A stretch of 64,000 bases of DNA, from positions 1,189,577 to 1,253,576 of the forward strand of contig CBDBZO010000002.1 in the NCBI GenBank assembly GCA_965213595.1, in the 5' to 3' direction. This DNA comes from Caldilineaceae bacterium (GTDB taxonomy: Bacteria; Chloroflexota; Anaerolineae; Caldilineales; Caldilineaceae). The notes beneath the pieces are model-generated. The model was not told where the DNA came from. It saw nothing but the letters and a program-made list of their open reading frames with translations, and did not search any database. Both the position numbers and the translations under genes were made by a program. Shown here piece after piece: positions 1 to 64,000 of the stretch; positions within the stretch are counted from its first letter, which is position 1; each line of letters starts with the position of its first letter.

Positions 1-740
1 AGCTTGTGCTCCAAATTATTGGCTGCCGACAGCAGTCGCGCCAGCGCCCGCAGCGCCGTCGCGTGCCCCTTGCGCGGCTCCAGCGTGCCGACCATCAGCA
101 GGTACGCCCCCTCGATTCCGTGGGCCCGCCGCACGCGCGCGACTTCGCCTTCGGCAGCGGGCGCGAACGAGGCGTCGATGCCTTCGTGGATGACGTGGAT
201 TTTCTCCGGCGGCAAATTATAAAGCTCGACCAGGTCGCGCTTGGTGTGGTGGCTGACGGCGATCAGGGCCTCGGCGGCGCGGGCAAAGCGCGGCACGGCA
301 ACGCGTAGGAAGAGGTGATTGCGCCGCGTGTGGTGTTCGGGGTAGTGCTCGAAGATCAGGTCGTGAACGGTGAGAATCGCGGGCTGACGCAGGTGCGGGA
401 GGAGGTGTTCGGTGGCGTGGTAGAGAGTTGGGAAGCTGGGGAGCTGGGGAGCTGGGGAGTGAAATATCCAGCGTTCGTGGAGCGGCTGCCCGACGAGCTG
501 GCTGGCAAGGGCGCTGAGTCGCCAGGGGAGCTGGCCCATGTTGACGGTGCGCGCGGGCGCGTTCGCCAGCGAGGGAGGCAGCTCGTGGCCGCTGTGGGCA
601 TTGTAGAAAAGGGTGAGGTCGACGTCGTCCGCGTGGTCGCGCAGCAGATGGGCGGCCAGCCGCTCGGCATAGCGCGCTAGCCCCGCATTCTGGTGCACGG
701 CGGGGCCGATGTCGAGGGTGACGGTTAGAGGTGGCTGCAT
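1..740 (-). CDS. glycosyltransferase family 1 (GT4-like), partial; 3' end lies beyond the window start
   Basis: Absent from the ORF track because it has no stop in the window. My minus-strand translation from ATG 740..738 gives MQPPLTVTLDIGPAVHQNAGLARYAERL...ILTVHDLIFEHYPEHH...HVIHEGID...YLLMVGTLEPRKG. This is the GT-B/GT4 layout, including the EPRKG motif. Confidence 0.7.
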   Translation of the reverse strand, partial: MQPPLTVTLDIGPAVHQNAGLARYAERLAAHLLRDHADDVDLTLFYNAHSGHELPPSLANAPARTVNMGQLPWRLSALASQLVGQPLHERWIFHSPAPQLPSFPTLYHATEHLLPHLRQPAILTVHDLIFEHYPEHHTRRNHLFLRVAVPRFARAAEALIAVSHHTKRDLVELYNLPPEKIHVIHEGIDASFAPAAEGEVARVRRAHGIEGAYLLMVGTLEPRKGHATALRALARLLSAANNLEHK

Positions 741-751
741 CGTTGAGAGGT

Positions 752-867
752 TGTAGTGCTTAGTGCGTATTGCTTATTGCTGGGTTGGCTATCTTCAAGG
801 GGGCTCCTTTCGTTGCAACCAATGCCGCAATCGAAAAAGCAGTACGCACTAAGCACTGCGCACTATT
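752..867. repeat. intergenic hairpin made of short tandem units (gtgcttagtgcgtattgc ... gcagtacgcactaagcac)
   Basis: The arms at about 753-777 and 841-865 are reverse complements. The 3' arm overlaps the udk stop codon. Confidence 0.7.
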
Positions 868-1501
868 CTTCCAGCACCGCCTTTAGCCGGCTCGCCACCA
901 TCTCCAGTGCGACTTCGTTGTGGCCGCCCTCCGGCAGGATGATGTGGGCGTAGCGCTTGCTGGGCTCGACAAAGCGCAGGTGCATGGGCCGCACGGTCGT
1001 CAAATACTGGTCGACCACCGAATCGAGCGTGCGCCCGCGCTGTTCGATATCGCGCCGGAGGCGGCGCAGCACGCGCAGGTCCGAATCGGTGTCCACGTAG
1101 AGGCGCAGGTCCATCAGGTCGCGCAGTTCGCGCTCGGTGAAGATGAGGATGCCCTCGATCAGCAGAATGCGCGCCGGCTCGACGCGCTCGGTTTCGTCCG
1201 TGCGCTGGTGGGTGGCAAAATCGTAGACGGGCACGTCCACGGCGTGGCCGCTGCGCAGCTGGCGCACGTGCTGAACGAGCAGCTCGGTTTGCAGGCTTTC
1301 GGGGTGGTCGTAATTGCGCGCGGCGCGCTCGGCAAAGGTGAGGTGCGGCGGGTTGTAGTAGTAGCTGTCGTGCTGGATGTAGGCCAAGTGCTCGTTGCCG
1401 ACGAGCTCGCGGATGCGGCGGCTCACGGTCGTCTTGCCGCTGCCGCTGCCCCCGGCAACGCCGATGGTGAAGGGGGTGGGGGAAGAGGGTGGGGACAGCA
1501 T
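863..1501 (-). CDS. udk: uridine kinase
   Basis: ORF 863..1558. P-loop IGVAGGSGSGKTT, then the typical Udk run YDHPESL...FATHQR...ILLIEGI...DTDSDLRVLRRLRRDIEQRGR. I chose the start at ATG 1501 (MLSPP...). The upstream extension to 1558 is less likely. Confidence 0.9.
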   Translation of the reverse strand: MLSPPSSPTPFTIGVAGGSGSGKTTVSRRIRELVGNEHLAYIQHDSYYYNPPHLTFAERAARNYDHPESLQTELLVQHVRQLRSGHAVDVPVYDFATHQRTDETERVEPARILLIEGILIFTERELRDLMDLRLYVDTDSDLRVLRRLRRDIEQRGRTLDSVVDQYLTTVRPMHLRFVEPSKRYAHIILPEGGHNEVALEMVASRLKAVLEE

Positions 1502-1604
1502 GGGGAAAATATAGCACGTTCCCCGTGAGAGATCAATCCTGTTTCGCACCCACGCCACGCGATTCCACTGCTCACCCCTCGCTCACCCCGCGCTCACCCC
1601 GCGC

Positions 1605-2846
1605 TCACCCCTCGATCACCGCCAGACAGCGATCCACCTCTTCGACGGTGTTGTAGTGGGCCAGCCCGATGCGCAGCAGCCCGCCGTCGTCCTCCACGCC
1701 CAGCCGCTCGGTGACGGAGACGGCGTAGAAGTTGCCGTCCCAGGTGAAAATGTTCTGCTCGCCCAGCTCACGCGCCAGCGCTTCGGGCGTTGTGCCCGCC
1801 TTGCGCAGGGCAACGGTGATAACGCGCTCGTCGCGGTGGCCGGGCTCGGTAAGGCCGTAGATGCGGACGCCGGGAATCGACAGCAGGCCGTCCAGCAGGC
1901 GATCCAGGAGCACGCGCTCGTAGCCGCCGATGAGTCGCCAAGCGGCGGCGAGCTGCTCGCGGCGGGCGTTGCTTTCGTCGGCGTCGCCGTGCTGCGCGCC
2001 GAGGGCGGCCAGATAGTCGATAGCGGCGGCGGTGGCGGCCAGCCCTTCGTGGTTTTTGGTGCCCGTCTCCCACTGGCCGGGCGATTTTGTCCCCGCCGGG
2101 CGCACGTTGTAGGCGCGCAGCCGATCCAGGTGCTCTCGCTTGCCGTAGAGAATACCGACGTGGGGGCCAAAGAACTTGTAGGCGCTGCACGCCAAAAAAT
2201 CACAGCCCAGCGCTTTGACATCGATGAGGCCGTGGGGCGCGTACTGCACGGCATCGATAAATGAAAGCGCGCCCGCCTTGCGCGCCCAGCCGATGAGCGT
2301 CGCCACGTCGTTGACCGTGCCCGTGGCGTTGCTGGCGTAGCCGACGGCCACGAGCTTCGTCCGCTCGCTGATCTGCGATTGGGCGTGGGCCATGTCCAGC
2401 GTGCAGCTCTCCGGGTCGATGTCGATCCAGCGCACGGTGGCGCCCGTATCCTCGGCCAGCCGCAGCCAGGGGGCGACGTTGGCATCGTGGTCCAGCCGCG
2501 TCACCACAATTTCATCGCCCTCGCCGAGTTCGTGGGCCAGCGTGTGGCTCAGGGCAAAGGCGAGCGAAGTCATGTTGTTGCCAAAGACGATCTCGGTCGG
2601 GGTCGCGCCGAGCAGATCGGCGGCGGCCTGGCGCGCGTAGTCGACCGTGGCGTCCGCCCGGCGGCTCGTCTCGAAGTGGCCACCCTTGTTGGCGTTGCGC
2701 CGCGTGTAGTAGTCGACGGTGGCGTCGATCACCGCCTGCGGGACCTGCGTGCCGCCGGGGTTGTCAAAAAAAATGGCTGTCTGGCCGCTGTACGTTTCGT
2801 TGAGCGCGGGAAACTGGGCGCGGATGGTGTCGATGGGGAAGGGCAT
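1605..2846 (-). CDS. cysteine desulfurase-like aminotransferase class V (SufS/CsdA-related)
   Basis: 413-aa ORF. IRAQFPAL...IFFDNPGGTQVPQAVIDA...FIDAVQYAPH...CSAYKFFGPHVG is the class V PLP-enzyme pattern with the SAYK lysine. Confidence 0.8.
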   Translation of the reverse strand: MPFPIDTIRAQFPALNETYSGQTAIFFDNPGGTQVPQAVIDATVDYYTRRNANKGGHFETSRRADATVDYARQAAADLLGATPTEIVFGNNMTSLAFALSHTLAHELGEGDEIVVTRLDHDANVAPWLRLAEDTGATVRWIDIDPESCTLDMAHAQSQISERTKLVAVGYASNATGTVNDVATLIGWARKAGALSFIDAVQYAPHGLIDVKALGCDFLACSAYKFFGPHVGILYGKREHLDRLRAYNVRPAGTKSPGQWETGTKNHEGLAATAAAIDYLAALGAQHGDADESNARREQLAAAWRLIGGYERVLLDRLLDGLLSIPGVRIYGLTEPGHRDERVITVALRKAGTTPEALARELGEQNIFTWDGNFYAVSVTERLGVEDDGGLLRIGLAHYNTVEEVDRCLAVIEG

Positions 2847-2878
2847 GGAAAGTACCTGGGGTTGGGTGGGTTGATATT

Positions 2879-3019
2879 TGTGGCTTGTTGCCTATTGCTT
2901 GTTGCTTATTGCTTGTTGCTTCGTCGGGGCGTGCGTGGATGTGGACTGTGCGGCAGTGAAGCTATCCAAAAAATGAGCGCAGTGACCAGCCTCTCTCTAA
3001 GCAGTAAGCAATAAGCCCT
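2879..3019. repeat. intergenic hairpin of tandem gcttgttgc/gcttattgc units
   Basis: tgtggcttgttgcctattgcttgttgcttattgcttgttgcttcg at 2879-2925. A partial reverse complement (ctaagcagtaagcaataagccc) lies at 2998-3019. Confidence 0.6.
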
Positions 3020-4403
3020 ACTCAATTTCCGGCCAGCCGCCCGCCAGCAGCCACACTCGCTCGCAACCCAGCAGGCGCGTCCAATCGCCGGCGAGCAGGG
3101 CAGCGGCGAGCTCGACCAGCGCCTTGCCGTTTTTCTGATGCGGCCGGGGCAGGAGCGGCTTATCCGGCGCGCGCACGTTGACGGCGCGCACGCTGCCGTC
3201 CATGGGCAGGCCAGCCTGCTTGCAGGCGACGTCCACCGCCGTCTGCAAATCGCCGAGCGCATCGACGAGGCCGTGGGCGAGCGCCTGCTTGCCCGTCCAA
3301 ACTTTGCCCTGGCAGATGGGCTCCAGCGCGTCGTATTCCAGGCCGCGCCCGTCCGCCACGCGCTGCTTAAATTCGCGGTAGACGTGCTGGATTCCCTGCT
3401 CAATTTTAGCGCGCGGCTCGCCCCGCCACGGCTCCATCGAGCTGTTGAGCACCGCGTTGTCGCCGCGCTGGATCACGTCGCGGTGGGCGTCGAGCTTTTG
3501 ATAGAGGCCGCTGTCGACGGGCTTGCCGTTGATCACGCCGATGCTGCCGGTGATAGTGCTGGATTGGGCCACGATGTGGCGACCGGGTGCGGCGATGTAG
3601 TAGCCGCCGCTGGCCGCCACGTCGCCCATGTAGACGATGAGCGGCTTTTCTTTGTCCAGCAGCTTGAGCTCGCGCCACATCACGTCGCTGGCCAGGGCGG
3701 AGCCGCCGGGCGAATCGACGTGCAGGACGACGGCGGCGAGGCGGTCGTCGTCGCGGGCGGCGCGGATCATTTGTTGGGCGCTGCTGCTGCCGATCTGTTG
3801 GCTGCCCAGCAGCGGCAGCGGCACGGGAAAGCTGCGGCTGCTGCCGGTGATGATCGCTCCGCGCAGGCTGACGATGCCCACCGACCGGCGCGCGCGCGTC
3901 TGCGGGCGGCGCAGCAGCAGACCGCGCGTTTTGCCAAAGCGCTTGAGCGTGGCCGGTTTGTCGACTTTGCCCTCTCGTTGGCCCAGCCGCTCCAGCACTT
4001 CGTCCTCATAGAGAACAGCGTCCACCAGACCGTGATCGCGTGCCTCCGCGGCGGTATACGGCGCGTGATTGATCAGCTCGCGCACCTGGGCCGGATCGAG
4101 ATTGCGCCCGCCGGCGATGGCGTCGATCACGTCGTCGAAGAGGCTGTCCAGCAGCCAGCCCGTCTGCTCGCGGGCGGCGTCGCTGATGTGGCTGCGGGTG
4201 AACTGATCGAGCGCGCTCTTCCACGGCGCGATTTTGACGGCGTCGAAGGCCACGCCCGCCTTGGCCAGCGTCTCCTTGAGAAAGACGGGCTCGCTGCGAA
4301 AGCCGAGCACGTCCCAGCCCGACAGCGGCGTCAGGTAGAGCTGGTCCGCGGCGCAGGCGGCCACGTAGGCGGGCGTCGACGCGCTTTCGATGTAGACAAT
4401 CAC
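3018..4403 (-). CDS. sppA: signal peptide peptidase SppA (67K type), C-terminal 461-aa fragment. The gene appears split by a frameshift.
   Basis: IVYIESASTPAYVAACAADQLYL...LIVYMGDVAASGGYYIAAPG shows two S49 peptidase repeats. The frame stays open upstream of 4403 (…FASGTLKLCGEREPALRKQVIVY). Confidence 0.8.
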   Translation of the reverse strand: MIVYIESASTPAYVAACAADQLYLTPLSGWDVLGFRSEPVFLKETLAKAGVAFDAVKIAPWKSALDQFTRSHISDAAREQTGWLLDSLFDDVIDAIAGGRNLDPAQVRELINHAPYTAAEARDHGLVDAVLYEDEVLERLGQREGKVDKPATLKRFGKTRGLLLRRPQTRARRSVGIVSLRGAIITGSSRSFPVPLPLLGSQQIGSSSAQQMIRAARDDDRLAAVVLHVDSPGGSALASDVMWRELKLLDKEKPLIVYMGDVAASGGYYIAAPGRHIVAQSSTITGSIGVINGKPVDSGLYQKLDAHRDVIQRGDNAVLNSSMEPWRGEPRAKIEQGIQHVYREFKQRVADGRGLEYDALEPICQGKVWTGKQALAHGLVDALGDLQTAVDVACKQAGLPMDGSVRAVNVRAPDKPLLPRPHQKNGKALVELAAALLAGDWTRLLGCERVWLLAGGWPEIE

Positions 4404-4422
4404 CTGTTTACGCAGCGCTGGT

Positions 4423-4815
4423 TCACGTTCGCCGCACAGCTTGAGCGTCCCACTGGCGAAAGCGCTCGAACAGCGCGGCCAGGCTCTGCGCCTTGGGCAG
4501 GCTCAGCGATGGCGATTTGAGCAGCAGCACCACGCCGCGCACGTCCGGATCAGCCGCGATTTGGCGCAGGGCCTCGCCCAACGATTCGAGCGTGATCGGC
4601 GGCTTGTCGCCGGGGATGAACTGCCGCCAGAAGGGACGGTCCGGGCTGCGCTCTTCGACATCGCGATCCAGCGTAAAGAGCACGTAATCGGGCAACCGAC
4701 CGCGAAAGAGTCGGCGGCGAAGGTTCATCAGCGCGCAGCCTAGTCGATTGAGCTGCGTGCGGATTGTCGAAAAGAAGCGGCCCAGCCCTTTGGTGAGCGG
4801 CTCGAGAAAATTCAT
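4423..4815 (-). CDS. sppA: SppA N-terminal 130-aa fragment (different frame from 3018..4403)
   Basis: TLESLGEALRQIAADPDVRGVVLLLKSPSLSL...LFERFRQ is the usual start of the first S49 domain. It stops at TGA 4425..4423, right where the next frame continues the family pattern. Confidence 0.75.
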   Translation of the reverse strand: MNFLEPLTKGLGRFFSTIRTQLNRLGCALMNLRRRLFRGRLPDYVLFTLDRDVEERSPDRPFWRQFIPGDKPPITLESLGEALRQIAADPDVRGVVLLLKSPSLSLPKAQSLAALFERFRQWDAQAVRRT

Positions 4816-4840
4816 GGAGGCTCCTAGAACACGTAAGATT

Positions 4841-5026
4841 GATCAACGAAGGACACGAAGAGCACGAAGAGCACGAAGGCAGAGGATCGACGTTCTTTCC
4901 TTCGTGCTCCTTCACGTCCTTCGTTGATCAGCTTCTAAGATATTTGATCAACGAAGGACACGAAGGAACACGAAGGAAGAGGGTCAACGTTCTTTCCTTC
5001 GTGTTCCTTCGTGCTCTTCGTGGATC
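4841..5026. repeat. two tandem hairpin elements of the gatcaacgaagg... family
   Basis: H1 spans 4841-4929 (gatcaacgaaggacacgaagagcacgaag...cttcgtgctccttcacgtccttcgttgatc). H2 spans 4946-5026. A third member lies at 55177-55256. Confidence 0.8.
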
Positions 5027-5181
5027 GATTTCTGAAGTTTTTGAGCAAACCTGATTGTTTAATTCATTGTCGGGGCTTTCGCTAATTTCCGCAAGCAACT
5101 TTGCAGATTGATCTCCCAAGCATCTGCTAGAATTGTCCCGTACTTCATCCAGTAATATGTATCACTGCAAAGGAGCAGACC

Positions 5182-6291
5182 ATGATCATCGGGCTTCCCA
5201 AGGAAATTAAGGACAGCGAAAATCGCGTGGGCTTGACGCCGGGCGCGGTGCGGGCGCTGGTGCGACGCGGCCATCGGGTGCTCGTCGAAGCGGGGGCGGG
5301 CGCGGGCAGCACGCTGGGCGACGAAGAGTACCGGGCGGCGGGCGGCGAGATTGTCGAATCGGCATCGGAGGCGTGGGGGGCGCAGATGGTCGTCAAGGTG
5401 AAGGAGCCTGTCGAGGCCGAGTATCATTTCCTACGGAGCGATCTGCTGCTCTACACCTATTTACACTTGGCCGCCGATCGCCCGCTGACCAACGCCCTGC
5501 TCGAAAGCGGCACCACGGCCATCGCCTACGAAACCGTGCAGCTCGCCAACGGCCACCTGCCGCTGCTCATGCCGATGAGCGAAGTGGCCGGGCGCATGGC
5601 GGCCCAGGTCGGCGCATACTATTTGGAGACGCCCAACGGCGGGCGCGGCGTGCTGATGGGTGGCGTGCCGGGCGTGGCCCCGGCAGATGTGGTGGTGCTG
5701 GGCGGCGGCATCGTGGGCACGAATGCCGCTAAAGTCGCGCTGGGCATGGGCGCGCAGGTCACGGTGCTGGACATTAGCCACGAGCGGCTCCAGTACCTGG
5801 ACGACATCTTCCTCGGTCGGCTGCAAACGCGCATGAGCAACGAGGGCTACATCGAGGAGATGGTGCTAAACGCCGATCTCGTAATCGGCGCGGTGCTGAT
5901 TCCCGGCGGGAGAGCGCCCTGGCTCGTCACGCGCGACATGCTGAGCGCCATGCGCCCCAACGCCGTCATCATCGACGTCGCCGTGGACCAGGGCGGCTGC
6001 GTCGAGACCAGCCGTCCCACCACCCACAGCGATCCCACCTTTGTCGTCGACGGCGTGCTGCACTACTGCGTCGCCAACATGCCGGGGGCCGTGCCGCGCA
6101 CGAGCACCTTCGCGCTGACCAATCAGACGCTGCGCTATGCGATTGAGTTGGCGAACGAGGGGCTGGATGCGGTGCGAAAGAGCCCGCCGCTGCAAGGGGG
6201 ACTGAACACGCACGGCGGTCGCGTGACGCACAAGGGCGTCGCCGAGGCGTTTGAGCTGACATACGCGGAGCCGACGAGCGTGCTGGATTAA
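5182..6291 (+). CDS. ald: alanine dehydrogenase
   Basis: 369 aa. [23 protein letters not shown]...[26 protein letters not shown]...[17 protein letters not shown] aaaggag at 5168-5174. Confidence 0.95.
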
Positions 6292-6352
6292 GTTCTGTTG
6301 ACATTTTGCTGGAGGGGCTTGAAGGGCAGGTCGAGTGCGCCCCCATCCCCGG

Positions 6353-6432
6353 CCCTTCCCCCACACGTGGGGGAAGGGAGCATGAAGCTCCCCTCTCCCA
6401 CCCTGGGAGAGGGGCCGGGGGTGAGGGCCAAT
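6353..6432. repeat. GC-rich REP-like palindromes
   Basis: cccttcccccacacgtgggggaaggg and cccctctcccaccctgggagagggg followed by ccgggggtgagggc. Related palindromes occur at 16088, 17989 and 35758. Confidence 0.7.
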
Positions 6433-6590
6433 TCTCAAATGTCAACGGAACCCAAGAGCTGGCTGGCTGTTGATGCCGTGATCGCACAATGAAAGCAAAA
6501 AGCGGAGCCAGCCGAAGCTGACCCCGCTCTTGACTCTGATGCTCGACAGAAAACGTCGTTCCTCCGCGCCGCCTGGAATTGGCTCGACGA

Positions 6591-6647
6591 CTAACCAATT
6601 ACCACGTTGACCAGCTTGTTCGGCACGACGATCACCTTGCACACCTG
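6591..6647 (-). repeat. 57-nt near-copy of the leuS 3' end, including a stop codon
   Basis: 6591-6647 versus 6791-6847 shows 5 mismatches by eye, and the offset is exactly 200 nt. It translates as ...QVCKVIVVPNKLVNVVIG*, against the genuine KQVRKVIVVPNKLVNVVVG*. Confidence 0.85.
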
Positions 6648-6655
6648 ATGAAACG

Positions 6656-6786
6656 TAACGCGAAGCGCTGCTTCGCCCCGTGCAATCAACAAAGAGACGC
6701 GGTTAAACCAGCGCTTCTCAACCAGCGACTCGGCAATCAGCCGAAATGCTTCGTTAACTCCACGGAAACGAAGCAGCGCTTCGTCC
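6656..6786. repeat. hairpin element lying between the two leuS 3'-end copies
   Basis: Arms aacgcgaagcgctgcttcgcc (6656-6676) and ggaaacgaagcagcgcttcgtcc (6763-6786). A similar gaagcgctgcttcg element lies at about 40790-40880. Confidence 0.65.
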
Positions 6787-7589
6787 TACATTAACCAACC
6801 ACCACGTTGACCAGCTTGTTCGGCACGACAATCACCTTGCGCACCTGCTTGCCGTTGATCCACTTCTGCACGTTCTCCAGCGACAGCGCCTGCTCTTCCA
6901 GCACGTCCTGCGCCGTACCCGGCTCCACCGCCAGCTTGTCCCGCACCTTGCCGTTGACCTGCACGACGACGGTGATTTCGTCCTCCTTGGCCTTCTCGGC
7001 GTCGCCTTCGGGCCAAGCTTGAACGTGCACGCTGTCGGTGACCATTTGGTCGCTCTCCCCAGCATAGCCGTGCAGCCGCTGCCACATCTCCTCGGCGATG
7101 TGCGGGAAGATGGGCGCCATCATCAGCGTCAGTGCACGGATCGCCTCGTCCCACAGCGGCGTGCCGACGACCGCCGTCTCCTTGGCCTTGATCATGGCGT
7201 TGTTCAGCTCCATCAGCGCCGAAATCGCCGTGTTGAAGCGGAAGTCGGTGATGTCGTCGGTGACCTTGATGATCGTTTGGTGCAGCTTGCGCTCCAGATC
7301 GCGCAGCTCGCCTGCACTGGGCTCGGCGGCGACGTTGTCCGCGTTCGGCTCGTCGATCACAACCGTCCAGGCGCGGTACAGGAAGCGCACGACGCCTTCG
7401 ATGGCCTCGGTGTTCCACGGCCCGCCCAGGTTCCAGGGGCCAATAAACATCAGGTAGCCGCGCACGGTGTCCGCGCCGTACTTGTCCACAAATTCGTCGG
7501 GGTTGACCACGTTGCCGCGGCTCTTGGACATCTTCTCGCCGTCCGGCCCCAGGATCATGCCCTGGTTGTACAGCCGCTGCATCGGCTCG

Positions 7590-9329
<1,740 letters not shown>

Positions 9330-9710
9330 GAGAGTGCTCCTGTCGGTTCTTTATTGCTTGCTGTGCATTGCTTAGCGGCTGGCCCGTAGACGCAAAAAGA
9401 CGCGAGGCCTGCCGGAGCAGTACGCACTAAGCAATACGCACTACTCCCTGCCTCACGTCTTCAATTTTGGCCCGCTCAACACGCCGGTTGTCTACTTAAC
9501 CCGCGCACGGGCTATTTAAGCGCGACGATGCCGCCGATGGCGCCACCGGCAGCGCTGTGGGTTCGGGTATGAAATTGGGCGGTGGAAGCGAACGTTGTAA
9601 ATTTCATGATACCGAGCCTAGCAAAACTTTGCACCAAATTTCTGTGTTGGATTCTACACGAAATGAGCGAAGAAGTCAACAAGCCAGTGAGAAACTTTTG
9701 GCTTCAAAAT

Positions 9711-9738
9711 TTGACGGGGCAGGTAGCTGTGTTATAAT
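9711..9738 (+). promoter_or_regulatory. sigma70-type promoter candidate upstream of the tRNA-tuf block
   Basis: TTGACG (9711-9716), a 16-nt spacer, then TATAAT (9733-9738). It lies about 120 nt upstream of tRNA-Thr. Confidence 0.5.
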
Positions 9739-9858
9739 GAGCAACCGCGCGTGGGAAATTTGTTTCTTCTCGCGGGCAGAAGTCACGATGCGGCAGTACC
9801 CTGCGAGACAGTTGGCACAGAGACAATCGACATGCCACGATTGACATGCCGATGATAT

Positions 9859-9931
<73 letters not shown>

Positions 9932-9977
9932 TTGGTTGGTGGACGCCGCGGCGAATCATCAACGCACGTTAACAGTT

Positions 9978-10063
<86 letters not shown>

Positions 10064-10076
10064 AGTGCATTGACGG

Positions 10077-10168
10077 TTTTGGGTTTACGATTTTGGATTG
10101 TCTCGTTGGAAAGGTTGTAATCATTGAACAAGCAAAAATCGTAAGTCTAAAATCCTAAATCGCAAATC
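10077..10168. repeat. hairpin of gatttacg/gattttgg-type units between two tRNAs
   Basis: ttttgggtttacgattttggattg ... caaaaatcgtaagtctaaaatcctaaatcgcaaatc. The same unit type occurs at 39490-39530 and 51851-51945. Confidence 0.65.
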
Positions 10169-10171
10169 TTG

Positions 10172-10250
<79 letters not shown>

Positions 10251-10280
10251 CTTTGTTGTTCTTGAAAGTTTAACTTAAAA

Positions 10281-10311
10281 GAGGTGCTTTAGATAAAGCG
10301 CCTCGCTTTTT
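10281..10311 (+). terminator. intrinsic terminator/attenuator between the tRNA cluster and tuf
   Basis: 10-bp stem gaggtgcttt/aaagcgcctc followed by gcttttt. Confidence 0.6.
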
Positions 10312-10356
10312 GCAGCAAGCCAAACGGCTTTAGCTAGAAATTTATTGGAGGAATAT

Positions 10357-11556
10357 ATGTCGAAGGCAGTATTTGAGCGCAACAAGCCGCACGTGAACGT
10401 GGGGACGATTGGGCACGTGGATCACGGGAAGACGACGTTGACGGCAGCGATTACGAAGACCTTGTCGCTGAAGGGGTGGGCGGACTTTTCCAAGTTTGAC
10501 CAGATCGACAACGCGCCGGAAGAGAAAGCGCGCGGCATCACGATTGCGATTAGCCACGTCGAGTACGAGACGGAAGAGCGGCACTACGCGCACGTGGACT
10601 GCCCGGGCCACGCCGACTACATCAAGAACATGATCACCGGCGCCGCGCAGATGGACGGCGCGATTCTGGTGGTCTCTGCGCCGGACGGCCCCATGCCGCA
10701 GACGAGAGAGCACATCCTGCTGGCGCGGCAGGTGGAAGTGCCGGCGATGGTGGTCTTCCTGAACAAGGTGGACATGATGGACGACGAGGAGCTGTTGGAG
10801 CTGGTGGAGATGGAGCTGCGGGAGCTGTTGGACAGCTACGGCTTCCCCGGCGACGACATTCCGATTGTGCGCGGTTCGGCTTTGGCGGCGCTGGAAGAGG
10901 AGAGCAGCGACCCGGACGCCGAGGCGTACGCCCCGATTTGGGAGCTGATGGCGCAGGTGGACGAGTACATTCCGACGCCGGAGCGAGCGGTGGACCAGCC
11001 CTTCCTGATGCCGATTGAGGATGTGTTTAGCATCAAGGGGCGCGGCACGGTGGTGACGGGACGCATCGAGCGCGGGGTGGTGCACCCGATGGAAGAGGTG
11101 GAGATGGTGGGCTTGGCGGACACGCGCAAGCTGACGGTGACGGGGGTGGAGATGTTCCGCAAGCTGCTGGACGAAGGGCAGGCGGGGGACAACGTGGGCT
11201 GCCTGTTGCGCGGCATCACGCGGGACGAAGTGGAGCGGGGGCAGGTCTTGGCGAAGCCGGGGAGCATCAAGCCGCACACGCAGTTCATGAGCGAGGTGTA
11301 CGTGTTGAAGAAGGAAGAGGGGGGTCGGCACACGCCCTTTTTCAAGGGGTATCGGCCGCAGTTCTACATCCGGACGATGGACATCACGGGGGCGATTGAG
11401 CTGCCGGAGGGGGTGGAGATGGTGATGCCGGGGGACAACGTGAACATGCGGGTGGAGCTGATTTCGCCGGTGGCTTTGGAGCAGGGCAGCCGCTTTGCCA
11501 TCCGCGAGGGCGGGCGCACCGTCGGCGCTGGCGTTATCACCGAAATCCTCAACTAA
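10357..11556 (+). CDS. tuf: elongation factor Tu
   Basis: [28 protein letters not shown]...DCPGHADY...NKVD. Start ATG 10357 follows SD ggagg. The ORF-track start at 10345 is an upstream TTG. Confidence 0.98.
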
Positions 11557-11578
11557 TTTGTCAGCCTAATTTGTTGAC

Positions 11579-11607
11579 GAGGAAGGATACATCTGGTATC
11601 CTTCCTC
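11579..11607 (+). terminator. terminator-like hairpin after tuf (no U-tract)
   Basis: 12-bp stem gaggaaggatac/gtatccttcctc with loop atctg. Confidence 0.45.
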
Positions 11608-11617
11608 ACAAACCCAT

Positions 11618-11690
11618 AGGCGAGTAGCTCAATTGGTAGAGCACTGGTCTCCAAAACCAGCGGTTGCGGGTTCAAGTCCTGCCTCGCCTG
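11618..11690 (+). tRNA. tRNA-Trp (anticodon CCA)
   Basis: Acceptor aggcgag/ctcgcct, anticodon stem ctggt/accag with loop ctCCAaa, T arm gcggg-ttcaagt-cctgc. It sits in the classic position before secE-nusG. Confidence 0.9.
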
Positions 11691-11712
11691 CTTTAGTGAT
11701 TCACACGTTAAC

Positions 11713-11741
11713 GGCCACCGGCATCTGTCGGTGGTCGTTTT
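11713..11741 (+). terminator. intrinsic terminator after tRNA-Trp
   Basis: 8-bp stem ggccaccg/cggtggtc followed by gtttt. Confidence 0.55.
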
Positions 11742-11876
11742 CAGCAGAAGACTATTTTCGCGCAAGGGGTTTTTGTGAGAAATTCCGCGCGATAGTGCGC
11801 TTGCAGCAGCACAAGGGACAGCACGGCAAGCGTTTAATTTAGGCAGCCGCCGCAGCGGTAGTTCTCGAGGCATATT

Positions 11877-12221
11877 ATGACCCGTTCCACCAATCGAGTG
11901 TCCAGCCGGACACCCGCCAAGCGCGCCGCCGATCGCGCGGCCGCTCGCGCCAACGCCAAAGTACAGGCCGAGAAGCAGACCAAGTCAGCGGCGAGCAAGC
12001 CTGCGGTTAGCAAAACGCCAAAAAGTCGCTCGTCCAATGCGCTAGTTCGCTATCTGCGCGATACGCGCGCCGAAATCTCCAAGGTAACGTGGCCCACGCG
12101 CGAAGAAGGTACGCGCTTAACCATTATTGTGATGATTGCAACGGTTATTTCCGCGATTGCGCTTTTTGGCGTCGACACCATTTTTGCTCTGCTGATTACT
12201 AACCTGTTGGGGATATTCTAG
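11877..12221 (+). CDS. secE: preprotein translocase subunit SecE (long basic N-terminal extension)
   Basis: VRYLRDTRAEISKVTWPTREE followed by a single TM helix. It sits between tRNA-Trp and nusG. Confidence 0.85.
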   Translation: MTRSTNRVSSRTPAKRAADRAAARANAKVQAEKQTKSAASKPAVSKTPKSRSSNALVRYLRDTRAEISKVTWPTREEGTRLTIIVMIATVISAIALFGVDTIFALLITNLLGIF

Positions 12222-12459
12222 CCTGGCGACGGCTCGCCCCGCGTCGTTCACCAGCCGCCGCGGGCTGCTGAGTTGGGCGCTGTGTCTGGCGAGTTCTGCT
12301 TTCTACAGTTCCCACCGAATCCACCGCGTCGCCCTTGATGCCCCTCAACGTACGACAGCCGGCCACGGCCGCTGCGTCAGATTTTGCGCATGAGTTTGTG
12401 CACATGTACGATGTTTGCACAGGATGGGCAGGGGGCGCGCCTTTGTTTGAGTTTGGAGA

Positions 12460-13104
12460 GTGATTGTGAGCGACGAAAACCAAGACCTTTTAACCGGTAT
12501 CGATGCGGCGGAGCTGGCGGCGATTGACGCTGAAATTGCTGCGCAGCTTGACGCCGAAGCCGAAGAGCCCAGCTCACGACCCGACTGGTTTTTTATCCAT
12601 AGCTATTCGGGGATGGAGAACAAAGTCAAGCGCAACCTGGAGCACCGCGCCGAATCGATGGGGATGTTGGATCGCATTTTGCAGGTTGTTGTGCCAACAG
12701 AAACTGAGATTGAAATTCGCAACGGTCAGCGCAAAGAAGTCGAGAAGCGCGTTTACCCCGGCTACGTGCTGATCAACATGATTTTGGATGAGGATAGCTG
12801 GTACGTAGTGCGCAACACACCGGGGGTGACGGGCTTTGTGGGCATGGGCAACGACCCCACCCCGCTGAGCGAAACCGAAGTCGAAAACATTATGAGCCGC
12901 ATTGAATCGGACGAGCCGCGGATGCGCATCGAGTTCGAGTTGGGCGAGCACGTTCGCATCACCGGCGGGCCCTTTGCTGAATTTAGCGGCATCGTCGACG
13001 AGCTCTATGCGGACAAGGGCAAGGCCAAGGTGCTGGTTAGCTTTTTTAATCGGGAAACGCCCGTTGAGGTTGATTTTCTTCAGCTTGAGCGGGAAGTTCA
13101 ATAA
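12460..13104 (+). CDS. nusG: transcription termination/antitermination factor NusG
   Basis: [21 protein letters not shown]...PGYVLINM...[18 protein letters not shown] (NGN + KOW domains). The start may be GTG 12466, which has better SD spacing, rather than GTG 12460. Confidence 0.9.
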
Positions 13105-13202
13105 ATTTTGCTCAACCGAGCAACGACTGGAAATTTAAACGTCTGGGAGCTGGTGCGGTCTTGATTCCCCGCCCGGCGTGGACCAGAAGGAGACTCTTTA
13201 AC

Positions 13203-13628
13203 ATGGCAAAGAAAATTAAAGCGCTGGTTAAGCTGCAAATTCCAGCGGGCAAGGCCAATCCGGCCCCACCCGTGGGTACGGCGCTCGGCCCACACGGCGT
13301 CAACATCATGGGCTTCTGCAAGGATTACAACGCCCGCACACAGGACCAAATGGGCCAGATTGTACCGGTGGAAATTTCCATCTTTACGGATGGCTCGTTT
13401 ACCTTTATTACCAAGACGCCGCCCGCCGTCGACCTGATCAAGCGGGCCATTAGCCTCAACAAAGGCAGCGCCGAACCGAACCGCACGAAAGTTGGCTCGA
13501 TTACGCGTGAGCAGATGCGCGAGATCGCGGAGATCAAGCTGAAGGACTTGAACAACGTGCCCGTCGAGAGCGCCATGCTGATGATCGAAGGCACGGCGCG
13601 CAGCATGGGCGTGACGGTGGCGGACTAG
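13203..13628 (+). CDS. rplK: 50S ribosomal protein L11
   Basis: [45 protein letters not shown] trimmed the ORF-track start (13161) to ATG 13203. Confidence 0.95.
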
Positions 13629-13695
13629 AGTATCGACAAACATTGCAAACATTCGTGGGAGGGGTCGCCCCGCTTGCACCACAGGGAGTAAACTT

Positions 13696-14427
13696 ATGGC
13701 AAAGCATGGAAAGCGCTACAACAACGCGCTGGCAAAGGTTGATCGCGAACGCAGCTACGAGCCGAACGAAGCGGTTCAACTCGTTAAGGAGACAGCCACG
13801 GCCAGCTTTGACGAAACCATCGAGCTGCACCTGCGCATGGGGGTGGACCCGCGCCACGCCGATCAGCAGGTGCGCGGCGTGGTAACGCTGCCCAACGGCA
13901 CGGGCCGCACCGTCACGATTCTTGTGTTCGCTGGCCCGGACGGGCAGCAGGCGGCGCGCGAGGCCGGGGCTGACCACGTGGGCGGCGAGGATTTGGCCGC
14001 CGAAGTCCAAAATGGCTGGACGGATTTTGACGTGGTGCTGGCGACGCCGGACATGATGCGCGTTGTCGGCAAGCTCGGCCGCGTATTGGGGCCGCGTGGC
14101 CTCATGCCCAGCCCCAAAGCAGGAACCATCGTGCAGGCCGACGATTTGGCGCGCGTCATTCGGGAATCGCGGCTGGGCCGCGTAGAGTATCGCGTGGACA
14201 AGACGTCAAACATCCACACGCCAATCGGCAAGGCCAGCTTTGACGCACAAAAGCTCGAAGAAAATTTGGCTACGTTGATGGAGGCAATTACGGCAGCGCG
14301 CCCCAGTTCAATCAAGGGCAACTATATTCACCGCGCCACGCTGACAAGCACCATGGGGCCGGGCGTTAAAATTGACACCCACGCAGCCGCCAATCTGCGC
14401 GTAGAGGATGTGCGCAACGGCAGTTAA
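13696..14427 (+). CDS. rplA: 50S ribosomal protein L1
   Basis: MAKHGKRYNNALAKVDRERSYEPNEAV...ETIELHLRMGVDPRHADQQVRG. Confidence 0.95.
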   Translation: MAKHGKRYNNALAKVDRERSYEPNEAVQLVKETATASFDETIELHLRMGVDPRHADQQVRGVVTLPNGTGRTVTILVFAGPDGQQAAREAGADHVGGEDLAAEVQNGWTDFDVVLATPDMMRVVGKLGRVLGPRGLMPSPKAGTIVQADDLARVIRESRLGRVEYRVDKTSNIHTPIGKASFDAQKLEENLATLMEAITAARPSSIKGNYIHRATLTSTMGPGVKIDTHAAANLRVEDVRNGS

Positions 14428-14762
14428 CCGCCGATTACTGGCAGCTTTGCGGGCCGCATCAAAGCATTCTTTGCCAAAAGCTGTCAATTGGTTTATAGTA
14501 AGCAAGAATTTCATACTCTGTTTTGGATGATTTTTCATCCAAACGCTTATGCTGAAGACAACAGGTGCTTTGCTTAAACGCCAGCGCGGCCTGTCGAGGT
14601 AATGAAGCGACGCAGATTTGGCGAATGAGGGTGGCCGTGCCGCTCTTCACTGCCTTTCTGCGCTGATTCAGAATCCGAGCGTCTTCGCCAAAAGCGGGGA
14701 CGCTTTTTTGTGTAAGTCATTGTGTGAGCCATATCGAAACTCTTGGAAAGGAGGGTAGTCAT
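14428..14762 (+). promoter_or_regulatory. long structured rplJ leader (candidate L10-leader-type autoregulatory element)
   Basis: 335-nt untranslated gap between rplA and rplJ. It ends in an intrinsic terminator 50 nt before the rplJ start. The positional analogy to the L10 leader is from memory, and no covariance model was run. Confidence 0.4.
14678..14709 (+). terminator. intrinsic terminator/attenuator inside the rplJ leader
   Basis: 11-bp stem agcgtcttcgc/gcggggacgct (including G-U pairs), loop caaaa, then tttttt. Confidence 0.6.
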
Positions 14763-15329
14763 TTGGCAATTTCCCGAAAGAAGAAAGAAGAGCTGGTTGG
14801 CATTTACAAAGAGCGGCTTGAAAATTCGCCAGCGCTCGTGTTAACGAAGTATCAGGGCATCTCTGTGCCACAGATCAACTCGCTGCGCACGGCTCTGAAC
14901 GACAGCGACACGACCTACATGATCGTTAAAAATACGCTCTTGCAGATCGCGCTGCAGCAAGCGGGCCGCGAGATCGAAAGCGATATTTTTGAGGGGCCCA
15001 ACGCCGTGGCCTTTGTGGGCGAAGATATTGGCAGAGGGGTAACGGCGCTCAAGGATTGGATTAGGCAAGAGGCTGGCGTTATTGAAATTATTGGCGCCGT
15101 GCTCGAATCGCAGGTGCTGAGCGCGAGCGAGGCCGAGTCGCTTTCCGATTTGCCGACGCGTGAAGAAATCTTGGCCGAGGTGCTTGCCGTGCTCGTGGCC
15201 GCGCCGACCAAGCTCGTGCGCACGCTCAACGAAGTGCCCGCCAGCTTGACGCGCGTCGTCAACGCGCCCTTTGCGGACTTGACGCGCGTGATCAACGCGC
15301 GCGCGCAGCAGCTCGAAGGCGGCTCGTAG
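14763..15329 (+). CDS. rplJ: 50S ribosomal protein L10
   Basis: (M)AISRKKKEELVGIYKERLENSPALVLTKYQGISV. Start is TTG 14763, 7 nt after SD ggaggg. The ORF-track start at 14724 lies upstream of the SD. Confidence 0.9.
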   Translation: MAISRKKKEELVGIYKERLENSPALVLTKYQGISVPQINSLRTALNDSDTTYMIVKNTLLQIALQQAGREIESDIFEGPNAVAFVGEDIGRGVTALKDWIRQEAGVIEIIGAVLESQVLSASEAESLSDLPTREEILAEVLAVLVAAPTKLVRTLNEVPASLTRVVNAPFADLTRVINARAQQLEGGS

Positions 15330-15446
15330 TCGGAATTTACAGCGGCTGATTTAGGTGCTCTGTCCCCATCACCTTTTACAATTAGTCGTTGCAATCAAGC
15401 GTATACAGTTAAACTACACAGTCAAAATATAAGGAAGGTAATTCAA

Positions 15447-15833
15447 ATGGCCGATTTGCAAACAATCAAGGAACAGTTGGACGGGTTGACGCTGCTTGAG
15501 GCGTCCGAGCTGGTTAAAATGCTGGAAGAGGCTTGGGGCGTTAGCGCCGCCGCCGCGCCGATGGCGATGGGCGGCATGATGCCGATGGGCGCCGCGGCTG
15601 CCGAGGAAGAAGCCGAAGAGCAAACCGAGTTCGACGTGGTGCTGACGGATTTTGGTGCCAAGAAGATCAACGTGATTAAGGCCGTGCGCGGCCTCACGAG
15701 CCTGGGCCTCAAGGAGGCCAAGGAGCTGGTCGAGAGCGCGCCGTCGCCGGTGCTGCAGGCCGTCTCCAAGGAGGCCGCCGACGATGCCAAGAGCAAGCTC
15801 GAGGCCGAGGGCGCCAAGGTCGACGTGAAGTAG
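15447..15833 (+). CDS. rplL: 50S ribosomal protein L7/L12
   Basis: [32 protein letters not shown]...[23 protein letters not shown]. Confidence 0.97.
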
Positions 15834-15883
15834 CACCCGGCCGCTTTGGTTTAGCAGCGTGCTCCATCAACAGATCAAATTAA

Positions 15884-15913
15884 AAAGAGACGCCCTTGTG
15901 GCGTCTCTTTTTG
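15884..15913 (+). terminator. intrinsic terminator after rplL
   Basis: aaagagacgc-ccttgtg-gcgtctcttt followed by ttg; an A-run precedes the stem. Confidence 0.75.
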
Positions 15914-16087
15914 ATTTAGACAATACTCTTTGCTCCTGCAATGCCTCCCGCGAGGGAGGGTGCATCCCAAAACTAGGCGAGGTCAAGTTAGAGCCCCGTG
16001 AGTTTGCCATGCCCGCCTGATGCAATGGCGTTAGGCCAATCCAAGAAAATAAACATACCGGTGGGGTCAACGCCTCACCTTCCCCAA

Positions 16088-16119
16088 CCCCCTCCTCTCC
16101 ACGCGTGGAGAGGAGGGGG
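16088..16119. repeat. REP-like perfect palindrome ccccctcctctccacgcgtggagaggaggggg
   Basis: Seen directly. It sits in a roughly 900-bp repeat-only stretch (15914-16821) that also carries gttccacgctctgcgtggaa and gtcatttcg-type elements. Confidence 0.75.
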
Positions 16120-16821
16120 CTACCCCGTCGCTTCGTTAACCAGGCAACAGCGAGGGGGTGGTGAGGCGGAACCGGGCATAGTTTATTCCTTGGAATGGCC
16201 TTAAGTTAAGGGTTACTCGTTCCACGCTCTGCGTGGAATGCACTGCTGGAGGCTCTGCCTCTAAAGGGAAGACAGAGCCTCTAGACTGGGTTCCTACGCA
16301 GAGCACGGGAACCAGTTTGCTTAACCTAACGCCATTGAGCGCGTGTGGGAATGACAAAGCTCGACAACGTCGCGACTCGCATGGCCCCAGTAGCTTCAGA
16401 CGCGCCCACATCCGCTCCAAACCAAAACCTCCCAAAAATCTGGGACGCACCCTTTGCTGAAGGGTGCATCCCAGAATTGGGGATAAGTTGTCATTTCGCT
16501 CGCGTAGCGGTCGCTTCGACGCCGGGTCTACCCCGAAAGATAGCAGACGATAGTAGATTAGCGAGAAATCTGGTGGTCAGCGATGGCAGATTCGTTTGCC
16601 GCCTCTCCTCGGCAATCCGCTCGAAATGACATTTTGCCCTCCAAATTGAAATGCACCCTTTACTGAAAAGCCAATTGTGCCACGGCTGCTTTTGTGGTAC
16701 GATAAATACCATACAAGAACGCTGGGCCATCCATCCAGCTTCTTTCCACCCCGCCCGTCTTGATTGAATCACGCACGTTTGTACGCCAAAAACCAAAGAA
16801 TACATTTCCCGGAGGAGGCTC

Positions 16822-17829
16822 ATGCAAAAAGCAAAATCTCTTACGCATCGGTCGGCGCTCTTTTTTGCGCTGGCCGCGTTAACGCTGCTGGTGGCGACGG
16901 GCTGCGGCCCGCGCCTGAGCGGCGGCGAAACGGCCCAGGCCATCAGCGAAGACCAAGCCGTTGTCGATCTACCGGCCTTTGTCGTCGATATCAACGCCGG
17001 CGGCCAGCCCAGCGTTGGTGGCGTGCCCGTGGCGCAGCTGGGTACGCTCGCCAACCAAGACCTGTCCAACCTGGAGCTGCCCGAAGAGTGGGTCACCTAT
17101 TTGACGACGACAGGCGTTCAGCACATCCAGATTGATAACAGCGCCGACGGGCTGACGATTTTGGTCAACGGCCAGTCCGTGCCCTCGATTGCGTGGAACG
17201 GTGAATCGCTGATGACGACGGCTGCGACGCTCGAAACGTTGGGCTTTGGCGTGCCGCTTCTGGAGCAGTTGCTGCCGCTGGTGGAGCAGATGGGCGCGGG
17301 CGTTACCATCCGCTTTCCGGTAAACGAAGGCGTTCAGGAAATTCCGCTGGCGCAGATGGAGAATTCCGTCTCGGCAGATGAGGCTGCGGCCGCCCAGCAG
17401 GCCTTTTTGGAAGCCGTGGCCGCCCCGCCCACGATTCGCGTCGTCGTGAGCTACAGCGACGACGGCACGTGGGTTGTAGAAGATTTGACGGGCCAGCAGT
17501 GGCAGCAGCTGACGAACCTGCCCTTTACCGCGGCCAACCTGGAACCGTCGCTGGTGCGCGGCGCCAGCGCCGCGGGCATCCAAAACATTACGCTTTCCAC
17601 CAATCCACAGGGCATCTTTGTCTCAATCAATGACGAGGATTTGCCCTACCTCTCGTGGGAGAACGGCGAGGTGCTCAACACCATTGCGCTGGCGGACGAA
17701 TTGGGGCTGATCGAGCAGGCCGCCGCCGGCGCGGGCAGCCTCGATGTGGATCAGCTCGTCGCCACCGTCGAGCAGCTGCTGCCCGTTGTGCAGGCGTCGG
17801 ACGTGCAGATCAGCGTGAATTTCCCGTAG
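16822..17829 (+). CDS. hypothetical lipoprotein with an internal two-fold repeat
   Basis: Signal peptide plus lipobox LLVATGC; SD ggaggagg. Two roughly 100-aa segments align: ...LTILVNGQSVPSIAWNGESLMTTAATLETLGF...LLPLVEQMGAGVTIRFP versus ...IFVSINDEDLPYLSWENGEVLNTIALADELGL...LLPVVQASDVQISVNFP. Confidence 0.7.
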   Translation: MQKAKSLTHRSALFFALAALTLLVATGCGPRLSGGETAQAISEDQAVVDLPAFVVDINAGGQPSVGGVPVAQLGTLANQDLSNLELPEEWVTYLTTTGVQHIQIDNSADGLTILVNGQSVPSIAWNGESLMTTAATLETLGFGVPLLEQLLPLVEQMGAGVTIRFPVNEGVQEIPLAQMENSVSADEAAAAQQAFLEAVAAPPTIRVVVSYSDDGTWVVEDLTGQQWQQLTNLPFTAANLEPSLVRGASAAGIQNITLSTNPQGIFVSINDEDLPYLSWENGEVLNTIALADELGLIEQAAAGAGSLDVDQLVATVEQLLPVVQASDVQISVNFP

Positions 17830-17974
17830 GCTCAGAATTTGGGCAAGCTCGCGAATGGCTGAGTCAAAGAAAATGTCACTTTGCCCTTGAGCTGGAATGC
17901 TTTCTCAAAAGGGAGTGCAGTTCAGTTTGGGGCAAGTTCGAGTACAAGCTCAAATTGTAGGACGCGGTGACCTC

Positions 17975-18059
17975 GCCTCACCCCCAAGCCCCCTCTCCAC
18001 GCGTGGAGAGGGGGCTTCACCTGTCGGGACGCCAACGAAATGGCGCGGAGGGGGTGAGG
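17975..18059. repeat. nested REP-like palindrome
   Basis: The inner palindrome gccccctctccacgcgtggagagggggc (17989-18016) is flanked by the outer inverted pair gcctcaccccc / gggggtgaggc. Confidence 0.75.
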
Positions 18060-18120
18060 CCAAATGCCCCGTCTACATAAACTCGCCCCAAACCAAATGC
18101 ACCTGCAAAAAATTGGAGGA

Positions 18121-18149
18121 TTGACAAGCGGCTAAATCTGTAATATCTT
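18121..18149 (+). promoter_or_regulatory. sigma70-type promoter candidate
   Basis: TTGACA (18121-18126), a 17-nt spacer, then TATCTT (18144-18149). Confidence 0.4.
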
Positions 18150-18198
18150 AGAGCGGTAGCAATTATTACTCAGTTCAAGCTAGAAAAGGAGGCGCTCT

Positions 18199-18261
18199 GT
18201 GGAAGTGAACATGACATCTACCCGTTTTATTCAGCGACACAGTGCGTCTACCCTTCGTTAG
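18199..18261 (+). CDS. candidate 20-codon small ORF (MEVNMTSTRFIQRHSASTLR)
   Basis: SD aaggagg (18186-18192) lies 6 nt before GTG 18199; stop TAG at 18259-18261. It is bracketed by the promoter candidate and a strong terminator. It could equally be a non-coding RNA. Confidence 0.3.
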   Translation: MEVNMTSTRFIQRHSASTLR

Positions 18262-18283
18262 CGTGATCTAAGCCCACGCAGCG

Positions 18284-18313
18284 GCCACGGGCGTACTGCT
18301 CCGTGGCTTTTTT
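18284..18313 (+). terminator. intrinsic terminator
   Basis: Stem gccacgg/ccgtggc followed by tttttt. A second similar hairpin agccacggg/cctgtggct lies at 18335-18360. Confidence 0.65.
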
Positions 18314-18428
18314 GATCCAGCATCAAAATCACCCAGCCACGGGACCGGTCGCCTGTGGCTTGTTTATGCATCGATTTATGGGCCGCGGGTGTTCAATCTC
18401 AACACATAGTTGACACAAGGACTACCCA

Positions 18429-19466
18429 TTGAACGCTAATTACCTCGACCTCGACGATTCCTACAGCGAACGCTACGAGGAATATACCCTCAACCACGAT
18501 CCAAACGCCCGCGAGGCCTACGCCGCCAACAAGCCGCCGCGTCCCCAATCCCAAGCGGAGCGCAATCAGCAGCGTCGCGATGCCATTGCCACCCTCACCG
18601 AGTCGACGCGCGGCCTGGAGGATGGCTTTGAAACGACCTATCAACCGGCGCGCTACGAGGAGGGCTGGCTGCTCTCCTCGCTGCGCCAGTTCTACGATGA
18701 ATCGCTGATCAGCGACGTGCTGATGCAGGTGAAGGGTGGCAAGGAGGCCAGCGTCTACTGCTGCCGCGCCGGCCTCAACGCGCGCAAGCTGCTCGGCGTG
18801 GAGCTGATTGCGGCCAAAGTGTATCGCCCGCGTCAATTTCGCAACCTGCGCAACGACGCCATGTACCGCGAGGGGCGCATGTCGCTCACCGCCGAGGGCA
18901 AAGCGCGCCGCCGACCGGAAAGCCGCGTTGATCGCGCGCTCAAGAAGAAGAGCAGCTTTGGCGTGGAGGTGGCGCACACCTCGTGGCTGATGTACGAATA
19001 CGCCACGCTCGAACAGCTGCACGAAGCGGGGGCCGCCGTGCCCCAGCCAATTGCCGCCAGCGACAACGCCATCCTCATGGGCTACCGCGGCGATGTGCAC
19101 CAGGCCGCGTCCACGCTCAACGAAGTTGCCCTTGCGCCGGAGGAAGCGCCCCGGCTCTTTGACGACGCGCTGCGCAACGTCGAGCTGATGCTCTCGCGAA
19201 ACATGGTGCACGGCGATCTCTCCGCCTACAACATCCTCTACTGGGCTGGCGAGCTGACGCTGATCGATTTCCCGCAGGTCGTCAACGTGCAGGGCAACAG
19301 CAGCGCCCGCAAAATCTTCGCGCGCGACGTGCAGCGCGTTTGCGATTACTTCATGCGCCAGGGCGTGCGCTGCGATCCCCTCGCGCTGGCGCAGGAGCTG
19401 TGGGATGAATACGTGGGTGAATCGGCAGCCGAATGGGCCGCCGCCGATTTCTCTCGAAACGAGTGA
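18429..19466 (+). CDS. RIO-type serine protein kinase
   Basis: VKGGKEASVYCC...AAKVYRP...TSWLMYEYATLEQL...AILMGY...MVHGDLSAYNILYWAGELTLIDFPQ matches the RIO1/RIO2 motif order. TTG start. Confidence 0.75.
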   Translation: MNANYLDLDDSYSERYEEYTLNHDPNAREAYAANKPPRPQSQAERNQQRRDAIATLTESTRGLEDGFETTYQPARYEEGWLLSSLRQFYDESLISDVLMQVKGGKEASVYCCRAGLNARKLLGVELIAAKVYRPRQFRNLRNDAMYREGRMSLTAEGKARRRPESRVDRALKKKSSFGVEVAHTSWLMYEYATLEQLHEAGAAVPQPIAASDNAILMGYRGDVHQAASTLNEVALAPEEAPRLFDDALRNVELMLSRNMVHGDLSAYNILYWAGELTLIDFPQVVNVQGNSSARKIFARDVQRVCDYFMRQGVRCDPLALAQELWDEYVGESAAEWAAADFSRNE

Positions 19467-19512
19467 GCTATTCGATAGAGTCGTTTGACGAAGGTCATCT
19501 ACAAATTACCGC

Positions 19513-19559
19513 ACAGCAGAAAGGGTGACGCGCTCTCGATGCGTCACCCTTTCTGCTGT
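19513..19559 (+). terminator. 19-bp perfect hairpin after the RIO kinase gene (no U-tract)
   Basis: acagcagaaagggtgacgc-gctctcgat-gcgtcaccctttctgctgt. Confidence 0.45.
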
Positions 19560-19793
19560 ACAACAGATAGATGACTTTTTGCCGCGGCGTTTAACAGTCG
19601 CCCGCCAGCAAAGGATTTTGCTATCCTTTCGCATCAGCTTCTGAGGCGGTGTGTGGTAAAATGGGTTGTACAGCGTGCCGCGTCAACCGCGCCGCTGAGT
19701 TGCCGCAGCCTTTCTTTAGTATCAGCCATGTCAATAACACTCGGGATGGCCGTCCCCACGTCGATTTCGTCGACGGCTGGCCTTTGATCACTT

Positions 19794-21650
19794 GTGAATA
19801 CGTTTCCCATTTCGCGCAGCCTCAAGCTCGGCAGCCTGCGACGCGCGACCACGCCGCGGCGCAGCAGACAACGCGCCGCCCCCGCGTCGCCGAATCCCCG
19901 GCTCAGTCCACGGGAAGAGCAGGCGCTCGCCCAGGCCGCGCGCCGCTTTTACGGCTTTTCCTCGCTGCGCCATCCACAGGCCGAAATCATGGCCTGCGTG
20001 CGCCGCGGCGAAGACGTACTGGCGATTTTGCCGACCGGCGCGGGCAAGTCGCTCTGCTACCAGCTGCCCGTCCTGCTCGATGCGCCAGAGCGCGGTCTCA
20101 CCCTCGTCGTCTCGCCGCTGATCGCGTTGATGAAGGACCAGGTGGACAACCTGCCCGCGCCGCTGCGCCAGCACGCCATTGCCGTCAACAGCAGCTTGCC
20201 CGATGTCGACGCCGCCGTGCGCGAGGTGGCGGCGGGGCGCTACCGGCTGGTCTACGTTGCGCCGGAGCGGCTGATGCAGCGGGCCTTTTTGCACGCGCTG
20301 CGCCAGGCGGGCGTGGCCCGGCTCGTGATCGACGAAGCGCACTGCGTCTCCGCCTGGGGCCACGACTTCCGCCCGGACTACCTCAACCTCTCCCGCATTC
20401 GCGCCGAGCTCTCGCGCGACGACGGCTCGGCCACGACCCAATCTCACGCGACCCAATTGCAAGGGGCGAGCGGCCCCGTGCCGCTGCTGGCGCTCACGGC
20501 CACCGCGCCGGCCCACGTTCGCGCCGACATGCAGCAGCGTCTGTTCAACACGGGCAAACGGCGCCCGCACGTCATCACCGCGGATACGTTTCGGCCCAAC
20601 CTGCACCTGAGCGCCGTTGTCGCCCCCAACAAAGACGACAAGCTGCGCCACCTCCTGCGCACCTGCCACCTCCTGGTGAACGACGGCTTTGCCACCGGCA
20701 TCGTCTACGCCCGCTCGCGCCAGCGCTGCGAGGAATTGGCGACGCTGCTTGCCCAGCAGGGGCTGCGCGCCGAAGCGTATCACGCAGGGCTGCGCGATCG
20801 CGCCGCCGTGCAGGAGCGCTTTATGCGGGGCGAAACGCCGATTATTGCCAGCACCATCGCCTTTGGCATGGGCGTCGATAAAGCCGACATTCGTTTCGTC
20901 GTCCACGACGGCCTGCCCGATTCCGTGGAATCGTACTACCAGGAGGCGGGTCGCGCCGGGCGGGATTGCCAGCCCGCTCGCTGCATTCTCCTCCACAGCC
21001 CCGGTGATCGGCTGCTGCTGGCCCGCCGGGCCAGCGAAAATCTGCTGGACGTGGATTTTCTCAACGCGCTCTATGATACGCTGCGCACGCACCTCGGTGC
21101 GCAGCCGGGCGACGTGCAGATCGTACACCCGCGCGACGTGCGCAGCCGCCTCAAGCGCAGCGAAGTCGACGTGCGCGTGGGGTTGAGCCTGCTGGAGCAG
21201 GCGGGGCTGCTTTCGCGGCGGCTGGACGTGCCCCGCTGGCTTACCCTACAGGCCACGGCCCCGCGCGAGGGGCGCTTTGGTGATTTTGCCGCATCCGTCA
21301 AATTGCCTCGCCAGCGCGACGCCCGCTATCCGTTTGAGCGGGCCAGCGAACTCAGCGGCGTGCCCGTGGATGCGCTGGAGGAATATCTGATCACGTGGCA
21401 GGCCCACGGGCTGCTGCGCTACGAGCCGAGCGGTCGTGGCCTGCTCTACACCGTCCACGATACGGCTCCGGACACCCGCACCCACATCGACCACTTGTTG
21501 GTGCAGTATCAGCAAACCCAACAGCAGCGCGTGGACGACATCGTCCACTACGCCACGACGACCACTTGCCGTCACGGGGTGCTGGCCGAGCGATTGGGCG
21601 GCGCGCGGCGCGAGCGCTGCGGCGCTTGTGATAACTGTTTGAGGCGCTGA
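19794..21650 (+). CDS. recQ: ATP-dependent DNA helicase RecQ
   Basis: FGFSSLRHPQAEIM...ILPTGAGKSLCYQLP...DEAHCVSAWGHDFRPDY...YHAGL...IAFGMGVDKADIRFVVH...YYQEAGRAGRD. GTG start assumed. Confidence 0.9.
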   Translation: MNTFPISRSLKLGSLRRATTPRRSRQRAAPASPNPRLSPREEQALAQAARRFYGFSSLRHPQAEIMACVRRGEDVLAILPTGAGKSLCYQLPVLLDAPERGLTLVVSPLIALMKDQVDNLPAPLRQHAIAVNSSLPDVDAAVREVAAGRYRLVYVAPERLMQRAFLHALRQAGVARLVIDEAHCVSAWGHDFRPDYLNLSRIRAELSRDDGSATTQSHATQLQGASGPVPLLALTATAPAHVRADMQQRLFNTGKRRPHVITADTFRPNLHLSAVVAPNKDDKLRHLLRTCHLLVNDGFATGIVYARSRQRCEELATLLAQQGLRAEAYHAGLRDRAAVQERFMRGETPIIASTIAFGMGVDKADIRFVVHDGLPDSVESYYQEAGRAGRDCQPARCILLHSPGDRLLLARRASENLLDVDFLNALYDTLRTHLGAQPGDVQIVHPRDVRSRLKRSEVDVRVGLSLLEQAGLLSRRLDVPRWLTLQATAPREGRFGDFAASVKLPRQRDARYPFERASELSGVPVDALEEYLITWQAHGLLRYEPSGRGLLYTVHDTAPDTRTHIDHLLVQYQQTQQQRVDDIVHYATTTTCRHGVLAERLGGARRERCGACDNCLRR

Positions 21651-21656
21651 GCTCTT

Positions 21657-23243
21657 ATGCAACTGACGCTTCGCGGACTCTCCTTGCTGTTGACCGGTGC
21701 AGTGCTGATTGCGCTGGGGCCGCTGGGCACGGCGTGGGGAATGATTGCGCTGGGGTGGTGGCTGCTGGCCGCGGCGCTGCTGCTGGCCGATTGGCGACTT
21801 GCCCCGCGGCGGGCGGATTGGTCGCTGGCGCGCCACCACGACCAGCGGCTGTCGCTGGCCACGCGCAACCGCATCGCCGTAACGGTGTGGCTACGCCCCG
21901 GCGCAACGCCCGTGCTGGGGCAAAGTCGACGCGTGCGCGTGTGGCTGCGGGATGATTTCCCCGGCGAGTTTTTACTGGTCACCAACGAGCGGGCGGAGTC
22001 GAACAGAGGAATAGGCGCGGGGGAAAATCACGTGGAAAGCGCGCTGGAGGACGCGAGCGAATTGACGACGGGCGCGGGTCGCCTGCTCTCCGCTCGCCTC
22101 GCGCCCGGCGTTGAGCACACGATTGCCTACCACCTGTGGCCACCGCGGCGGGGCGACTACCGCTTTGGCGATCTCTACCTGCGCTGGCTGTCGCCGCTGG
22201 GATTATGGCACAAGCAGGCGCGCTTCGACGCCGGTGAAACCATTAAAGTCTACCCTAATTTAATAGATATAAAGAAGTATGATCTGATGCTGCGTCGCAA
22301 TCGTCTAGCTGATATAGGGCTGCGGCGCACGCGCTTGATCGGCGGCGGCAGCGAGTTTGAGCGGCTGCGCGATTACGTGCCGGACGATGAGTACCGCCGC
22401 ATTGATTGGAAGGCCACGGCGCGTCGGGCCAAGCCCATTGCCGTCGAGTACGAGGTAGAACGCAGCCAAAACATTATTGCGCTCGTGGATATTGGCCGCA
22501 TGATGCGCGGCGCCATTGCGATAAATAGCGTAGTGGGCGACGCCGCAATTGGTCGTATCACAGCTGAACGCATCTCAGCAGGCCACAACGAGGTGACCCC
22601 GCTCGGCTCGAACCCGCGCCCCTCCGCTGCTTCCTCCGTTGAAACCGCTTCGGACTCTCTCGCAAACGCCGCTCCCCACGCCGCCAAGCTTGATTACGTG
22701 ATCAACGCCGTGCTGCTGCTAGCCTATGTCGCCACGCAGAAGGGCGATAAAATTGGTCTGCTCACCTTTGCAGACAGCGCGCAAACGTGGGTGGCGCCGC
22801 GTGGCGGCAAGCGTCAGTTTCAACATCTGCTCGAGGTGCTCTACGCGGTGGAGGCCCGGCGCGTTGAGCCAGATTACCACGAAGCGCTGAGCTACTTTGC
22901 CGCCAAGCAGAGCAAGCGCAGCCTCGCGATTGTGTTCACTGATTTTAGCGGCGGCAGCAGCACCGACGCGCTGGTCGCGCAGATGTCGCGGCTGCAGCGG
23001 CAGCACCTGACGCTGCTCGTCACCATCGGTGATCCAACGCTTTATGAAGCGGCGCAGCAGCCCGTGGTGGACGGAGCGACGCTGCACCGGCGCACGGTGG
23101 CCGAACGGCTGCTGGCCGAGCGTCGCGCCACGCTGGAGTCGCTGCGGCGGCGCGGCGTCTTCACCCTCGACGTGTCGGCCAGCGACTTGAGCATCTCGCT
23201 GATTGATCGCTACCTCCAACTCAAAGCCCGGCTTGCTGGTTGA
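21657..23243 (+). CDS. DUF58 domain protein (vWA-like, usually MoxR-associated)
   Basis: Two N-terminal TM helices, then GSEFERLRDYVPDDEYRRIDWKATARRAKPIAVEYEVERSQNIIALVD. No MoxR ATPase gene lies next to it. Confidence 0.75.
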   Translation: MQLTLRGLSLLLTGAVLIALGPLGTAWGMIALGWWLLAAALLLADWRLAPRRADWSLARHHDQRLSLATRNRIAVTVWLRPGATPVLGQSRRVRVWLRDDFPGEFLLVTNERAESNRGIGAGENHVESALEDASELTTGAGRLLSARLAPGVEHTIAYHLWPPRRGDYRFGDLYLRWLSPLGLWHKQARFDAGETIKVYPNLIDIKKYDLMLRRNRLADIGLRRTRLIGGGSEFERLRDYVPDDEYRRIDWKATARRAKPIAVEYEVERSQNIIALVDIGRMMRGAIAINSVVGDAAIGRITAERISAGHNEVTPLGSNPRPSAASSVETASDSLANAAPHAAKLDYVINAVLLLAYVATQKGDKIGLLTFADSAQTWVAPRGGKRQFQHLLEVLYAVEARRVEPDYHEALSYFAAKQSKRSLAIVFTDFSGGSSTDALVAQMSRLQRQHLTLLVTIGDPTLYEAAQQPVVDGATLHRRTVAERLLAERRATLESLRRRGVFTLDVSASDLSISLIDRYLQLKARLAG

Positions 23244-23338
23244 TGAGCTGTGTAGCGGGAGAAACGAATCAGCCAATCACGCCCGCTTCTGCCGCTCCCT
23301 ACAGCCGGGGCGGCAAACACTCTTGAAAAAGGCATTTT

Positions 23339-24820
23339 ATGGCTCAGACAAACGGCTCCCCCGCAATTCAACAAACGAGCGACCCGCTGACGGAGCGAGC
23401 GCTCCGCATTGCGGACAGCTTGATTCTAGTGGTGGATGATCACATGGCCAGCCTGCGCCAGCTAACGGGCGTGCTCAAGGAGGTGGGCTATCGCGTGCAT
23501 CCCCTGCCCAGCGGCGCCATGGCGCTGGAAGCCGCCAGCAAGCTGCCCATCGATTTGGTGCTGCTGGACGTGGGCCTCTCCGTTACCAGCGGCTTCGACG
23601 TCTGCCGCAGCCTGCAGATCGACCCGCGCACGGCGGATGTCCCGGTGATTTTCATCAGCGAGTACGACGAAGTCTTGGACAAGCTGATGGCCTTTGGCTT
23701 GGGCGGGACGGATTACGTAACCAAACCGTTTCACGTGGAAGAAATTCTGGCCCGCGTACAGACGCACCTGGCGCTGCGCCACTCGACGCGCCAGCTCCAG
23801 CAGGCCAAGGCGCAGCTCGAAGATGACGTGCGCGAACGCACGGCCATGCTGGAGGCGCTTTCCAGCGCAGCCAGCCACTTTGTGCCGCGCGAAACGATTG
23901 AACTGTTGGGCAAAGATAGCCTGTTGGACGTGCACCTGGGCGACGGCAAGCAGCTGGAGATGGCCGTCATGTTTGCCGATGTGCGCTCCTTCACCACGCT
24001 GGCGGAGGCGATGACGCCGGAGGAGAGCTTTGCGTTTTTGAACCAGTACTTTGGCTACGTAAGCCCCATCATCCGCGAAAATCACGGGCTGATCGATCAG
24101 TATATCGGCGACGGTATCACCGCGCTCTTTCCCCAGAGCGTCGAACACGCCATTGCGGCGGGCATTGAGATTCAGCAGAAGCTGCAGCAGATCAATCAGA
24201 GGCAGAAACAACAGGGCAAGCCCCTGATTCAAGCGGGCTTTTCCATTCACGCCGGTCCCGTGCGGCTGGGTATCGTGGGGGACGAGCAGCGCTTCCAGAG
24301 CACCGTTATTTCGGACGTGGTGAATACGGCGGGGCGGATGCAGCAGGTCAATAAGGATTATGGCGCACCGCTGGTGCTCAGCGAGCAGGCGCTCAAGATG
24401 TTGGAGGACAGGGAGCGCTATGCGTACCGATTTTTGAACAACGTACAGGTGAAGGGAAAGAGCCAGGCGATTTTTGTGTACGAGCTGCTGGAGCCCGCCT
24501 CCGACCCCTCGATCCAGAGCAAGCGGATGACGCAAACCGTCTTTGGCCGCGCGGTGAGGCACTTTGCCCGGACCGAATACAGCGAAGCGCTGCGCCTGTT
24601 TGAAAAAATTATTGAGCGCCACCCCGAGGATGAAGCGTCGCTAAACTACATGCAGCGCTGCTATGAGCACATTAACCACCCCGCGCTGTCGCCCTTCCCC
24701 GATAAGGCTATCGGATTGGAGCGGGGCCAGTCTGCAAGCGAGATGGTTCCGTGGCGCAACGGGATTGGAGCCGCTGATGTTCGGAACAATGGAGGCAACC
24801 GCAACGTACCTCGCCTCTAA
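23339..24820 (+). CDS. response-regulator receiver fused to a class III adenylate/guanylate cyclase
   Basis: LVVDDH...DLVLLDVGL...TKPF receiver, a coiled linker, then AVMFADVRSFTTLAE...QYIGDGITALF...IHAGPVRLGIVG cyclase core. Confidence 0.85.
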   Translation: MAQTNGSPAIQQTSDPLTERALRIADSLILVVDDHMASLRQLTGVLKEVGYRVHPLPSGAMALEAASKLPIDLVLLDVGLSVTSGFDVCRSLQIDPRTADVPVIFISEYDEVLDKLMAFGLGGTDYVTKPFHVEEILARVQTHLALRHSTRQLQQAKAQLEDDVRERTAMLEALSSAASHFVPRETIELLGKDSLLDVHLGDGKQLEMAVMFADVRSFTTLAEAMTPEESFAFLNQYFGYVSPIIRENHGLIDQYIGDGITALFPQSVEHAIAAGIEIQQKLQQINQRQKQQGKPLIQAGFSIHAGPVRLGIVGDEQRFQSTVISDVVNTAGRMQQVNKDYGAPLVLSEQALKMLEDRERYAYRFLNNVQVKGKSQAIFVYELLEPASDPSIQSKRMTQTVFGRAVRHFARTEYSEALRLFEKIIERHPEDEASLNYMQRCYEHINHPALSPFPDKAIGLERGQSASEMVPWRNGIGAADVRNNGGNRNVPRL

Positions 24821-24847
24821 GCTTAGCTGTGCTTCCAGCGCGCTGGC

Positions 24848-25843
24848 TTAACCGTCCCGCCGCTCGCTGGGAATGCGCCGCTTGGCCTCGATGAATTGGC
24901 GGTGGGGCAGCGCGAGGCTGTTGGCAATTTGATAGATCGCCTCAACTTCGTCGCTGGTAACAAAGCCATCCGCATCGGCCAGGGCAAAGAGCAAATCCAG
25001 CAGCCGCACTCCCTGTTCGGGGGTGATCTCGCTGGAGAGCTCGCGCACGAGCTGCATCGTATCCAGCTGCGGCCCCACTTCGGAGAGCGCCACCTCCGCC
25101 ACAAAGAGCGCCTCCTTCTGCGGCAGCGACCAGCGCTCGCGCAGCAGTTCGACCATCACGTCAAATTCCGCATCCGTCACTCCCTGGTCGACCTGCGCCA
25201 CGCGCGCCATCAGCCCCCCCACCGCGGCCAACCGCCGCAGCTCCTCATCAGCCACATTTAGCTCGATGTCGTTGTCGAACGTCGTGCCGCTGTGCGTCTC
25301 CTCCAGCCCGTCGTCGATGGGCGTGCCCCGCTGGAGCCGTCGCCGCAGGCCGTAGTAGACGCGGTTGCGCAGGTAGGCATCGAAGAATTGCTCGCGATTG
25401 GGCGCATCCTCCGGCGCAAGCGACGGCTGCGGACGCGCCAGCCCCAGCATCTGGCTCAGTCGGCTGCCCAGGCTGAGATCGACCGCTTCAATGGCCACCC
25501 GAATTTTGTGAATAACGTCGGCCTCACGCTGGCCCGTGCTGCCCGTTTCCTCCAGCGACTGCAGCGCATCCAGCGCAATCTGGCGATCGGCGGGCGTGCG
25601 CACGGCATCGCGCAGATTGTCCACCAGGCGCGCGCGCTCCGCCTCGTTGACGGGCGCGTTGATGTACATTTCCAACTGCGCCCAATCTTGGGCAGCGAGC
25701 TGCACGCCGCTGTTGTTGCTGCTCGGCAGGCGGTAGAGCAAGTCTTTGAGCCGGTTAACTTCGTCAACGGTCATTTCGTCGTCGGCCCAGGCGGCGGCTG
25801 CAATAACTTTGCCCAACGACATGATGAGTGCTTGGTTTGACAT
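24848..25843 (-). CDS. TerB-like (tellurite-resistance TerB fold) two-domain protein
   Basis: VIAAAAWADDEMTVDEVNRLKDLL and MARVAQVDQGVTDAEFDVMVELL...LFALADADGFVTSDEVEAIYQIA. I trimmed the start to ATG 25843 because the ORF-track extension to 25981 runs through a hairpin repeat. Confidence 0.65.
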   Translation of the reverse strand: MSNQALIMSLGKVIAAAAWADDEMTVDEVNRLKDLLYRLPSSNNSGVQLAAQDWAQLEMYINAPVNEAERARLVDNLRDAVRTPADRQIALDALQSLEETGSTGQREADVIHKIRVAIEAVDLSLGSRLSQMLGLARPQPSLAPEDAPNREQFFDAYLRNRVYYGLRRRLQRGTPIDDGLEETHSGTTFDNDIELNVADEELRRLAAVGGLMARVAQVDQGVTDAEFDVMVELLRERWSLPQKEALFVAEVALSEVGPQLDTMQLVRELSSEITPEQGVRLLDLLFALADADGFVTSDEVEAIYQIANSLALPHRQFIEAKRRIPSERRDG

Positions 25844-25856
25844 GGAATTCGGGGGG

Positions 25857-25992
25857 GTGAGTTGGTATCGTAAATTTGGTCGTTGGGTGGGTAGCTGGTA
25901 ATTGGAGATTAGTAACGGGTAATTGGAGGCTTCGTCAACTGACCAACCGCTAATTACCAATGACCCGTTATCAACTACCAACTAGCAACTAC
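25857..25992. repeat. hairpin of ggtaattgg/ccaattacc-type units
   Basis: ggtagctggtaattggagattagtaacgggtaattggagg ... ccaaccgctaattaccaatgacccgttatcaactaccaac. Confidence 0.6.
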
Positions 25993-26008
25993 GTGCGCAG
26001 CGCTCGAT

Positions 26009-26458
26009 CTATTGCTCAAAAATCCACTCGTCCGTATTGCGGTTCCAGTCGACCAAATCATCGCCAAACCACAGCTCCATCTCGCTTTGGGCGGTCTCCG
26101 GCCCGTCGCTGGCGTGGATGAGGTTGCGGCCAATTTCGAGGCCAAAGTCGGCGCGGATCGTGCCGGGCGCGGCGTCGGCAGGGTTGGTTGCGCCCACGGT
26201 GGAGCGGACGACGGCGATAGCGTTTGTGCCCTCCAGCACCATCGTCACCACCGGCGACTTGGTGATGTAGGAAATCAGCCCTTCGTAGAAAGGCTTGCCT
26301 TCGTGCACGGCATAGTGCTCGGAGGCCAGCTCGTTGCTCACCTGCACCATGCGCATGGCCGCGAGCTTGAGCCCGCGCTGCTCGAAGCGCTTGATAATTT
26401 CGCCCACCAGCCCGCGCTGCACGGCATCTGGCTTGAGGATGATAAATGTACGTTCCAT
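26009..26458 (-). CDS. ndk: nucleoside-diphosphate kinase
   Basis: MERTFIILKPDAVQRGLVGEIIKRFE...GATNPADAAPGTIRADF...NLIHASD. Confidence 0.97.
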   Translation of the reverse strand: MERTFIILKPDAVQRGLVGEIIKRFEQRGLKLAAMRMVQVSNELASEHYAVHEGKPFYEGLISYITKSPVVTMVLEGTNAIAVVRSTVGATNPADAAPGTIRADFGLEIGRNLIHASDGPETAQSEMELWFGDDLVDWNRNTDEWIFEQ

Positions 26459-26495
26459 AGGAATTGCTCCGTAGTTTTGGTTTCAGTTTAGAATT

Positions 26496-26597
26496 GCGTG
26501 GTGCGTGGTGCGTGGTGCGTAGTGCGTGAACTGGTAAATCCCACGGCGACATCGAACCACGCTGCCGAGTCAGCCAACAAGTTCACGCACTACGCAC
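26496..26597. repeat. hairpin of tandem 7-mers (gcgtggt x3, gcgtagt, gcgtgaa)
   Basis: 5' arm 26496-26530; reverse complement gttcacgcactacgcac at 26581-26597. Confidence 0.7.
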
Positions 26598-27438
26598 TGC
26601 TTACCATGCCCGATTCTAACAAAGCTGCTTCTTCGTGACCAACTTCGAGCGTCACGAATGAATCTGCGGCAGCTGCGGCAGCGGGGTGAAGATGCAGCCG
26701 TTCTCGGGTATACGTGCCGTCTGGGTCCATGCGCTGAAGGGGATCGTAGGCGAGGGCGCGGTCGTCGGCGTCGCCGGTGGCGGCAAGCACGGCCCAGGGC
26801 AGCAGCAGGTAACGCTGCCGTTCGACAAGCTGCCGAGCCAGCGCGTAGGCGTCGCGGGCCTGCCCCAGCTGCCACAGCGCGGCCATTTCGCCCATCGGAA
26901 AGTCCAGCCGCCGCGGGGCCGCTTCGCTCAGCGCGCGATAGGCCGCCGCCGCGTGTCGCCAGCGACCGGCGCGCAGGTAGAGCGCCGCCAAACAGGCCGC
27001 GTTGAGCGCCAGCACATCCGAGGCGGCGCTGGCGGCTTCGCTGCGGGGTTCATTGCGCGCGGGCAAATGGGTGCGCTGCACGCCCGCGCGAATGTCCGGC
27101 TGGTACGGGTCCAACTCCAGGGCGCGCTGCCAGGCGGCGTGGGCGCGCGGCCGATCCTCGTGCTGCTCAATCGCCATGGCCATGGCGCGCCACGCCAGCG
27201 GCTGGCCGGGGTCTGCCTGCAGGAGCCGTCGCCCCCATTCGCCGCCCTCGTCCCAGCGCTTCATCTGCCACAGCGCATTTAGCAGCCGCGCGTAAACCGC
27301 CAGCAGGCGCGGCTGTCGCATTAGCACCACCCGCGCCATATCAACCGCGCGCGCCGGTTGATTTTGCGTCAGCGCGGCATCCATGGACTGGAGCCAAGTG
27401 GCGAGCGGGGTCGAAACAGTTGGTGAGGAGTCGGCCAT
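26590..27438 (-). CDS. TPR-repeat protein
   Basis: Start at ATG 27438..27436 (MADSSPTV...), which overlaps the upstream stop as ATGA. The text is helical and repeat-like (AWRAMAMAIEQHEDRPRAHAAWQRALELDPYQPD). The ORF-track start at 27654 is an Arg-rich out-of-context extension. Confidence 0.65.
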   Translation of the reverse strand: MADSSPTVSTPLATWLQSMDAALTQNQPARAVDMARVVLMRQPRLLAVYARLLNALWQMKRWDEGGEWGRRLLQADPGQPLAWRAMAMAIEQHEDRPRAHAAWQRALELDPYQPDIRAGVQRTHLPARNEPRSEAASAASDVLALNAACLAALYLRAGRWRHAAAAYRALSEAAPRRLDFPMGEMAALWQLGQARDAYALARQLVERQRYLLLPWAVLAATGDADDRALAYDPLQRMDPDGTYTRERLHLHPAAAAAADSFVTLEVGHEEAALLESGMVSSA

Positions 27439-28493
27439 CACGTGAGGAAGTGCTTGGGCAGCGCTTTGAGATTGTGCAGCGAGGTGAGGCCGTCCACCAG
27501 CGGGGCCAAATCGCGCTCGCGGCCGCGCCATGCGCCGAAGGGATCGCTGGGTGTGCCGTCGCCGCTGAGGGTGCGCAGCGTGCTGAGCACGGCGTGGGGC
27601 AGCACCTCCAGGTGGTAGCCGCCCTCCAGCGCGCAGACGAGCCGCCCGTCGCACAGCTCGTCCGCCAGCGCCAGCAGCTCCTGCACCAGCGCCGTGTAGC
27701 CCACAATGCTCAGGTTGACGCCCGCCAGCGGGTCCATCCAGTGGGCATCGTAGCCCGCCGAGAGCAAAATCAGCCCCGGCTGAAAATCACGCGCCGCCGG
27801 GGCCAGCACGCGCCGAAAGGCATCGAGCACGCCCGCGTCGCCAGCCGCCGCAGGCAGCGGCACGTTGATGGTTGTGCCGTACGCAAATTCCGAGCCAATT
27901 TCCTCCGCCGCGCCCGTGCCGGGGTAGTAGGGGTACTGATGCGTACTGAAAAAGAGCACGGTGGGATCATCGTAGAAAATATCCTGCGTGCCGTTGCCGT
28001 GGTGCACATCAAAATCGACGATGAGGACGCGCTCGACGCCGTGCTGCTGCTGGGCATGGCGCGCCGCAACGGCGACGTTGGCAAGCAGGCAAAAGCCCAT
28101 GCCGCGGTGAGCCAGCGCGTGGTGGCCGGGCGGGCGCACGAGCGCGAAGCCGTTGTCCGCCTCTCCGCTCAGCACGGCGTCCGTCACCTGCAGGAGGCCG
28201 CCTACCGAACGCAACGCCGCCTCGTAAGAGTCCGGCCCGACGTAGGTGTCGCTGTCGAAGCGACCGCCGCCCTGCTCGGCCATCGTGCGCAGCCGCTCGA
28301 CGTGCTGCGGCGTGTGCACGGCCAGCAGGCTTTCGTGGCTCGCCGGGCAGCTCTGCACGCGCTGGAGACGTCGCACGATGCCGTCGCTCTGCAGCAGTGC
28401 CCACGTGGATTCGAGGCGTCGGTAATTTTCGGGGTGGCCCTCCTGCGTGTGGCGGCGGCTGAAGGGGTCGTATGTAAAGGCGGTGCGGGTCAT
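27438..28493 (-). CDS. histone deacetylase-family (AcuC/HDAC-like) amidohydrolase
   Basis: LVRPPGHHA...GFCLLANVA...[38 protein letters not shown]. Confidence 0.9.
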
Positions 28494-28780
28494 GGGGTTG
28501 CTTTTGCGTCTAGAATTGCGTAGGCTTTGACTTTAAGCAACGCAAACAGTTGATCCATCTGGACAAAACGGTCTAGCTCTACCTCTTCGTGTGTTGTCAG
28601 ATTGTCCCATCGATTGATTTCAATGAGTTCACTAAATCGCGCTTGTGCTTCGGGCGAGAATTTGTAGTTTGCAATCTCTTGTGTTGTGGGCCCACAGGCC
28701 AAAAATTCAAGCGCCTCTTCGTAAAATGGCAGCGAAGATTGAGTGCCACTCATTTGACTTTCCTCATCAAATTTGCACAT
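28490..28780 (-). CDS. hypothetical 96-aa helical protein (AT-rich cassette 1)
   Basis: [71 protein letters not shown]. Its stop overlaps the HDAC start (ATGA). Its start overlaps the XisI stop (TAATG). Confidence 0.55.
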
Positions 28781-29133
28781 TACTGCGCCGGTTGTAACGC
28801 CAGATACTCTGGGTGGCGCGCAAAGGCTTGATACTCGGGCGGCAAAAAGCTTAGAAAAATTCGTTCGGCGGGCACGCCCATCTCGACCAAGCGCGAGGCC
28901 ACGAAGTCTTCGGTATTGTTAGCCTGAATAATGATGTTGCCCTCTCGAATGTCGATATGCACGAGGCAGAAGTGAATCCGCCGTTCACCAGACCAGCCAA
29001 GATTCATCACAATATAGCGCTGTCGCTCGTCATCGAAAATCACTTCATCCTTCGAGTGCTGAGTTGAAATCTTTTCGTATTCGCTCAAAAGACGCTTAAC
29101 GCATTGCTGATGAAACTTGATACCGTTTCTCAT
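28780..29133 (-). CDS. XisI-family protein (no adjacent XisH)
   Basis: LLSEYEK...VIFDDERQRYIVMNLGWSGERRIHFCLVHIDIREGNIIIQANNTE...LVEMGVPAERIFLSF matches my memory of cyanobacterial XisI almost motif for motif. Confidence 0.75.
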   Translation of the reverse strand: MRNGIKFHQQCVKRLLSEYEKISTQHSKDEVIFDDERQRYIVMNLGWSGERRIHFCLVHIDIREGNIIIQANNTEDFVASRLVEMGVPAERIFLSFLPPEYQAFARHPEYLALQPAQ

Positions 29134-29157
29134 TTTGCCGAGTTATCTTTTCGCTTG

Positions 29158-30435
29158 TTAATCCCATCTGGAACTCACGTGAAAATCCTGGCGCAACTCT
29201 CTTGTCAAAGCAGCGGCAGCAGCCTGTGCTCCTGCTTCTTCCAAAGACAAGAGTCCGCCAGTAGCTGAGTTGGATGTAGCCTCATGGACATAGTAACCAC
29301 GATCAAACATAGCAACTGCGTAGTTCATCTTCAACAACGCTGCTGTTACTTCAGAATCCGACTCATATGTGACAACATTTGCAAAACCGAATATATCTTT
29401 GATCAATCCGTTTTCATCTCGCATGACAGAAGCCCTTGCTTCTACCGCTTGAATGGCTTCCCTTTTTGCAATGTGCAATGCCGCTTTGACTTTTATCAAA
29501 ACTTCTTTGCTAGGCTCCACAAGCTTAATTTGTGGTAGTGAATGCAGTGGCAAATCATCTATGCGCAGGTTGAATTTGCTTGAATCTATACCGACTAACT
29601 CTTCCAAAGCGAGCACTTTTGTATCCAGCACCGTCTGCAAGCTGTACTCTCGGCTATAATTGTTGGAACCACTATCATACATTTCTTTCAATTTTTTGAG
29701 AGTTGCATTTGCTTCATGGCTTTTTGTAACGATAATTATCACTTGATGAAAATCACAGATATCATCTTCGAGCCAGATGGGTAATCCAGAGTGATAAAAA
29801 TGCAGACGATGTTGATAAGGCCAGCGCCACTCTCTTTCATGCGTCCAATCGATTGGAGAACTACCCTCCAAATTTGTTGAAACATATCGATACTGCTCGC
29901 GGAGCGCTATACCGCATCTTGCAGCCAACGTCCGAAATCCTTGCCCAAAAAACTTGTCCTCAGCAGATGCCTCGGCAAACTCCGTTGAAAGACCGTAAAT
30001 TACTTGACGGCCTCCATACTTAAACAAATCTCGTCGCGGAACTGCAATTCCGTAAGTGTTTACAGCTTGTCTGTTGTTCCTCATTTTTGCATAGTTTACC
30101 AGGGCATATAGCGGCATTTCTGTAAAACAAACCGCTGCTCTTGGCCCATAGATTGTTGGTCTACTTTTACGAAATGACCAGTTCGCTTTAATGAATCCAT
30201 CAAACAGGATTTTATTCAGAACATCCAACGAATTACTCAAAGGATGCTCATCCTCGTATTCCTGTTCGAGAAAACTATAGTCAGAAAATTTCTTTTGTCC
30301 ACCCTCATCAAACCACAAGGGAATGCGGCCAGCATCATTTTTATATCGTTCTGGTATATCGTCTTCGTTTGGCTCACGTATGAAATGAATGAGCCATTCT
30401 GACAAGTCGATCCGTGAATTTAGTATGTGTTGCAT
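29158..30435 (-). CDS. 425-aa hypothetical protein: AbiGi-like N-terminal domain plus an unknown C-terminal half
   Basis: Motif order WLIHFIR ... AAVCFTEMPLYAL ... TYGIAVPRRDLFKYGGRQVIYG ... THEREWRWP. This resembles the AbiGi/DUF2971 abortive-infection families from memory. AT-rich: spot count 26/60 G+C at 29281-29340. Confidence 0.5.
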   Translation of the reverse strand: MQHILNSRIDLSEWLIHFIREPNEDDIPERYKNDAGRIPLWFDEGGQKKFSDYSFLEQEYEDEHPLSNSLDVLNKILFDGFIKANWSFRKSRPTIYGPRAAVCFTEMPLYALVNYAKMRNNRQAVNTYGIAVPRRDLFKYGGRQVIYGLSTEFAEASAEDKFFGQGFRTLAARCGIALREQYRYVSTNLEGSSPIDWTHEREWRWPYQHRLHFYHSGLPIWLEDDICDFHQVIIIVTKSHEANATLKKLKEMYDSGSNNYSREYSLQTVLDTKVLALEELVGIDSSKFNLRIDDLPLHSLPQIKLVEPSKEVLIKVKAALHIAKREAIQAVEARASVMRDENGLIKDIFGFANVVTYESDSEVTAALLKMNYAVAMFDRGYYVHEATSNSATGGLLSLEEAGAQAAAAALTRELRQDFHVSSRWD

Positions 30436-30490
30436 TTATAGTGCTGTTAGCTTATGAGCCGGTTCTATCTCTGAATTTTAAGTTCGAACT

Positions 30491-32257
30491 CTAAAATCCC
30501 ACCCGCACCCGCGTCGACTCGTCCCCATCGACCAGCTCAAATTGCAAATCGAAATTGAACTCGCCGCTGTTGACCGCCCGGATCGCATCATGCACCTGCA
30601 CGGGCGTTCCCGCGAGGCGACGGCTGAGCTGCACCGGCTGCGTGGTGTGCAGGGTGTCGCCGTCCCAGAAGAGGCTGAGCGGCGCGCTCGTGACGTCGTT
30701 TGCCAGCGGCAGGTCAAGCAGCGCCCACCACGACCACGCGTTGGGGCCTTCGCTCGGCCACGTCGGGTTGAGCCGCAGCTCGCCCTTGCGCCAGCGCAAA
30801 TCGAGCAGCGACCAGAGCGTCTCTCCCGTCAGCGCCGCGCCCGCCCACGGGTCGATAAAGTGCCAGGGCGCGTCGTCCGGCGTGTGCAAGGTCGCCGCGG
30901 CGGGTACACTTTCCTCGTCTGCCGCTTCGCCCCGCTTCTCCATCTCGCAGGCCTCGTTCTCCCAGCGCACGGTGTTGACGCCGTCGCCGCGCCACAGGGC
31001 AAAATCCTGGGCCGCGCGCAGCCCCCGCCCCGCGACCACGGCGTCCGCGGGCGAGAGCCGCTCGCGCAGGCGAATCAGCCATTCGCTGCAGAGCGAGACG
31101 GCCTCGGCGTGGTCGGCGAGCAGCTCGTCGCTGGGGTGGCGACGCAGGTGATTGCGCAGGGCGAGGAGGTAGGCGGCGTTGGTTTGGGGCAGGGCAGGGC
31201 CGGGGTCGCTCGGCTCGTCGCGTCGACGCAGCGGGAATTCTACGGGCACGCGGCCTTCGCTCCGTTGAGCCACGCGGCGCAGGTGAGCCAGCAGGTTGCG
31301 GCTCTCGGTCGGATCGACGAGGTCGAGCGTGGCCACCAGCGCGGGCACGTGGGCGACGTGGCGATCGCTCGGCGCGAGGCCGGTGCGCAGCCGCTGCACG
31401 TGTCGCAGCGCCGTCGCCTTGCTCTGCTGCACGCTGTGGTTGAGCGCCACGTCCGGCGTCCACAGGCGCGAGCGGCGCAGCGTCTCCTCCCAGCGGCTGA
31501 CGCTGCGGTCGTGTTCGCGCTCGCCGTCGCGCAGGGCCAGGAAGCCGCTCCACGCCACCTGCTCGCCCACGTCGCTCACGGTCAACATCAGCGGCACTTC
31601 GATTTCGCCGTTGACCAGCACGTGGTAGACCAGGTGCGCCGTGCTGTTTTCTTCACCGTCCTGCAAATCCAGCGAATCCGGGCGACCGTTGGGGTTGCCA
31701 AAAATGCGCGTGCTCTCGGCGTTGCTCTGCTCGTAGACGCCGCGCGCCGGGCCGGGCTCGCGCTGGGCCAGCAGCAGCCCGTCCACCATGCGCTGGTGCA
31801 GCGGCTCGCCCCAGTCGATATCGACCTCGATGCGGATCACGTGGTCGCCCTCGGCCTGGCAGTCGAGCGACCAGAGCACCGTGCGGTCGTAGTGGCTGTT
31901 GTAGGGCGCCAAAATGCGCTGGCTGATGATGATGCCCTCGCCGCCGCCGCCAAAGTCGCCGATGTTGCCGTAGATATTTTCCTGTGCGCCGGGAAAGTAG
32001 CGCACGGCCAGCGGCACAATCTCCTCCTCGTAGGGCGTGCTCACCGTCAGATCGACGCGGCGGGCGTAGACAGCATCCGTCCACGGCCAGCGCAGGTCGC
32101 GCAGGTTGCCGTCGCGGTCCGCGTGGAAGATCACGTCGTGGTTGGCAATACGGTAGCGCACGTCCGCGGCGAGCGCGTCGTAGTCGACGGTTTGCGGCCG
32201 GTCGAGCACGGGGTCAAGGTCGACGGCAGGGGGTGGGAGGGGAGCGGTGGTGGACAT
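30491..32257 (-). CDS. 588-aa hypothetical protein (possibly a beta-sandwich plus alpha/alpha-toroid glycoside-hydrolase-like fold)
   Basis: Long host-GC ORF with coding-like composition and no motif I can name. Start taken at ATG 32257; the ORF track uses TTG 32260. Confidence 0.6.
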   Translation of the reverse strand: MSTTAPLPPPAVDLDPVLDRPQTVDYDALAADVRYRIANHDVIFHADRDGNLRDLRWPWTDAVYARRVDLTVSTPYEEEIVPLAVRYFPGAQENIYGNIGDFGGGGEGIIISQRILAPYNSHYDRTVLWSLDCQAEGDHVIRIEVDIDWGEPLHQRMVDGLLLAQREPGPARGVYEQSNAESTRIFGNPNGRPDSLDLQDGEENSTAHLVYHVLVNGEIEVPLMLTVSDVGEQVAWSGFLALRDGEREHDRSVSRWEETLRRSRLWTPDVALNHSVQQSKATALRHVQRLRTGLAPSDRHVAHVPALVATLDLVDPTESRNLLAHLRRVAQRSEGRVPVEFPLRRRDEPSDPGPALPQTNAAYLLALRNHLRRHPSDELLADHAEAVSLCSEWLIRLRERLSPADAVVAGRGLRAAQDFALWRGDGVNTVRWENEACEMEKRGEAADEESVPAAATLHTPDDAPWHFIDPWAGAALTGETLWSLLDLRWRKGELRLNPTWPSEGPNAWSWWALLDLPLANDVTSAPLSLFWDGDTLHTTQPVQLSRRLAGTPVQVHDAIRAVNSGEFNFDLQFELVDGDESTRVRVGF

Positions 32258-32292
32258 CAAATAGTTGGTTCGTCGGTCAAAAAAGATGGAAC

Positions 32293-32346
32293 GCGGATTG
32301 GGCGGATTGGGCGGATTGGGCGGATTGGGCGGATGGAGGCGGATTT
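32293..32346. repeat. tandem 9-mer gcggattgg (4 perfect + 2 degenerate copies)
   Basis: Read directly. It lies at the left edge of AT-rich cassette 2. Confidence 0.9.
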
Positions 32347-32356
32347 AGAACCAGCT

Positions 32357-32566
32357 TCAGGCTACCTTTCGTGGTTCTACACCATGCTTTTCGCACATTT
32401 CTATAAAAAATTCGAGTGAGATTTCGCCCTCTCTATGCAGCCTCTCCCACTCAGTAGCGTAAAAGTCGGCCCCGCCGTTCAAGCCAAGAAATTCACCACG
32501 GTACATCTTGATTTCTGGGTCGTACTAGATATTAGCTTGATAGCCGTTAATTTCTATCGTGTTCAT
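32357..32566 (-). pseudogene. HicB-family antitoxin remnant: in-frame TAG at codon 14 and no C-terminal DNA-binding domain
   Basis: My translation is MNTIEINGYQANI*YDPEIKMYRGEFLGLNGGADFYATEWERLHREGEISLEFFIEMCEKHGVEPRKVA*. The pattern (GY..., Y.GE..GL.G...F.A....EL...F...I..FIE.C...G.EP) is that of the HicB N-domain. TAG at 32527..32525. Below the ORF-track size cutoff. Confidence 0.55.
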
Positions 32567-32725
32567 TATATTTCGCTCGTAGGAAATATAGAAGTGTCAT
32601 TTCGACCGTAGGGAGAAATCCGTTCATGGCCGACGAACAAGCCCTGTCGAATTAGCTGCGATGGTTCTTTAACGACCAATAAATTTTTCGCCACGCTTCG
32701 AAATGACAATTTCGCCCACTCTCCA

Positions 32726-32974
32726 TCACGCCGCAATCGGCAACAGCGGCTCGACCCGCCGCTCCGGTCGCTTGCGCGCCAAGTCGTAGACCGTCTGCAA
32801 GTTCATCCAGAATTCGGGCGTCGTCCCCAGCGCCTGCGACAGCCCCCACGCCGTCTGCGGCGTCACGCCGCGCTTGCCGTTGATCAGTTCGTTGACGCGC
32901 TGTGTCGGCACGCCGATGTGCTTGGCGAAGGCGACTTGGGAAAGCTCTATAAGTCTGAGAAATTCTTCCCACAA
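32726..32974 (-). CDS. HigA-family XRE-type HTH protein (antitoxin-like), with no HigB partner
   Basis: ILWEEFLRLIELSQVAFAKHIGVPTQRVNELINGKRGVTPQTAWGLSQALGTTPEFWMNLQTVYDL. A stop lies only 7 codons upstream of the TTG start, so the usual N-terminal approx 10 aa are missing. Confidence 0.75.
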   Translation of the reverse strand: MWEEFLRLIELSQVAFAKHIGVPTQRVNELINGKRGVTPQTAWGLSQALGTTPEFWMNLQTVYDLARKRPERRVEPLLPIAA

Positions 32975-33033
32975 AATTGCACTGGGGGCGAGTCAGGATG
33001 CGGCTTTTGGGAATCATAAGTAGCCTATCATAT

Positions 33034-34302
33034 TTACTGGTCAAAATATTTGGGTCGAGCAAGTACGTACGCATGAAACAAAGAATCTTTAAATCTATAA
33101 TATCGCTCTCTCACCTTCTCAATTTCAGCTCCATAATCTTCCGAACCCAACTGCCCAACATACTGACTGGGATTATCAACACCATACTGATTTATTGCTA
33201 CAGTATAAGCATCAGAAGTATAAATTTCTCCATCCGATCTTTGCGCTCCAGCCATAGCCCTCAATACAGATTCTCGCTGAGGTGAAGCGGATATACATTG
33301 CTTGTATCTTCCCTCTAATACAGGGTCCGCAGCTCGTTCAGCAATACCACGAAGAGTGTCATCAATATCGTCGATTGAGATTTCAAATTCGTTAGATGCA
33401 TATGCGTTATGTAATGCATATTTCCCGAGAAGGTGAACCATGTAAGGATGTCCTTGCGCAAGATTTACGATTCGCTCCTTCGCATTCTGTGTAAACGTGA
33501 TTTCCTTCTCCAAGCTGGCTTCGGCATTCTCAATAATCTCGATGAGTTCCTCATCAAACATTGGATGCAAATGTATAATACTACCAGCAAATAGTCGGTC
33601 TGTAGACTCATGTTCTTTCATCAAGTTCCTAATGTCTTGAGCAACTCCGACAATGCAAAACTTGACATTTGAAACGTTAGTAGCGAGAGATTTCATAATG
33701 GATGCGAATCCACTTGAATCCCTGATTTGATCGAATTCATCTATAACAATAAGAATACCATTTTCTGCCAAGTTTGCTGCTGCCATCGCAGACAACACAT
33801 TAGTAAAAACTGTATTAATGCTATGTGCAGAAATCGATGACTTGAAATCATCAGTTGACCCTGAGCTATATGCTACAGATAAAAGCTTTGCATCAACCTT
33901 CGGGTCCAAAGATTCTATTTCTCTGCGCGCAGCTGGAATATCATATATCCAGTCAGAAAGACAATCTCGTTTCGTTAACAATCTCTCTAACAATTCCTGG
34001 CAGTTGGAAACTGAGTTATCACACGCATAGTACATAGAAAGGAAGTCTAGTCTATCTTCATATGGCAACCCGAGTTTGTTAAGTAGCTCGTTATCTCCGT
34101 TTGCCAAATTAACTATCTGACGCGCAAGTGATGTCTTCCCAATGCCCCGATTGCCAATGATTGCGATATTGGTTCCACTTGAATGCAGCGCAAAATATGC
34201 GTTGTTTACTTCATCTACGCGACCAGCAAAACGGTCTGCGTTATCTATTTCTTTAGATGGCAGAAATGCATTCTCAATATCGGAAACCGTTAAACGTTTC
34301 AT
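33034..34302 (-). CDS. Orc1/Cdc6-like (AAA_16 / archaeal-ATPase type) P-loop NTPase with a C-terminal winged-helix-like region
   Basis: FAGRVDEVNNAYFAL...IAIIGNRGIGKTSLARQI (Walker A), ILIVIDEFDQI (Walker B), C-terminal ...YYRFKDSLFHAYVLAR. Start at ATG 34302 after SD ggagaaagg. Spot count 23/60 G+C at 33601-33660. Confidence 0.65.
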   Translation of the reverse strand: MKRLTVSDIENAFLPSKEIDNADRFAGRVDEVNNAYFALHSSGTNIAIIGNRGIGKTSLARQIVNLANGDNELLNKLGLPYEDRLDFLSMYYACDNSVSNCQELLERLLTKRDCLSDWIYDIPAARREIESLDPKVDAKLLSVAYSSGSTDDFKSSISAHSINTVFTNVLSAMAAANLAENGILIVIDEFDQIRDSSGFASIMKSLATNVSNVKFCIVGVAQDIRNLMKEHESTDRLFAGSIIHLHPMFDEELIEIIENAEASLEKEITFTQNAKERIVNLAQGHPYMVHLLGKYALHNAYASNEFEISIDDIDDTLRGIAERAADPVLEGRYKQCISASPQRESVLRAMAGAQRSDGEIYTSDAYTVAINQYGVDNPSQYVGQLGSEDYGAEIEKVRERYYRFKDSLFHAYVLARPKYFDQ

Positions 34303-34309
34303 CAAATGT

Positions 34310-34558
34310 TTACCTTTCTCCAAAAATTTCAGTATGATGCAAGAGTGGCTCAATAGCTAAATCTTCGTCAATTAACGGCCAGTGTATTTCATAACCAGAA
34401 GGGGAAATCTTGATATATTTACGCTCGTCTGTGGACGCCTGTGCGAGCCGCTGCGAGCATTCTTGCCACGGAATGCGGTACTTTTGTCCATCAACGGAAA
34501 GCATCAAAAACTCACCCGCTGTCGTCAAAACGGCAACGTCATGATGTTTTCTGCGCAT
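34310..34558 (-). CDS. DUF2442 domain protein
   Basis: LMLSVDGQKYRIPW...IKISPSGYEIHWPLIDEDLAIEPLL is the DUF2442 signature as I remember it. SD aaggag. No DUF4160 partner is present. Confidence 0.7.
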   Translation of the reverse strand: MRRKHHDVAVLTTAGEFLMLSVDGQKYRIPWQECSQRLAQASTDERKYIKISPSGYEIHWPLIDEDLAIEPLLHHTEIFGER

Positions 34559-34569
34559 CCTCTACTCCT

Positions 34570-34692
34570 TCACCCCGCCATCAATAGACCCAACCGCTCC
34601 CGCGTCGCCTCTTCTCGACCGACGATGTCGATAATCTGTCCATTATACATCACCGCGATCCGATCTGAAAGGGCGAAGATTTTGTCCAGCAT
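34570..34692 (-). pseudogene. orphan 3' fragment of an ABC-transporter ATPase gene
   Basis: (M)LDKIFALSDRIAVMYNGQIIDIVGREEATRERLGLLMAG* parallels the C-terminus of the resident ATPase at 35931 (ELDEILALADRIAVMYGGTIIDIVPRAEATREKLGLLMAGVKEQ*). Its codon usage is visibly more AT-rich. Confidence 0.7.
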
Positions 34693-34695
34693 CGC

Positions 34696-34746
34696 AAAAA
34701 AACAGGCGAGCAGAGTCAATCAATGTGCTCTGCTCGCTTGCTTTTT
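34696..34746 (-). terminator. bidirectional intrinsic terminator
   Basis: 13-bp stem caggcgagcagag/ctctgctcgcttg, flanked by aaaaaaa on one side and cttttt on the other. On the minus strand it follows the 34786..35568 gene. Confidence 0.7.
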
Positions 34747-34785
34747 CTGCTGTAACTGCATTGACGCAGCCGCCAAGCTGCTCGC

Positions 34786-35568
34786 CTACTCGAAGAGGTT
34801 GCCAAACTGACCCAGCACCGAGCCTTCGCCCTGGGATCGACCGCCGGGGGCCGCGGCGCGCATCACGCGCTCGGCCATGCGCGAGAAGGGCAGCGACTGG
34901 AGCCAAACGCGACCGGTGCCGCGCAGCGTGGTGAGGAAGAGCCCCTCGCCGCCGAAGACCATCGATTTGAGATTGCCCGCGCGCTCGATGCTGTAGTCGA
35001 TGGACTCCTCGAAGGCGACGAGACAGCCCGTATCGAGCATGAGCTTTTCGTTGTTGAGCCGCCGCTCGACCACCGTGCCGCCCGCCTGCACAAAGGCCAT
35101 GCCGTCGCCCTGGAGCTTCTGCAGGATAAAGCCTTCGCCGCCGAAGAAGCCCGCGCCCAGCCGCTGGTTGAAGGCAATGGTAACGCGCGTACCCAGCGCG
35201 GCGGCCAGGAAGGCATCCTTCTGGCAGAGCAGCGTGCCGCCGACCGAGGTCAGGTCGATGGGCGTGATCTTGCCGGGGTAGGGCGCGGCAAAGGCGACGC
35301 GCTTTTTGCCGCCGCCATGATTGGTGAAGTGGGTCATAAAGAGCGATTCGCCCGTCAGCGCGCGTTTGCCCACTCCGATCAGCTTGTCCATAAAGCCCGA
35401 AGAGGGATTCGAGCCGTCGCCCATCTTGGTCTCGAAGACGATGCCGTCCTCCATAAACATCATCATCCCCGCCTCGGCGATCACCGTCTCGCGCGGATCC
35501 AGCTCGACTTCAACGAACTGCATGTCATCGCCGCGAATTTCATAGTCAACTTCGTGACTGCGTTGCAT
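34786..35568 (-). CDS. AIM24/TIGR00266-family (DUF124) protein
   Basis: [19 protein letters not shown]...[11 protein letters not shown]...[22 protein letters not shown]...[24 protein letters not shown]. Confidence 0.8.
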
Positions 35569-35744
35569 GATATAACCTCCAAGTTTCCAGTTGCCGATTC
35601 TAGAGTCGGTTTCTACTGTTTAGGACGTGCAAAGATGCGATACGTGAGAAGGCGCGTTGAGGTTGCGTTTTTACGCACTCATGCGTATCAAGTTAAGGTT
35701 ATGGAAACGGGTGAAAGACGCTCTACCCCGGTAGATTGCCTTTT

Positions 35745-35842
35745 CACCCCCTCCCAGCCTCCCCCAATTTGGGGGAGGAGCCGATGCTTCGTCTACCTAA
35801 TTGCAGCTCCCTCCCCAAATTGGGGAGGGGTGGGGAGGGGTT
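35745..35842. repeat. REP-like palindromes (cctcccccaatttgggggagg; ctccctccccaaattggggagggg)
   Basis: Read directly. Confidence 0.7.
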
Positions 35843-35930
35843 CTGAGGCAATCTGCCCACCCAAGTTCATCTTTTCGCGCTTAGCTTGATACCTATGAGG
35901 TTGCGTTTTCACGTCCTGCCCATTCACGGC

Positions 35931-37523
35931 TCACTGTTCCTTTACGCCGGCCATCAACAATCCCAGCTTTTCCCGCGTGGCTTCGGCACGCGGCACGATG
36001 TCGATGATGGTGCCGCCGTACATGACGGCAATGCGGTCGGCCAGGGCCAAGATTTCGTCCAGCTCGGCGCTGACGACGAGCACGGCGACGCCTTCGTCGC
36101 GCTTGGCGACGATTTGGCTGTGAATGAACTCGATGGAGCCGACGTCGATGCCGCGGGTGGGCTGGGCGGTGACGAGCAGCTTGAGCGGGCGGCTAAATTC
36201 CCTCGCCACAACCATCTTCTGCTGGTTGCCGCCGCTCAGGCTGCCCGCCGGCGTGCGGACGCTCGGCGTGCGCACGTCGAACTGCTCGACCAACTCGCGG
36301 GCGTGCTCGCGGATCGCGCGCTGGTCGACCGTCGCGCCGCGCGAGAAGGGACGCTGGTAATAGGTGTTGAGCACCATATTCTGCGCCACCGGGTAGGCGC
36401 TGACCATGCCGTAGGCGTGGCGATCCTCCGGCACGTGCGAGACCTGGCCCGCCTCGGTGATCTTGCGCGGCGAGGCGTTCGTCACGTCGACGCCGTCGAT
36501 GGCGACCGTGCCCGCATCGGCGTGGCGTAAGCCCGTCAGCACCTCGACCAGCTCGGTCTGGCCGTTGCCCTGCACGCCCGCCACGCCGACAATTTCGCCC
36601 GCGCGCACGTCAAGCGTCACGCCGCGTAACGCCGGTTCGCCCAGGTCGTCCTTCGCGGCCAAATCGCGAATTTCGAGGATGGCGCGTTCGGGTGCAGCGG
36701 CCTCCTTGTCGACGGTCAGCAGCACGTCGCGGCCCACCATGAGCGAGGCCAAATCGCCTTCGCTGGCCGTCTTGGGGTCGGCCTCGCCCACCAGTTTACC
36801 GCCGCGCAGCACGGCCACGCGGTCCGCAATGCGCAGCACCTCCTTGAGCTTGTGGGTGATAAAGATGATCGACTTGCCCTGCTCGCGCAGCCGCCCCATG
36901 ACCTCGAACAGCCCGTCGATTTCCTGCGGCGTGAGCACGGCCGTCGGCTCGTCCAGAATCAGAATGTCGGCGTTGCGATAGAGCGCCTTCACAATCTCGA
37001 CCCGCTGGCGTGCGCCCACGGGCAAATCCTCGATCACGGCGTGGGGATTCACGTCCAGGCCATAGCGCTGCGAAAGCTCGCTGATGCGGTTGGCGACGGT
37101 GCGCCGGTCGAGAAAGCCACCCTTCAGCGTCTCGCTGCCGAGCATGATGTTCTCGGCCACCGTCATCACCGGCACGAGCTGGAAGTGCTGATGCACCATG
37201 CCGATGCCCAGGTCGATGGCGTCGCGCGGCGAGTTCATCTTGACGACGTTGCCATTCACAAGCACCTCGCCCTCGCTCGGATGATAGAGCCCGTAGACGA
37301 CGTTCATCAGCGTCGACTTGCCCGCGCCATTTTCGCCCAGCAGCGCGAGGATTTCGCCGCGGTGCAGCGTGAGGTTGACATCCTCGTTGGCGATGACGCC
37401 GGGGAAGCGCTTGGTGATGTGTCGGGTTTCGAGGACGGGAGGGGTGGGTGAGGTCACGGTGGGTTTGGGAAGGAAAGATGAAAGATTAAAGATTGAATGC
37501 CAATGGTTTAGGGTAAAATTCAC
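35931..37523 (-). CDS. ABC transporter ATP-binding protein, duplicated ATPase (BMP/sugar-type, RbsA-like)
   Basis: Two cassettes: GENGAGKSTLMN...LSGGNQQK-type signature ...LILDEPT. An alternative GTG start at 37457 would remove the 38-nt overlap with the upstream gene. Confidence 0.9.
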   Translation of the reverse strand: MNFTLNHWHSIFNLSSFLPKPTVTSPTPPVLETRHITKRFPGVIANEDVNLTLHRGEILALLGENGAGKSTLMNVVYGLYHPSEGEVLVNGNVVKMNSPRDAIDLGIGMVHQHFQLVPVMTVAENIMLGSETLKGGFLDRRTVANRISELSQRYGLDVNPHAVIEDLPVGARQRVEIVKALYRNADILILDEPTAVLTPQEIDGLFEVMGRLREQGKSIIFITHKLKEVLRIADRVAVLRGGKLVGEADPKTASEGDLASLMVGRDVLLTVDKEAAAPERAILEIRDLAAKDDLGEPALRGVTLDVRAGEIVGVAGVQGNGQTELVEVLTGLRHADAGTVAIDGVDVTNASPRKITEAGQVSHVPEDRHAYGMVSAYPVAQNMVLNTYYQRPFSRGATVDQRAIREHARELVEQFDVRTPSVRTPAGSLSGGNQQKMVVAREFSRPLKLLVTAQPTRGIDVGSIEFIHSQIVAKRDEGVAVLVVSAELDEILALADRIAVMYGGTIIDIVPRAEATREKLGLLMAGVKEQ

Positions 37524-38340
37524 TGGCTGAATGGGTATATGTCGTATTGGCGATGGGCCATTTCTGCTGGAATACGGTTGGGTGCGGTGCGCCTCGCGGA
37601 ACCAGTATCAAGTGGGGCTCGCCATTGCCCCAGGGCAGGTGCGCTGACGTAATGCGGTTGTCCAAAGGGACATCAAAGTAGAAAAGATAGGGCGCAATCC
37701 ACTCGATATACTCCGCAGCATCAACATCAGATGCTGTCTCAATTTGAAGCTGATCCGGCTGACGAGCAATGGCGCGTTGAAATTCCACCGCGTTTAGCGG
37801 CTGGGCATCCAAAAACGGTGTTGCATCCCACTGCCCATCGACCAATATCCATTGTTGCCGCTTAGGCAAATATGCTTCTGCCACCACATAGCCCGCGCCC
37901 GTCTCGCGCGTTTCGCAATCCTCAGTTTTTAGCGCGAGAAACCGCGTCGGAATTCCCAGCGCCGTCAGCGCGCCCACGATCACAATCGAGTATTCCACAC
38001 AGCGGAAATTTGCCCCTGCCTTGGCTTCGCGCAGAATGGTCAGCGGGTCGTTTTGGCTCGGCTCGTTCCATCCGTCATGCGTCCACAGATTGTGCGCCCA
38101 GGTTCGTACGGCGCGCACGGTTTTGTACTCGTTGTCAACCGATCCAATCAGCCTATCCAACTCGTGCTCGCTTCGCAACTGCTGCAAGTAGGGTTCGTTG
38201 GCTTGGCTCCACTGAAACGTGTACTTGTTTCCGGTAGACTCTTGGGTGAACTTTAGTGGTTTTACTGATGGTTGAGACACTTCGACTGCTTTCTTACATT
38301 TCACACCGCCTCGCGTGTAGTTGGAGGGCGCGCCCTCCAA
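37486..38340 (-). CDS. transglutaminase-like (papain-fold) domain protein, catalytic His apparently replaced
   Basis: ANFRCVEYSIVIVGALTALGIPTRFL...GAGYVVAEAYLPKRQQWILVDGQWD. The Cys and Asp positions fit the transglutaminase-core pattern, but Tyr sits where His is expected. Intermediate GC (29/60 at 37681-37740). The exact start is uncertain. Confidence 0.55.
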   Translation of the reverse strand: MEGAPSNYTRGGVKCKKAVEVSQPSVKPLKFTQESTGNKYTFQWSQANEPYLQQLRSEHELDRLIGSVDNEYKTVRAVRTWAHNLWTHDGWNEPSQNDPLTILREAKAGANFRCVEYSIVIVGALTALGIPTRFLALKTEDCETRETGAGYVVAEAYLPKRQQWILVDGQWDATPFLDAQPLNAVEFQRAIARQPDQLQIETASDVDAAEYIEWIAPYLFYFDVPLDNRITSAHLPWGNGEPHLILVPRGAPHPTVFQQKWPIANTTYTHSASEFYPKPLAFNL

Positions 38341-38379
38341 CTACACGCGAGCACAAACGGTTCGCTGCATAAACACCAG

Positions 38380-39420
38380 TCACTCCGTCTCGTACACCTG
38401 ACCCTCAGCCGCTGGTGGCCTAACCCGCCCCACCAATCCCGCAACGGCGACAATCGTCACCACATACGGAATCATGGCGACGAACTGCCTGGGCAGCAGC
38501 GTGACGCCGGCGAGCAGCAGTTCGTTTTGCAGCGCCTGGGTGTAGCCAAAGAGCAGCGCCGCGCCCAGCGCGCCAAAGGGGTTCCAGTTGCCAAAAATCA
38601 TGGCGGCCAGCGAGATAAAGCCGCGTCCCGCCGTCATCCCCTCCTGAAACTGGCCGACGGCTTCGAGCACGAGAAAGCCGCCGCCCAGCCCGGCCAGCGC
38701 GCCGCCAATCGTGGTGTTGACGTAGCGGTAGCGGTTGACGTTGATGCCGACGGTGTCCGCCGCCGAGGGGTGCTCGCCGACGGCGCGCGTGCGCAGCCCC
38801 CAGCGCGTGTAGAAGAGCGCGATGTGGACGACGACGACCAGAAGCAGCGCGGTGTAGGTTAGCGGCGGGTTGTTGAAGAGTACGTCGCCAATCACGGGGA
38901 TTTGGCCCAGCAGCGGAATCTCGACGGGGATAAAGCGGCCCGTGGCCACGGCGTCGCGGTCGAAGAGGTAGGCGGTGATGCCCGTGGCGAGGATAATGAT
39001 GACCGTGCCGGAGATGATCTGGTCCATGCGGAAGCGGATCGAGAGCACGGCGTGGAGCAGCCCCATGGCCCCGCCAATCAGCAGCGCTGCCAGCACACCG
39101 ACACCCAGGCTGGCGTAGAGCGCCCACTCGTTGGTTGCTACTTTGGCAACAAAGGCGGCAAACGCGCCCGCCAGCATCATCCCCTCGATGCCAATGTTGA
39201 TGATGCCCGATCGTTCGCACAGAATGCCGCTCAGCGCGCCCAAAATCAGCGGCACGGCGGCGCGCAGCATAAAGTTGAGCGCGCTCACGCCAAAGAGCAC
39301 GCGCAGCGCCGTCACCTGCCGCAGGTCGGTGGCGTTGACGAGAATCGCCATCACCAAAACGGCGATGGTGAAAGCAATGGCGAGAATCGAGGAGGTTTTC
39401 CAAATTCGCAAATTACGCAT
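38380..39420 (-). CDS. ABC transporter permease (BMP-type, second permease)
   Basis: Multi-TM text, ...ILCERSGIINIGIEGMMLAGAF.... Start trimmed to ATG 39420 (MRNLRIWK...) because the ORF-track extension to 39567 crosses repeat sequence. Confidence 0.85.
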   Translation of the reverse strand: MRNLRIWKTSSILAIAFTIAVLVMAILVNATDLRQVTALRVLFGVSALNFMLRAAVPLILGALSGILCERSGIINIGIEGMMLAGAFAAFVAKVATNEWALYASLGVGVLAALLIGGAMGLLHAVLSIRFRMDQIISGTVIIILATGITAYLFDRDAVATGRFIPVEIPLLGQIPVIGDVLFNNPPLTYTALLLVVVVHIALFYTRWGLRTRAVGEHPSAADTVGINVNRYRYVNTTIGGALAGLGGGFLVLEAVGQFQEGMTAGRGFISLAAMIFGNWNPFGALGAALLFGYTQALQNELLLAGVTLLPRQFVAMIPYVVTIVAVAGLVGRVRPPAAEGQVYETE

Positions 39421-39547
39421 AGAATTCACCTTTTCAACGCGGAGAGCGCGGAGAAGGCGCGGAGGGCCGCAGAGTTTGAGAGAAATGGTATTTAACGAAC
39501 CAATCGTAAATCGCAAATCCAAAATCACCCCCCGCCCCAGCCGCTGC

Positions 39548-39928
39548 TCAAATTGGTTTGCTTCCATGCTCGCACTTGTTCTTCAACTTTTTGAGAGCTT
39601 GGTCGATTTCGTCCTCGCGGATGCGCAGGCGGAAGAGCCAGCGAATGATGGCGGGCGCGGCCACAAAGGTGAGCACCAGCGCTTGGATCACCTGGATGAT
39701 GTCGGCGGCGACGCCCGAATCAAATGTAGCAATTAAGATGCATTCGCGCCGCGCCCGCGTCCAGCGCGCCGAGATCACCTGGATGATGTCGGCGGCGACG
39801 CCCGAATCAAACTGCATTCGCGCCGCGCCCGCGTCCAGCGCGCCCAGGAGAAACGAGGATGATGCCGAGCGGGTTGGTTTGCCCCAGCAGCGCCACGGTG
39901 ATGCCGTCGAAGCCAACGCCGCCGCCAA
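39548..39928 (-). CDS. C-terminal fragment of the first BMP-type ABC permease (other frame), containing a 29-codon duplication-insertion
   Basis: ...FLLGALDAGAARMQFDSGVAADIIQVI[SARWTRARRECILIATFDSGVAADIIQVI]QALVLTFVAAPAIIRWLFRLR. Confidence 0.7.
   Translation of the reverse strand: MAAALASTASPWRCWGKPTRSASSSFLLGALDAGAARMQFDSGVAADIIQVISARWTRARRECILIATFDSGVAADIIQVIQALVLTFVAAPAIIRWLFRLRIREDEIDQALKKLKNKCEHGSKPI
39725..39811. repeat. 87-nt in-frame partial tandem duplication inside the permease gene
   Basis: X=gatcacctggatgatgtcggcggcgacgcccgaatcaaa occurs at 39686-39724 and 39773-39811. Y=cattcgcgccgcgcccgcgtccagcgcgcc occurs at 39741-39770 and 39815-39844. A 16-nt AT-rich filler tgtagcaattaagatg lies at 39725-39740. 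Confidence 0.9.
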
Positions 39929-40781
39929 ATTCGGGGGCGAAGCGGTGGATCAGCCCCAGCGTCTCGATCGCGCCCGCCAAGCCCGCCAGCGCGCCCGCGA
40001 TCGACATCGTCAGAATAATCGTCCAGTTGACGCGAATCCCCGCGTAGCGCGCAGCCTTCACGTTCTGACCGACCGTGCGAATCTCAAAGCCCAACGTCGT
40101 CTTATAAATCAGCCACCAGACGAAGACCGCCACCAGAATCGCCAGCGGAATACCCCAGTGGACGTTGTAGGGTCGGTCGAAGATAAAGGGGATGCGTGCG
40201 CTCATCAGCACGTCCGGCGTTTCGGAAATGGCGCCGGAGGTCGGGTCGCGCAGGGGGCCATCGGTCGAGACCGTCCAGCCCACAAAGTTGGCCGCAACAT
40301 AGTTGAGCATGATCGTGGTGATCACCTCGTGCGCACCGGTATAGGCCTTGAGCGCGCCCGGAATTGCGCCCCAAATCAGCCCGCCGCCGATTCCCGCTAG
40401 CATGGCCAGCGGCAGGTGAACAAAAACGGGCAGGTCGGGAAAGTTGATGCCAACTGCCACGGCAGAAATGGCGCCCATCAGATATTGGCCCGCCGCGCCA
40501 ATGTTAAACAATCCTGCCTTAAACGCCACGGCCACGGACAAGCCCGTCAGCAGCAGCGGCGTCAGGTTGCGCGCCACCGTCGACCACGCGCGGGCGCTGC
40601 CAAACGCGCCCAGAAACAGCCCCTCGTACGCAGCCAGCACGTCGTCGCCCGCCAGCACTATCACCAGCGCGCCGACGACGAGCGCCGTCAACAGCGCCAG
40701 GCCGGGGATGATCAGCGGGCGCAGGATCGCGCCGGGGGTGAAGGCGGAAGAGGCGGTCGGGGTGGCGGCGGAGGCGGTCAT
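39807..40781 (-). CDS. ABC transporter permease (BMP-type, first permease), N-terminal 324-aa fragment ending in an out-of-frame tail
   Basis: Multi-TM text, ...FGGGVGFDGITVALLGQTNPLGIIL, then nonsense VSPGRAGRGRGANAV*. The family pattern continues in the frame of 39548..39928. Confidence 0.85.
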   Translation of the reverse strand: MTASAATPTASSAFTPGAILRPLIIPGLALLTALVVGALVIVLAGDDVLAAYEGLFLGAFGSARAWSTVARNLTPLLLTGLSVAVAFKAGLFNIGAAGQYLMGAISAVAVGINFPDLPVFVHLPLAMLAGIGGGLIWGAIPGALKAYTGAHEVITTIMLNYVAANFVGWTVSTDGPLRDPTSGAISETPDVLMSARIPFIFDRPYNVHWGIPLAILVAVFVWWLIYKTTLGFEIRTVGQNVKAARYAGIRVNWTIILTMSIAGALAGLAGAIETLGLIHRFAPEFGGGVGFDGITVALLGQTNPLGIILVSPGRAGRGRGANAV

Positions 40782-40929
40782 GTTTTGTAAGACGAAGCGC
40801 TGCTTCGTCCCCGCTTAATTAACAAAGATTGAGCGAAAATTACCGGACGTGAAGCAGCACTTCGCGCTACACGTAAAATTGGGAGACACGTTTGTGTCTC
40901 CCAATGTGTTCAACCAACAATGCCAACGA

Positions 40930-42024
40930 CTAGCCGCCTGGGTTGTAGCCCGTCTCGATGCTGCCGTCCTCCAGCCCCGCCGCAATCTCCTCCAGCTGCG
41001 TCTTGACCTCTTCGGGAACCGTCTCCTCGAAGTCGTGGAAGGGGGCTAAGTCTGAGCCGCCGAAGTAGTTGCCGGTGGCCGGCTCGCCGTCGGCGTAGAG
41101 CGTCACGAGATCGACCACGCCGGGGGTGATCAGCTTCATGGCGCTGGAGACGAGGCAGGGGTGCGCCGCTTCAAGCAGCAGCCACTGGTCGGTGTCCACG
41201 CCGATGCAGTAGACCGTGGCGCCGGATTCTGCCTCGGCGGCGACCTCCTGCAGCGCGCCGTTGCCCGTGTTGCCACCTGCGCCAAAGATAATGTCCGCCC
41301 CCTGATCCAGCGCCTGGCGGGCCGTGGCCGCGCCCCATTCGGGGTCGGTAAAGGCCACGCTGATGTCGCCCGGATGGTAGGTGGAAATGATGTCGATATC
41401 GGGGTTGATGTAGCGCGCGCCTGCTTCGTACCCTTCGTTAAAGGCCACCACCGGCGGCACCGAATCCGTGCCCAATACGGCACCAATCGTGCCCGATTCG
41501 GTCAGGTTGGCGGCCAGCGCCCCTGCCAGGAAGCCGGAGCGATCCTCGTTGAAGACGAGGCCCACCACGTTATCCATCGGCTCACCCTGGAACTGGTCGA
41601 CGCCAATAAAGTAGATATCGGGGTTTTCGGCGGCGGCGGTCGCCGTGGCCTCGCCCAGGCCAAAGCCGACGGTGACGATCACGTTGTAGCCCGCATCGAC
41701 AAACTGCTGGATATTGTCGCCGTAGTCCGTCGGGGCCTGCGTCTCGATAAAGCGGATGTCGTCCTCGGCGACGCCCAGCTGCTCGGCGGCGGCCTCCACG
41801 CCTTCCCAGGCGGACTGGTTAAAGCTGCGGTCGTTGACGCGGCCCACGTCCGTGACGAGGCCGATCTGGAGATCGGCGGCGGGGGCGTCGGCGGTCGTGG
41901 CGTCGGACTCCGCATCGACGGCGGGCGCGTCGCCCGTGGGCTCGGTGACGGGCGTGCAGGCGGCGGCCAGCAGCGCCAGCAGAGCGAGCACGCTCAGGCA
42001 GAGCGCAAATCGTTTGTTTTGCAT
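40930..42024 (-). CDS. BMP-family ABC transporter substrate-binding lipoprotein
   Basis: Lipobox LLAAAC, IGLVTDVGRVNDRSFNQSAWEGV...YNVIVTVGFGL...FIGVD. Confidence 0.9.
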   Translation of the reverse strand: MQNKRFALCLSVLALLALLAAACTPVTEPTGDAPAVDAESDATTADAPAADLQIGLVTDVGRVNDRSFNQSAWEGVEAAAEQLGVAEDDIRFIETQAPTDYGDNIQQFVDAGYNVIVTVGFGLGEATATAAAENPDIYFIGVDQFQGEPMDNVVGLVFNEDRSGFLAGALAANLTESGTIGAVLGTDSVPPVVAFNEGYEAGARYINPDIDIISTYHPGDISVAFTDPEWGAATARQALDQGADIIFGAGGNTGNGALQEVAAEAESGATVYCIGVDTDQWLLLEAAHPCLVSSAMKLITPGVVDLVTLYADGEPATGNYFGGSDLAPFHDFEETVPEEVKTQLEEIAAGLEDGSIETGYNPGG

Positions 42025-42609
42025 GGGGGGTGTTCTCCTTTAAGATTGAATTGTCTAAAAAATTTATGTGAGCGCGTTTGTGCCGCTGCCTCGACGGTGG
42101 GGCAGCCGGGATGTAGGGAGGCCGTGCGGCCAGCCGCTGGGTCGATAATAACCCAGCCAGGGTCGGTTCGGTGCAAAGCTGACAGAGGTGCGGGGCGTCA
42201 GCTTGTACCCTGTAGGGGCATTATACAGAAGAAATGCTTAATTCCAAAGCACAGCCGATCTCAACGCGATTTTGCGAATTCTCAGTGCAGAGGGCGCGCA
42301 GCGCAGAGGGCGCGCAGCGCAGCGAGTGGGCATTGCGTAGTGATGCGCTCAGCCGCTCCCTCGGTCTGTTTATGTCCTCTTTGGTTATCCTGAGATGTGG
42401 GAAGGGTCGAGCTTGTCACGTAGCGAAGCACACGTGACCTACCGTTTTCAGTCACTTTGTAGACCCATCATCGGTCACGAGATGTGACAATTACAGCCTG
42501 GACGTTGGTCGCCTAAGTCTGCCTGGCCTTGGGCCGTGACGGTCACTGTCACAGCGACTCTACGTACCCAATCTTTATTTATCAATCTTCACCCTTCCGG
42601 AGGAAACCC

Positions 42610-43602
42610 ATGGCAACCGCCACCCAACGCATCTCTCTCGGCGTGCGACGCGCCCTGCAGCAGTGTTCGCTGCCCAACCACACCTTTTCCATGCTCGCGC
42701 TCGACCAGCGCGGCAGTCTGATCAAAATGCTGGGCGCGGCCACGAACACGGCGGGGGACGACGTGCCCTACAGCACCGTGACCGGCTTCAAGCGCGAGGC
42801 CATCGACATTCTTTCGCCGCTGGCCAGCGCCGTGCTGCTCGATCCGGAGTGGGGCTACCCAACCTGCGTTGCGTCCGGCGCGCTCAACGGCAGCAGCGGG
42901 CTGCTGATGTCCTACGAAAAGAGCGGCTACGAAGGCGACCCCACCGAGCGGCGCACGGCGCTGATGAACGATTGGAGCGTCGAGCAGATGCAGCGCGCCG
43001 GGGCCAGCGGCGTCAAGCTGCTGGTTTACTACCGACCCGATGCGGACAACGCCAAAGATCAGGAGGAGTTGGTACAAGAAGTGGCGGACGAATGTAAGAA
43101 GTGGGACATGCCGCTCTTCCTGGAGCCGCTACACTACTCGACAAATCCCAACGTCAGCAAGGTGGAGAACGCCGAGCGCCGCGAAATTGTGGTCGAATCG
43201 GCCAAACGGCTGGTCCCGCTGGGCGTCACCATTCTCAAGGCCGAATTCCCCGTCGACATTACGCAGACGGACGACGAGGCCGTGTGGGCTGAATCCTGCC
43301 AGGAGCTGAGCGAGGCCATCGACGTGCCCTGGGTGCTGCTCAGCGCGGGCGTGGATTACGATTTGTACGAGCGCCAGGTGCGCGTCGCCTGCGACAACGG
43401 CGCCAGCGGCATCCTCTGCGGTCGCGCCGTGTGGAAGGAATCGGTCGACTTACAGGACACCAAGCGCACGGACTTTATCCAAAACACCTCCACCCAACGC
43501 TTCCGCACTCTGGCGCAGATGGTCGAGCAAAACGCTCGCCCGTGGACGGACTTTTACCCGGCGGACAGCGGGGATGACCTCGAAGACTGGTATAAAAGCT
43601 AA
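42610..43602 (+). CDS. tagatose-1,6-bisphosphate aldolase-like class I aldolase (LacD/YihT family)
   Basis: FSMLALDQRGSLIKML...AVLLDPEWGYP...GVKLLVYYRPD...LFLEPL...ILKAEFP...VLLSAGV. Start at ATG 42610 after SD ggagga. Confidence 0.75.
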   Translation: MATATQRISLGVRRALQQCSLPNHTFSMLALDQRGSLIKMLGAATNTAGDDVPYSTVTGFKREAIDILSPLASAVLLDPEWGYPTCVASGALNGSSGLLMSYEKSGYEGDPTERRTALMNDWSVEQMQRAGASGVKLLVYYRPDADNAKDQEELVQEVADECKKWDMPLFLEPLHYSTNPNVSKVENAERREIVVESAKRLVPLGVTILKAEFPVDITQTDDEAVWAESCQELSEAIDVPWVLLSAGVDYDLYERQVRVACDNGASGILCGRAVWKESVDLQDTKRTDFIQNTSTQRFRTLAQMVEQNARPWTDFYPADSGDDLEDWYKS

Positions 43603-43610
43603 AAGAGTTA

Positions 43611-43701
43611 CACAGAGATTCACAGAGGGGGCACAGAGATTCACAGAGAGAAGAATGAGAAACCCTCTGTGAATCTCTGTGCCCCCTCTGTGCGCTCTGT
43701 G
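43611..43701. repeat. hairpin of cacagag(a/g)-type units
   Basis: cacagagattcacagagggggcacagagattcacagag ... ctctgtgaatctctgtgccccctctgtgcgctctgtg. Confidence 0.8.
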
Positions 43702-43715
43702 TCCCAAATTTGAAC

Positions 43716-44834
<1,119 letters not shown>

Positions 44835-44977
44835 AAACGTTTGTGTAGGAACGTTGTATAGAAGTATAGAAATGTTGTATAGGAACGTTGCGTAGTGCTT
44901 TAAGGTATCCTTTCCTCCACCTTCCCCCTGTGCTATAATTTGCTCGTTCCTCATTTTCAACCCACTGGAGTTTTTTA

Positions 44978-45736
44978 ATGCAGTTAACCCACGCCCAAAA
45001 GCAACATTTTGTCGAGCAGGGCTTTGTGCAAGTACCGGGCGTTGTCCCGCCAGCCATGGTGGCTCGCGCGCTCAAGGCGATCAACCATTGCGTTGGCGAG
45101 GGCATGGACCCGGAGCAGATGCCATTTTTTCGCGCGCGCTCCTTCTGCCCAGAAGTACAAGATCAGCCGCCCATTGTCGACTTATTCTACAAAACGCCCG
45201 CGCTCTCGCTGGCAGAATCGGCGATTGGCGAAGGCCAAATCGAGCCCGTTCCCCACGGCCAAATCGCGCTGCGCTTCCCCACGCTCGACGACCCACCCGG
45301 CGAGCCCCACCCCCACATCGACGGCATGCACACGCCCACCAACGGCGTGCCCGAGGGCGAAATCTACAGCTTCACCATGCTGCTCGGCGTCATGCTCAGC
45401 GACGTGACCAGCGAGTACGCGGGCAACCTGACCGTCTGGCCCGGCACGCATTACAAGCACGAGGCATACTTCCGCGAGCGCGGCGCGCAGTCGCTGCTGG
45501 AGGGAATGCCAAAAGTCGAGATGCCGGAGCCACATCAGGTGCTTGCCCGCGCGGGCGACGTTGTGCTGGCGCACTACGAAACGGCCCACGGCATCACGCC
45601 CAACGCCTCGCCCCACCCGCGCTACGCCATTTACTTCCGCCTCAAGCGCAAGGGGCACAACGACGACAAGTGGAATATCCTGACCGACATCTGGCGCGAG
45701 TGGGACGGGCTGCGTGAGATTGTCGATTCGGGGTAA
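44978..45736 (+). CDS. phytanoyl-CoA dioxygenase (PhyH) family Fe(II)/2-oxoglutarate oxygenase
   Basis: FVEQGFVQVPGVV...HIDG...GNLTVWPGTH...GDVVLAHYETAHG...YFRL. Confidence 0.7.
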   Translation: MQLTHAQKQHFVEQGFVQVPGVVPPAMVARALKAINHCVGEGMDPEQMPFFRARSFCPEVQDQPPIVDLFYKTPALSLAESAIGEGQIEPVPHGQIALRFPTLDDPPGEPHPHIDGMHTPTNGVPEGEIYSFTMLLGVMLSDVTSEYAGNLTVWPGTHYKHEAYFRERGAQSLLEGMPKVEMPEPHQVLARAGDVVLAHYETAHGITPNASPHPRYAIYFRLKRKGHNDDKWNILTDIWREWDGLREIVDSG

Positions 45737-45963
45737 GTCGAGAAAATCAGCGCAAAGGCGCAAGGGAGTGGGTTCGTAGGTCACGTATGCTCGCTACGTG
45801 ACGTTCCACGTGTATCCAACCGCGGTGTTAGTGACCCATCAGCTCAAAGCGACCGAATCGGGGTAAACCGAGATGGTCACATTGCAGAGCAAATGTGACC
45901 TGCGGGAATTCCCCTTCGCGCCTTCGCGCCTTCGCGTTAAAAATCTTCAGTTAACGAAAAATT

Positions 45964-46737
45964 ATGGCGAATCAACTAAATGGAAAAGTCGCGCTGATCA
46001 CCGGCGCGGGCAGCGGCATTGGCGCGGCGACGGCGCGGCGCATGGTCGCCGAGGGGGCGCGCGTGGCGGTAACGGGCATCCCGGCAGATGGCGTCGAAGC
46101 CGTGGCGGCGGAGCTGGGCGACGCGGCGATTGCGATTCCGACCGACGTGTCGGACGGCGATCAGGTGCAGGCGGCGGTGAAGAAAACGGTTGACCAATGG
46201 GGGCGGCTCGACGTGCTCGTGCCCAACGCGGGCATCCAGCTCCACGACCGCGACCGCAATCTGCACCAGATGGACGACGATATTTGGGATCGCACGCACG
46301 ATGTTAATTACCGCGGCGTCTACCTCACCTGCAAGCACGGGCTGGCCCAATTTGTGGAGCAGGGAGCCGGTGGACAATCAGGCGGCGTCATCGTGATGGT
46401 GGTCTCGGTGACGGCCATGAACGGGCGTTCGGGCAACCCGGCCTACCTGAGCGGCAAGCACGGGCTAATCGGGCTGAACCGCTACATTGCCGTCCACTAC
46501 GCCGAGCACGGCATCCGCTGCAACGCGCTCTGCCCCGGCGCGCTCGAACGCACGCCCAACCACGACATTCACCCCGACGCCGCCGGGCGCGAGGCGCGGC
46601 TCACCGAACGCATCCCGCTCGGTCGCCTCGGCACGCCGGAGGACATGGCGCCGTTTATCACCTTCCTGGCCTCGGATGATGCGAGCTATGCAAATGGGGC
46701 GTACTTCATTGTCGACGGTGGATTGACGATTGCGTAG
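45964..46737 (+). CDS. SDR-family oxidoreductase
   Basis: KVALITGAGSGIGAATA...NAGI...YLSGKHG...PGAL. Confidence 0.9.
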   Translation: MANQLNGKVALITGAGSGIGAATARRMVAEGARVAVTGIPADGVEAVAAELGDAAIAIPTDVSDGDQVQAAVKKTVDQWGRLDVLVPNAGIQLHDRDRNLHQMDDDIWDRTHDVNYRGVYLTCKHGLAQFVEQGAGGQSGGVIVMVVSVTAMNGRSGNPAYLSGKHGLIGLNRYIAVHYAEHGIRCNALCPGALERTPNHDIHPDAAGREARLTERIPLGRLGTPEDMAPFITFLASDDASYANGAYFIVDGGLTIA

Positions 46738-46746
46738 GAATTTTTA

Positions 46747-46820
46747 GCCACGAATTGCACGAATTACACGAATGGAAGTTTGCGCAACCAAAAATTCGTG
46801 TAATTCGTGCAATTCGTGGC
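46747..46820. repeat. 27-bp perfect-stem hairpin of cgaattgca/cgaattaca units
   Basis: gccacgaattgcacgaattacacgaat (46747-46773) and its exact reverse complement (46794-46820). Confidence 0.9.
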
Positions 46821-46834
46821 CTATCTCTCTCCCT

Positions 46835-48022
46835 ATGAAAATCACTCACATCGAACCCTTTCTCATCGACGCGGGCTGGCGACCGTGGCTTTACGTCAAA
46901 GTCGAAACCGATGAGGGCATCACCGGCTGGGGCGAGTGCAGCGACACGCGCACGCCGCACGCCATTGTCGGCGCGATCCGCGACTTCGCGCCGCGGCTGA
47001 TCGGCAGCGATCCGCGCGCCTACGAGATGCGCTTCCAGGATATGCTGCGCCCCACGCGCCAAAGCATGGGCGGCGTCGCGGCCAAGGCGATGGCGGGCAT
47101 TGAACTGGCGCTGGTCGACATCAAAGCGCGGGCGCTCGGCATTTCGGTGGTGGAACTGTTTGGCGGGCCGACGCGCGACGACGTGCGCGTTTACTGGTCG
47201 CACTGCGGCACGACGCGCATCACCCACGGCGAGCAGCTCGGCCTGCCGCCGCTGCACTCGATGGACGACGTGGCGGCGCTGGGGCGCGAGGTGGTCGCGC
47301 GCGGCTTTACGGCGCTCAAGACCAACATTCTCTTCCCCGGCGATCCGGGGTCGATTCACTTCCACGGCTTTGGCGGCCCCGCGGGGACGACGGACCAAGT
47401 TGCCGACCGCGCGCTGCTGCGCCACATCGAGACGCTGATCGGCACGCTGCGCGACGCCGTCGGCCCCGATGTCGACATCAACCTCGACCTCAACTTCAAC
47501 TTCAAGACCGAAGCGTGCATTCGCATCGCCGAGGTGCTGGAGCCGTTTGACCTGCTCTGGCTCGAAATTGATTTGTACGATCCACAGGCCCTGCGCCAAA
47601 TCCGCGACGCCACGCGCACCAACATCTGCACGGGCGAGACCTTCTACTACGCGCGCCAATTTTTGCCCTACTTCCAGGCGCACTGTGCCGACGTCTTTAT
47701 GATCGACGTGCCCTGGAACGGCTTTGCGCCCTCCAAGAAAATCGGCGATTTGGCCGACTTGTTCAGCTACAACGTCTCGCCGCACAACTACTACAGCCAC
47801 CTCTCCAGCTTTATCAGCGCCAGCCTCTGTGCCGTCCTGCCCAACGTGCGCATCATGGAAATCGACATCGACGACGTGGCCTGGAAGGATGAGTTGGTCA
47901 CCAATGCACCAGAGATCGTCGACGGGCGCATGGCGATTCCGACGGGGCCGGGCTGGGGCACGGAGGTGGTCGAGGAAGTGGTGCGCGCGCACCCGTGGTC
48001 GGGTGGCGTGTCGGCGTGGTGA
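46835..48022 (+). CDS. enolase-superfamily enzyme (mandelate racemase/muconate lactonizing, D-galactonate-dehydratase-like)
   Basis: MKITHIEPFLIDAGWRPWLYVKVETDEGITGWGEC... Start trimmed from 46772 to ATG 46835, because the extension translates the hairpin repeat. Confidence 0.8.
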   Translation: MKITHIEPFLIDAGWRPWLYVKVETDEGITGWGECSDTRTPHAIVGAIRDFAPRLIGSDPRAYEMRFQDMLRPTRQSMGGVAAKAMAGIELALVDIKARALGISVVELFGGPTRDDVRVYWSHCGTTRITHGEQLGLPPLHSMDDVAALGREVVARGFTALKTNILFPGDPGSIHFHGFGGPAGTTDQVADRALLRHIETLIGTLRDAVGPDVDINLDLNFNFKTEACIRIAEVLEPFDLLWLEIDLYDPQALRQIRDATRTNICTGETFYYARQFLPYFQAHCADVFMIDVPWNGFAPSKKIGDLADLFSYNVSPHNYYSHLSSFISASLCAVLPNVRIMEIDIDDVAWKDELVTNAPEIVDGRMAIPTGPGWGTEVVEEVVRAHPWSGGVSAW

Positions 48023-48099
48023 GAATATAGCGGAGGGTTGACAGCGGTCGATTTGGCGGTAGAATGTGGGCAGTGTGCAAGAAATGAAGGGAGACCAAC

Positions 48100-48327
48100 A
48101 TGGTGATGACAAAGAGCGAACTTCAGACACAACTGTTGGAGTTTTTTCAAGAAATCGAGAAGTCAGGCGAAGAGGTTATTATTACTGAGAACGAGCGGCC
48201 AGTGATTCGCATTGAGCCGATTAAAAAGAAGTTGACTGTTGACGAGGCATTCGCTGGAATGCGCAATAGTCTTATTTTTCACGAAGACCCCGATACGCCA
48301 ACCATCGACGAGTGGGACGAGGTTTAA
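48100..48327 (+). CDS. Phd/YefM-family antitoxin
   Basis: TKSELQTQLLEFFQEIEKSGEEVIITENERPVIRIEPI. It sits directly upstream of a PIN gene. Confidence 0.75.
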   Translation: MVMTKSELQTQLLEFFQEIEKSGEEVIITENERPVIRIEPIKKKLTVDEAFAGMRNSLIFHEDPDTPTIDEWDEV

Positions 48328-48708
48328 GTGATCTTGCTCGATACTTCGGCGCTGCTCTACTGGACAGTCAGGGATAATGAGCTGCCAGACACAGCAAGGC
48401 AGGTTATCGAAGTGGCAGAGGATATCAGGATCAGCTCCATTTCTATTTGGGAAATCGGGCTGAAATCACAGAAGGGCAAGCTTCAGCTTCCTGTGCCACT
48501 TCGTGACTATGTTCAGCGCATCCGGAACATGGCTAATGTTACAATCCTGCCAGTGGACGAACAAATCTGGCTCAAAAACGTCGAGCTCGACTGGCCCCAC
48601 CGCGACCCCGCCGACCGCACGATTGTCGCCACGGCCATGCTGCTCGACTGCCCACTTGTGACCTCGGATGTAGCCATGCGCGACTTCTACCCCAAAGCCA
48701 TTTGGTGA
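48328..48708 (+). CDS. vapC: PIN-domain toxin (VapC family)
   Basis: ILLDTSALLYW...SSISIWEIGLKSQKGKL...DPADRTIVATAMLLDCPLVTSD. GTG start abuts the antitoxin stop. Confidence 0.8.
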   Translation: MILLDTSALLYWTVRDNELPDTARQVIEVAEDIRISSISIWEIGLKSQKGKLQLPVPLRDYVQRIRNMANVTILPVDEQIWLKNVELDWPHRDPADRTIVATAMLLDCPLVTSDVAMRDFYPKAIW

Positions 48709-48712
48709 CCCT

Positions 48713-49465
48713 ATGCTCCCACCCACCCGCCACCTCGACTTCCCCGACTGCTACAACGCCCGCGATCTCGGCGGCCTGCCCACACTCGACGGCGGCACGA
48801 CGTGCTGGGGCGCAATCGCGCGCGCGGATTTACTCACGCGGCTGACGGAGGCGGGCGTGCAGGCCCTGCGCGATCACGGCATCCGCACGATTGTCGATCT
48901 GCGCGAGCCGGACGAAGTTGCAGCGGAGCCATCATTTTTCTCCGATGACGCGGACGAGCACATCCGCTACATTAACCGCCCGCTGGAAAATCGACGCCCC
49001 GAAGTGAGCGCGCTGATTGAGCGGGCGCAGACGCGGGGCGAAGTCTATTGTCTGGTGCTCGATCATTACTTAAAGTTGGTGGCCGAAGCCATGTGCGCCA
49101 TTGCCGACGCGCCGCCCGGCGGCGTGCTGATCCACTGCCATGCGGGCAAGGATCGCACGGGGACGGTCGCCGCGCTGCTGCTGGGCTTGGTCGGCGTGCC
49201 GGATGAGGTGATTATCGAGGACTATGCGCTGAGCCAGGAGCGGCTGCGGCCAATGTGGAAACAGATGGTCGAGGAAGTTGGTGGCGAGGAGAACGCCGAT
49301 TTCTGGCTCAAGCCCACGGCCACGGCGGAGATGATGCACCACACGCTCGAACACCTGCGCGAGCGCTACGGCAGCGTGCGCGACTATTTGCTATCTGCCG
49401 GGCTAACGGCGGACGAACTGACGCGCCTTGGACAGCGCTTGATGGAGAACAACCCAGCGCCATGA
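48713..49465 (+). CDS. protein-tyrosine phosphatase-like protein (Y_phosphatase3-type, CX5R)
   Basis: NARDLGG...IRTIVDLR...VLIHCHAGKDRTG...EDYALS. Confidence 0.8.
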   Translation: MLPPTRHLDFPDCYNARDLGGLPTLDGGTTCWGAIARADLLTRLTEAGVQALRDHGIRTIVDLREPDEVAAEPSFFSDDADEHIRYINRPLENRRPEVSALIERAQTRGEVYCLVLDHYLKLVAEAMCAIADAPPGGVLIHCHAGKDRTGTVAALLLGLVGVPDEVIIEDYALSQERLRPMWKQMVEEVGGEENADFWLKPTATAEMMHHTLEHLRERYGSVRDYLLSAGLTADELTRLGQRLMENNPAP

Positions 49466-50496
49466 TCGACTGCGACATTCACAACGAGCTGCCCTCGCTG
49501 CACGCGCTGGAGCCTTATCTCGCCGACCACTGGGTCGACTACATTAACGAATCCGGCTTTACTGGCCCCGACGCCAACGATTATCCCGCTGGGGCGGAAA
49601 TTACGGCCCGACCCGGCTCGACGCCCACCAGCGGCGCGCCCGCCGGTTCGGATTTGGGCCTGCTGCGCGAGCAGCTGCTCGACCCGCTCGACGTCGAGAT
49701 CGGCATCTTAAACTGCGCCTACCGCGTGGGCAGCGTCCACCACCCCGACTTGGCCGCGGCGCTGGCGACGGCGGTCAACCAGTGGCAGGTCGACGCCTGG
49801 TTCGCGCCCGAGCCGCGGCTGCGCGCCTCGATTGTAGTGCCGGTGCAGCTGCCCGACTTGGCGGCGGCGGAGATCGCGCGCTGGGCCGAGCACGCGGGCT
49901 TTGTGCAGGTGGTGCTGCCGGTGCGTTCGGAGGCGCTCTACGGCAACCGCCGCTACTGGCCGATTTTTGAAGCGGCCACCCAGCACGATCTGGTGGTCGG
50001 CATTCACTACGGCGGCGCGCCCGGCCACCCGCCCACGCCGTCGGGCTGGCCCTCTACCTATCTCGAGGAATACGTGGACATGTCGGCCATTTTCCAGTCG
50101 CAGGTGATGAGCCTGGTCGTGGAGGGAACCTTTGATCGTTTTCCCACGCTGCGCATCGCCCTGATCGAGAGCGGCTTTACCTGGCTGCCGTCGCTGATGT
50201 GGCGCATGGACAAGGAGTGGAAGGGGCTGCGCCACAACATTCCGTGGGTCAAGCGACCGCCGTCGGCCTACATGCGCGAGCATCTGCGGCTGACGACCGC
50301 GCCGCTCGACGCGCCCGACGCCGCCCAGCTGCGCCAAATCGTCGAGCAGATCGAGTCGGAGGAGATGTTGATGTTTGGCTCGGATTACCCCCATTGGCAT
50401 GCTGACGCACCGACAGAGATTTTTGAGATGGGGCTACCGGATCCGCTGGTGCAGGGCATACGCTCGAAGAATGCGCGTCGATTTTATCGGCTGTAG
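49462..50496 (+). CDS. amidohydrolase-2 family protein (ACMSD-like metal-dependent hydrolase/decarboxylase)
   Basis: MIDCDIHNELP...LMFGSDYPHWH. ATG 49462 overlaps the phosphatase stop (ATGA). The ORF-track start at 49255 lies inside the upstream gene. Confidence 0.8.
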   Translation: MIDCDIHNELPSLHALEPYLADHWVDYINESGFTGPDANDYPAGAEITARPGSTPTSGAPAGSDLGLLREQLLDPLDVEIGILNCAYRVGSVHHPDLAAALATAVNQWQVDAWFAPEPRLRASIVVPVQLPDLAAAEIARWAEHAGFVQVVLPVRSEALYGNRRYWPIFEAATQHDLVVGIHYGGAPGHPPTPSGWPSTYLEEYVDMSAIFQSQVMSLVVEGTFDRFPTLRIALIESGFTWLPSLMWRMDKEWKGLRHNIPWVKRPPSAYMREHLRLTTAPLDAPDAAQLRQIVEQIESEEMLMFGSDYPHWHADAPTEIFEMGLPDPLVQGIRSKNARRFYRL

Positions 50497-50708
50497 ATAA
50501 ATATGATCTCGTCCCGATGCTCTGCGTCGGGATGCCTACTCGACGCTCCGCGTCGCCGCATAGGCGTAGAAATCTTGTGAATCTCAACGAAGCGGGTAGG
50601 CTGAGCGGGGACGCGGAGCGTCCGGCCTGCATCACCACGCGGAGCGTGGCGACGAGATGAATAGAACCGCGAACGAACGCGGACATTTTAATTTCCCAGG
50701 AGAACCAA

Positions 50709-51854
50709 ATGGCTACCGTGCTCCCACCGCCTGCAAAACAAAAAGCAACAGTGCAAGAAGCAACAAAGGAAGCGCCTTTTGCATCGCAACCGCGCGTGCA
50801 AAAGCAGAAAACGCCCGTCATCGACTGCGACATTCACAACGCGCCAAGGTCGCCTAACGCGCTGCTCAAATACCTGCCCAGCCGCTGGCGTCGCCACCAC
50901 GAGTCCATTGGCAAGCGCGGCTACCTGGGCTCATCCTACCCGCGCGCCCTGCCCAACGCGGCGCGCACCGATTCGTGGCCGCCCTCGGGCGCGCCCGCTG
51001 GCTCGGATTTGGACTTTCTGCGCACGCAGCTGCTGGACGAGTGGGAGATTGAAATCGGCGTGCTCAACCCGCTGCAGGGGGCGGGCACGCAGGTCAATCG
51101 CGAATATGGCGCGGCGCTGGCCAGCGCGCTCAACGACTGGCAGGCAGAGGTGTGGCTCGATCCGGAACCGCGTTTGCGCGGCTCGATTACGGTGATGTAC
51201 GAGGAGGGCGACCTGGCCGCCGCCGAAATCCAGCGCATGGCGCAGCACCCCGGCTTTGTGCAAGTCTTGCTCGTGGTGCGCACACAGGAGCTGCTCGGCC
51301 ACCGCAAGTACTACCCGATGTACGAAGCCGCCGTCGAGCACGACCTGCCGATTGGCATCCACTTTGGCGGTGCGGGCGGCGGGCCAATCACCGGCGCGGG
51401 CTGGCCTTCGCACTACTACGAAGACCACTGCGGCATGGCGCAATCCTTCCAGCCGCAGGTCGCCAGCCTCGTGCTGGACGGCGTCTTCGAGCGCTTCCCC
51501 ACGCTGAAGATCGTGCTGATCGAAGGCGGCTTTGGCTGGCTGCCGCCGCTGATGTGGCGGTTGGACAAAAGCTGGCAGCGCATGGGCGCAGAAGTACCCG
51601 CGTTGACGCGCCCGCCTTCAGACTACATCCGCGAGCACATTTGGCTCACGACGCAGCCAATGGAAGAGCCGCCGCAGGGTCGCTACTTCCGCCAGCTGCT
51701 GAACCAGCTCGACATGAACGACCACCTGCTCTTCGCCACCGACTACCCCCACTGGGATTTCGACGCACCCGACCGGGCGATCCCGGTCAAGCTGGAGGCT
51801 GAGCTGGAGCGGCAGATCATGGCGGGCAATGCGCGGGCGCTCTACCGATTTTAG
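50709..51854 (+). CDS. amidohydrolase-2 family protein, paralog of 49462..50496
   Basis: VIDCDIHNAPRSPNALLKYLP...SGAPAGSDLDFLRTQLLD...LLFATDYPHWDFD. Collinear with the upstream paralog. Confidence 0.8.
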   Translation: MATVLPPPAKQKATVQEATKEAPFASQPRVQKQKTPVIDCDIHNAPRSPNALLKYLPSRWRRHHESIGKRGYLGSSYPRALPNAARTDSWPPSGAPAGSDLDFLRTQLLDEWEIEIGVLNPLQGAGTQVNREYGAALASALNDWQAEVWLDPEPRLRGSITVMYEEGDLAAAEIQRMAQHPGFVQVLLVVRTQELLGHRKYYPMYEAAVEHDLPIGIHFGGAGGGPITGAGWPSHYYEDHCGMAQSFQPQVASLVLDGVFERFPTLKIVLIEGGFGWLPPLMWRLDKSWQRMGAEVPALTRPPSDYIREHIWLTTQPMEEPPQGRYFRQLLNQLDMNDHLLFATDYPHWDFDAPDRAIPVKLEAELERQIMAGNARALYRF

Positions 51855-51945
51855 ATTTACGATTTTGGATTTGCGATTTACGAACGCTTTGCGGTGCGCC
51901 CTACCCAGCTCGTAAATCGTAAATCTGAAATCCCAAATCCCAAAC
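51851..51945. repeat. hairpin of gatttacg/gattttgg units
   Basis: ttagatttacgattttggatttgcgatttacgaac ... ctcgtaaatcgtaaatctgaaatcccaaatcccaaac. Confidence 0.75.
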
Positions 51946-51950
51946 CCCAA

Positions 51951-52409
51951 ATGGCTAAACACATCATCGCCACCGTCGACGAAATTCCGCCGGGCGGGCG
52001 CAAGCTGGTCGAGATCGGCGGGCGCTCGATTGGCGTCTTCAACATCGACGGCGACTTCTTCGCCCTGCGCAACAGCTGCCCCCACCAGGGCGGCGCGCTC
52101 TGCAAAGGGCGGCTAACCGGCTTCCTCCAATCCGACGCGCCGGGCGACTTTCGCTACACCAGGCGCGGTGAAATTTTGCGCTGCCCCTGGCACGGCTGGG
52201 AGTTCGACGTCAAGACCGGTCAGTCGTGGTTTGACCCGACCAAGACGCGCGTCCGAAGCTACGAGGTCAGCGTCGAGCGCGGTTCCCTGGTGGACTCGAC
52301 TGCGGTAGCGGTGCAGGGCGACGGGGAGTCGGAGTTGCAAAAAGGGCCGTATCAGGCGGAAACCTTTCCCGTTACCGTTGAGCAAGCGTATATCGTGATC
52401 GAAATTTGA
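51951..52409 (+). CDS. Rieske [2Fe-2S] domain protein
   Basis: CPHQGG...CPWHGWEF. Start trimmed to ATG 51951 (MAKHIIATVDEIPPG). Confidence 0.85.
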   Translation: MAKHIIATVDEIPPGGRKLVEIGGRSIGVFNIDGDFFALRNSCPHQGGALCKGRLTGFLQSDAPGDFRYTRRGEILRCPWHGWEFDVKTGQSWFDPTKTRVRSYEVSVERGSLVDSTAVAVQGDGESELQKGPYQAETFPVTVEQAYIVIEI

Positions 52410-52413
52410 GCCG

Positions 52414-53601
52414 ATGCACATCACCGACCTCCACACCTTCGTCGTCGGCAACCCGCGGCCCAGCTTTGGCGGGCGCTACTTTATCTTCCTCAAGCTCACC
52501 ACCAGCAGCGGCGTGACGGGCTGGGGTGAGGTCTACTCCGTGCCCTTTCACCCGCACGTCGTCGAGCAGATGATTCGCGACGTGGCCGCGCGCTACCTCA
52601 TCGGCCACAATCCCTTTCACATCGAGCAGCTCTGGCGGCGCGTCTACTCCAGCGGCTTTACGCAGCGACCCGATGTCTCGCTGGCGGGCATCCTCAGCGG
52701 CCTCGAAATGGCCTGCTGGGACATCATTGGCAAGGAGACGAACCGGCCGGTTTACGAACTGCTCGGCGGGCGCGTCCACGATCGGCTGCGCTCCTACACC
52801 TACATCTATCCCGAACCGGGCGACGCCACAAACGTCTACGTCGACCCCGGCTTGGCGGCCCAGCGCGCGGTAAGCCTCGCCGACCAGGGCTTCACCGCTG
52901 TCAAGTTTGATCCCGTCAGCCCCTACACCGCCTTCGACCCGCGCCAGCTTTCCCTCGACGCGCTCGACCGCGCGGAAACCTTCGTGCGTCAAATCCGCGA
53001 AGCCGTCGGCCCCCGCTGCGACCTGCTCTTCGGCAGCCACGGCCAGATGACGCCGTCGAGCGCGCTGCGGCTGGCTCGACGGCTCGAAGCCTACGACCCG
53101 CTCTGGCTCGAAGAGCCGACGCCGCCCGCCAACGTCGCGGCCATGGCCACCGTCGCGCGCGGCACGAGCATCCCCATTGCCACGGGCGAGCGGCTGGCGA
53201 CCAAGTACGAATTTGCCGCGCTCCTGGCCGCGGGGGCAGCTTCGATTTTGCAGATGAACCTGGGTCGCGTGGGGGGCCTGCTGGAGGCGAAGAAGATTGC
53301 GGGCATGGCCGAAGCGCACTACGCACAGATCGCGCCGCATCTGTACTGCGGCCCCGTCGTCGGCGCGGCGAACATCCAGCTCAGCGCGTGCAGCCCCAAC
53401 TTTCTCATCCTCGAAGGCATCGGTCAGTGGGACGGTTTCCACGCCCAGATTTTGAAATCGCCGATCCGGTGGCAGGATGGCTACGTGATCCCGCCGCCGA
53501 CGCCGGGATTGGGCATTGAGGTGGATGAGGAAGTTGCGGCGGCGCATCCATACAAGGGAGATAGGCTGCATCTGGAGATGGTCGATGAGCCGGAGGATTA
53601 G
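52414..53601 (+). CDS. enolase-superfamily enzyme (mandelate racemase/muconate lactonizing family), paralog-like to 46835..48022
   Basis: MHITDLHTFVVGN...TSSGVTGWGEVYS...AVKFDP...WLEEP...PIATGERL. Confidence 0.8.
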   Translation: MHITDLHTFVVGNPRPSFGGRYFIFLKLTTSSGVTGWGEVYSVPFHPHVVEQMIRDVAARYLIGHNPFHIEQLWRRVYSSGFTQRPDVSLAGILSGLEMACWDIIGKETNRPVYELLGGRVHDRLRSYTYIYPEPGDATNVYVDPGLAAQRAVSLADQGFTAVKFDPVSPYTAFDPRQLSLDALDRAETFVRQIREAVGPRCDLLFGSHGQMTPSSALRLARRLEAYDPLWLEEPTPPANVAAMATVARGTSIPIATGERLATKYEFAALLAAGAASILQMNLGRVGGLLEAKKIAGMAEAHYAQIAPHLYCGPVVGAANIQLSACSPNFLILEGIGQWDGFHAQILKSPIRWQDGYVIPPPTPGLGIEVDEEVAAAHPYKGDRLHLEMVDEPED

Positions 53602-53900
53602 CGATCCTCCCATGGCTGCGCCACCAAAATGAATCTTTCCCTGTTGTGAGTGGGGAAGAGGAGAATCGACCGTGCGCTGCGCTCGCGATCCGACCAAGGT
53701 CGGTCAATCCGGCACAACGCCAGCCGAAGACGAATCTGGGGACGAGTCTCCGGCGTTTGACAGTCTCCATAAATGTAGTATCATAGCTTGACACTGGCCG
53801 TGCGCCGATAAATTTTCCACCGTTTTTAACTCAATACGTTTCGGGTTCACAAAAGCACGTCGCAGTCGCCCACGCTTGGGATCGTCTCCACACGCGTTGA

Positions 53901-54782
<882 letters not shown>

Positions 54783-54789
54783 AGGCCGC

Positions 54790-55158
54790 ATGACTGAACT
54801 TGTTAACCCCATTGCGGAGTGGGCCGCGGCGATCACCGAGGTGGTCGGCGTCTGCCTGATCGTCATCCTGGCCCTTTACGCGCTGCTCTTTGCCGCGGTG
54901 CGGCTGCTGCAGCGAGCCGACTCGAAGACAATCTTCCTGCAGACACGGCAGCGGCTCGGCGGCGGCATTCTGCTGGGCCTGGAATTTCTCGTCGCGGCGG
55001 ACATCATCCACACCGTCGCCGTCGAGCTGACGCTGGAAACGGTGAGCACGCTGGCCGTGATTATCCTGATCCGCACGCTGCTCAGCTTTACGCTGGAAGT
55101 AGAATTGACGGGCGACTGGCCCTGGCAAAACGACAGCAGCTCGCTGGAGGATATTTAG
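54790..55158 (+). CDS. DUF1622 membrane protein
   Basis: RQRLGGGILLGLEFLVAADIIHTV. Confidence 0.65.
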   Translation: MTELVNPIAEWAAAITEVVGVCLIVILALYALLFAAVRLLQRADSKTIFLQTRQRLGGGILLGLEFLVAADIIHTVAVELTLETVSTLAVIILIRTLLSFTLEVELTGDWPWQNDSSSLEDI

Positions 55159-55176
55159 AAGGTGGAGCAGAAATGC

Positions 55177-55256
55177 GATCAACGAAGGGTATGAAGTTAC
55201 ACGAAGAACGGTTGCCGTGCCCTCTTGCTTCGCGTTTCTTCATGCCTTTGTTGATC
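55177..55256. repeat. third member of the gatcaacgaagg... hairpin family
   Basis: gatcaacgaagggtatgaagttacacgaagaacgg ... cttgcttcgcgtttcttcatgcctttgttgatc. Confidence 0.7.
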
Positions 55257-55296
55257 ACAAGGTTGTTTTGAAAACATGTAACGCAAGGAATTTCAA

Positions 55297-55707
55297 TTGA
55301 GCGCAGAGACAACCCCAGCCCACTCTCTCCGAATCGATCCGCTGACCGCGATCGACGCTTCGACGCGCGTGGGCGAGAACAGCCGCATCCTGGCCGCGCT
55401 GGCTTACCTGCTCTTCCCCGTGGGCTGGCTCTTCGGCCTTTTCCTCCAGCGCGACGACTTCGTGCGCTTCCACGCCCGCCAGTCGCTGGGCCTGCTGGTC
55501 GCCACCGTAGCCGCGCCCGCGGCGTGGGCCGTGATCGCGTGGGCGCTCGCGCTGATCCCGATTGTCGGCCCGCTGGTGGCCGCGGCGCTCTGCGCCGTGG
55601 TGATTGCGGTGTGGCTGGCGGTAATTGGGGTGGCGGTGTGGGGTGCGGTCAACGGATTGCGGGGGAAGCGCGAAGTCGCGCCGGTCTTTGGGCGGTCTGC
55701 TGCTTGA
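55297..55707 (+). CDS. DUF4870-like membrane protein
   Basis: ILAALAYLLFPVGWLFGLFLQRDDFVRFHARQSLGL followed by two more TM helices. TTG start, uncertain. Confidence 0.55.
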   Translation: MSAETTPAHSLRIDPLTAIDASTRVGENSRILAALAYLLFPVGWLFGLFLQRDDFVRFHARQSLGLLVATVAAPAAWAVIAWALALIPIVGPLVAAALCAVVIAVWLAVIGVAVWGAVNGLRGKREVAPVFGRSAA

Positions 55708-55808
55708 AGGCCGCGAATTAGATCAGCAGCAGTTGGGCAACCTCGTTACGGGGTTGCCCTTTTCTGTCGTACGCGGTTGGCAGAAGAATCTCTGTTGAAA
55801 GGCTCTTT

Positions 55809-58070
55809 ATGAAAAATCTCCAAACCAATCTTCAGACAAAGCCTGCCCAGCTGCTGCCGTCCGAGCTGCTTCACCAAACGTTTGCGCGCTTTGTCATCGT
55901 CAGCGGCTGCGTCTACGGCGCGTGGCACTTCGCCGCCACGCTGAGCCAGCCCGAAGTGTATCTGGTTGATAGCTGGCGGATTACGCCGGTGGTGGCGCTG
56001 GTGGCGGCGCTGTCGCTGTGGCTGGCACAGGGTCAGTTGTGGCTGGCGCAGACTGTGTGGCAGGTGGGCGCGGCGGCAGCAATTGGGCTGGCGCTGCACG
56101 TGTATGGGCAGGCGGAGATTGCGTTTCTGCTGGTGCTGCTCCCCTTTTTCGCGGCGACCATCGCGGGCTGGCGCGGTGGCCTGCTTTCGGTGACGCTGGT
56201 CACGATTTGCGTCTGGGTCGAGCCGTTTGCCTTTGGCCTTCCTGTCGGCTATCGCTGGGCCGTTGCGGCGGCGTCGCTCCTCGTCGCCCTGCTGAGCTAT
56301 ATCTCGGTGCAGGCGCTGCTCACAATGACGGCCTGGTCGCTCTACAACGCCGAGCAGGCGCGGCTGCATCTGGAGCAGGCGCGTCGACATCGCGCCGAGA
56401 CGCTGCACGCGCTCAAGCAGCTCGATCTGGCCAACTACCAGCTCGCGCGCGCCAACCACACCATGGTGCTCGCCCGCGCCGAGGCCGAAGCGGCCCGCAA
56501 CGACCGCGATCGCTTTGCGCTGGCCGTGAGCCACGAGCTGCGTACGCCGCTCAACTTTATCTTTGGCTTTAGCGAGCTGATGGTCAATGCGCCCGAAACC
56601 TATGCCAAGCTAGACGAGTGGCCCGACGGGCTGCACGACGACATCAATGAAATCTACCGCAGCTGTCGCCACCTGCTGCGGCTGATCAACGACATTTTGG
56701 AGCTGGGCAAAATTGAAGCGCGCCAGATGCTGCTCTTTAAGGAGTCGACGCAAATGGCGGAAATCGTGCGCGAGGTGGAGGGGATGGTGCGACCGGCCTT
56801 TGAGCGCAAACGGCTCTGGCTGCGCACTGAGATCGACCCCGACCTGCCGCCCCTCACCCTCGACCGCACACGCATTCGCCAAGTGCTGCTCAACCTGCTT
56901 ACCAACAGCCTGCGCTTCACCGAGCAGGGCGGCGTGGTGGTGCGCGCAAAGTATGGGCCAGAAGCGATGACGGTCAGCGTCGAGGACACGGGCCCAGGTA
57001 TTGCCGATGCCGACCTGCCCAAAGTCTTTGAGGAGTTTCGGCAGGTTGGCGAGGGCGGCTGGCGGCGCGACGAGGGCACGGGGCTGGGCATGGCGATCAG
57101 CCAGAACTTTATCCGGCTGCACGGTGGGCAGATCGGCGTGGAGAGCGCGGCGGGGCGCGGGGCGCGCTTCTACTTTACGCTGCCGCTGCCCGCCGCAACC
57201 CCTTCGGCGCTTCCTACTCAGCTGCCCACCTCGCCCACCCTCGACAAGCGCCAGTCGACCGAGCGCTTTTGGCAAGGGCTGACGCAGCGCTCGGCCAGGG
57301 AGCGGCTGCTGCTGGTGCTGACCCAGGAGCCAGCGGCGAGCAAGCCGATTGTCGACGGGCTCGACGGTGTGAAAACGCTGATGCTGGACGAAGCGGCGGC
57401 GCTGCCGAGCGCCGTGCAGCATCACCTGCCCAGCCTGCTCGTCGTGGATCGTGCCCTGTGTGATGAGGAAACGCTGCCGGCGCTGCGGGCGCAGCTGCCT
57501 TATGCGCTGCCGATTATCAGCGCCAATCTATCAAACATGACGGCGACGGCGGAACTGCCGCCCAACGTTAAGCACTATCTGGTCAAGCCTGTAACGCGGC
57601 AGGCGCTGGGCGCGGCGGTGCACTCGCTGGGCGCAACCAACGTGCTGGTGGTGGACGATGACCCGGCGATGGTGCGCTTTGTCAAGCTGGCGTTGGGCAG
57701 CGAGCGGAGCGGCAGCGTGAACGGCGCGGGGGAAGTGCGCCTGCGCTCGGCCTTGACGGGGAGCGACGCACTGGCTCAGCTGCGCGCTCAACCACCGGAC
57801 GTTGTCCTGCTCGATCTCGTGCTGCCCGACGTTGGCGGCTGGGAAATTCTGGCGCAGATGCAGGGCGACGCCGCGCTCTCGCAGGTGCCGGTGGTTCTGC
57901 TGACGGCCAACGATCTGCCTCAGCCGCACGCCGAGCAGCGCGACGAGGCGCTGCACGTACAGCTCAACCGTGCACTCTCCCGTCGCGAGCTGGGCACTAT
58001 GCTACAAAGTCTAGTAGTTGAACAGACAAAGTTTGACGGATGCGGCGGCCACCGTACGGGCACGCCATAA
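55809..58070 (+). CDS. hybrid sensor histidine kinase (multi-TM sensor, HisKA, HATPase_c, C-terminal receiver)
   Basis: FALAVSHELRTPLN (H-box), VEDTGPGI...GTGLGMAI (G-boxes), VLVVDDD...VVLLDLVLPDVGGWE receiver. Confidence 0.9.
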   Translation: MKNLQTNLQTKPAQLLPSELLHQTFARFVIVSGCVYGAWHFAATLSQPEVYLVDSWRITPVVALVAALSLWLAQGQLWLAQTVWQVGAAAAIGLALHVYGQAEIAFLLVLLPFFAATIAGWRGGLLSVTLVTICVWVEPFAFGLPVGYRWAVAAASLLVALLSYISVQALLTMTAWSLYNAEQARLHLEQARRHRAETLHALKQLDLANYQLARANHTMVLARAEAEAARNDRDRFALAVSHELRTPLNFIFGFSELMVNAPETYAKLDEWPDGLHDDINEIYRSCRHLLRLINDILELGKIEARQMLLFKESTQMAEIVREVEGMVRPAFERKRLWLRTEIDPDLPPLTLDRTRIRQVLLNLLTNSLRFTEQGGVVVRAKYGPEAMTVSVEDTGPGIADADLPKVFEEFRQVGEGGWRRDEGTGLGMAISQNFIRLHGGQIGVESAAGRGARFYFTLPLPAATPSALPTQLPTSPTLDKRQSTERFWQGLTQRSARERLLLVLTQEPAASKPIVDGLDGVKTLMLDEAAALPSAVQHHLPSLLVVDRALCDEETLPALRAQLPYALPIISANLSNMTATAELPPNVKHYLVKPVTRQALGAAVHSLGATNVLVVDDDPAMVRFVKLALGSERSGSVNGAGEVRLRSALTGSDALAQLRAQPPDVVLLDLVLPDVGGWEILAQMQGDAALSQVPVVLLTANDLPQPHAEQRDEALHVQLNRALSRRELGTMLQSLVVEQTKFDGCGGHRTGTP

Positions 58071-59421
58071 CGTGCCCGTACCCGCCAAAACAAGATTGTT
58101 GAAACACTAGTTCAAAGCGTGTTAGAGACGGCCCCCCCGCACTACCCTCAGCACCCGTCGCATGATTCCTTGCATCGCCCGTCGCCCTCTCCGTTGGCAG
58201 CAGATCCAGCCCTTGCAGCGCCGCCAGCAAATCGCGCTGCATAACGGGCTTCTTCAAAAACGCGGCCGCACCCAGCGAGACGGCTAGCTCCGGCTCGTCC
58301 CACACCGAGCAGACCAGAACCGGAATTTGCTTGGTCTCCGGATCGGCGCGCAGCGTTTGCAGTACCTCCCAGCCGTCCATGCTCGGCATCATCACGTCCA
58401 GCGCGACGGCGCTGGGGCGCAGCTGCTGGGCGAGCGCCAGCGCCTGCCGCGGCTCCTGCGTGCCGACGACTTGAATGGCCGAGCGGCTCAGGTAGCGCTC
58501 AAAGAGCCGGATAGCCGTTGCCTGATCGTCCACCACGAGCAGGGTCGGCTGATTGGCCTGCGGCAGCGAGAGCGCCAGCTCCATTGTGCGCGTCTCGCTG
58601 ATCGATTGTTCTTCGATGTGCCGCTGCGTGAGCGTCGCGTCGATGCGCTGGCTCCAGCGCTGAGCGGATTCCAAAGATTTTTGCTCACCCGTGCGCGGGG
58701 TAGCCGCTGGGGATAGCGATTCGACCAACCGCAGCCACAACTCGACACGCTCTGCCTTCACGCGGGCGCTGATGTGCAGCACATCGGCTTGGTGGCGATG
58801 CAGCACGTAGCTCAACATGCTCAGCAAAACCTGGCGCAGGACAACGCGGTCGGCAAGCACGGGCGGCAGCATCCCCGGCAGTTCGTCGCGCAGGTCGATC
58901 CCTTGGTTGCGGGCGCGCGCGTCAACCACCGCCGTCATGCTTTGCAGCACCTTGCCCAGATGCAGCGGCTCCAACCGTACATCAAACGATTCTAGCGGCT
59001 CTAGCTCCGGCTCCGGCTTCGGCTGGTCTATTTCCAATTGACTTGCTTTCTGCTGCCCCCCCATCTGATCCCACAGCAGCGTTGCCACGGCCTGCAGCGC
59101 GCGCCCCTGCTCGCGCCGCAGCTGCCGACCGCTGAGCGGGAAGCGCATTTTGAGCTCGGCGGGTGAAAGCCCCTCGACGTAGCGCGCCAGCAAAATCAAG
59201 TGGGGCCGCGCTTCGACAGCATCCAGCGACAACTCGCCGCCCGTCGGCCTGAGCTGCTCAATGGCGTGGACTAGCTGGGTGCGCAGGTAATCAGCACGGC
59301 TGGTCGTCTTATTGGGGCGAGGCAGCAGCTCAGCTAGCGGGTGCACCTCCAGCGCTGCGTAATCTTGCAGATTGGCCAGCGCGTCTTTGGTCAAGCGCTC
59401 AAATTCTTTGCGATCCATCAT
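57997..59421 (-). CDS. response regulator with sigma-70-region-4-like N-terminal HTH and a degenerate kinase-like middle region
   Basis: ILLARYVEGLSPAELKMRFPLSGRQLRREQGRAL; LADRVVLRQVLLSMLSYVL (N-box-like, no G-boxes); receiver LLVVDDQ...AVALDVMMPSMDGWE...KKP. Start at ATG 59421 (MMDRKEF). Confidence 0.7.
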   Translation of the reverse strand: MMDRKEFERLTKDALANLQDYAALEVHPLAELLPRPNKTTSRADYLRTQLVHAIEQLRPTGGELSLDAVEARPHLILLARYVEGLSPAELKMRFPLSGRQLRREQGRALQAVATLLWDQMGGQQKASQLEIDQPKPEPELEPLESFDVRLEPLHLGKVLQSMTAVVDARARNQGIDLRDELPGMLPPVLADRVVLRQVLLSMLSYVLHRHQADVLHISARVKAERVELWLRLVESLSPAATPRTGEQKSLESAQRWSQRIDATLTQRHIEEQSISETRTMELALSLPQANQPTLLVVDDQATAIRLFERYLSRSAIQVVGTQEPRQALALAQQLRPSAVALDVMMPSMDGWEVLQTLRADPETKQIPVLVCSVWDEPELAVSLGAAAFLKKPVMQRDLLAALQGLDLLPTERATGDARNHATGAEGSAGGPSLTRFELVFQQSCFGGYGHVMACPYGGRRIRQTLSVQLLDFVA

Positions 59422-59673
59422 TGCATCCCCTTGAATGCTTGCCAGTATAGCACGGGCCGCTTGTGCACGCACGGCCATTTTGTGGCCGGAACGTGGCCGA
59501 AACCCGCTTGCAAATTTTCGGGAATCTAGTGAGCTGTTTCCAATACCCCTTTCGACAATCCAATCGATAGTTTCTACATTTGCGTGCGTTGGTCACACGT
59601 TGCTCTACGCGACTGACGCTAATTGCTCCACGCTAATCTTTGCTCGATTACGAGCCAATCCAAGGAGAGTTCT

Positions 59674-61017
59674 ATGTTGCTTCCCCAGAAAAAATTGACC
59701 TTCGCCATCGCTCTGCTGCTCCTGCTGTTTGCTGCCGCCTGTACACCGGGCGACGCCACCGCCGGGCAACCTTCGGACGTAGTGACGGCCTCCAACCCCG
59801 ACGCCGAAATCAACGTCTGGGTGGATGCGACACGCCTGGAGGCGGTTGAGAAATATCAAGAGCTGCACCCCGACGTCGCCGATCTGATTCGCGTCTCCAC
59901 GGTGGATCGCGCCGAATTTCCGGCCAAGGTGCTGCTTTTCAACAACACCGGCGAGGGTTGGCCGGACGTCGTCTTTGCCGAGCCGAGCATCGTCTCGCGC
60001 GTGGCCGACGAAGCGCACTCCTTCCCCGCCGATCTCAGCGAGCTCGTGCCGCAGGAGATTATCGACGGCTTTGCTGAAGGCTCGCTTGCCCCCTGCACCT
60101 TTGACGGCAAGCTCTACTGCCTGCGCAACGATCTGGCCCAGGCCATCCTCTACTACAACGTGCCGCTGATGGAGGAGTTTGGCTACGAGATTCCCACCAC
60201 CTGGGAGGATTACGAAGCGCTGGGGCTGCGCGTCGCTGAGGAACATCCCGGCTACGTGGTCGGCACCTTTGGTGATTTGCAGGGGATGAACTACTATTTT
60301 TGGGCAAGCGAGTGCCCCGTCAACGAACAGCTGAGCTTTAACGAAATTTTGATCAACGTCACCCATCCCAACTGCGAGCGCGCCGCCCAGATGTTGGACA
60401 CGCTGATCGAAGCCGACGCCATCGCCACGCAGCCGCCCTTTGATCCCGCCTTTATCGAGTTGGTACAGGATGATAAGCTGCTGATGATGCCCGCCGCTTC
60501 GTGGTTTGGTGAATTCATCTTTGGCGGCAAAGAAGACAGCATGTACTACACCGAAGCCAACGGTCAGCTCGGCGTGGCGCCCATCCCGAAGTGGGCGGAC
60601 CAGGAGGTAAACTGGACGGGCGCCCACGGCGGTGCGGCGTGGACGATGTCCCGCCACACCGAAAATCCCGATTTGGCTGTGGACCTGCTGATCTGGCTGG
60701 CGACCTCCGAGGAGTATCAGGGCGAAATGGCGCCGACCTTCCCCGCCTATCTGCCTGCCGCCGAGGTGTGGTCGCAAAAGGTGGCAAACGATCCGCTCTA
60801 CGCCTTTGATCCCTACCCCGTAATGGAGGAAGCCGCCGGGTTGATCGACCCCAAGTGGGCCGCCGGTCGCTTCAACTATGGCGAGCCGTTTGGTACAACG
60901 GTGATCGAGACGCTGCTGCAAGGCGGCACAATCCAAGAGGCGCTGCCGCTCTACCAGGAGGCGCTGGTCAACTTGGCCGAGTCGCAGGGCTTCGATGTCG
61001 CGACGCAAGGGCCGTAG
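59674..61017 (+). CDS. sugar ABC transporter substrate-binding lipoprotein (family 1)
   Basis: Lipobox LLFAAAC after ATG 59674 (SD aaggagag). Size and composition are typical of MalE/UgpB-type binding proteins. Followed by two MalFG-type permeases. Confidence 0.8.
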   Translation: MLLPQKKLTFAIALLLLLFAAACTPGDATAGQPSDVVTASNPDAEINVWVDATRLEAVEKYQELHPDVADLIRVSTVDRAEFPAKVLLFNNTGEGWPDVVFAEPSIVSRVADEAHSFPADLSELVPQEIIDGFAEGSLAPCTFDGKLYCLRNDLAQAILYYNVPLMEEFGYEIPTTWEDYEALGLRVAEEHPGYVVGTFGDLQGMNYYFWASECPVNEQLSFNEILINVTHPNCERAAQMLDTLIEADAIATQPPFDPAFIELVQDDKLLMMPAASWFGEFIFGGKEDSMYYTEANGQLGVAPIPKWADQEVNWTGAHGGAAWTMSRHTENPDLAVDLLIWLATSEEYQGEMAPTFPAYLPAAEVWSQKVANDPLYAFDPYPVMEEAAGLIDPKWAAGRFNYGEPFGTTVIETLLQGGTIQEALPLYQEALVNLAESQGFDVATQGP

Positions 61018-61126
61018 GGTCGACGCGAATTGTTGCTGTGTGTAGGCGCTGCTTGCGCATCTGTAAGCAGCGCCTACACATAGCTTGCTACTGGTTTTTT
61101 CCTCGCCTTCAGGAGCTTTCTCACCC

Positions 61127-62071
61127 ATGTCTAGCGCAACCGCCGCCAAGCCCGTCCCCCGACAAGCAGCCGCGCGTCGGCGGCGGGCCTTCTCGTTTTT
61201 CAAAGCGGGTCATCTCTTTGTGCTGCCCTATCTCTTTTTTATGCTGGTCTTCGGGTTGGGGCCAGCGCTCTACGCCGTGGTGGTCAGCGTTTCCAAATTT
61301 CAGTTCGGGCGGCCGCTGCTCTTCCAGGCGGGGCTCGATAACTTCGCCACGGCCTTTACCCACTACCGCTTTTTGCCCGCCTTTCAAAACGTGTTGGGCT
61401 ACTTGGCGCTCTCGCTGCCCGTGGCGCTGCTCGGCGTAATTGGGCTATCGCTGCTCCTTCACGCGCGACCCAGCCGCCTCGCCGATGGCGTGCGCACCGT
61501 CTACTTTCTGCCCGGCGCGGTCACGGGGCCGGCGCTCGTGCTGGTCGCCATCTTTATGTTTGATCCAAACGTCAGCCCCTTTCGCCCGCTGCTAACGGCC
61601 ATGGGCATGGAGGCGCTGATCAACGTGATTCGCCCGCAGCGGCTGGTGCTGCTCTTTACGCTGATTACCTTCTTTGCCGGCGCTGGCGGCTGGATCGCGA
61701 TCTTCTACGGCGCACTCAACGGCATCTCGAAGGAAGTCGTGGAGGCCGCCACTATCGACGGCTGCGGCGCGTGGGAGCTCGCCTCCCGCATCAAGCTGCC
61801 GCTCATCTTGCCCTACGTCTGGTACATGCTGATTCTCTCGTTCGCGGGCAACGTCCAGCTCTTTGCCGAGCCCCAGCTGATCGGCGCCGCACTGCCCGGC
61901 GTGATCGGCCCAAGCTGGTCACCCAACCTGCTGAGCTATGACTTTGCCTTTACGCTGGGCAATTTTGGCGCCGCCGCCGCCGTCTCGCTCGTGCTGCTCG
62001 CCATTGGCCTAATTGCGGCGTATCTCGTCATTACCTTTACGGGCTTTTATCAGACGGACGCAGCGGATTAA
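61127..62071 (+). CDS. sugar ABC transporter permease (MalF/UgpA-like)
   Basis: 6-TM text with the EAA-type loop (EAATIDGCGAWELASRIKLPL). Start at ATG 61127 after SD aggag. Confidence 0.85.
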   Translation: MSSATAAKPVPRQAAARRRRAFSFFKAGHLFVLPYLFFMLVFGLGPALYAVVVSVSKFQFGRPLLFQAGLDNFATAFTHYRFLPAFQNVLGYLALSLPVALLGVIGLSLLLHARPSRLADGVRTVYFLPGAVTGPALVLVAIFMFDPNVSPFRPLLTAMGMEALINVIRPQRLVLLFTLITFFAGAGGWIAIFYGALNGISKEVVEAATIDGCGAWELASRIKLPLILPYVWYMLILSFAGNVQLFAEPQLIGAALPGVIGPSWSPNLLSYDFAFTLGNFGAAAAVSLVLLAIGLIAAYLVITFTGFYQTDAAD

Positions 62072-62112
62072 CGTCCCCGCCCCACTCTCCGCACAGAGTT
62101 AGAAAACGAATT

Positions 62113-63060
62113 ATGCAAAATACCACCGTTCAACACCAGCGCGCCCGAACCAACTTCTTCACCCGCCGCTACCGCTTATGGCGACAGGCCAGCGGCATGA
62201 GCCCCCTGGCCGCCGTGCTGCGCTGGGTTGTGCTCATTGCCTTTGTTATCTTCTTTGGGATGCCGCTGCTGTGGCTGATTTTGGCCGTTACCAAGACGGA
62301 CAACCAGCTGCAAAATTTGCACCCGCTGGCGCTGGGCTCGCTCTCGCACATTCCCGTGGCCTGGCGCAATTTGCTCACCTTTAACGACGGGCAGGCGCTG
62401 CGCTGGACGCTCAACTCCGTCAACTACGTGCTGGCGGCGCTGCTGCTCAGCTTGGCCATCACCGTGCCCGCGGGCTATGCCATGGCTGTCATGAACTTTG
62501 GCGGACGCAAATCGATCCTGTGGGCCACGCTGATCCTGATGATTCTGCCCGGCTCGGCGCTCGTGCTGCCGCTCTTTCTCGAAATGAGCCTCGTGGGGCT
62601 GGTCAACACGCCCTACGCCGTAATTTTGCCCTCGGCCTTCTATCCCTTCGGCGTCTACCTCACCTTTATCTTCTACAAAACCAGTATGCCGAGCGAGCTG
62701 CTGGACGCCGGTCGCGTCGACGGCTGTAGCGAGCTCCAGCTCTTCTGGTTTATCGGCCTGCCGCTGGCTCGCGCCCTGCTCGGCCTGCTCACCTTTCTCA
62801 GCTTTTCCAATAAGTGGAACAACTACTTCCTGCCCTTTGTCATGCTCAACGATGACAGGCTCTACACGCTGCCCGTGGGCCTCAAAGCGATCATTGCCAG
62901 CACCGGCGCTATCCGCCCCGCCGCCGGCACGGACCTGCCGATCTTCCGCGCCGAAGCCGCCCTGCTCGGCGTGATCACCGTTGTCCCGGTCGCGCTCGTC
63001 TTTATCTTCGCCCAGCGCTTTATCACCAGCGGCATGTTGTCCGGCGCCACGAAGGGGTAG
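62113..63060 (+). CDS. sugar ABC transporter permease (MalG/UgpE-like)
   Basis: TM-rich text with the EAA-type loop (LLDAGRVDGCSELQLFWFIGLPL). Confidence 0.85.
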   Translation: MQNTTVQHQRARTNFFTRRYRLWRQASGMSPLAAVLRWVVLIAFVIFFGMPLLWLILAVTKTDNQLQNLHPLALGSLSHIPVAWRNLLTFNDGQALRWTLNSVNYVLAALLLSLAITVPAGYAMAVMNFGGRKSILWATLILMILPGSALVLPLFLEMSLVGLVNTPYAVILPSAFYPFGVYLTFIFYKTSMPSELLDAGRVDGCSELQLFWFIGLPLARALLGLLTFLSFSNKWNNYFLPFVMLNDDRLYTLPVGLKAIIASTGAIRPAAGTDLPIFRAEAALLGVITVVPVALVFIFAQRFITSGMLSGATKG

Positions 63061-63101
63061 GCGAGCGCGGGATGAAACAGTTGAAGAAACTGAGTGGTAA
63101 T

Positions 63102-63136
63102 GAACGAAGCTGCGAGCGCAGCTTCGTTTTGTTTTT
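63102..63136 (+). terminator. intrinsic terminator after the sugar ABC operon
   Basis: gaacgaagctgc-gag-cgcagcttcg followed by ttttgttttt. Confidence 0.8.
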
Positions 63137-63196
63137 GCTTCGTTGTGGAGCTGGTGCAGATTCGTAACGTTATTTGGCGACAATGATCTGCCTACG

Positions 63197-63225
63197 TTGA
63201 CGTGTCGCCCAGTTGTCTTTAGAAT
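63197..63225 (+). promoter_or_regulatory. sigma70-type promoter candidate for the MalT-like regulator
   Basis: TTGACG (63197-63202), a 17-nt spacer, then TAGAAT (63220-63225). Confidence 0.5.
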
Positions 63226-63300
63226 GATCGTGCTCGTGTTACCTGCCCCTGTCAACGATTGCTGCGCTACCGCTTGCTTTATGAACCCACAGCAGAAGAG

Positions 63301-64000
63301 ATGTCAACCACTTCACCCAAGAACAGCACACCCACAGAGCTGTTGATTCGTACCAAGCTCTGCCGCCCGCGCATTGCTGAAGAGAGCCTGCGGCGACAGC
63401 ACTTGGTGGAACAGCTGCACGCGAGCCTGGCTTCCGATCTCACCCTCGTCTGCGCGCCCGCTGGCTATGGCAAAACCTCGCTGCTTGTGGCGTGGCTACA
63501 GCAGGTGGCTCACCCCGTCGCCTGGCTCTCGCTTGATGAAGGGGATAGCGACCTCGTGGTCTTTCTGCGCTACGTAGCCGCTGCCCTGCGCACGGTTGCG
63601 CCGACGGCGGCGACAGAGCTGTGGGGCCTAATTTCGTCCCCCACCTCGTTTTCCTCCGCGTACATGGCGCGCGTGCTGATCGGCGATCTGGAAAGGTTGG
63701 AGCGGAAATGCGTCCTCGTTCTGGATGACTACCACGCCATTCGGGATGACTCACCGGTTCATCAACTCCTGTCGACCCTCATTAAATATAAACCTGCGTC
63801 CGTTCATTTGGTGATTGCCAGCCGCGACGATCCCCCGCTTGGCTTAGCGCGCTTGAGGGCGCAAAACCGGCTCGTTGAGCTGCGCGCACGGGTGCTCCGT
63901 TTTACCTTAGAAGAATCGCGTCATTGTTTGCAGCAGGCGCTGCAGAAAGAGATTGCGCCCCCTGTGATCGAGGCGCTGCACGAACGCACCGAAGGCTGGC
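63301..64000 (+). CDS. MalT-like / LuxR-family ATP-dependent transcriptional regulator, partial (continues past the window end)
   Basis: Not in the ORF track (no stop in the window). My translation: MSTTSPKNSTPTELLIRTKLCRPRIAEESLRRQHLVEQL...LVCAPAGYGKTSLLVAWL...AWLSLDEGDSD...VLVLDDYH. This is the MalT N-terminal NTPase pattern. Confidence 0.75.
   Translation, partial: MSTTSPKNSTPTELLIRTKLCRPRIAEESLRRQHLVEQLHASLASDLTLVCAPAGYGKTSLLVAWLQQVAHPVAWLSLDEGDSDLVVFLRYVAAALRTVAPTAATELWGLISSPTSFSSAYMARVLIGDLERLERKCVLVLDDYHAIRDDSPVHQLLSTLIKYKPASVHLVIASRDDPPLGLARLRAQNRLVELRARVLRFTLEESRHCLQQALQKEIAPPVIEALHERTEGW

What the first reader, a model, noticed from the sequence alone, without database searches (positions are those of the whole stretch)
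28490..30470. AT-rich cassette 1: AbiGi-like 425-aa protein, orphan XisI and a 96-aa helical protein
The G+C content drops sharply in this stretch. My spot counts are 26/60 at 29281-29340 versus 45/60 at 27481-27540 in the neighbouring HDAC gene. Three minus-strand genes are packed tightly here. The 425-aa protein has the ordered motifs WLIHFIR / CFTEMPL / YGIAV..GGRQVIYG / HEREWR. I associate these with AbiGi/DUF2971-type abortive-infection proteins. Its roughly 180-aa C-terminal half is unfamiliar to me, and no AbiGii partner gene is present. After a 24-nt gap comes a clear XisI-family protein without the usual XisH partner. The XisI stop overlaps the start of the 96-aa gene (TAATG). This three-gene combination is not one I know as a described defence or toxin-antitoxin system. 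It looks like a horizontally acquired module, so it is a candidate novel abortive-infection or addiction-type system.
Basis: partly seen in the sequence, partly recalled or inferred. Interest (0 to 1): 0.72.

Follow-up and report, generated by a model that had tools for sequence, protein, structure and literature searches.

The report
Foreign insert: solo ART-like gene, two orphans
A 2-kb piece of foreign, AT-rich DNA sits between two conserved host genes; it carries one gene from a large unnamed family that looks like a distant cousin of known phage-defence ADP-ribosyltransferases, plus two small genes that have lost their usual nuclease partners, and the three do not form a recurring system.

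Summary
Three tightly packed minus-strand genes lie in a 1,997-bp segment of 44% G+C. The window averages 61% G+C.

- **Insertion.** Two related metagenome loci keep the same gene order (589-aa gene, HDAC, TPR, NDK). They have only about 45-50 nt where the cassette sits, so the cassette is an insertion.
- **Three-gene system: not supported.** 97 loci (1.3 Mb) encode relatives of the 425-aa protein. None has an XisI gene or a relative of the 96-aa protein nearby.
- **XisI.** Its usual partner is XisH.
- **The 96-aa family.** It has no Pfam model. In all eight contexts checked it sits directly upstream of a small HNH endonuclease, which is absent here.
- **"AbiGi-like": partly right.**
  - The 425-aa protein hits no Pfam, NCBIfam or PADLOC model.
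  - Its relatives give consistent near-threshold AbiGi and DUF2971 hits in one register.
  - Its motifs (IHF, CFTEM, VIYG, ExE) fit that ADP-ribosyltransferase-like group.
  - 19 of 25 weak Foldseek hits are ART folds, led by DarT.
- **The family.** It has at least 1,000 full-length members. It usually occurs alone, often in defence islands, and sometimes directly beside Gabija or inside type I RM operons.

Likely a solo abortive-infection-type effector. The enzyme activity is inferred, not shown.

The parts
28494..30490 (.). Low-G+C insertion (44.1% G+C), lying exactly between the stop codon of the conserved 589-aa host gene and the start codon of the HDAC gene.
   Evidence: Composition profiles and GC3 values. 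The syntenic loci L094 and L095 have only about 45-50 nt at this junction. No flanking direct repeats were found.
29158..30435 (-). Gene for the 425-aa protein, a member of a large family with no Pfam model (usually 405-430 aa). It keeps 78 of the 85 positions that are at least 90% conserved in the family.
   Evidence: AF2 model with pLDDT 86 and pTM 0.87.
29731..30435 (-). N-terminal domain (aa 1-235): a divergent ADP-ribosyltransferase-like domain related to AbiGi, DUF2971 and DarT. This assignment is inferred.
   Evidence: Near-threshold AbiGi and DUF2971 hits from relatives. BLASTP E = 6e-15 to a 200-aa protein that PGAP annotates as DUF2971. 19 of the 25 listed Foldseek PDB hits are ART folds, none of them significant. 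Literature: PMC12522546.
30385..30387 (-). His17 codon in the IHF motif on strand beta-1. Candidate ART motif I.
   Evidence: Nearly invariant in alignment A1 and in distant subfamilies. Strand 14-18 in the model. The motif assignment is inferred.
30118..30129 (-). Codons for C103-F-T-E106 (CFTE) on a strand followed by a helix. Candidate ART motif II region.
   Evidence: Invariant in A1. This stretch aligns to positions about 28-76 of the AbiGi profile in relatives. Strand 101-106 and helix 109-119 in the model.
29830..29838 (-). Codons for E200-R-E202, the ExE within HEREWR, at the start of a strand. Candidate ART motif III with the catalytic glutamate.
   Evidence: Invariant in A1 and across subfamilies. 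Aligns to positions about 127-159 of the AbiGi profile and to the end of the DUF2971 profile. ExE is described as the DUF2971 motif III in PMC12522546.
29158..29730 (-). C-terminal domain (aa 236-425). It is specific to this family and conserved within it. It has a confident alpha/beta model, no match in the PDB and an unknown role; a sensor or regulator role is proposed.
   Evidence: Other branches of the superfamily carry DUF4427 or short tails in its place.
28780..29133 (-). XisI-family gene (117 aa) with no XisH gene beside it.
   Evidence: PF08869, E = 5.6e-29, 101 bits. PDB XisI-like chains 2nlv, 2nwv and 3d7q at E = 1e-18 to 4e-14. Neither neighbour hits XisH.
28490..28780 (-). Small helical protein gene. 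The ORF is 96 aa; the probable product is 87 aa starting at the ATG at 28753-28751. It belongs to a family with no Pfam model that normally precedes a small HNH endonuclease gene, which is absent here.
28760..28765 (-). GAGGAA Shine-Dalgarno-like sequence, 6 nt upstream of the internal ATG (Met10) of the small gene.
   Evidence: Read directly from the sequence. The database holds the 87-aa form.
28490..28493 (-). ATGA overlap: the stop codon of the small gene overlaps the start codon of the HDAC gene. This is the downstream junction of the insertion.
   Evidence: Sequence. HDAC is PF00850, E = 5e-97.
30473..30498 (.). AT-rich imperfect palindrome spanning the stop codon of the 589-aa gene, at the upstream junction of the insertion. 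Its significance is unknown.
   Evidence: Inverted repeat I8. Sequence.

Best explanation
Positions 28494-30490 are a horizontally acquired insertion into a conserved host gene block. The insertion is a mosaic of three functionally unrelated cargo genes, not a three-component system.

1. **The 425-aa protein.** It belongs to a widespread, unnamed two-domain family.
   - Its N-terminal ~235 residues are a highly divergent ADP-ribosyltransferase-fold domain. The domain belongs to the AbiGi / DUF2971 / DarT-like group.
   - The candidate catalytic residues are His17 (IHF), an invariant Tyr (Y147 or Y96) and Glu200-x-Glu202.
   - I propose it acts alone as an abortive-infection-type effector. On phage infection the family-specific C-terminal domain would release the N-domain, which would use NAD+ to ADP-ribosylate a nucleic acid or an essential protein and so stop phage or host gene expression.
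2. **XisI.** This is an orphan copy of the partner of the XisH nuclease.
3. **The 87/96-aa protein.** This is an orphan copy of the upstream, antitoxin-like partner of a small HNH endonuclease.

The two small genes are most simply leftover or immunity-type halves of two different selfish two-gene modules.

**Shown:** the insertion, the family memberships, the absence of co-occurrence, and the usual partners of each small gene.

**Inferred:** the ART fold, NAD+ use, the target, a defence role, and the sensor role of the C-domain.
For: **Insertion**
- G+C is 0.44 against 0.61 for the window. GC3 is 0.39-0.59 against 0.72-0.88 in host genes.
- L094 and L095 (HDAC 62-64% identical) keep the order 589-aa gene, HDAC, TPR, NDK. 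Their junction is about 45-50 nt and carries no cassette.

**Not a system**
- 97 loci (1.30 Mb) with relatives of the 425-aa protein have no XisI. They also have no 96-aa family member by tblastn or by a profile search.
- No partner is conserved around the family.
- On cyanobacterial plasmids XisI is usually directly preceded by XisH, the two genes overlapping: 10 of the 25 listed hits have XisH under the match, and two more adjacencies were seen directly.
- The 96-aa family precedes a small HNH gene in 8 of 8 contexts, often with a 4-nt overlap.
- Some longer members of the 96-aa family carry an Arc/RHH-like N-terminus, as antitoxins often do.

**ART-like N-domain**
- Relatives give near-threshold AbiGi and DUF2971 hits in one consistent register.
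- BLASTP gives E = 6e-15 to a 200-aa protein that PGAP names as DUF2971.
- 19 of the 25 weak Foldseek hits of the N-domain model are ART folds, with DarT first.
- The motifs sit on the expected strands of the model.
- AbiGi and DUF2971 are described as DarT-like ARTs with an ExE motif III (PMC12522546).

**Defence role**
- AbiG is an experimentally validated Abi system. Aristaios, a single DUF2971 gene with an ART fold, is a validated anti-phage system (PMC11381338, PMC13064643).
- Relatives of the 425-aa protein lie directly beside bona fide GajA and GajB on the same strand in 6 loci.
- Short forms lie between hsdS and hsdR in type I RM operons.
- Relatives also occur in defence islands, on plasmids and on viral contigs.

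**Likely functional**
- The window protein keeps 78 of the 85 conserved positions, including every motif residue.
Against: - The window protein matches no AbiGi or DUF2971 model, even at E <= 5.
- No Foldseek hit to any ART structure is significant. The best is E = 0.7, with TM-scores of 0.22-0.30.
- A profile search against PDB sequences found nothing.
- No experiment exists on any member of this family.
- Some homologues sit among housekeeping genes with no defence context.
- The tight packing of the three genes on one strand is also what an operon would look like.
- Only about 100 of at least 1,000 homologue loci were inspected.
- No promoter was found in the 55-nt upstream spacer.
Confidence: 0.55

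Rival explanations
1. One reading: the three genes form one new toxin-antitoxin or abortive-infection system. The 425-aa protein would be the toxin or effector. XisI and/or the small helical protein would have been recruited as its antitoxin or regulator.
For: - The genes share a strand and lie close together: a 24-nt gap, then a 1-nt overlap or a 26-nt gap.
- Both small proteins come from families that pair with nucleases in two-gene modules, so they are antitoxin-like.
- XisI occupies the position just downstream of the 425-aa gene, where it would normally follow XisH.
- All three arrived in a single low-G+C block.
Against: - None of 97 loci carrying a relative of the 425-aa protein contains either small-gene family, and this includes the closest relatives.
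- The family is usually solo.
- Each small gene has a different conserved partner elsewhere.
- XisI has GC3 of 0.59 against 0.39 and 0.42 for its neighbours, which hints at separate histories, although the genes are short.
- Orphan XisI genes also occur elsewhere.
Confidence: 0.08
2. The 425-aa family is not an enzyme of the ART type. The shared motifs would reflect some other activity, for example a nuclease or a nucleic-acid-binding regulator. Its role may also not be phage defence; it could be plain selfish or mobile-element cargo.
For: - No significant structural match to any ART.
- All profile hits fall below the curated cut-offs.
- Some homologues have no defence neighbours.
Against: - The weak Foldseek hits are strongly enriched for ART folds: 19 of 25.
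- The register of the AbiGi and DUF2971 matches is the same in several independent relatives.
- The order of motifs (H, then Y, then ExE) and their placement on strands fit the published DUF2971 description (PMC12522546).
- The family lies tightly beside Gabija and inside type I RM operons in several lineages.
Confidence: 0.25
3. The cassette is decaying junk or an assembly artefact: non-functional remnants of mobile DNA, or a chimeric join.
For: - Both small genes lack their usual partners.
- No promoter was recognised upstream of the 425-aa gene.
- No integrase, tRNA-type attachment site or flanking repeat was found.
Against: - All three ORFs are intact and full length compared with their homologues.
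- 78 of the 85 conserved positions are retained.
- The host genes on both sides are intact and syntenic with relatives, and the joins fall exactly at gene boundaries.
- The HDAC start is now coupled to the stop of the small gene. Transcription through the cassette is therefore probably needed to express HDAC.
Confidence: 0.07

Closest known systems
AbiGi (Pfam PF10899), the first protein of the lactococcal AbiG abortive-infection system (AbiGi + AbiGii)
   Same: - Same order of core motifs: a C-F-T/S-E strand followed by a helix, then E-x-E-W-R.
- Relatives of the window protein reach 20.9 bits on PF10899 (cut-off 22.4) and E = 1.3e-4 on the PADLOC AbiGi model, in a consistent register.
- AbiGi is counted among ART-like families (PMC12522546).
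- AbiGi likewise has no significant match in the PDB (PMC13064643).
   Different: - The window protein itself does not hit the model.
- It has no AbiGii partner.
- It carries a ~190-aa C-terminal domain specific to its own family.
- It is usually encoded alone.
- Its taxonomic range is different: Cyanobacteria, Bacteroidota, Proteobacteria, Acidobacteria and Chloroflexota.
DUF2971 (PF11185), including Aristaios, a single-gene lactococcal anti-phage system of 316 aa
   Same: - A stand-alone protein with a predicted ART fold, a strictly conserved Tyr and an ExE motif III (PMC12522546). Aristaios gives experimentally shown defence as one gene (PMC11381338).
- 6 of 32 family members and one divergent relative touch PF11185, the best at 18.3 bits and E = 0.006.
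- BLASTP gives E = 6e-15 to a protein that PGAP names as DUF2971.
   Different: - The hits are below the gathering threshold.
- The PGAP-named protein does not itself reach PF11185 in the 2025 Pfam release.
- The C-terminal domain is different.
- There are no experimental data for this family.
DarT, the ssDNA thymidine ADP-ribosyltransferase toxin of the DarTG system
   Same: - DarT structures are the top Foldseek hits of the N-domain model (7yk3, 7omy, 7omv, 7omw, 7omx, 8baq).
- AbiGi and DUF2971 are reported to be similar to DarT (PMC12522546).
- DarTG defends by ADP-ribosylating phage DNA (LeRoux 2022, as cited in PMC13064643).
   Different: - E-values are 0.7-9 and TM-scores 0.22-0.30, so none is significant.
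- There is no macrodomain (DarG) partner, and no macrodomain in the C-terminal half.
- Membership is not supported; this is only a working analogy.
N-domain + DUF4427 (PF14468) proteins, for example in Salmonella enterica subsp. diarizonae and Nostoc
   Same: The same N-domain with all its motifs, and a similar overall length of about 420 aa. One of these proteins also lies next to a Gabija-like gene pair (L072).
   Different: The C-terminal half is a different domain: DUF4427 at E = 2e-70 in the Salmonella protein, and absent from the window protein. No paper in the searched library mentions DUF4427.
XisH-XisI pairs of cyanobacteria (fdxN element excision factors)
   Same: The middle gene is a typical XisI, with sequence matches to solved XisI-like structures.
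   Different: XisH, a PD-(D/E)XK-type protein (PMC3424549), is missing from the cassette and no XisF-type recombinase gene lies in it. The rest of the window was not searched for either.
Small helical protein + small HNH endonuclease two-gene modules (unnamed; common on cyanobacterial plasmids and chromosomes)
   Same: The 87/96-aa protein is a clear member of the upstream-partner family: 431 representatives at E <= 1e-3, and 56% identity to the closest short forms.
   Different: The HNH gene is absent here, and the small gene's stop codon runs into the HDAC start codon instead. The window protein also lacks the RHH-like N-terminal extension seen in the ~125-135-aa forms.

Membership tests
AbiGi (PF10899) | Scores at or above the Pfam gathering cut-off (22.4 bits) on the family profile | tested here: not met
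   The window protein gives no hit at E <= 1, and none at E <= 5 when scanned as a member of A1. The best relative reaches 20.9 bits (L053). The PADLOC AbiGi model gives no hit for the window protein and E = 1.3e-4 for L053.
AbiGi (PF10899) | Encoded next to an AbiGii partner, as in the two-gene AbiG system | tested here: not met
   The neighbours are a host 589-aa gene and XisI. No partner is conserved across 97 loci. A HEPN_AbiU2-type neighbour occurs only in two Bradyrhizobium loci.
DUF2971 (PF11185) | Scores at or above the Pfam gathering cut-off (22 bits) | tested here: not met
   The window protein gives no hit. 6 of 32 family members hit only at E >= 0.39. The best result is a divergent relative at 18.3 bits, E = 0.006.
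ADP-ribosyltransferase superfamily (H-Y-E / R-S-E clades) | Three ordered motifs on the core strands: His or Arg on beta-1, Tyr or S-x-S on the next core strand, and a catalytic Glu (often ExE) at the start of a later strand | tested here: inconclusive
   Invariant or near-invariant residues are H17 (strand 14-18), Y96, C103-F-T (strand 101-106, then a helix), Y147, and E200-R-E202 (strand 201-206). The order and placement fit, but the assignment was made by eye and not from a significant alignment to a known ART.
ADP-ribosyltransferase superfamily (H-Y-E / R-S-E clades) | Significant structural similarity to a solved ART fold | tested here: inconclusive
   The full-length model finds nothing. 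With the N-domain model, 19 of the 25 listed hits are ART folds (DarT, Tpt1/KptA, exotoxin A, Jlx, NarE, AvrPphF), but the best E-value is 0.7 and TM-scores are at most 0.30.
ADP-ribosyltransferase superfamily (H-Y-E / R-S-E clades) | NAD+ binding and ADP-ribosyl transfer activity | not testable with these tools
   This needs biochemistry.
XisI (PF08869) | Scores above the Pfam cut-off over the full domain | tested here: met
   101.2 bits against a cut-off of 25, covering residues 6-104 of the protein and positions 5-105 of the 110-position profile. PDB XisI-like chains match at E = 1e-18.
XisH-XisI module | An XisH gene directly upstream of XisI, usually overlapping it | tested here: not met
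   The upstream gene is the 425-aa protein and the downstream gene is the small helical protein. Neither hits XisH. Canonical pairs were seen.
HNH-partner small helical protein family (unnamed) | Sequence membership in the family | tested here: met
   An exhaustive phmmer search gives 431 representatives at E <= 1e-3, the best at 3e-19. The protein scores E = 3.7e-28 against the family profile.
HNH-partner small helical protein family (unnamed) | A small HNH endonuclease gene immediately downstream | tested here: not met
   Present in 8 of 8 other contexts. In the window the downstream gene is HDAC (PF00850), with an ATGA overlap.
Catalogued defence systems (PADLOC-DB v2.0.0) | Any component matches a system model | tested here: not met
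   Only chance-level hits: Cas7 at E = 0.013 and PDC-M29A at E = 0.031. DefenseFinder and later catalogues were not available.

The most novel reading that the evidence does not exclude
In this genome the orphan XisI and/or the orphan HNH-partner protein have been re-used as brakes (antitoxins or regulators) on the ART-like 425-aa effector. That would make a newly assembled three-gene addiction or abortive-infection module built from parts of three unrelated systems.

A less extreme novel reading has a probability of about 0.4. The 425-aa family would be a widespread, undescribed single-protein anti-phage system. It would combine a very divergent ART domain with a C-terminal sensor of a fold not represented in the PDB, and in some lineages it would work as a third gene of Gabija.
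Probability: 0.07. Interest if true: 0.7.

Novelty: new variant of a known kind. Interest (0 to 1): 0.42.

Why it matters
**If the main reading holds**
- A family of at least 1,000 proteins now labelled "hypothetical", spread over many phyla, gets a testable assignment. It would be a new branch of the AbiGi / DUF2971 / DarT-like ADP-ribosyltransferases.
- It would have its own C-terminal domain and a likely role in phage defence.
- Its tight linkage to Gabija and to type I RM operons suggests that accessory ART genes may extend those systems.

**A second product of the work**
- The small helical family without a Pfam model is now recognised as the regular upstream partner of small HNH endonucleases. 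This is a common, undescribed, toxin-antitoxin-like module in cyanobacteria.

**For the scan itself**
- Tight packing inside a foreign island is not evidence of a system. Here it reflects a mosaic of one solo gene and two orphaned partner genes.

Tried and rejected
**Searches with the 425-aa protein or its family that found nothing useful**
- Pfam, NCBIfam, PADLOC and PHROGs scans: no real hit.
- phmmer, and a family-profile search, against PDB sequences: nothing.
- Foldseek of the full-length model against the PDB: best E = 4.3.
- tblastn of the C-terminal half against phage genomes: no match.

**Attempts to bridge to DUF2971**
- I compared the family profile with E. coli YagK by hhalign, because I recalled YagK as a DUF2971 protein. 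The probability was 0.2%. Either my recollection is wrong or a single sequence is too weak, so I dropped this line.
- The Paenibacillus protein that PGAP names as DUF2971 does not reach PF11185 in the current Pfam release. It is only a soft bridge.

**Searches for partners and context**
- A jackhmmer search for an AbiGii/HEPN-type partner around family members found one only in Bradyrhizobium.
- The "GajC" of a 2026 paper turned out to be MazF-like and unrelated to this family.
- I looked for attachment-site-like direct repeats, an integrase, or a promoter or terminator bounding the cassette. None was convincing.
- The word-index homology search with the 96-aa protein alone found only itself. 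The exhaustive search was needed instead.

Full report
**1. The observation**

They are 29158-30435 (425 aa), 28780-29133 (117 aa) and 28490-28780 (96 aa). The quoted motifs are all in the translation.

The two spot G+C counts are exact: 26/60 and 45/60. The segment 28494-30490 is 44.1% G+C. The mean of 2-kb windows is 61.0% (sd 4.4%), so this segment ties for the lowest in the window. Third-position G+C is 0.39, 0.59 and 0.42 in the three genes, against 0.72-0.88 in the flanking host genes.

Two details need adjusting.
- The TAATG overlap exists. However, the small gene more probably starts at Met10, the ATG at 28753-28751. That ATG has a GAGGAA Shine-Dalgarno sequence 6 nt upstream. The protein database holds the 87-aa form, and the nearest homologues align from residue 12.
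- The small gene's stop codon overlaps the HDAC start codon, as ATGA at 28490-28493.

**2. It is an insertion**

A metagenome scan with the HDAC protein recovered two related loci, L094 and L095. Their HDAC is 62-64% identical and their NDK about 72% identical to the window's. They keep the order 589-aa gene, HDAC, TPR protein, NDK.

In both loci the stop of the 589-aa gene and the HDAC start are about 45-50 nt apart at host-like G+C. In the window the same junction holds 1,997 bp of low-G+C DNA. The joins fall right after the TAG of the 589-aa gene and within about 10 nt of the HDAC ATG.

No flanking direct repeats, integrase gene or tRNA-type attachment site were found. The only feature is an AT-rich palindrome over the upstream junction. 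No sigma-70-like promoter lies in the 55-nt spacer upstream of the 425-aa gene, and there is no terminator on the minus strand. The cassette and HDAC are therefore probably read from upstream; this is an inference.

The other side of the 589-aa gene has also received a low-G+C insertion that the relatives lack.

**3. The 425-aa protein**

*No named family.* The protein hits nothing in Pfam, NCBIfam, PADLOC or PHROGs. It also hits nothing in the PDB by sequence.

*A large family.* It is far from unique. The homology search returned 1,000 proteins at E <= 0.001. The 120 listed match over at least 86% of the query (nearly all over 98-100%) and are 373-451 aa long (most 405-430), and every one that carries a name is called "hypothetical". 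They come from Cyanobacteria, Bacteroidota, Acidobacteria, Pseudomonas, Bradyrhizobium, Planctomycetes and others. The best non-self match is 48% identical. The "unfamiliar C-terminal half" is thus a conserved part of the family.

*Conserved residues.* Invariant positions are concentrated in the N-terminal ~235 residues: near-invariant H17 (IHF), invariant Y96-G97, C103-F-T-E-M107, G141, R143, V-I-Y-G148, R168, E180, R183, W197 and E-R-E-W-R-W (200-205). The window protein keeps 78 of the 85 positions that are at least 90% conserved, including all of these.

*Variable C-termini.* A genome scan gave 79 loci. The N-domain also occurs with other C-terminal parts:
- short forms of 260-290 aa;
- forms of about 420 aa whose C-terminal half is DUF4427 (Salmonella E = 2e-70; Nostoc);
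- minimal proteins of about 200 aa.

A constant, highly conserved N-domain with variable C-terminal parts is the usual layout of an effector joined to a regulator; this is an inference.

**4. Is the N-domain AbiGi- or DUF2971-like?**

It is not a member by the curated cut-offs, but it is very likely a distant relative.
- *Pfam AbiGi.* Relatives score 20.9 bits, E = 4e-4, against a cut-off of 22.4. The CFTEMP stretch aligns to profile positions 28-76. Three other relatives place the CFT stretch or the EREWR stretch at the matching profile positions.
- *PADLOC AbiGi.* The model gives E = 1.3e-4 over residues 73-183, which aligns to model positions 62-176.
- *Pfam DUF2971.* One relative scores 18.3 bits, E = 0.006, aligning from the CFT stretch to the EREWR stretch. 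Six of 32 family members touch the profile weakly.
- *Pairwise.* The window protein aligns at BLASTP E = 6e-15 (residues 68-204) with a 200-aa Paenibacillus plasmid protein that PGAP names "DUF2971 domain-containing". That protein does not itself reach PF11185 in the 2025 Pfam release.
- *Literature.* A 2025 survey classes AbiGi and DUF2971 as ADP-ribosyltransferase-like and similar to DarT. It describes DUF2971 as having a weakly conserved His, a strict Tyr and an ExE motif III (PMC12522546). The motifs here fit that pattern, and they sit on the expected strands of the AF2 models (pLDDT 86 and 79).
- *Structure search.* Foldseek of the full-length model found nothing in the PDB. The N-domain model gave no significant hit either. 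Even so, 19 of the 25 listed hits are ART folds: six DarT entries at the top, then Tpt1/KptA, exotoxin A, Jlx, NarE and AvrPphF. The best E-value is 0.7 and TM-scores are 0.22-0.30. A 2026 review reports the same lack of PDB matches for AbiGi itself (PMC13064643).

I rate the ART-fold assignment at about 0.7. Actual NAD+-dependent transferase activity remains an inference.

**5. Context of the family**

No partner gene is conserved. Recurrent neighbours are defence or mobility genes.
- *Gabija.* Bona fide GajA (984 bits) and GajB (729 bits) lie directly beside the family gene, on the same strand, in L018, L024, L062, L072 and L081. The spacing runs from an 8-nt overlap to a gap of 233 nt; in L081 the family gene lies upstream of GajA. 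In L177 one gene separates them.
- *Type I RM.* Short forms sit between hsdS and hsdR (L063, L064), and HsdM-like genes are nearby in 6 loci.
- *Helicase.* A NERD-UvrD helicase lies just upstream in L194.
- *Defence islands.* Examples occur in Pseudomonas and Bradyrhizobium, with nSTAND, HepT/MNT, HEPN_AbiU2 and JAB/E1 genes.
- *Mobile elements.* The family occurs on plasmids and on 8 IMG/VR contigs.
- *Solo copies.* Some copies sit alone among housekeeping genes.

Two relevant systems have experimental support. AbiG is a validated Abi system. Aristaios, a single DUF2971 gene with an ART fold, is a validated anti-phage system that affects phage transcription (PMC11381338, PMC13064643).

**6. 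The two small genes**

*XisI.* The 117-aa protein is a typical XisI (PF08869, 101 bits; PDB XisI-like chains at 1e-18). On cyanobacterial plasmids XisI is usually directly preceded by XisH, with the two genes overlapping. Orphan XisI genes also exist. In the window neither neighbour is XisH.

*The small helical protein.* The 96-aa protein had no detectable relatives in the word-index search. An exhaustive HMMER search found 431 representatives, mostly cyanobacterial and with no Pfam or NCBIfam model. Many are 125-135 aa long with an extra N-terminal segment, which in one case scores as Arc/RHH-like (E = 8e-4).

In every context examined the gene lies immediately upstream of a small HNH endonuclease of 81-142 aa (PF01844), often with a 4-nt overlap. 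Those contexts are three metagenome sets, three plasmids and two further annotated plasmid hits. This looks like a toxin-antitoxin-type pair; that is an inference. The window has no HNH gene, and there is no room for a remnant of one.

**7. Are the three genes a system?**

97 loci (1.30 Mb) carry relatives of the 425-aa protein, including its closest relatives. None contains an XisI by tblastn at E <= 0.1. None contains a member of the small helical family, by tblastn or by a profile search at E <= 0.01.

The combination is therefore specific to this insertion. It consists of one solo effector-type gene and two partner genes that have each lost a different nuclease. Co-option of the orphans as regulators of the 425-aa protein cannot be excluded, but nothing supports it beyond proximity.

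**8. Verdict**

- *Observation:* confirmed.
- *Interpretation:* partly supported. The cassette is foreign, XisI is an orphan, and there is a distant AbiGi/DUF2971 relationship. The three-gene system is not supported, and the C-terminal half is not unusual within its family.
- *Most likely function:* a stand-alone abortive-infection-type ADP-ribosyltransferase-like effector with a family-specific C-terminal regulator, flanked by two orphaned module halves.
- *Novelty:* a new variant of a known kind. The family is undescribed, but single-gene ART-like defence proteins (Aristaios), AbiG and DarT set the precedent.
- *Interest:* moderate. The most useful leads are the family itself, its linkage to Gabija and RM systems, and the unnamed HNH-partner module.

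Noticed in passing
window 32261-35930 (low-G+C core about 32400-34700): A second low-G+C insertion lies on the other side of the 589-aa gene. It carries a 439-aa STAND/AAA-type NTPase (33034-34353; nSTAND1 E = 2e-9; GC3 0.35). Beside it is an 82-aa HTH_3 protein with host-like GC3 of 0.83 (32726-32974). In L094 and L095 the 530-aa gene and the 589-aa gene are adjacent, so this block is also absent from the relatives.
   Followed up: partly
L018 4239-9257; L024 4247-9248; L062 4011-9227; L072 3924-9242; L081 7977-12943; L177 1852-8245: Relatives of the 425-aa protein lie directly beside bona fide GajA and GajB on the same strand. This includes a 27%-identical branch and a DUF4427-type branch. 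In L018 the family gene overlaps the GajB stop codon by 8 nt. This may be a three-gene Gabija variant. It is not the MazF-like GajC described in PMC13069673.
   Followed up: partly
L063 4162-12090; L064 5163-13393: Short (~275-aa) forms of the N-domain lie between hsdS and hsdR inside type I restriction-modification operons. The anticodon nuclease PrrC occupies the same kind of position in its own RM operon; that comparison is from my own knowledge.
   Followed up: no
L086 1647-2359; L089-L091; L092 4001-4643; L174 1384-2181; L175 1399-2175; L176 1369-2120: A widespread two-gene module with no Pfam model, mainly in cyanobacteria. A small helical protein, often with an RHH-like N-terminus, is directly followed by a small HNH endonuclease of 81-142 aa, often with a 4-nt overlap. 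It looks like a toxin-antitoxin pair. I did not search the paper library for this module.
   Followed up: partly
Foldseek BFVD hits to the 425-aa model: Six uncharacterised phage proteins of 113-137 aa match about 120 columns of the model. Probabilities are 0.97-1.00, target TM-scores 0.50-0.66, and identity 16-22%. Their size suggests the C-terminal sub-domain, but the tool does not report the query range. They could be decoys, inhibitors or simply a shared fold.
   Followed up: no
L179 6132-6911 and L030 7128-7913: In two Bradyrhizobium loci a HEPN_AbiU2 (PF18734) protein is encoded about 90 nt upstream of the family gene. A review notes that AbiGii resembles the HEPN protein AbiUii, so this pair may be a local analogue of AbiGi-AbiGii. 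It was not seen in any other lineage.
   Followed up: partly
window 32293-32337: Four tandem copies of the 9-nt unit GCGGATTGG (CCAATCCGC on the minus strand). They lie 33-77 nt upstream of the start of the 589-aa gene, at the edge of the second insertion.
   Followed up: no
L192 1-3306 (Euhalothece plasmid pEu2): An XisH-XisI pair and a Uma2-family endonuclease gene sit between hsdM and hsdS of a type I RM operon. In this setting XisH-XisI behaves like selfish or defence-island cargo rather than a developmental excision factor.
   Followed up: no
window 37524-38379: The gap between two conserved genes (35931-37523 and 38380-39567) is about 860 nt in the window but about 50-80 nt in L094 and L095. 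This may be a third small insertion in the same syntenic block.
   Followed up: no
window 34697-34746: A 19-nt inverted repeat, 89% complementary with a 12-nt loop, flanked by A- and T-runs. It looks like a bidirectional terminator and lies at the far edge of the second low-G+C insertion.
   Followed up: no
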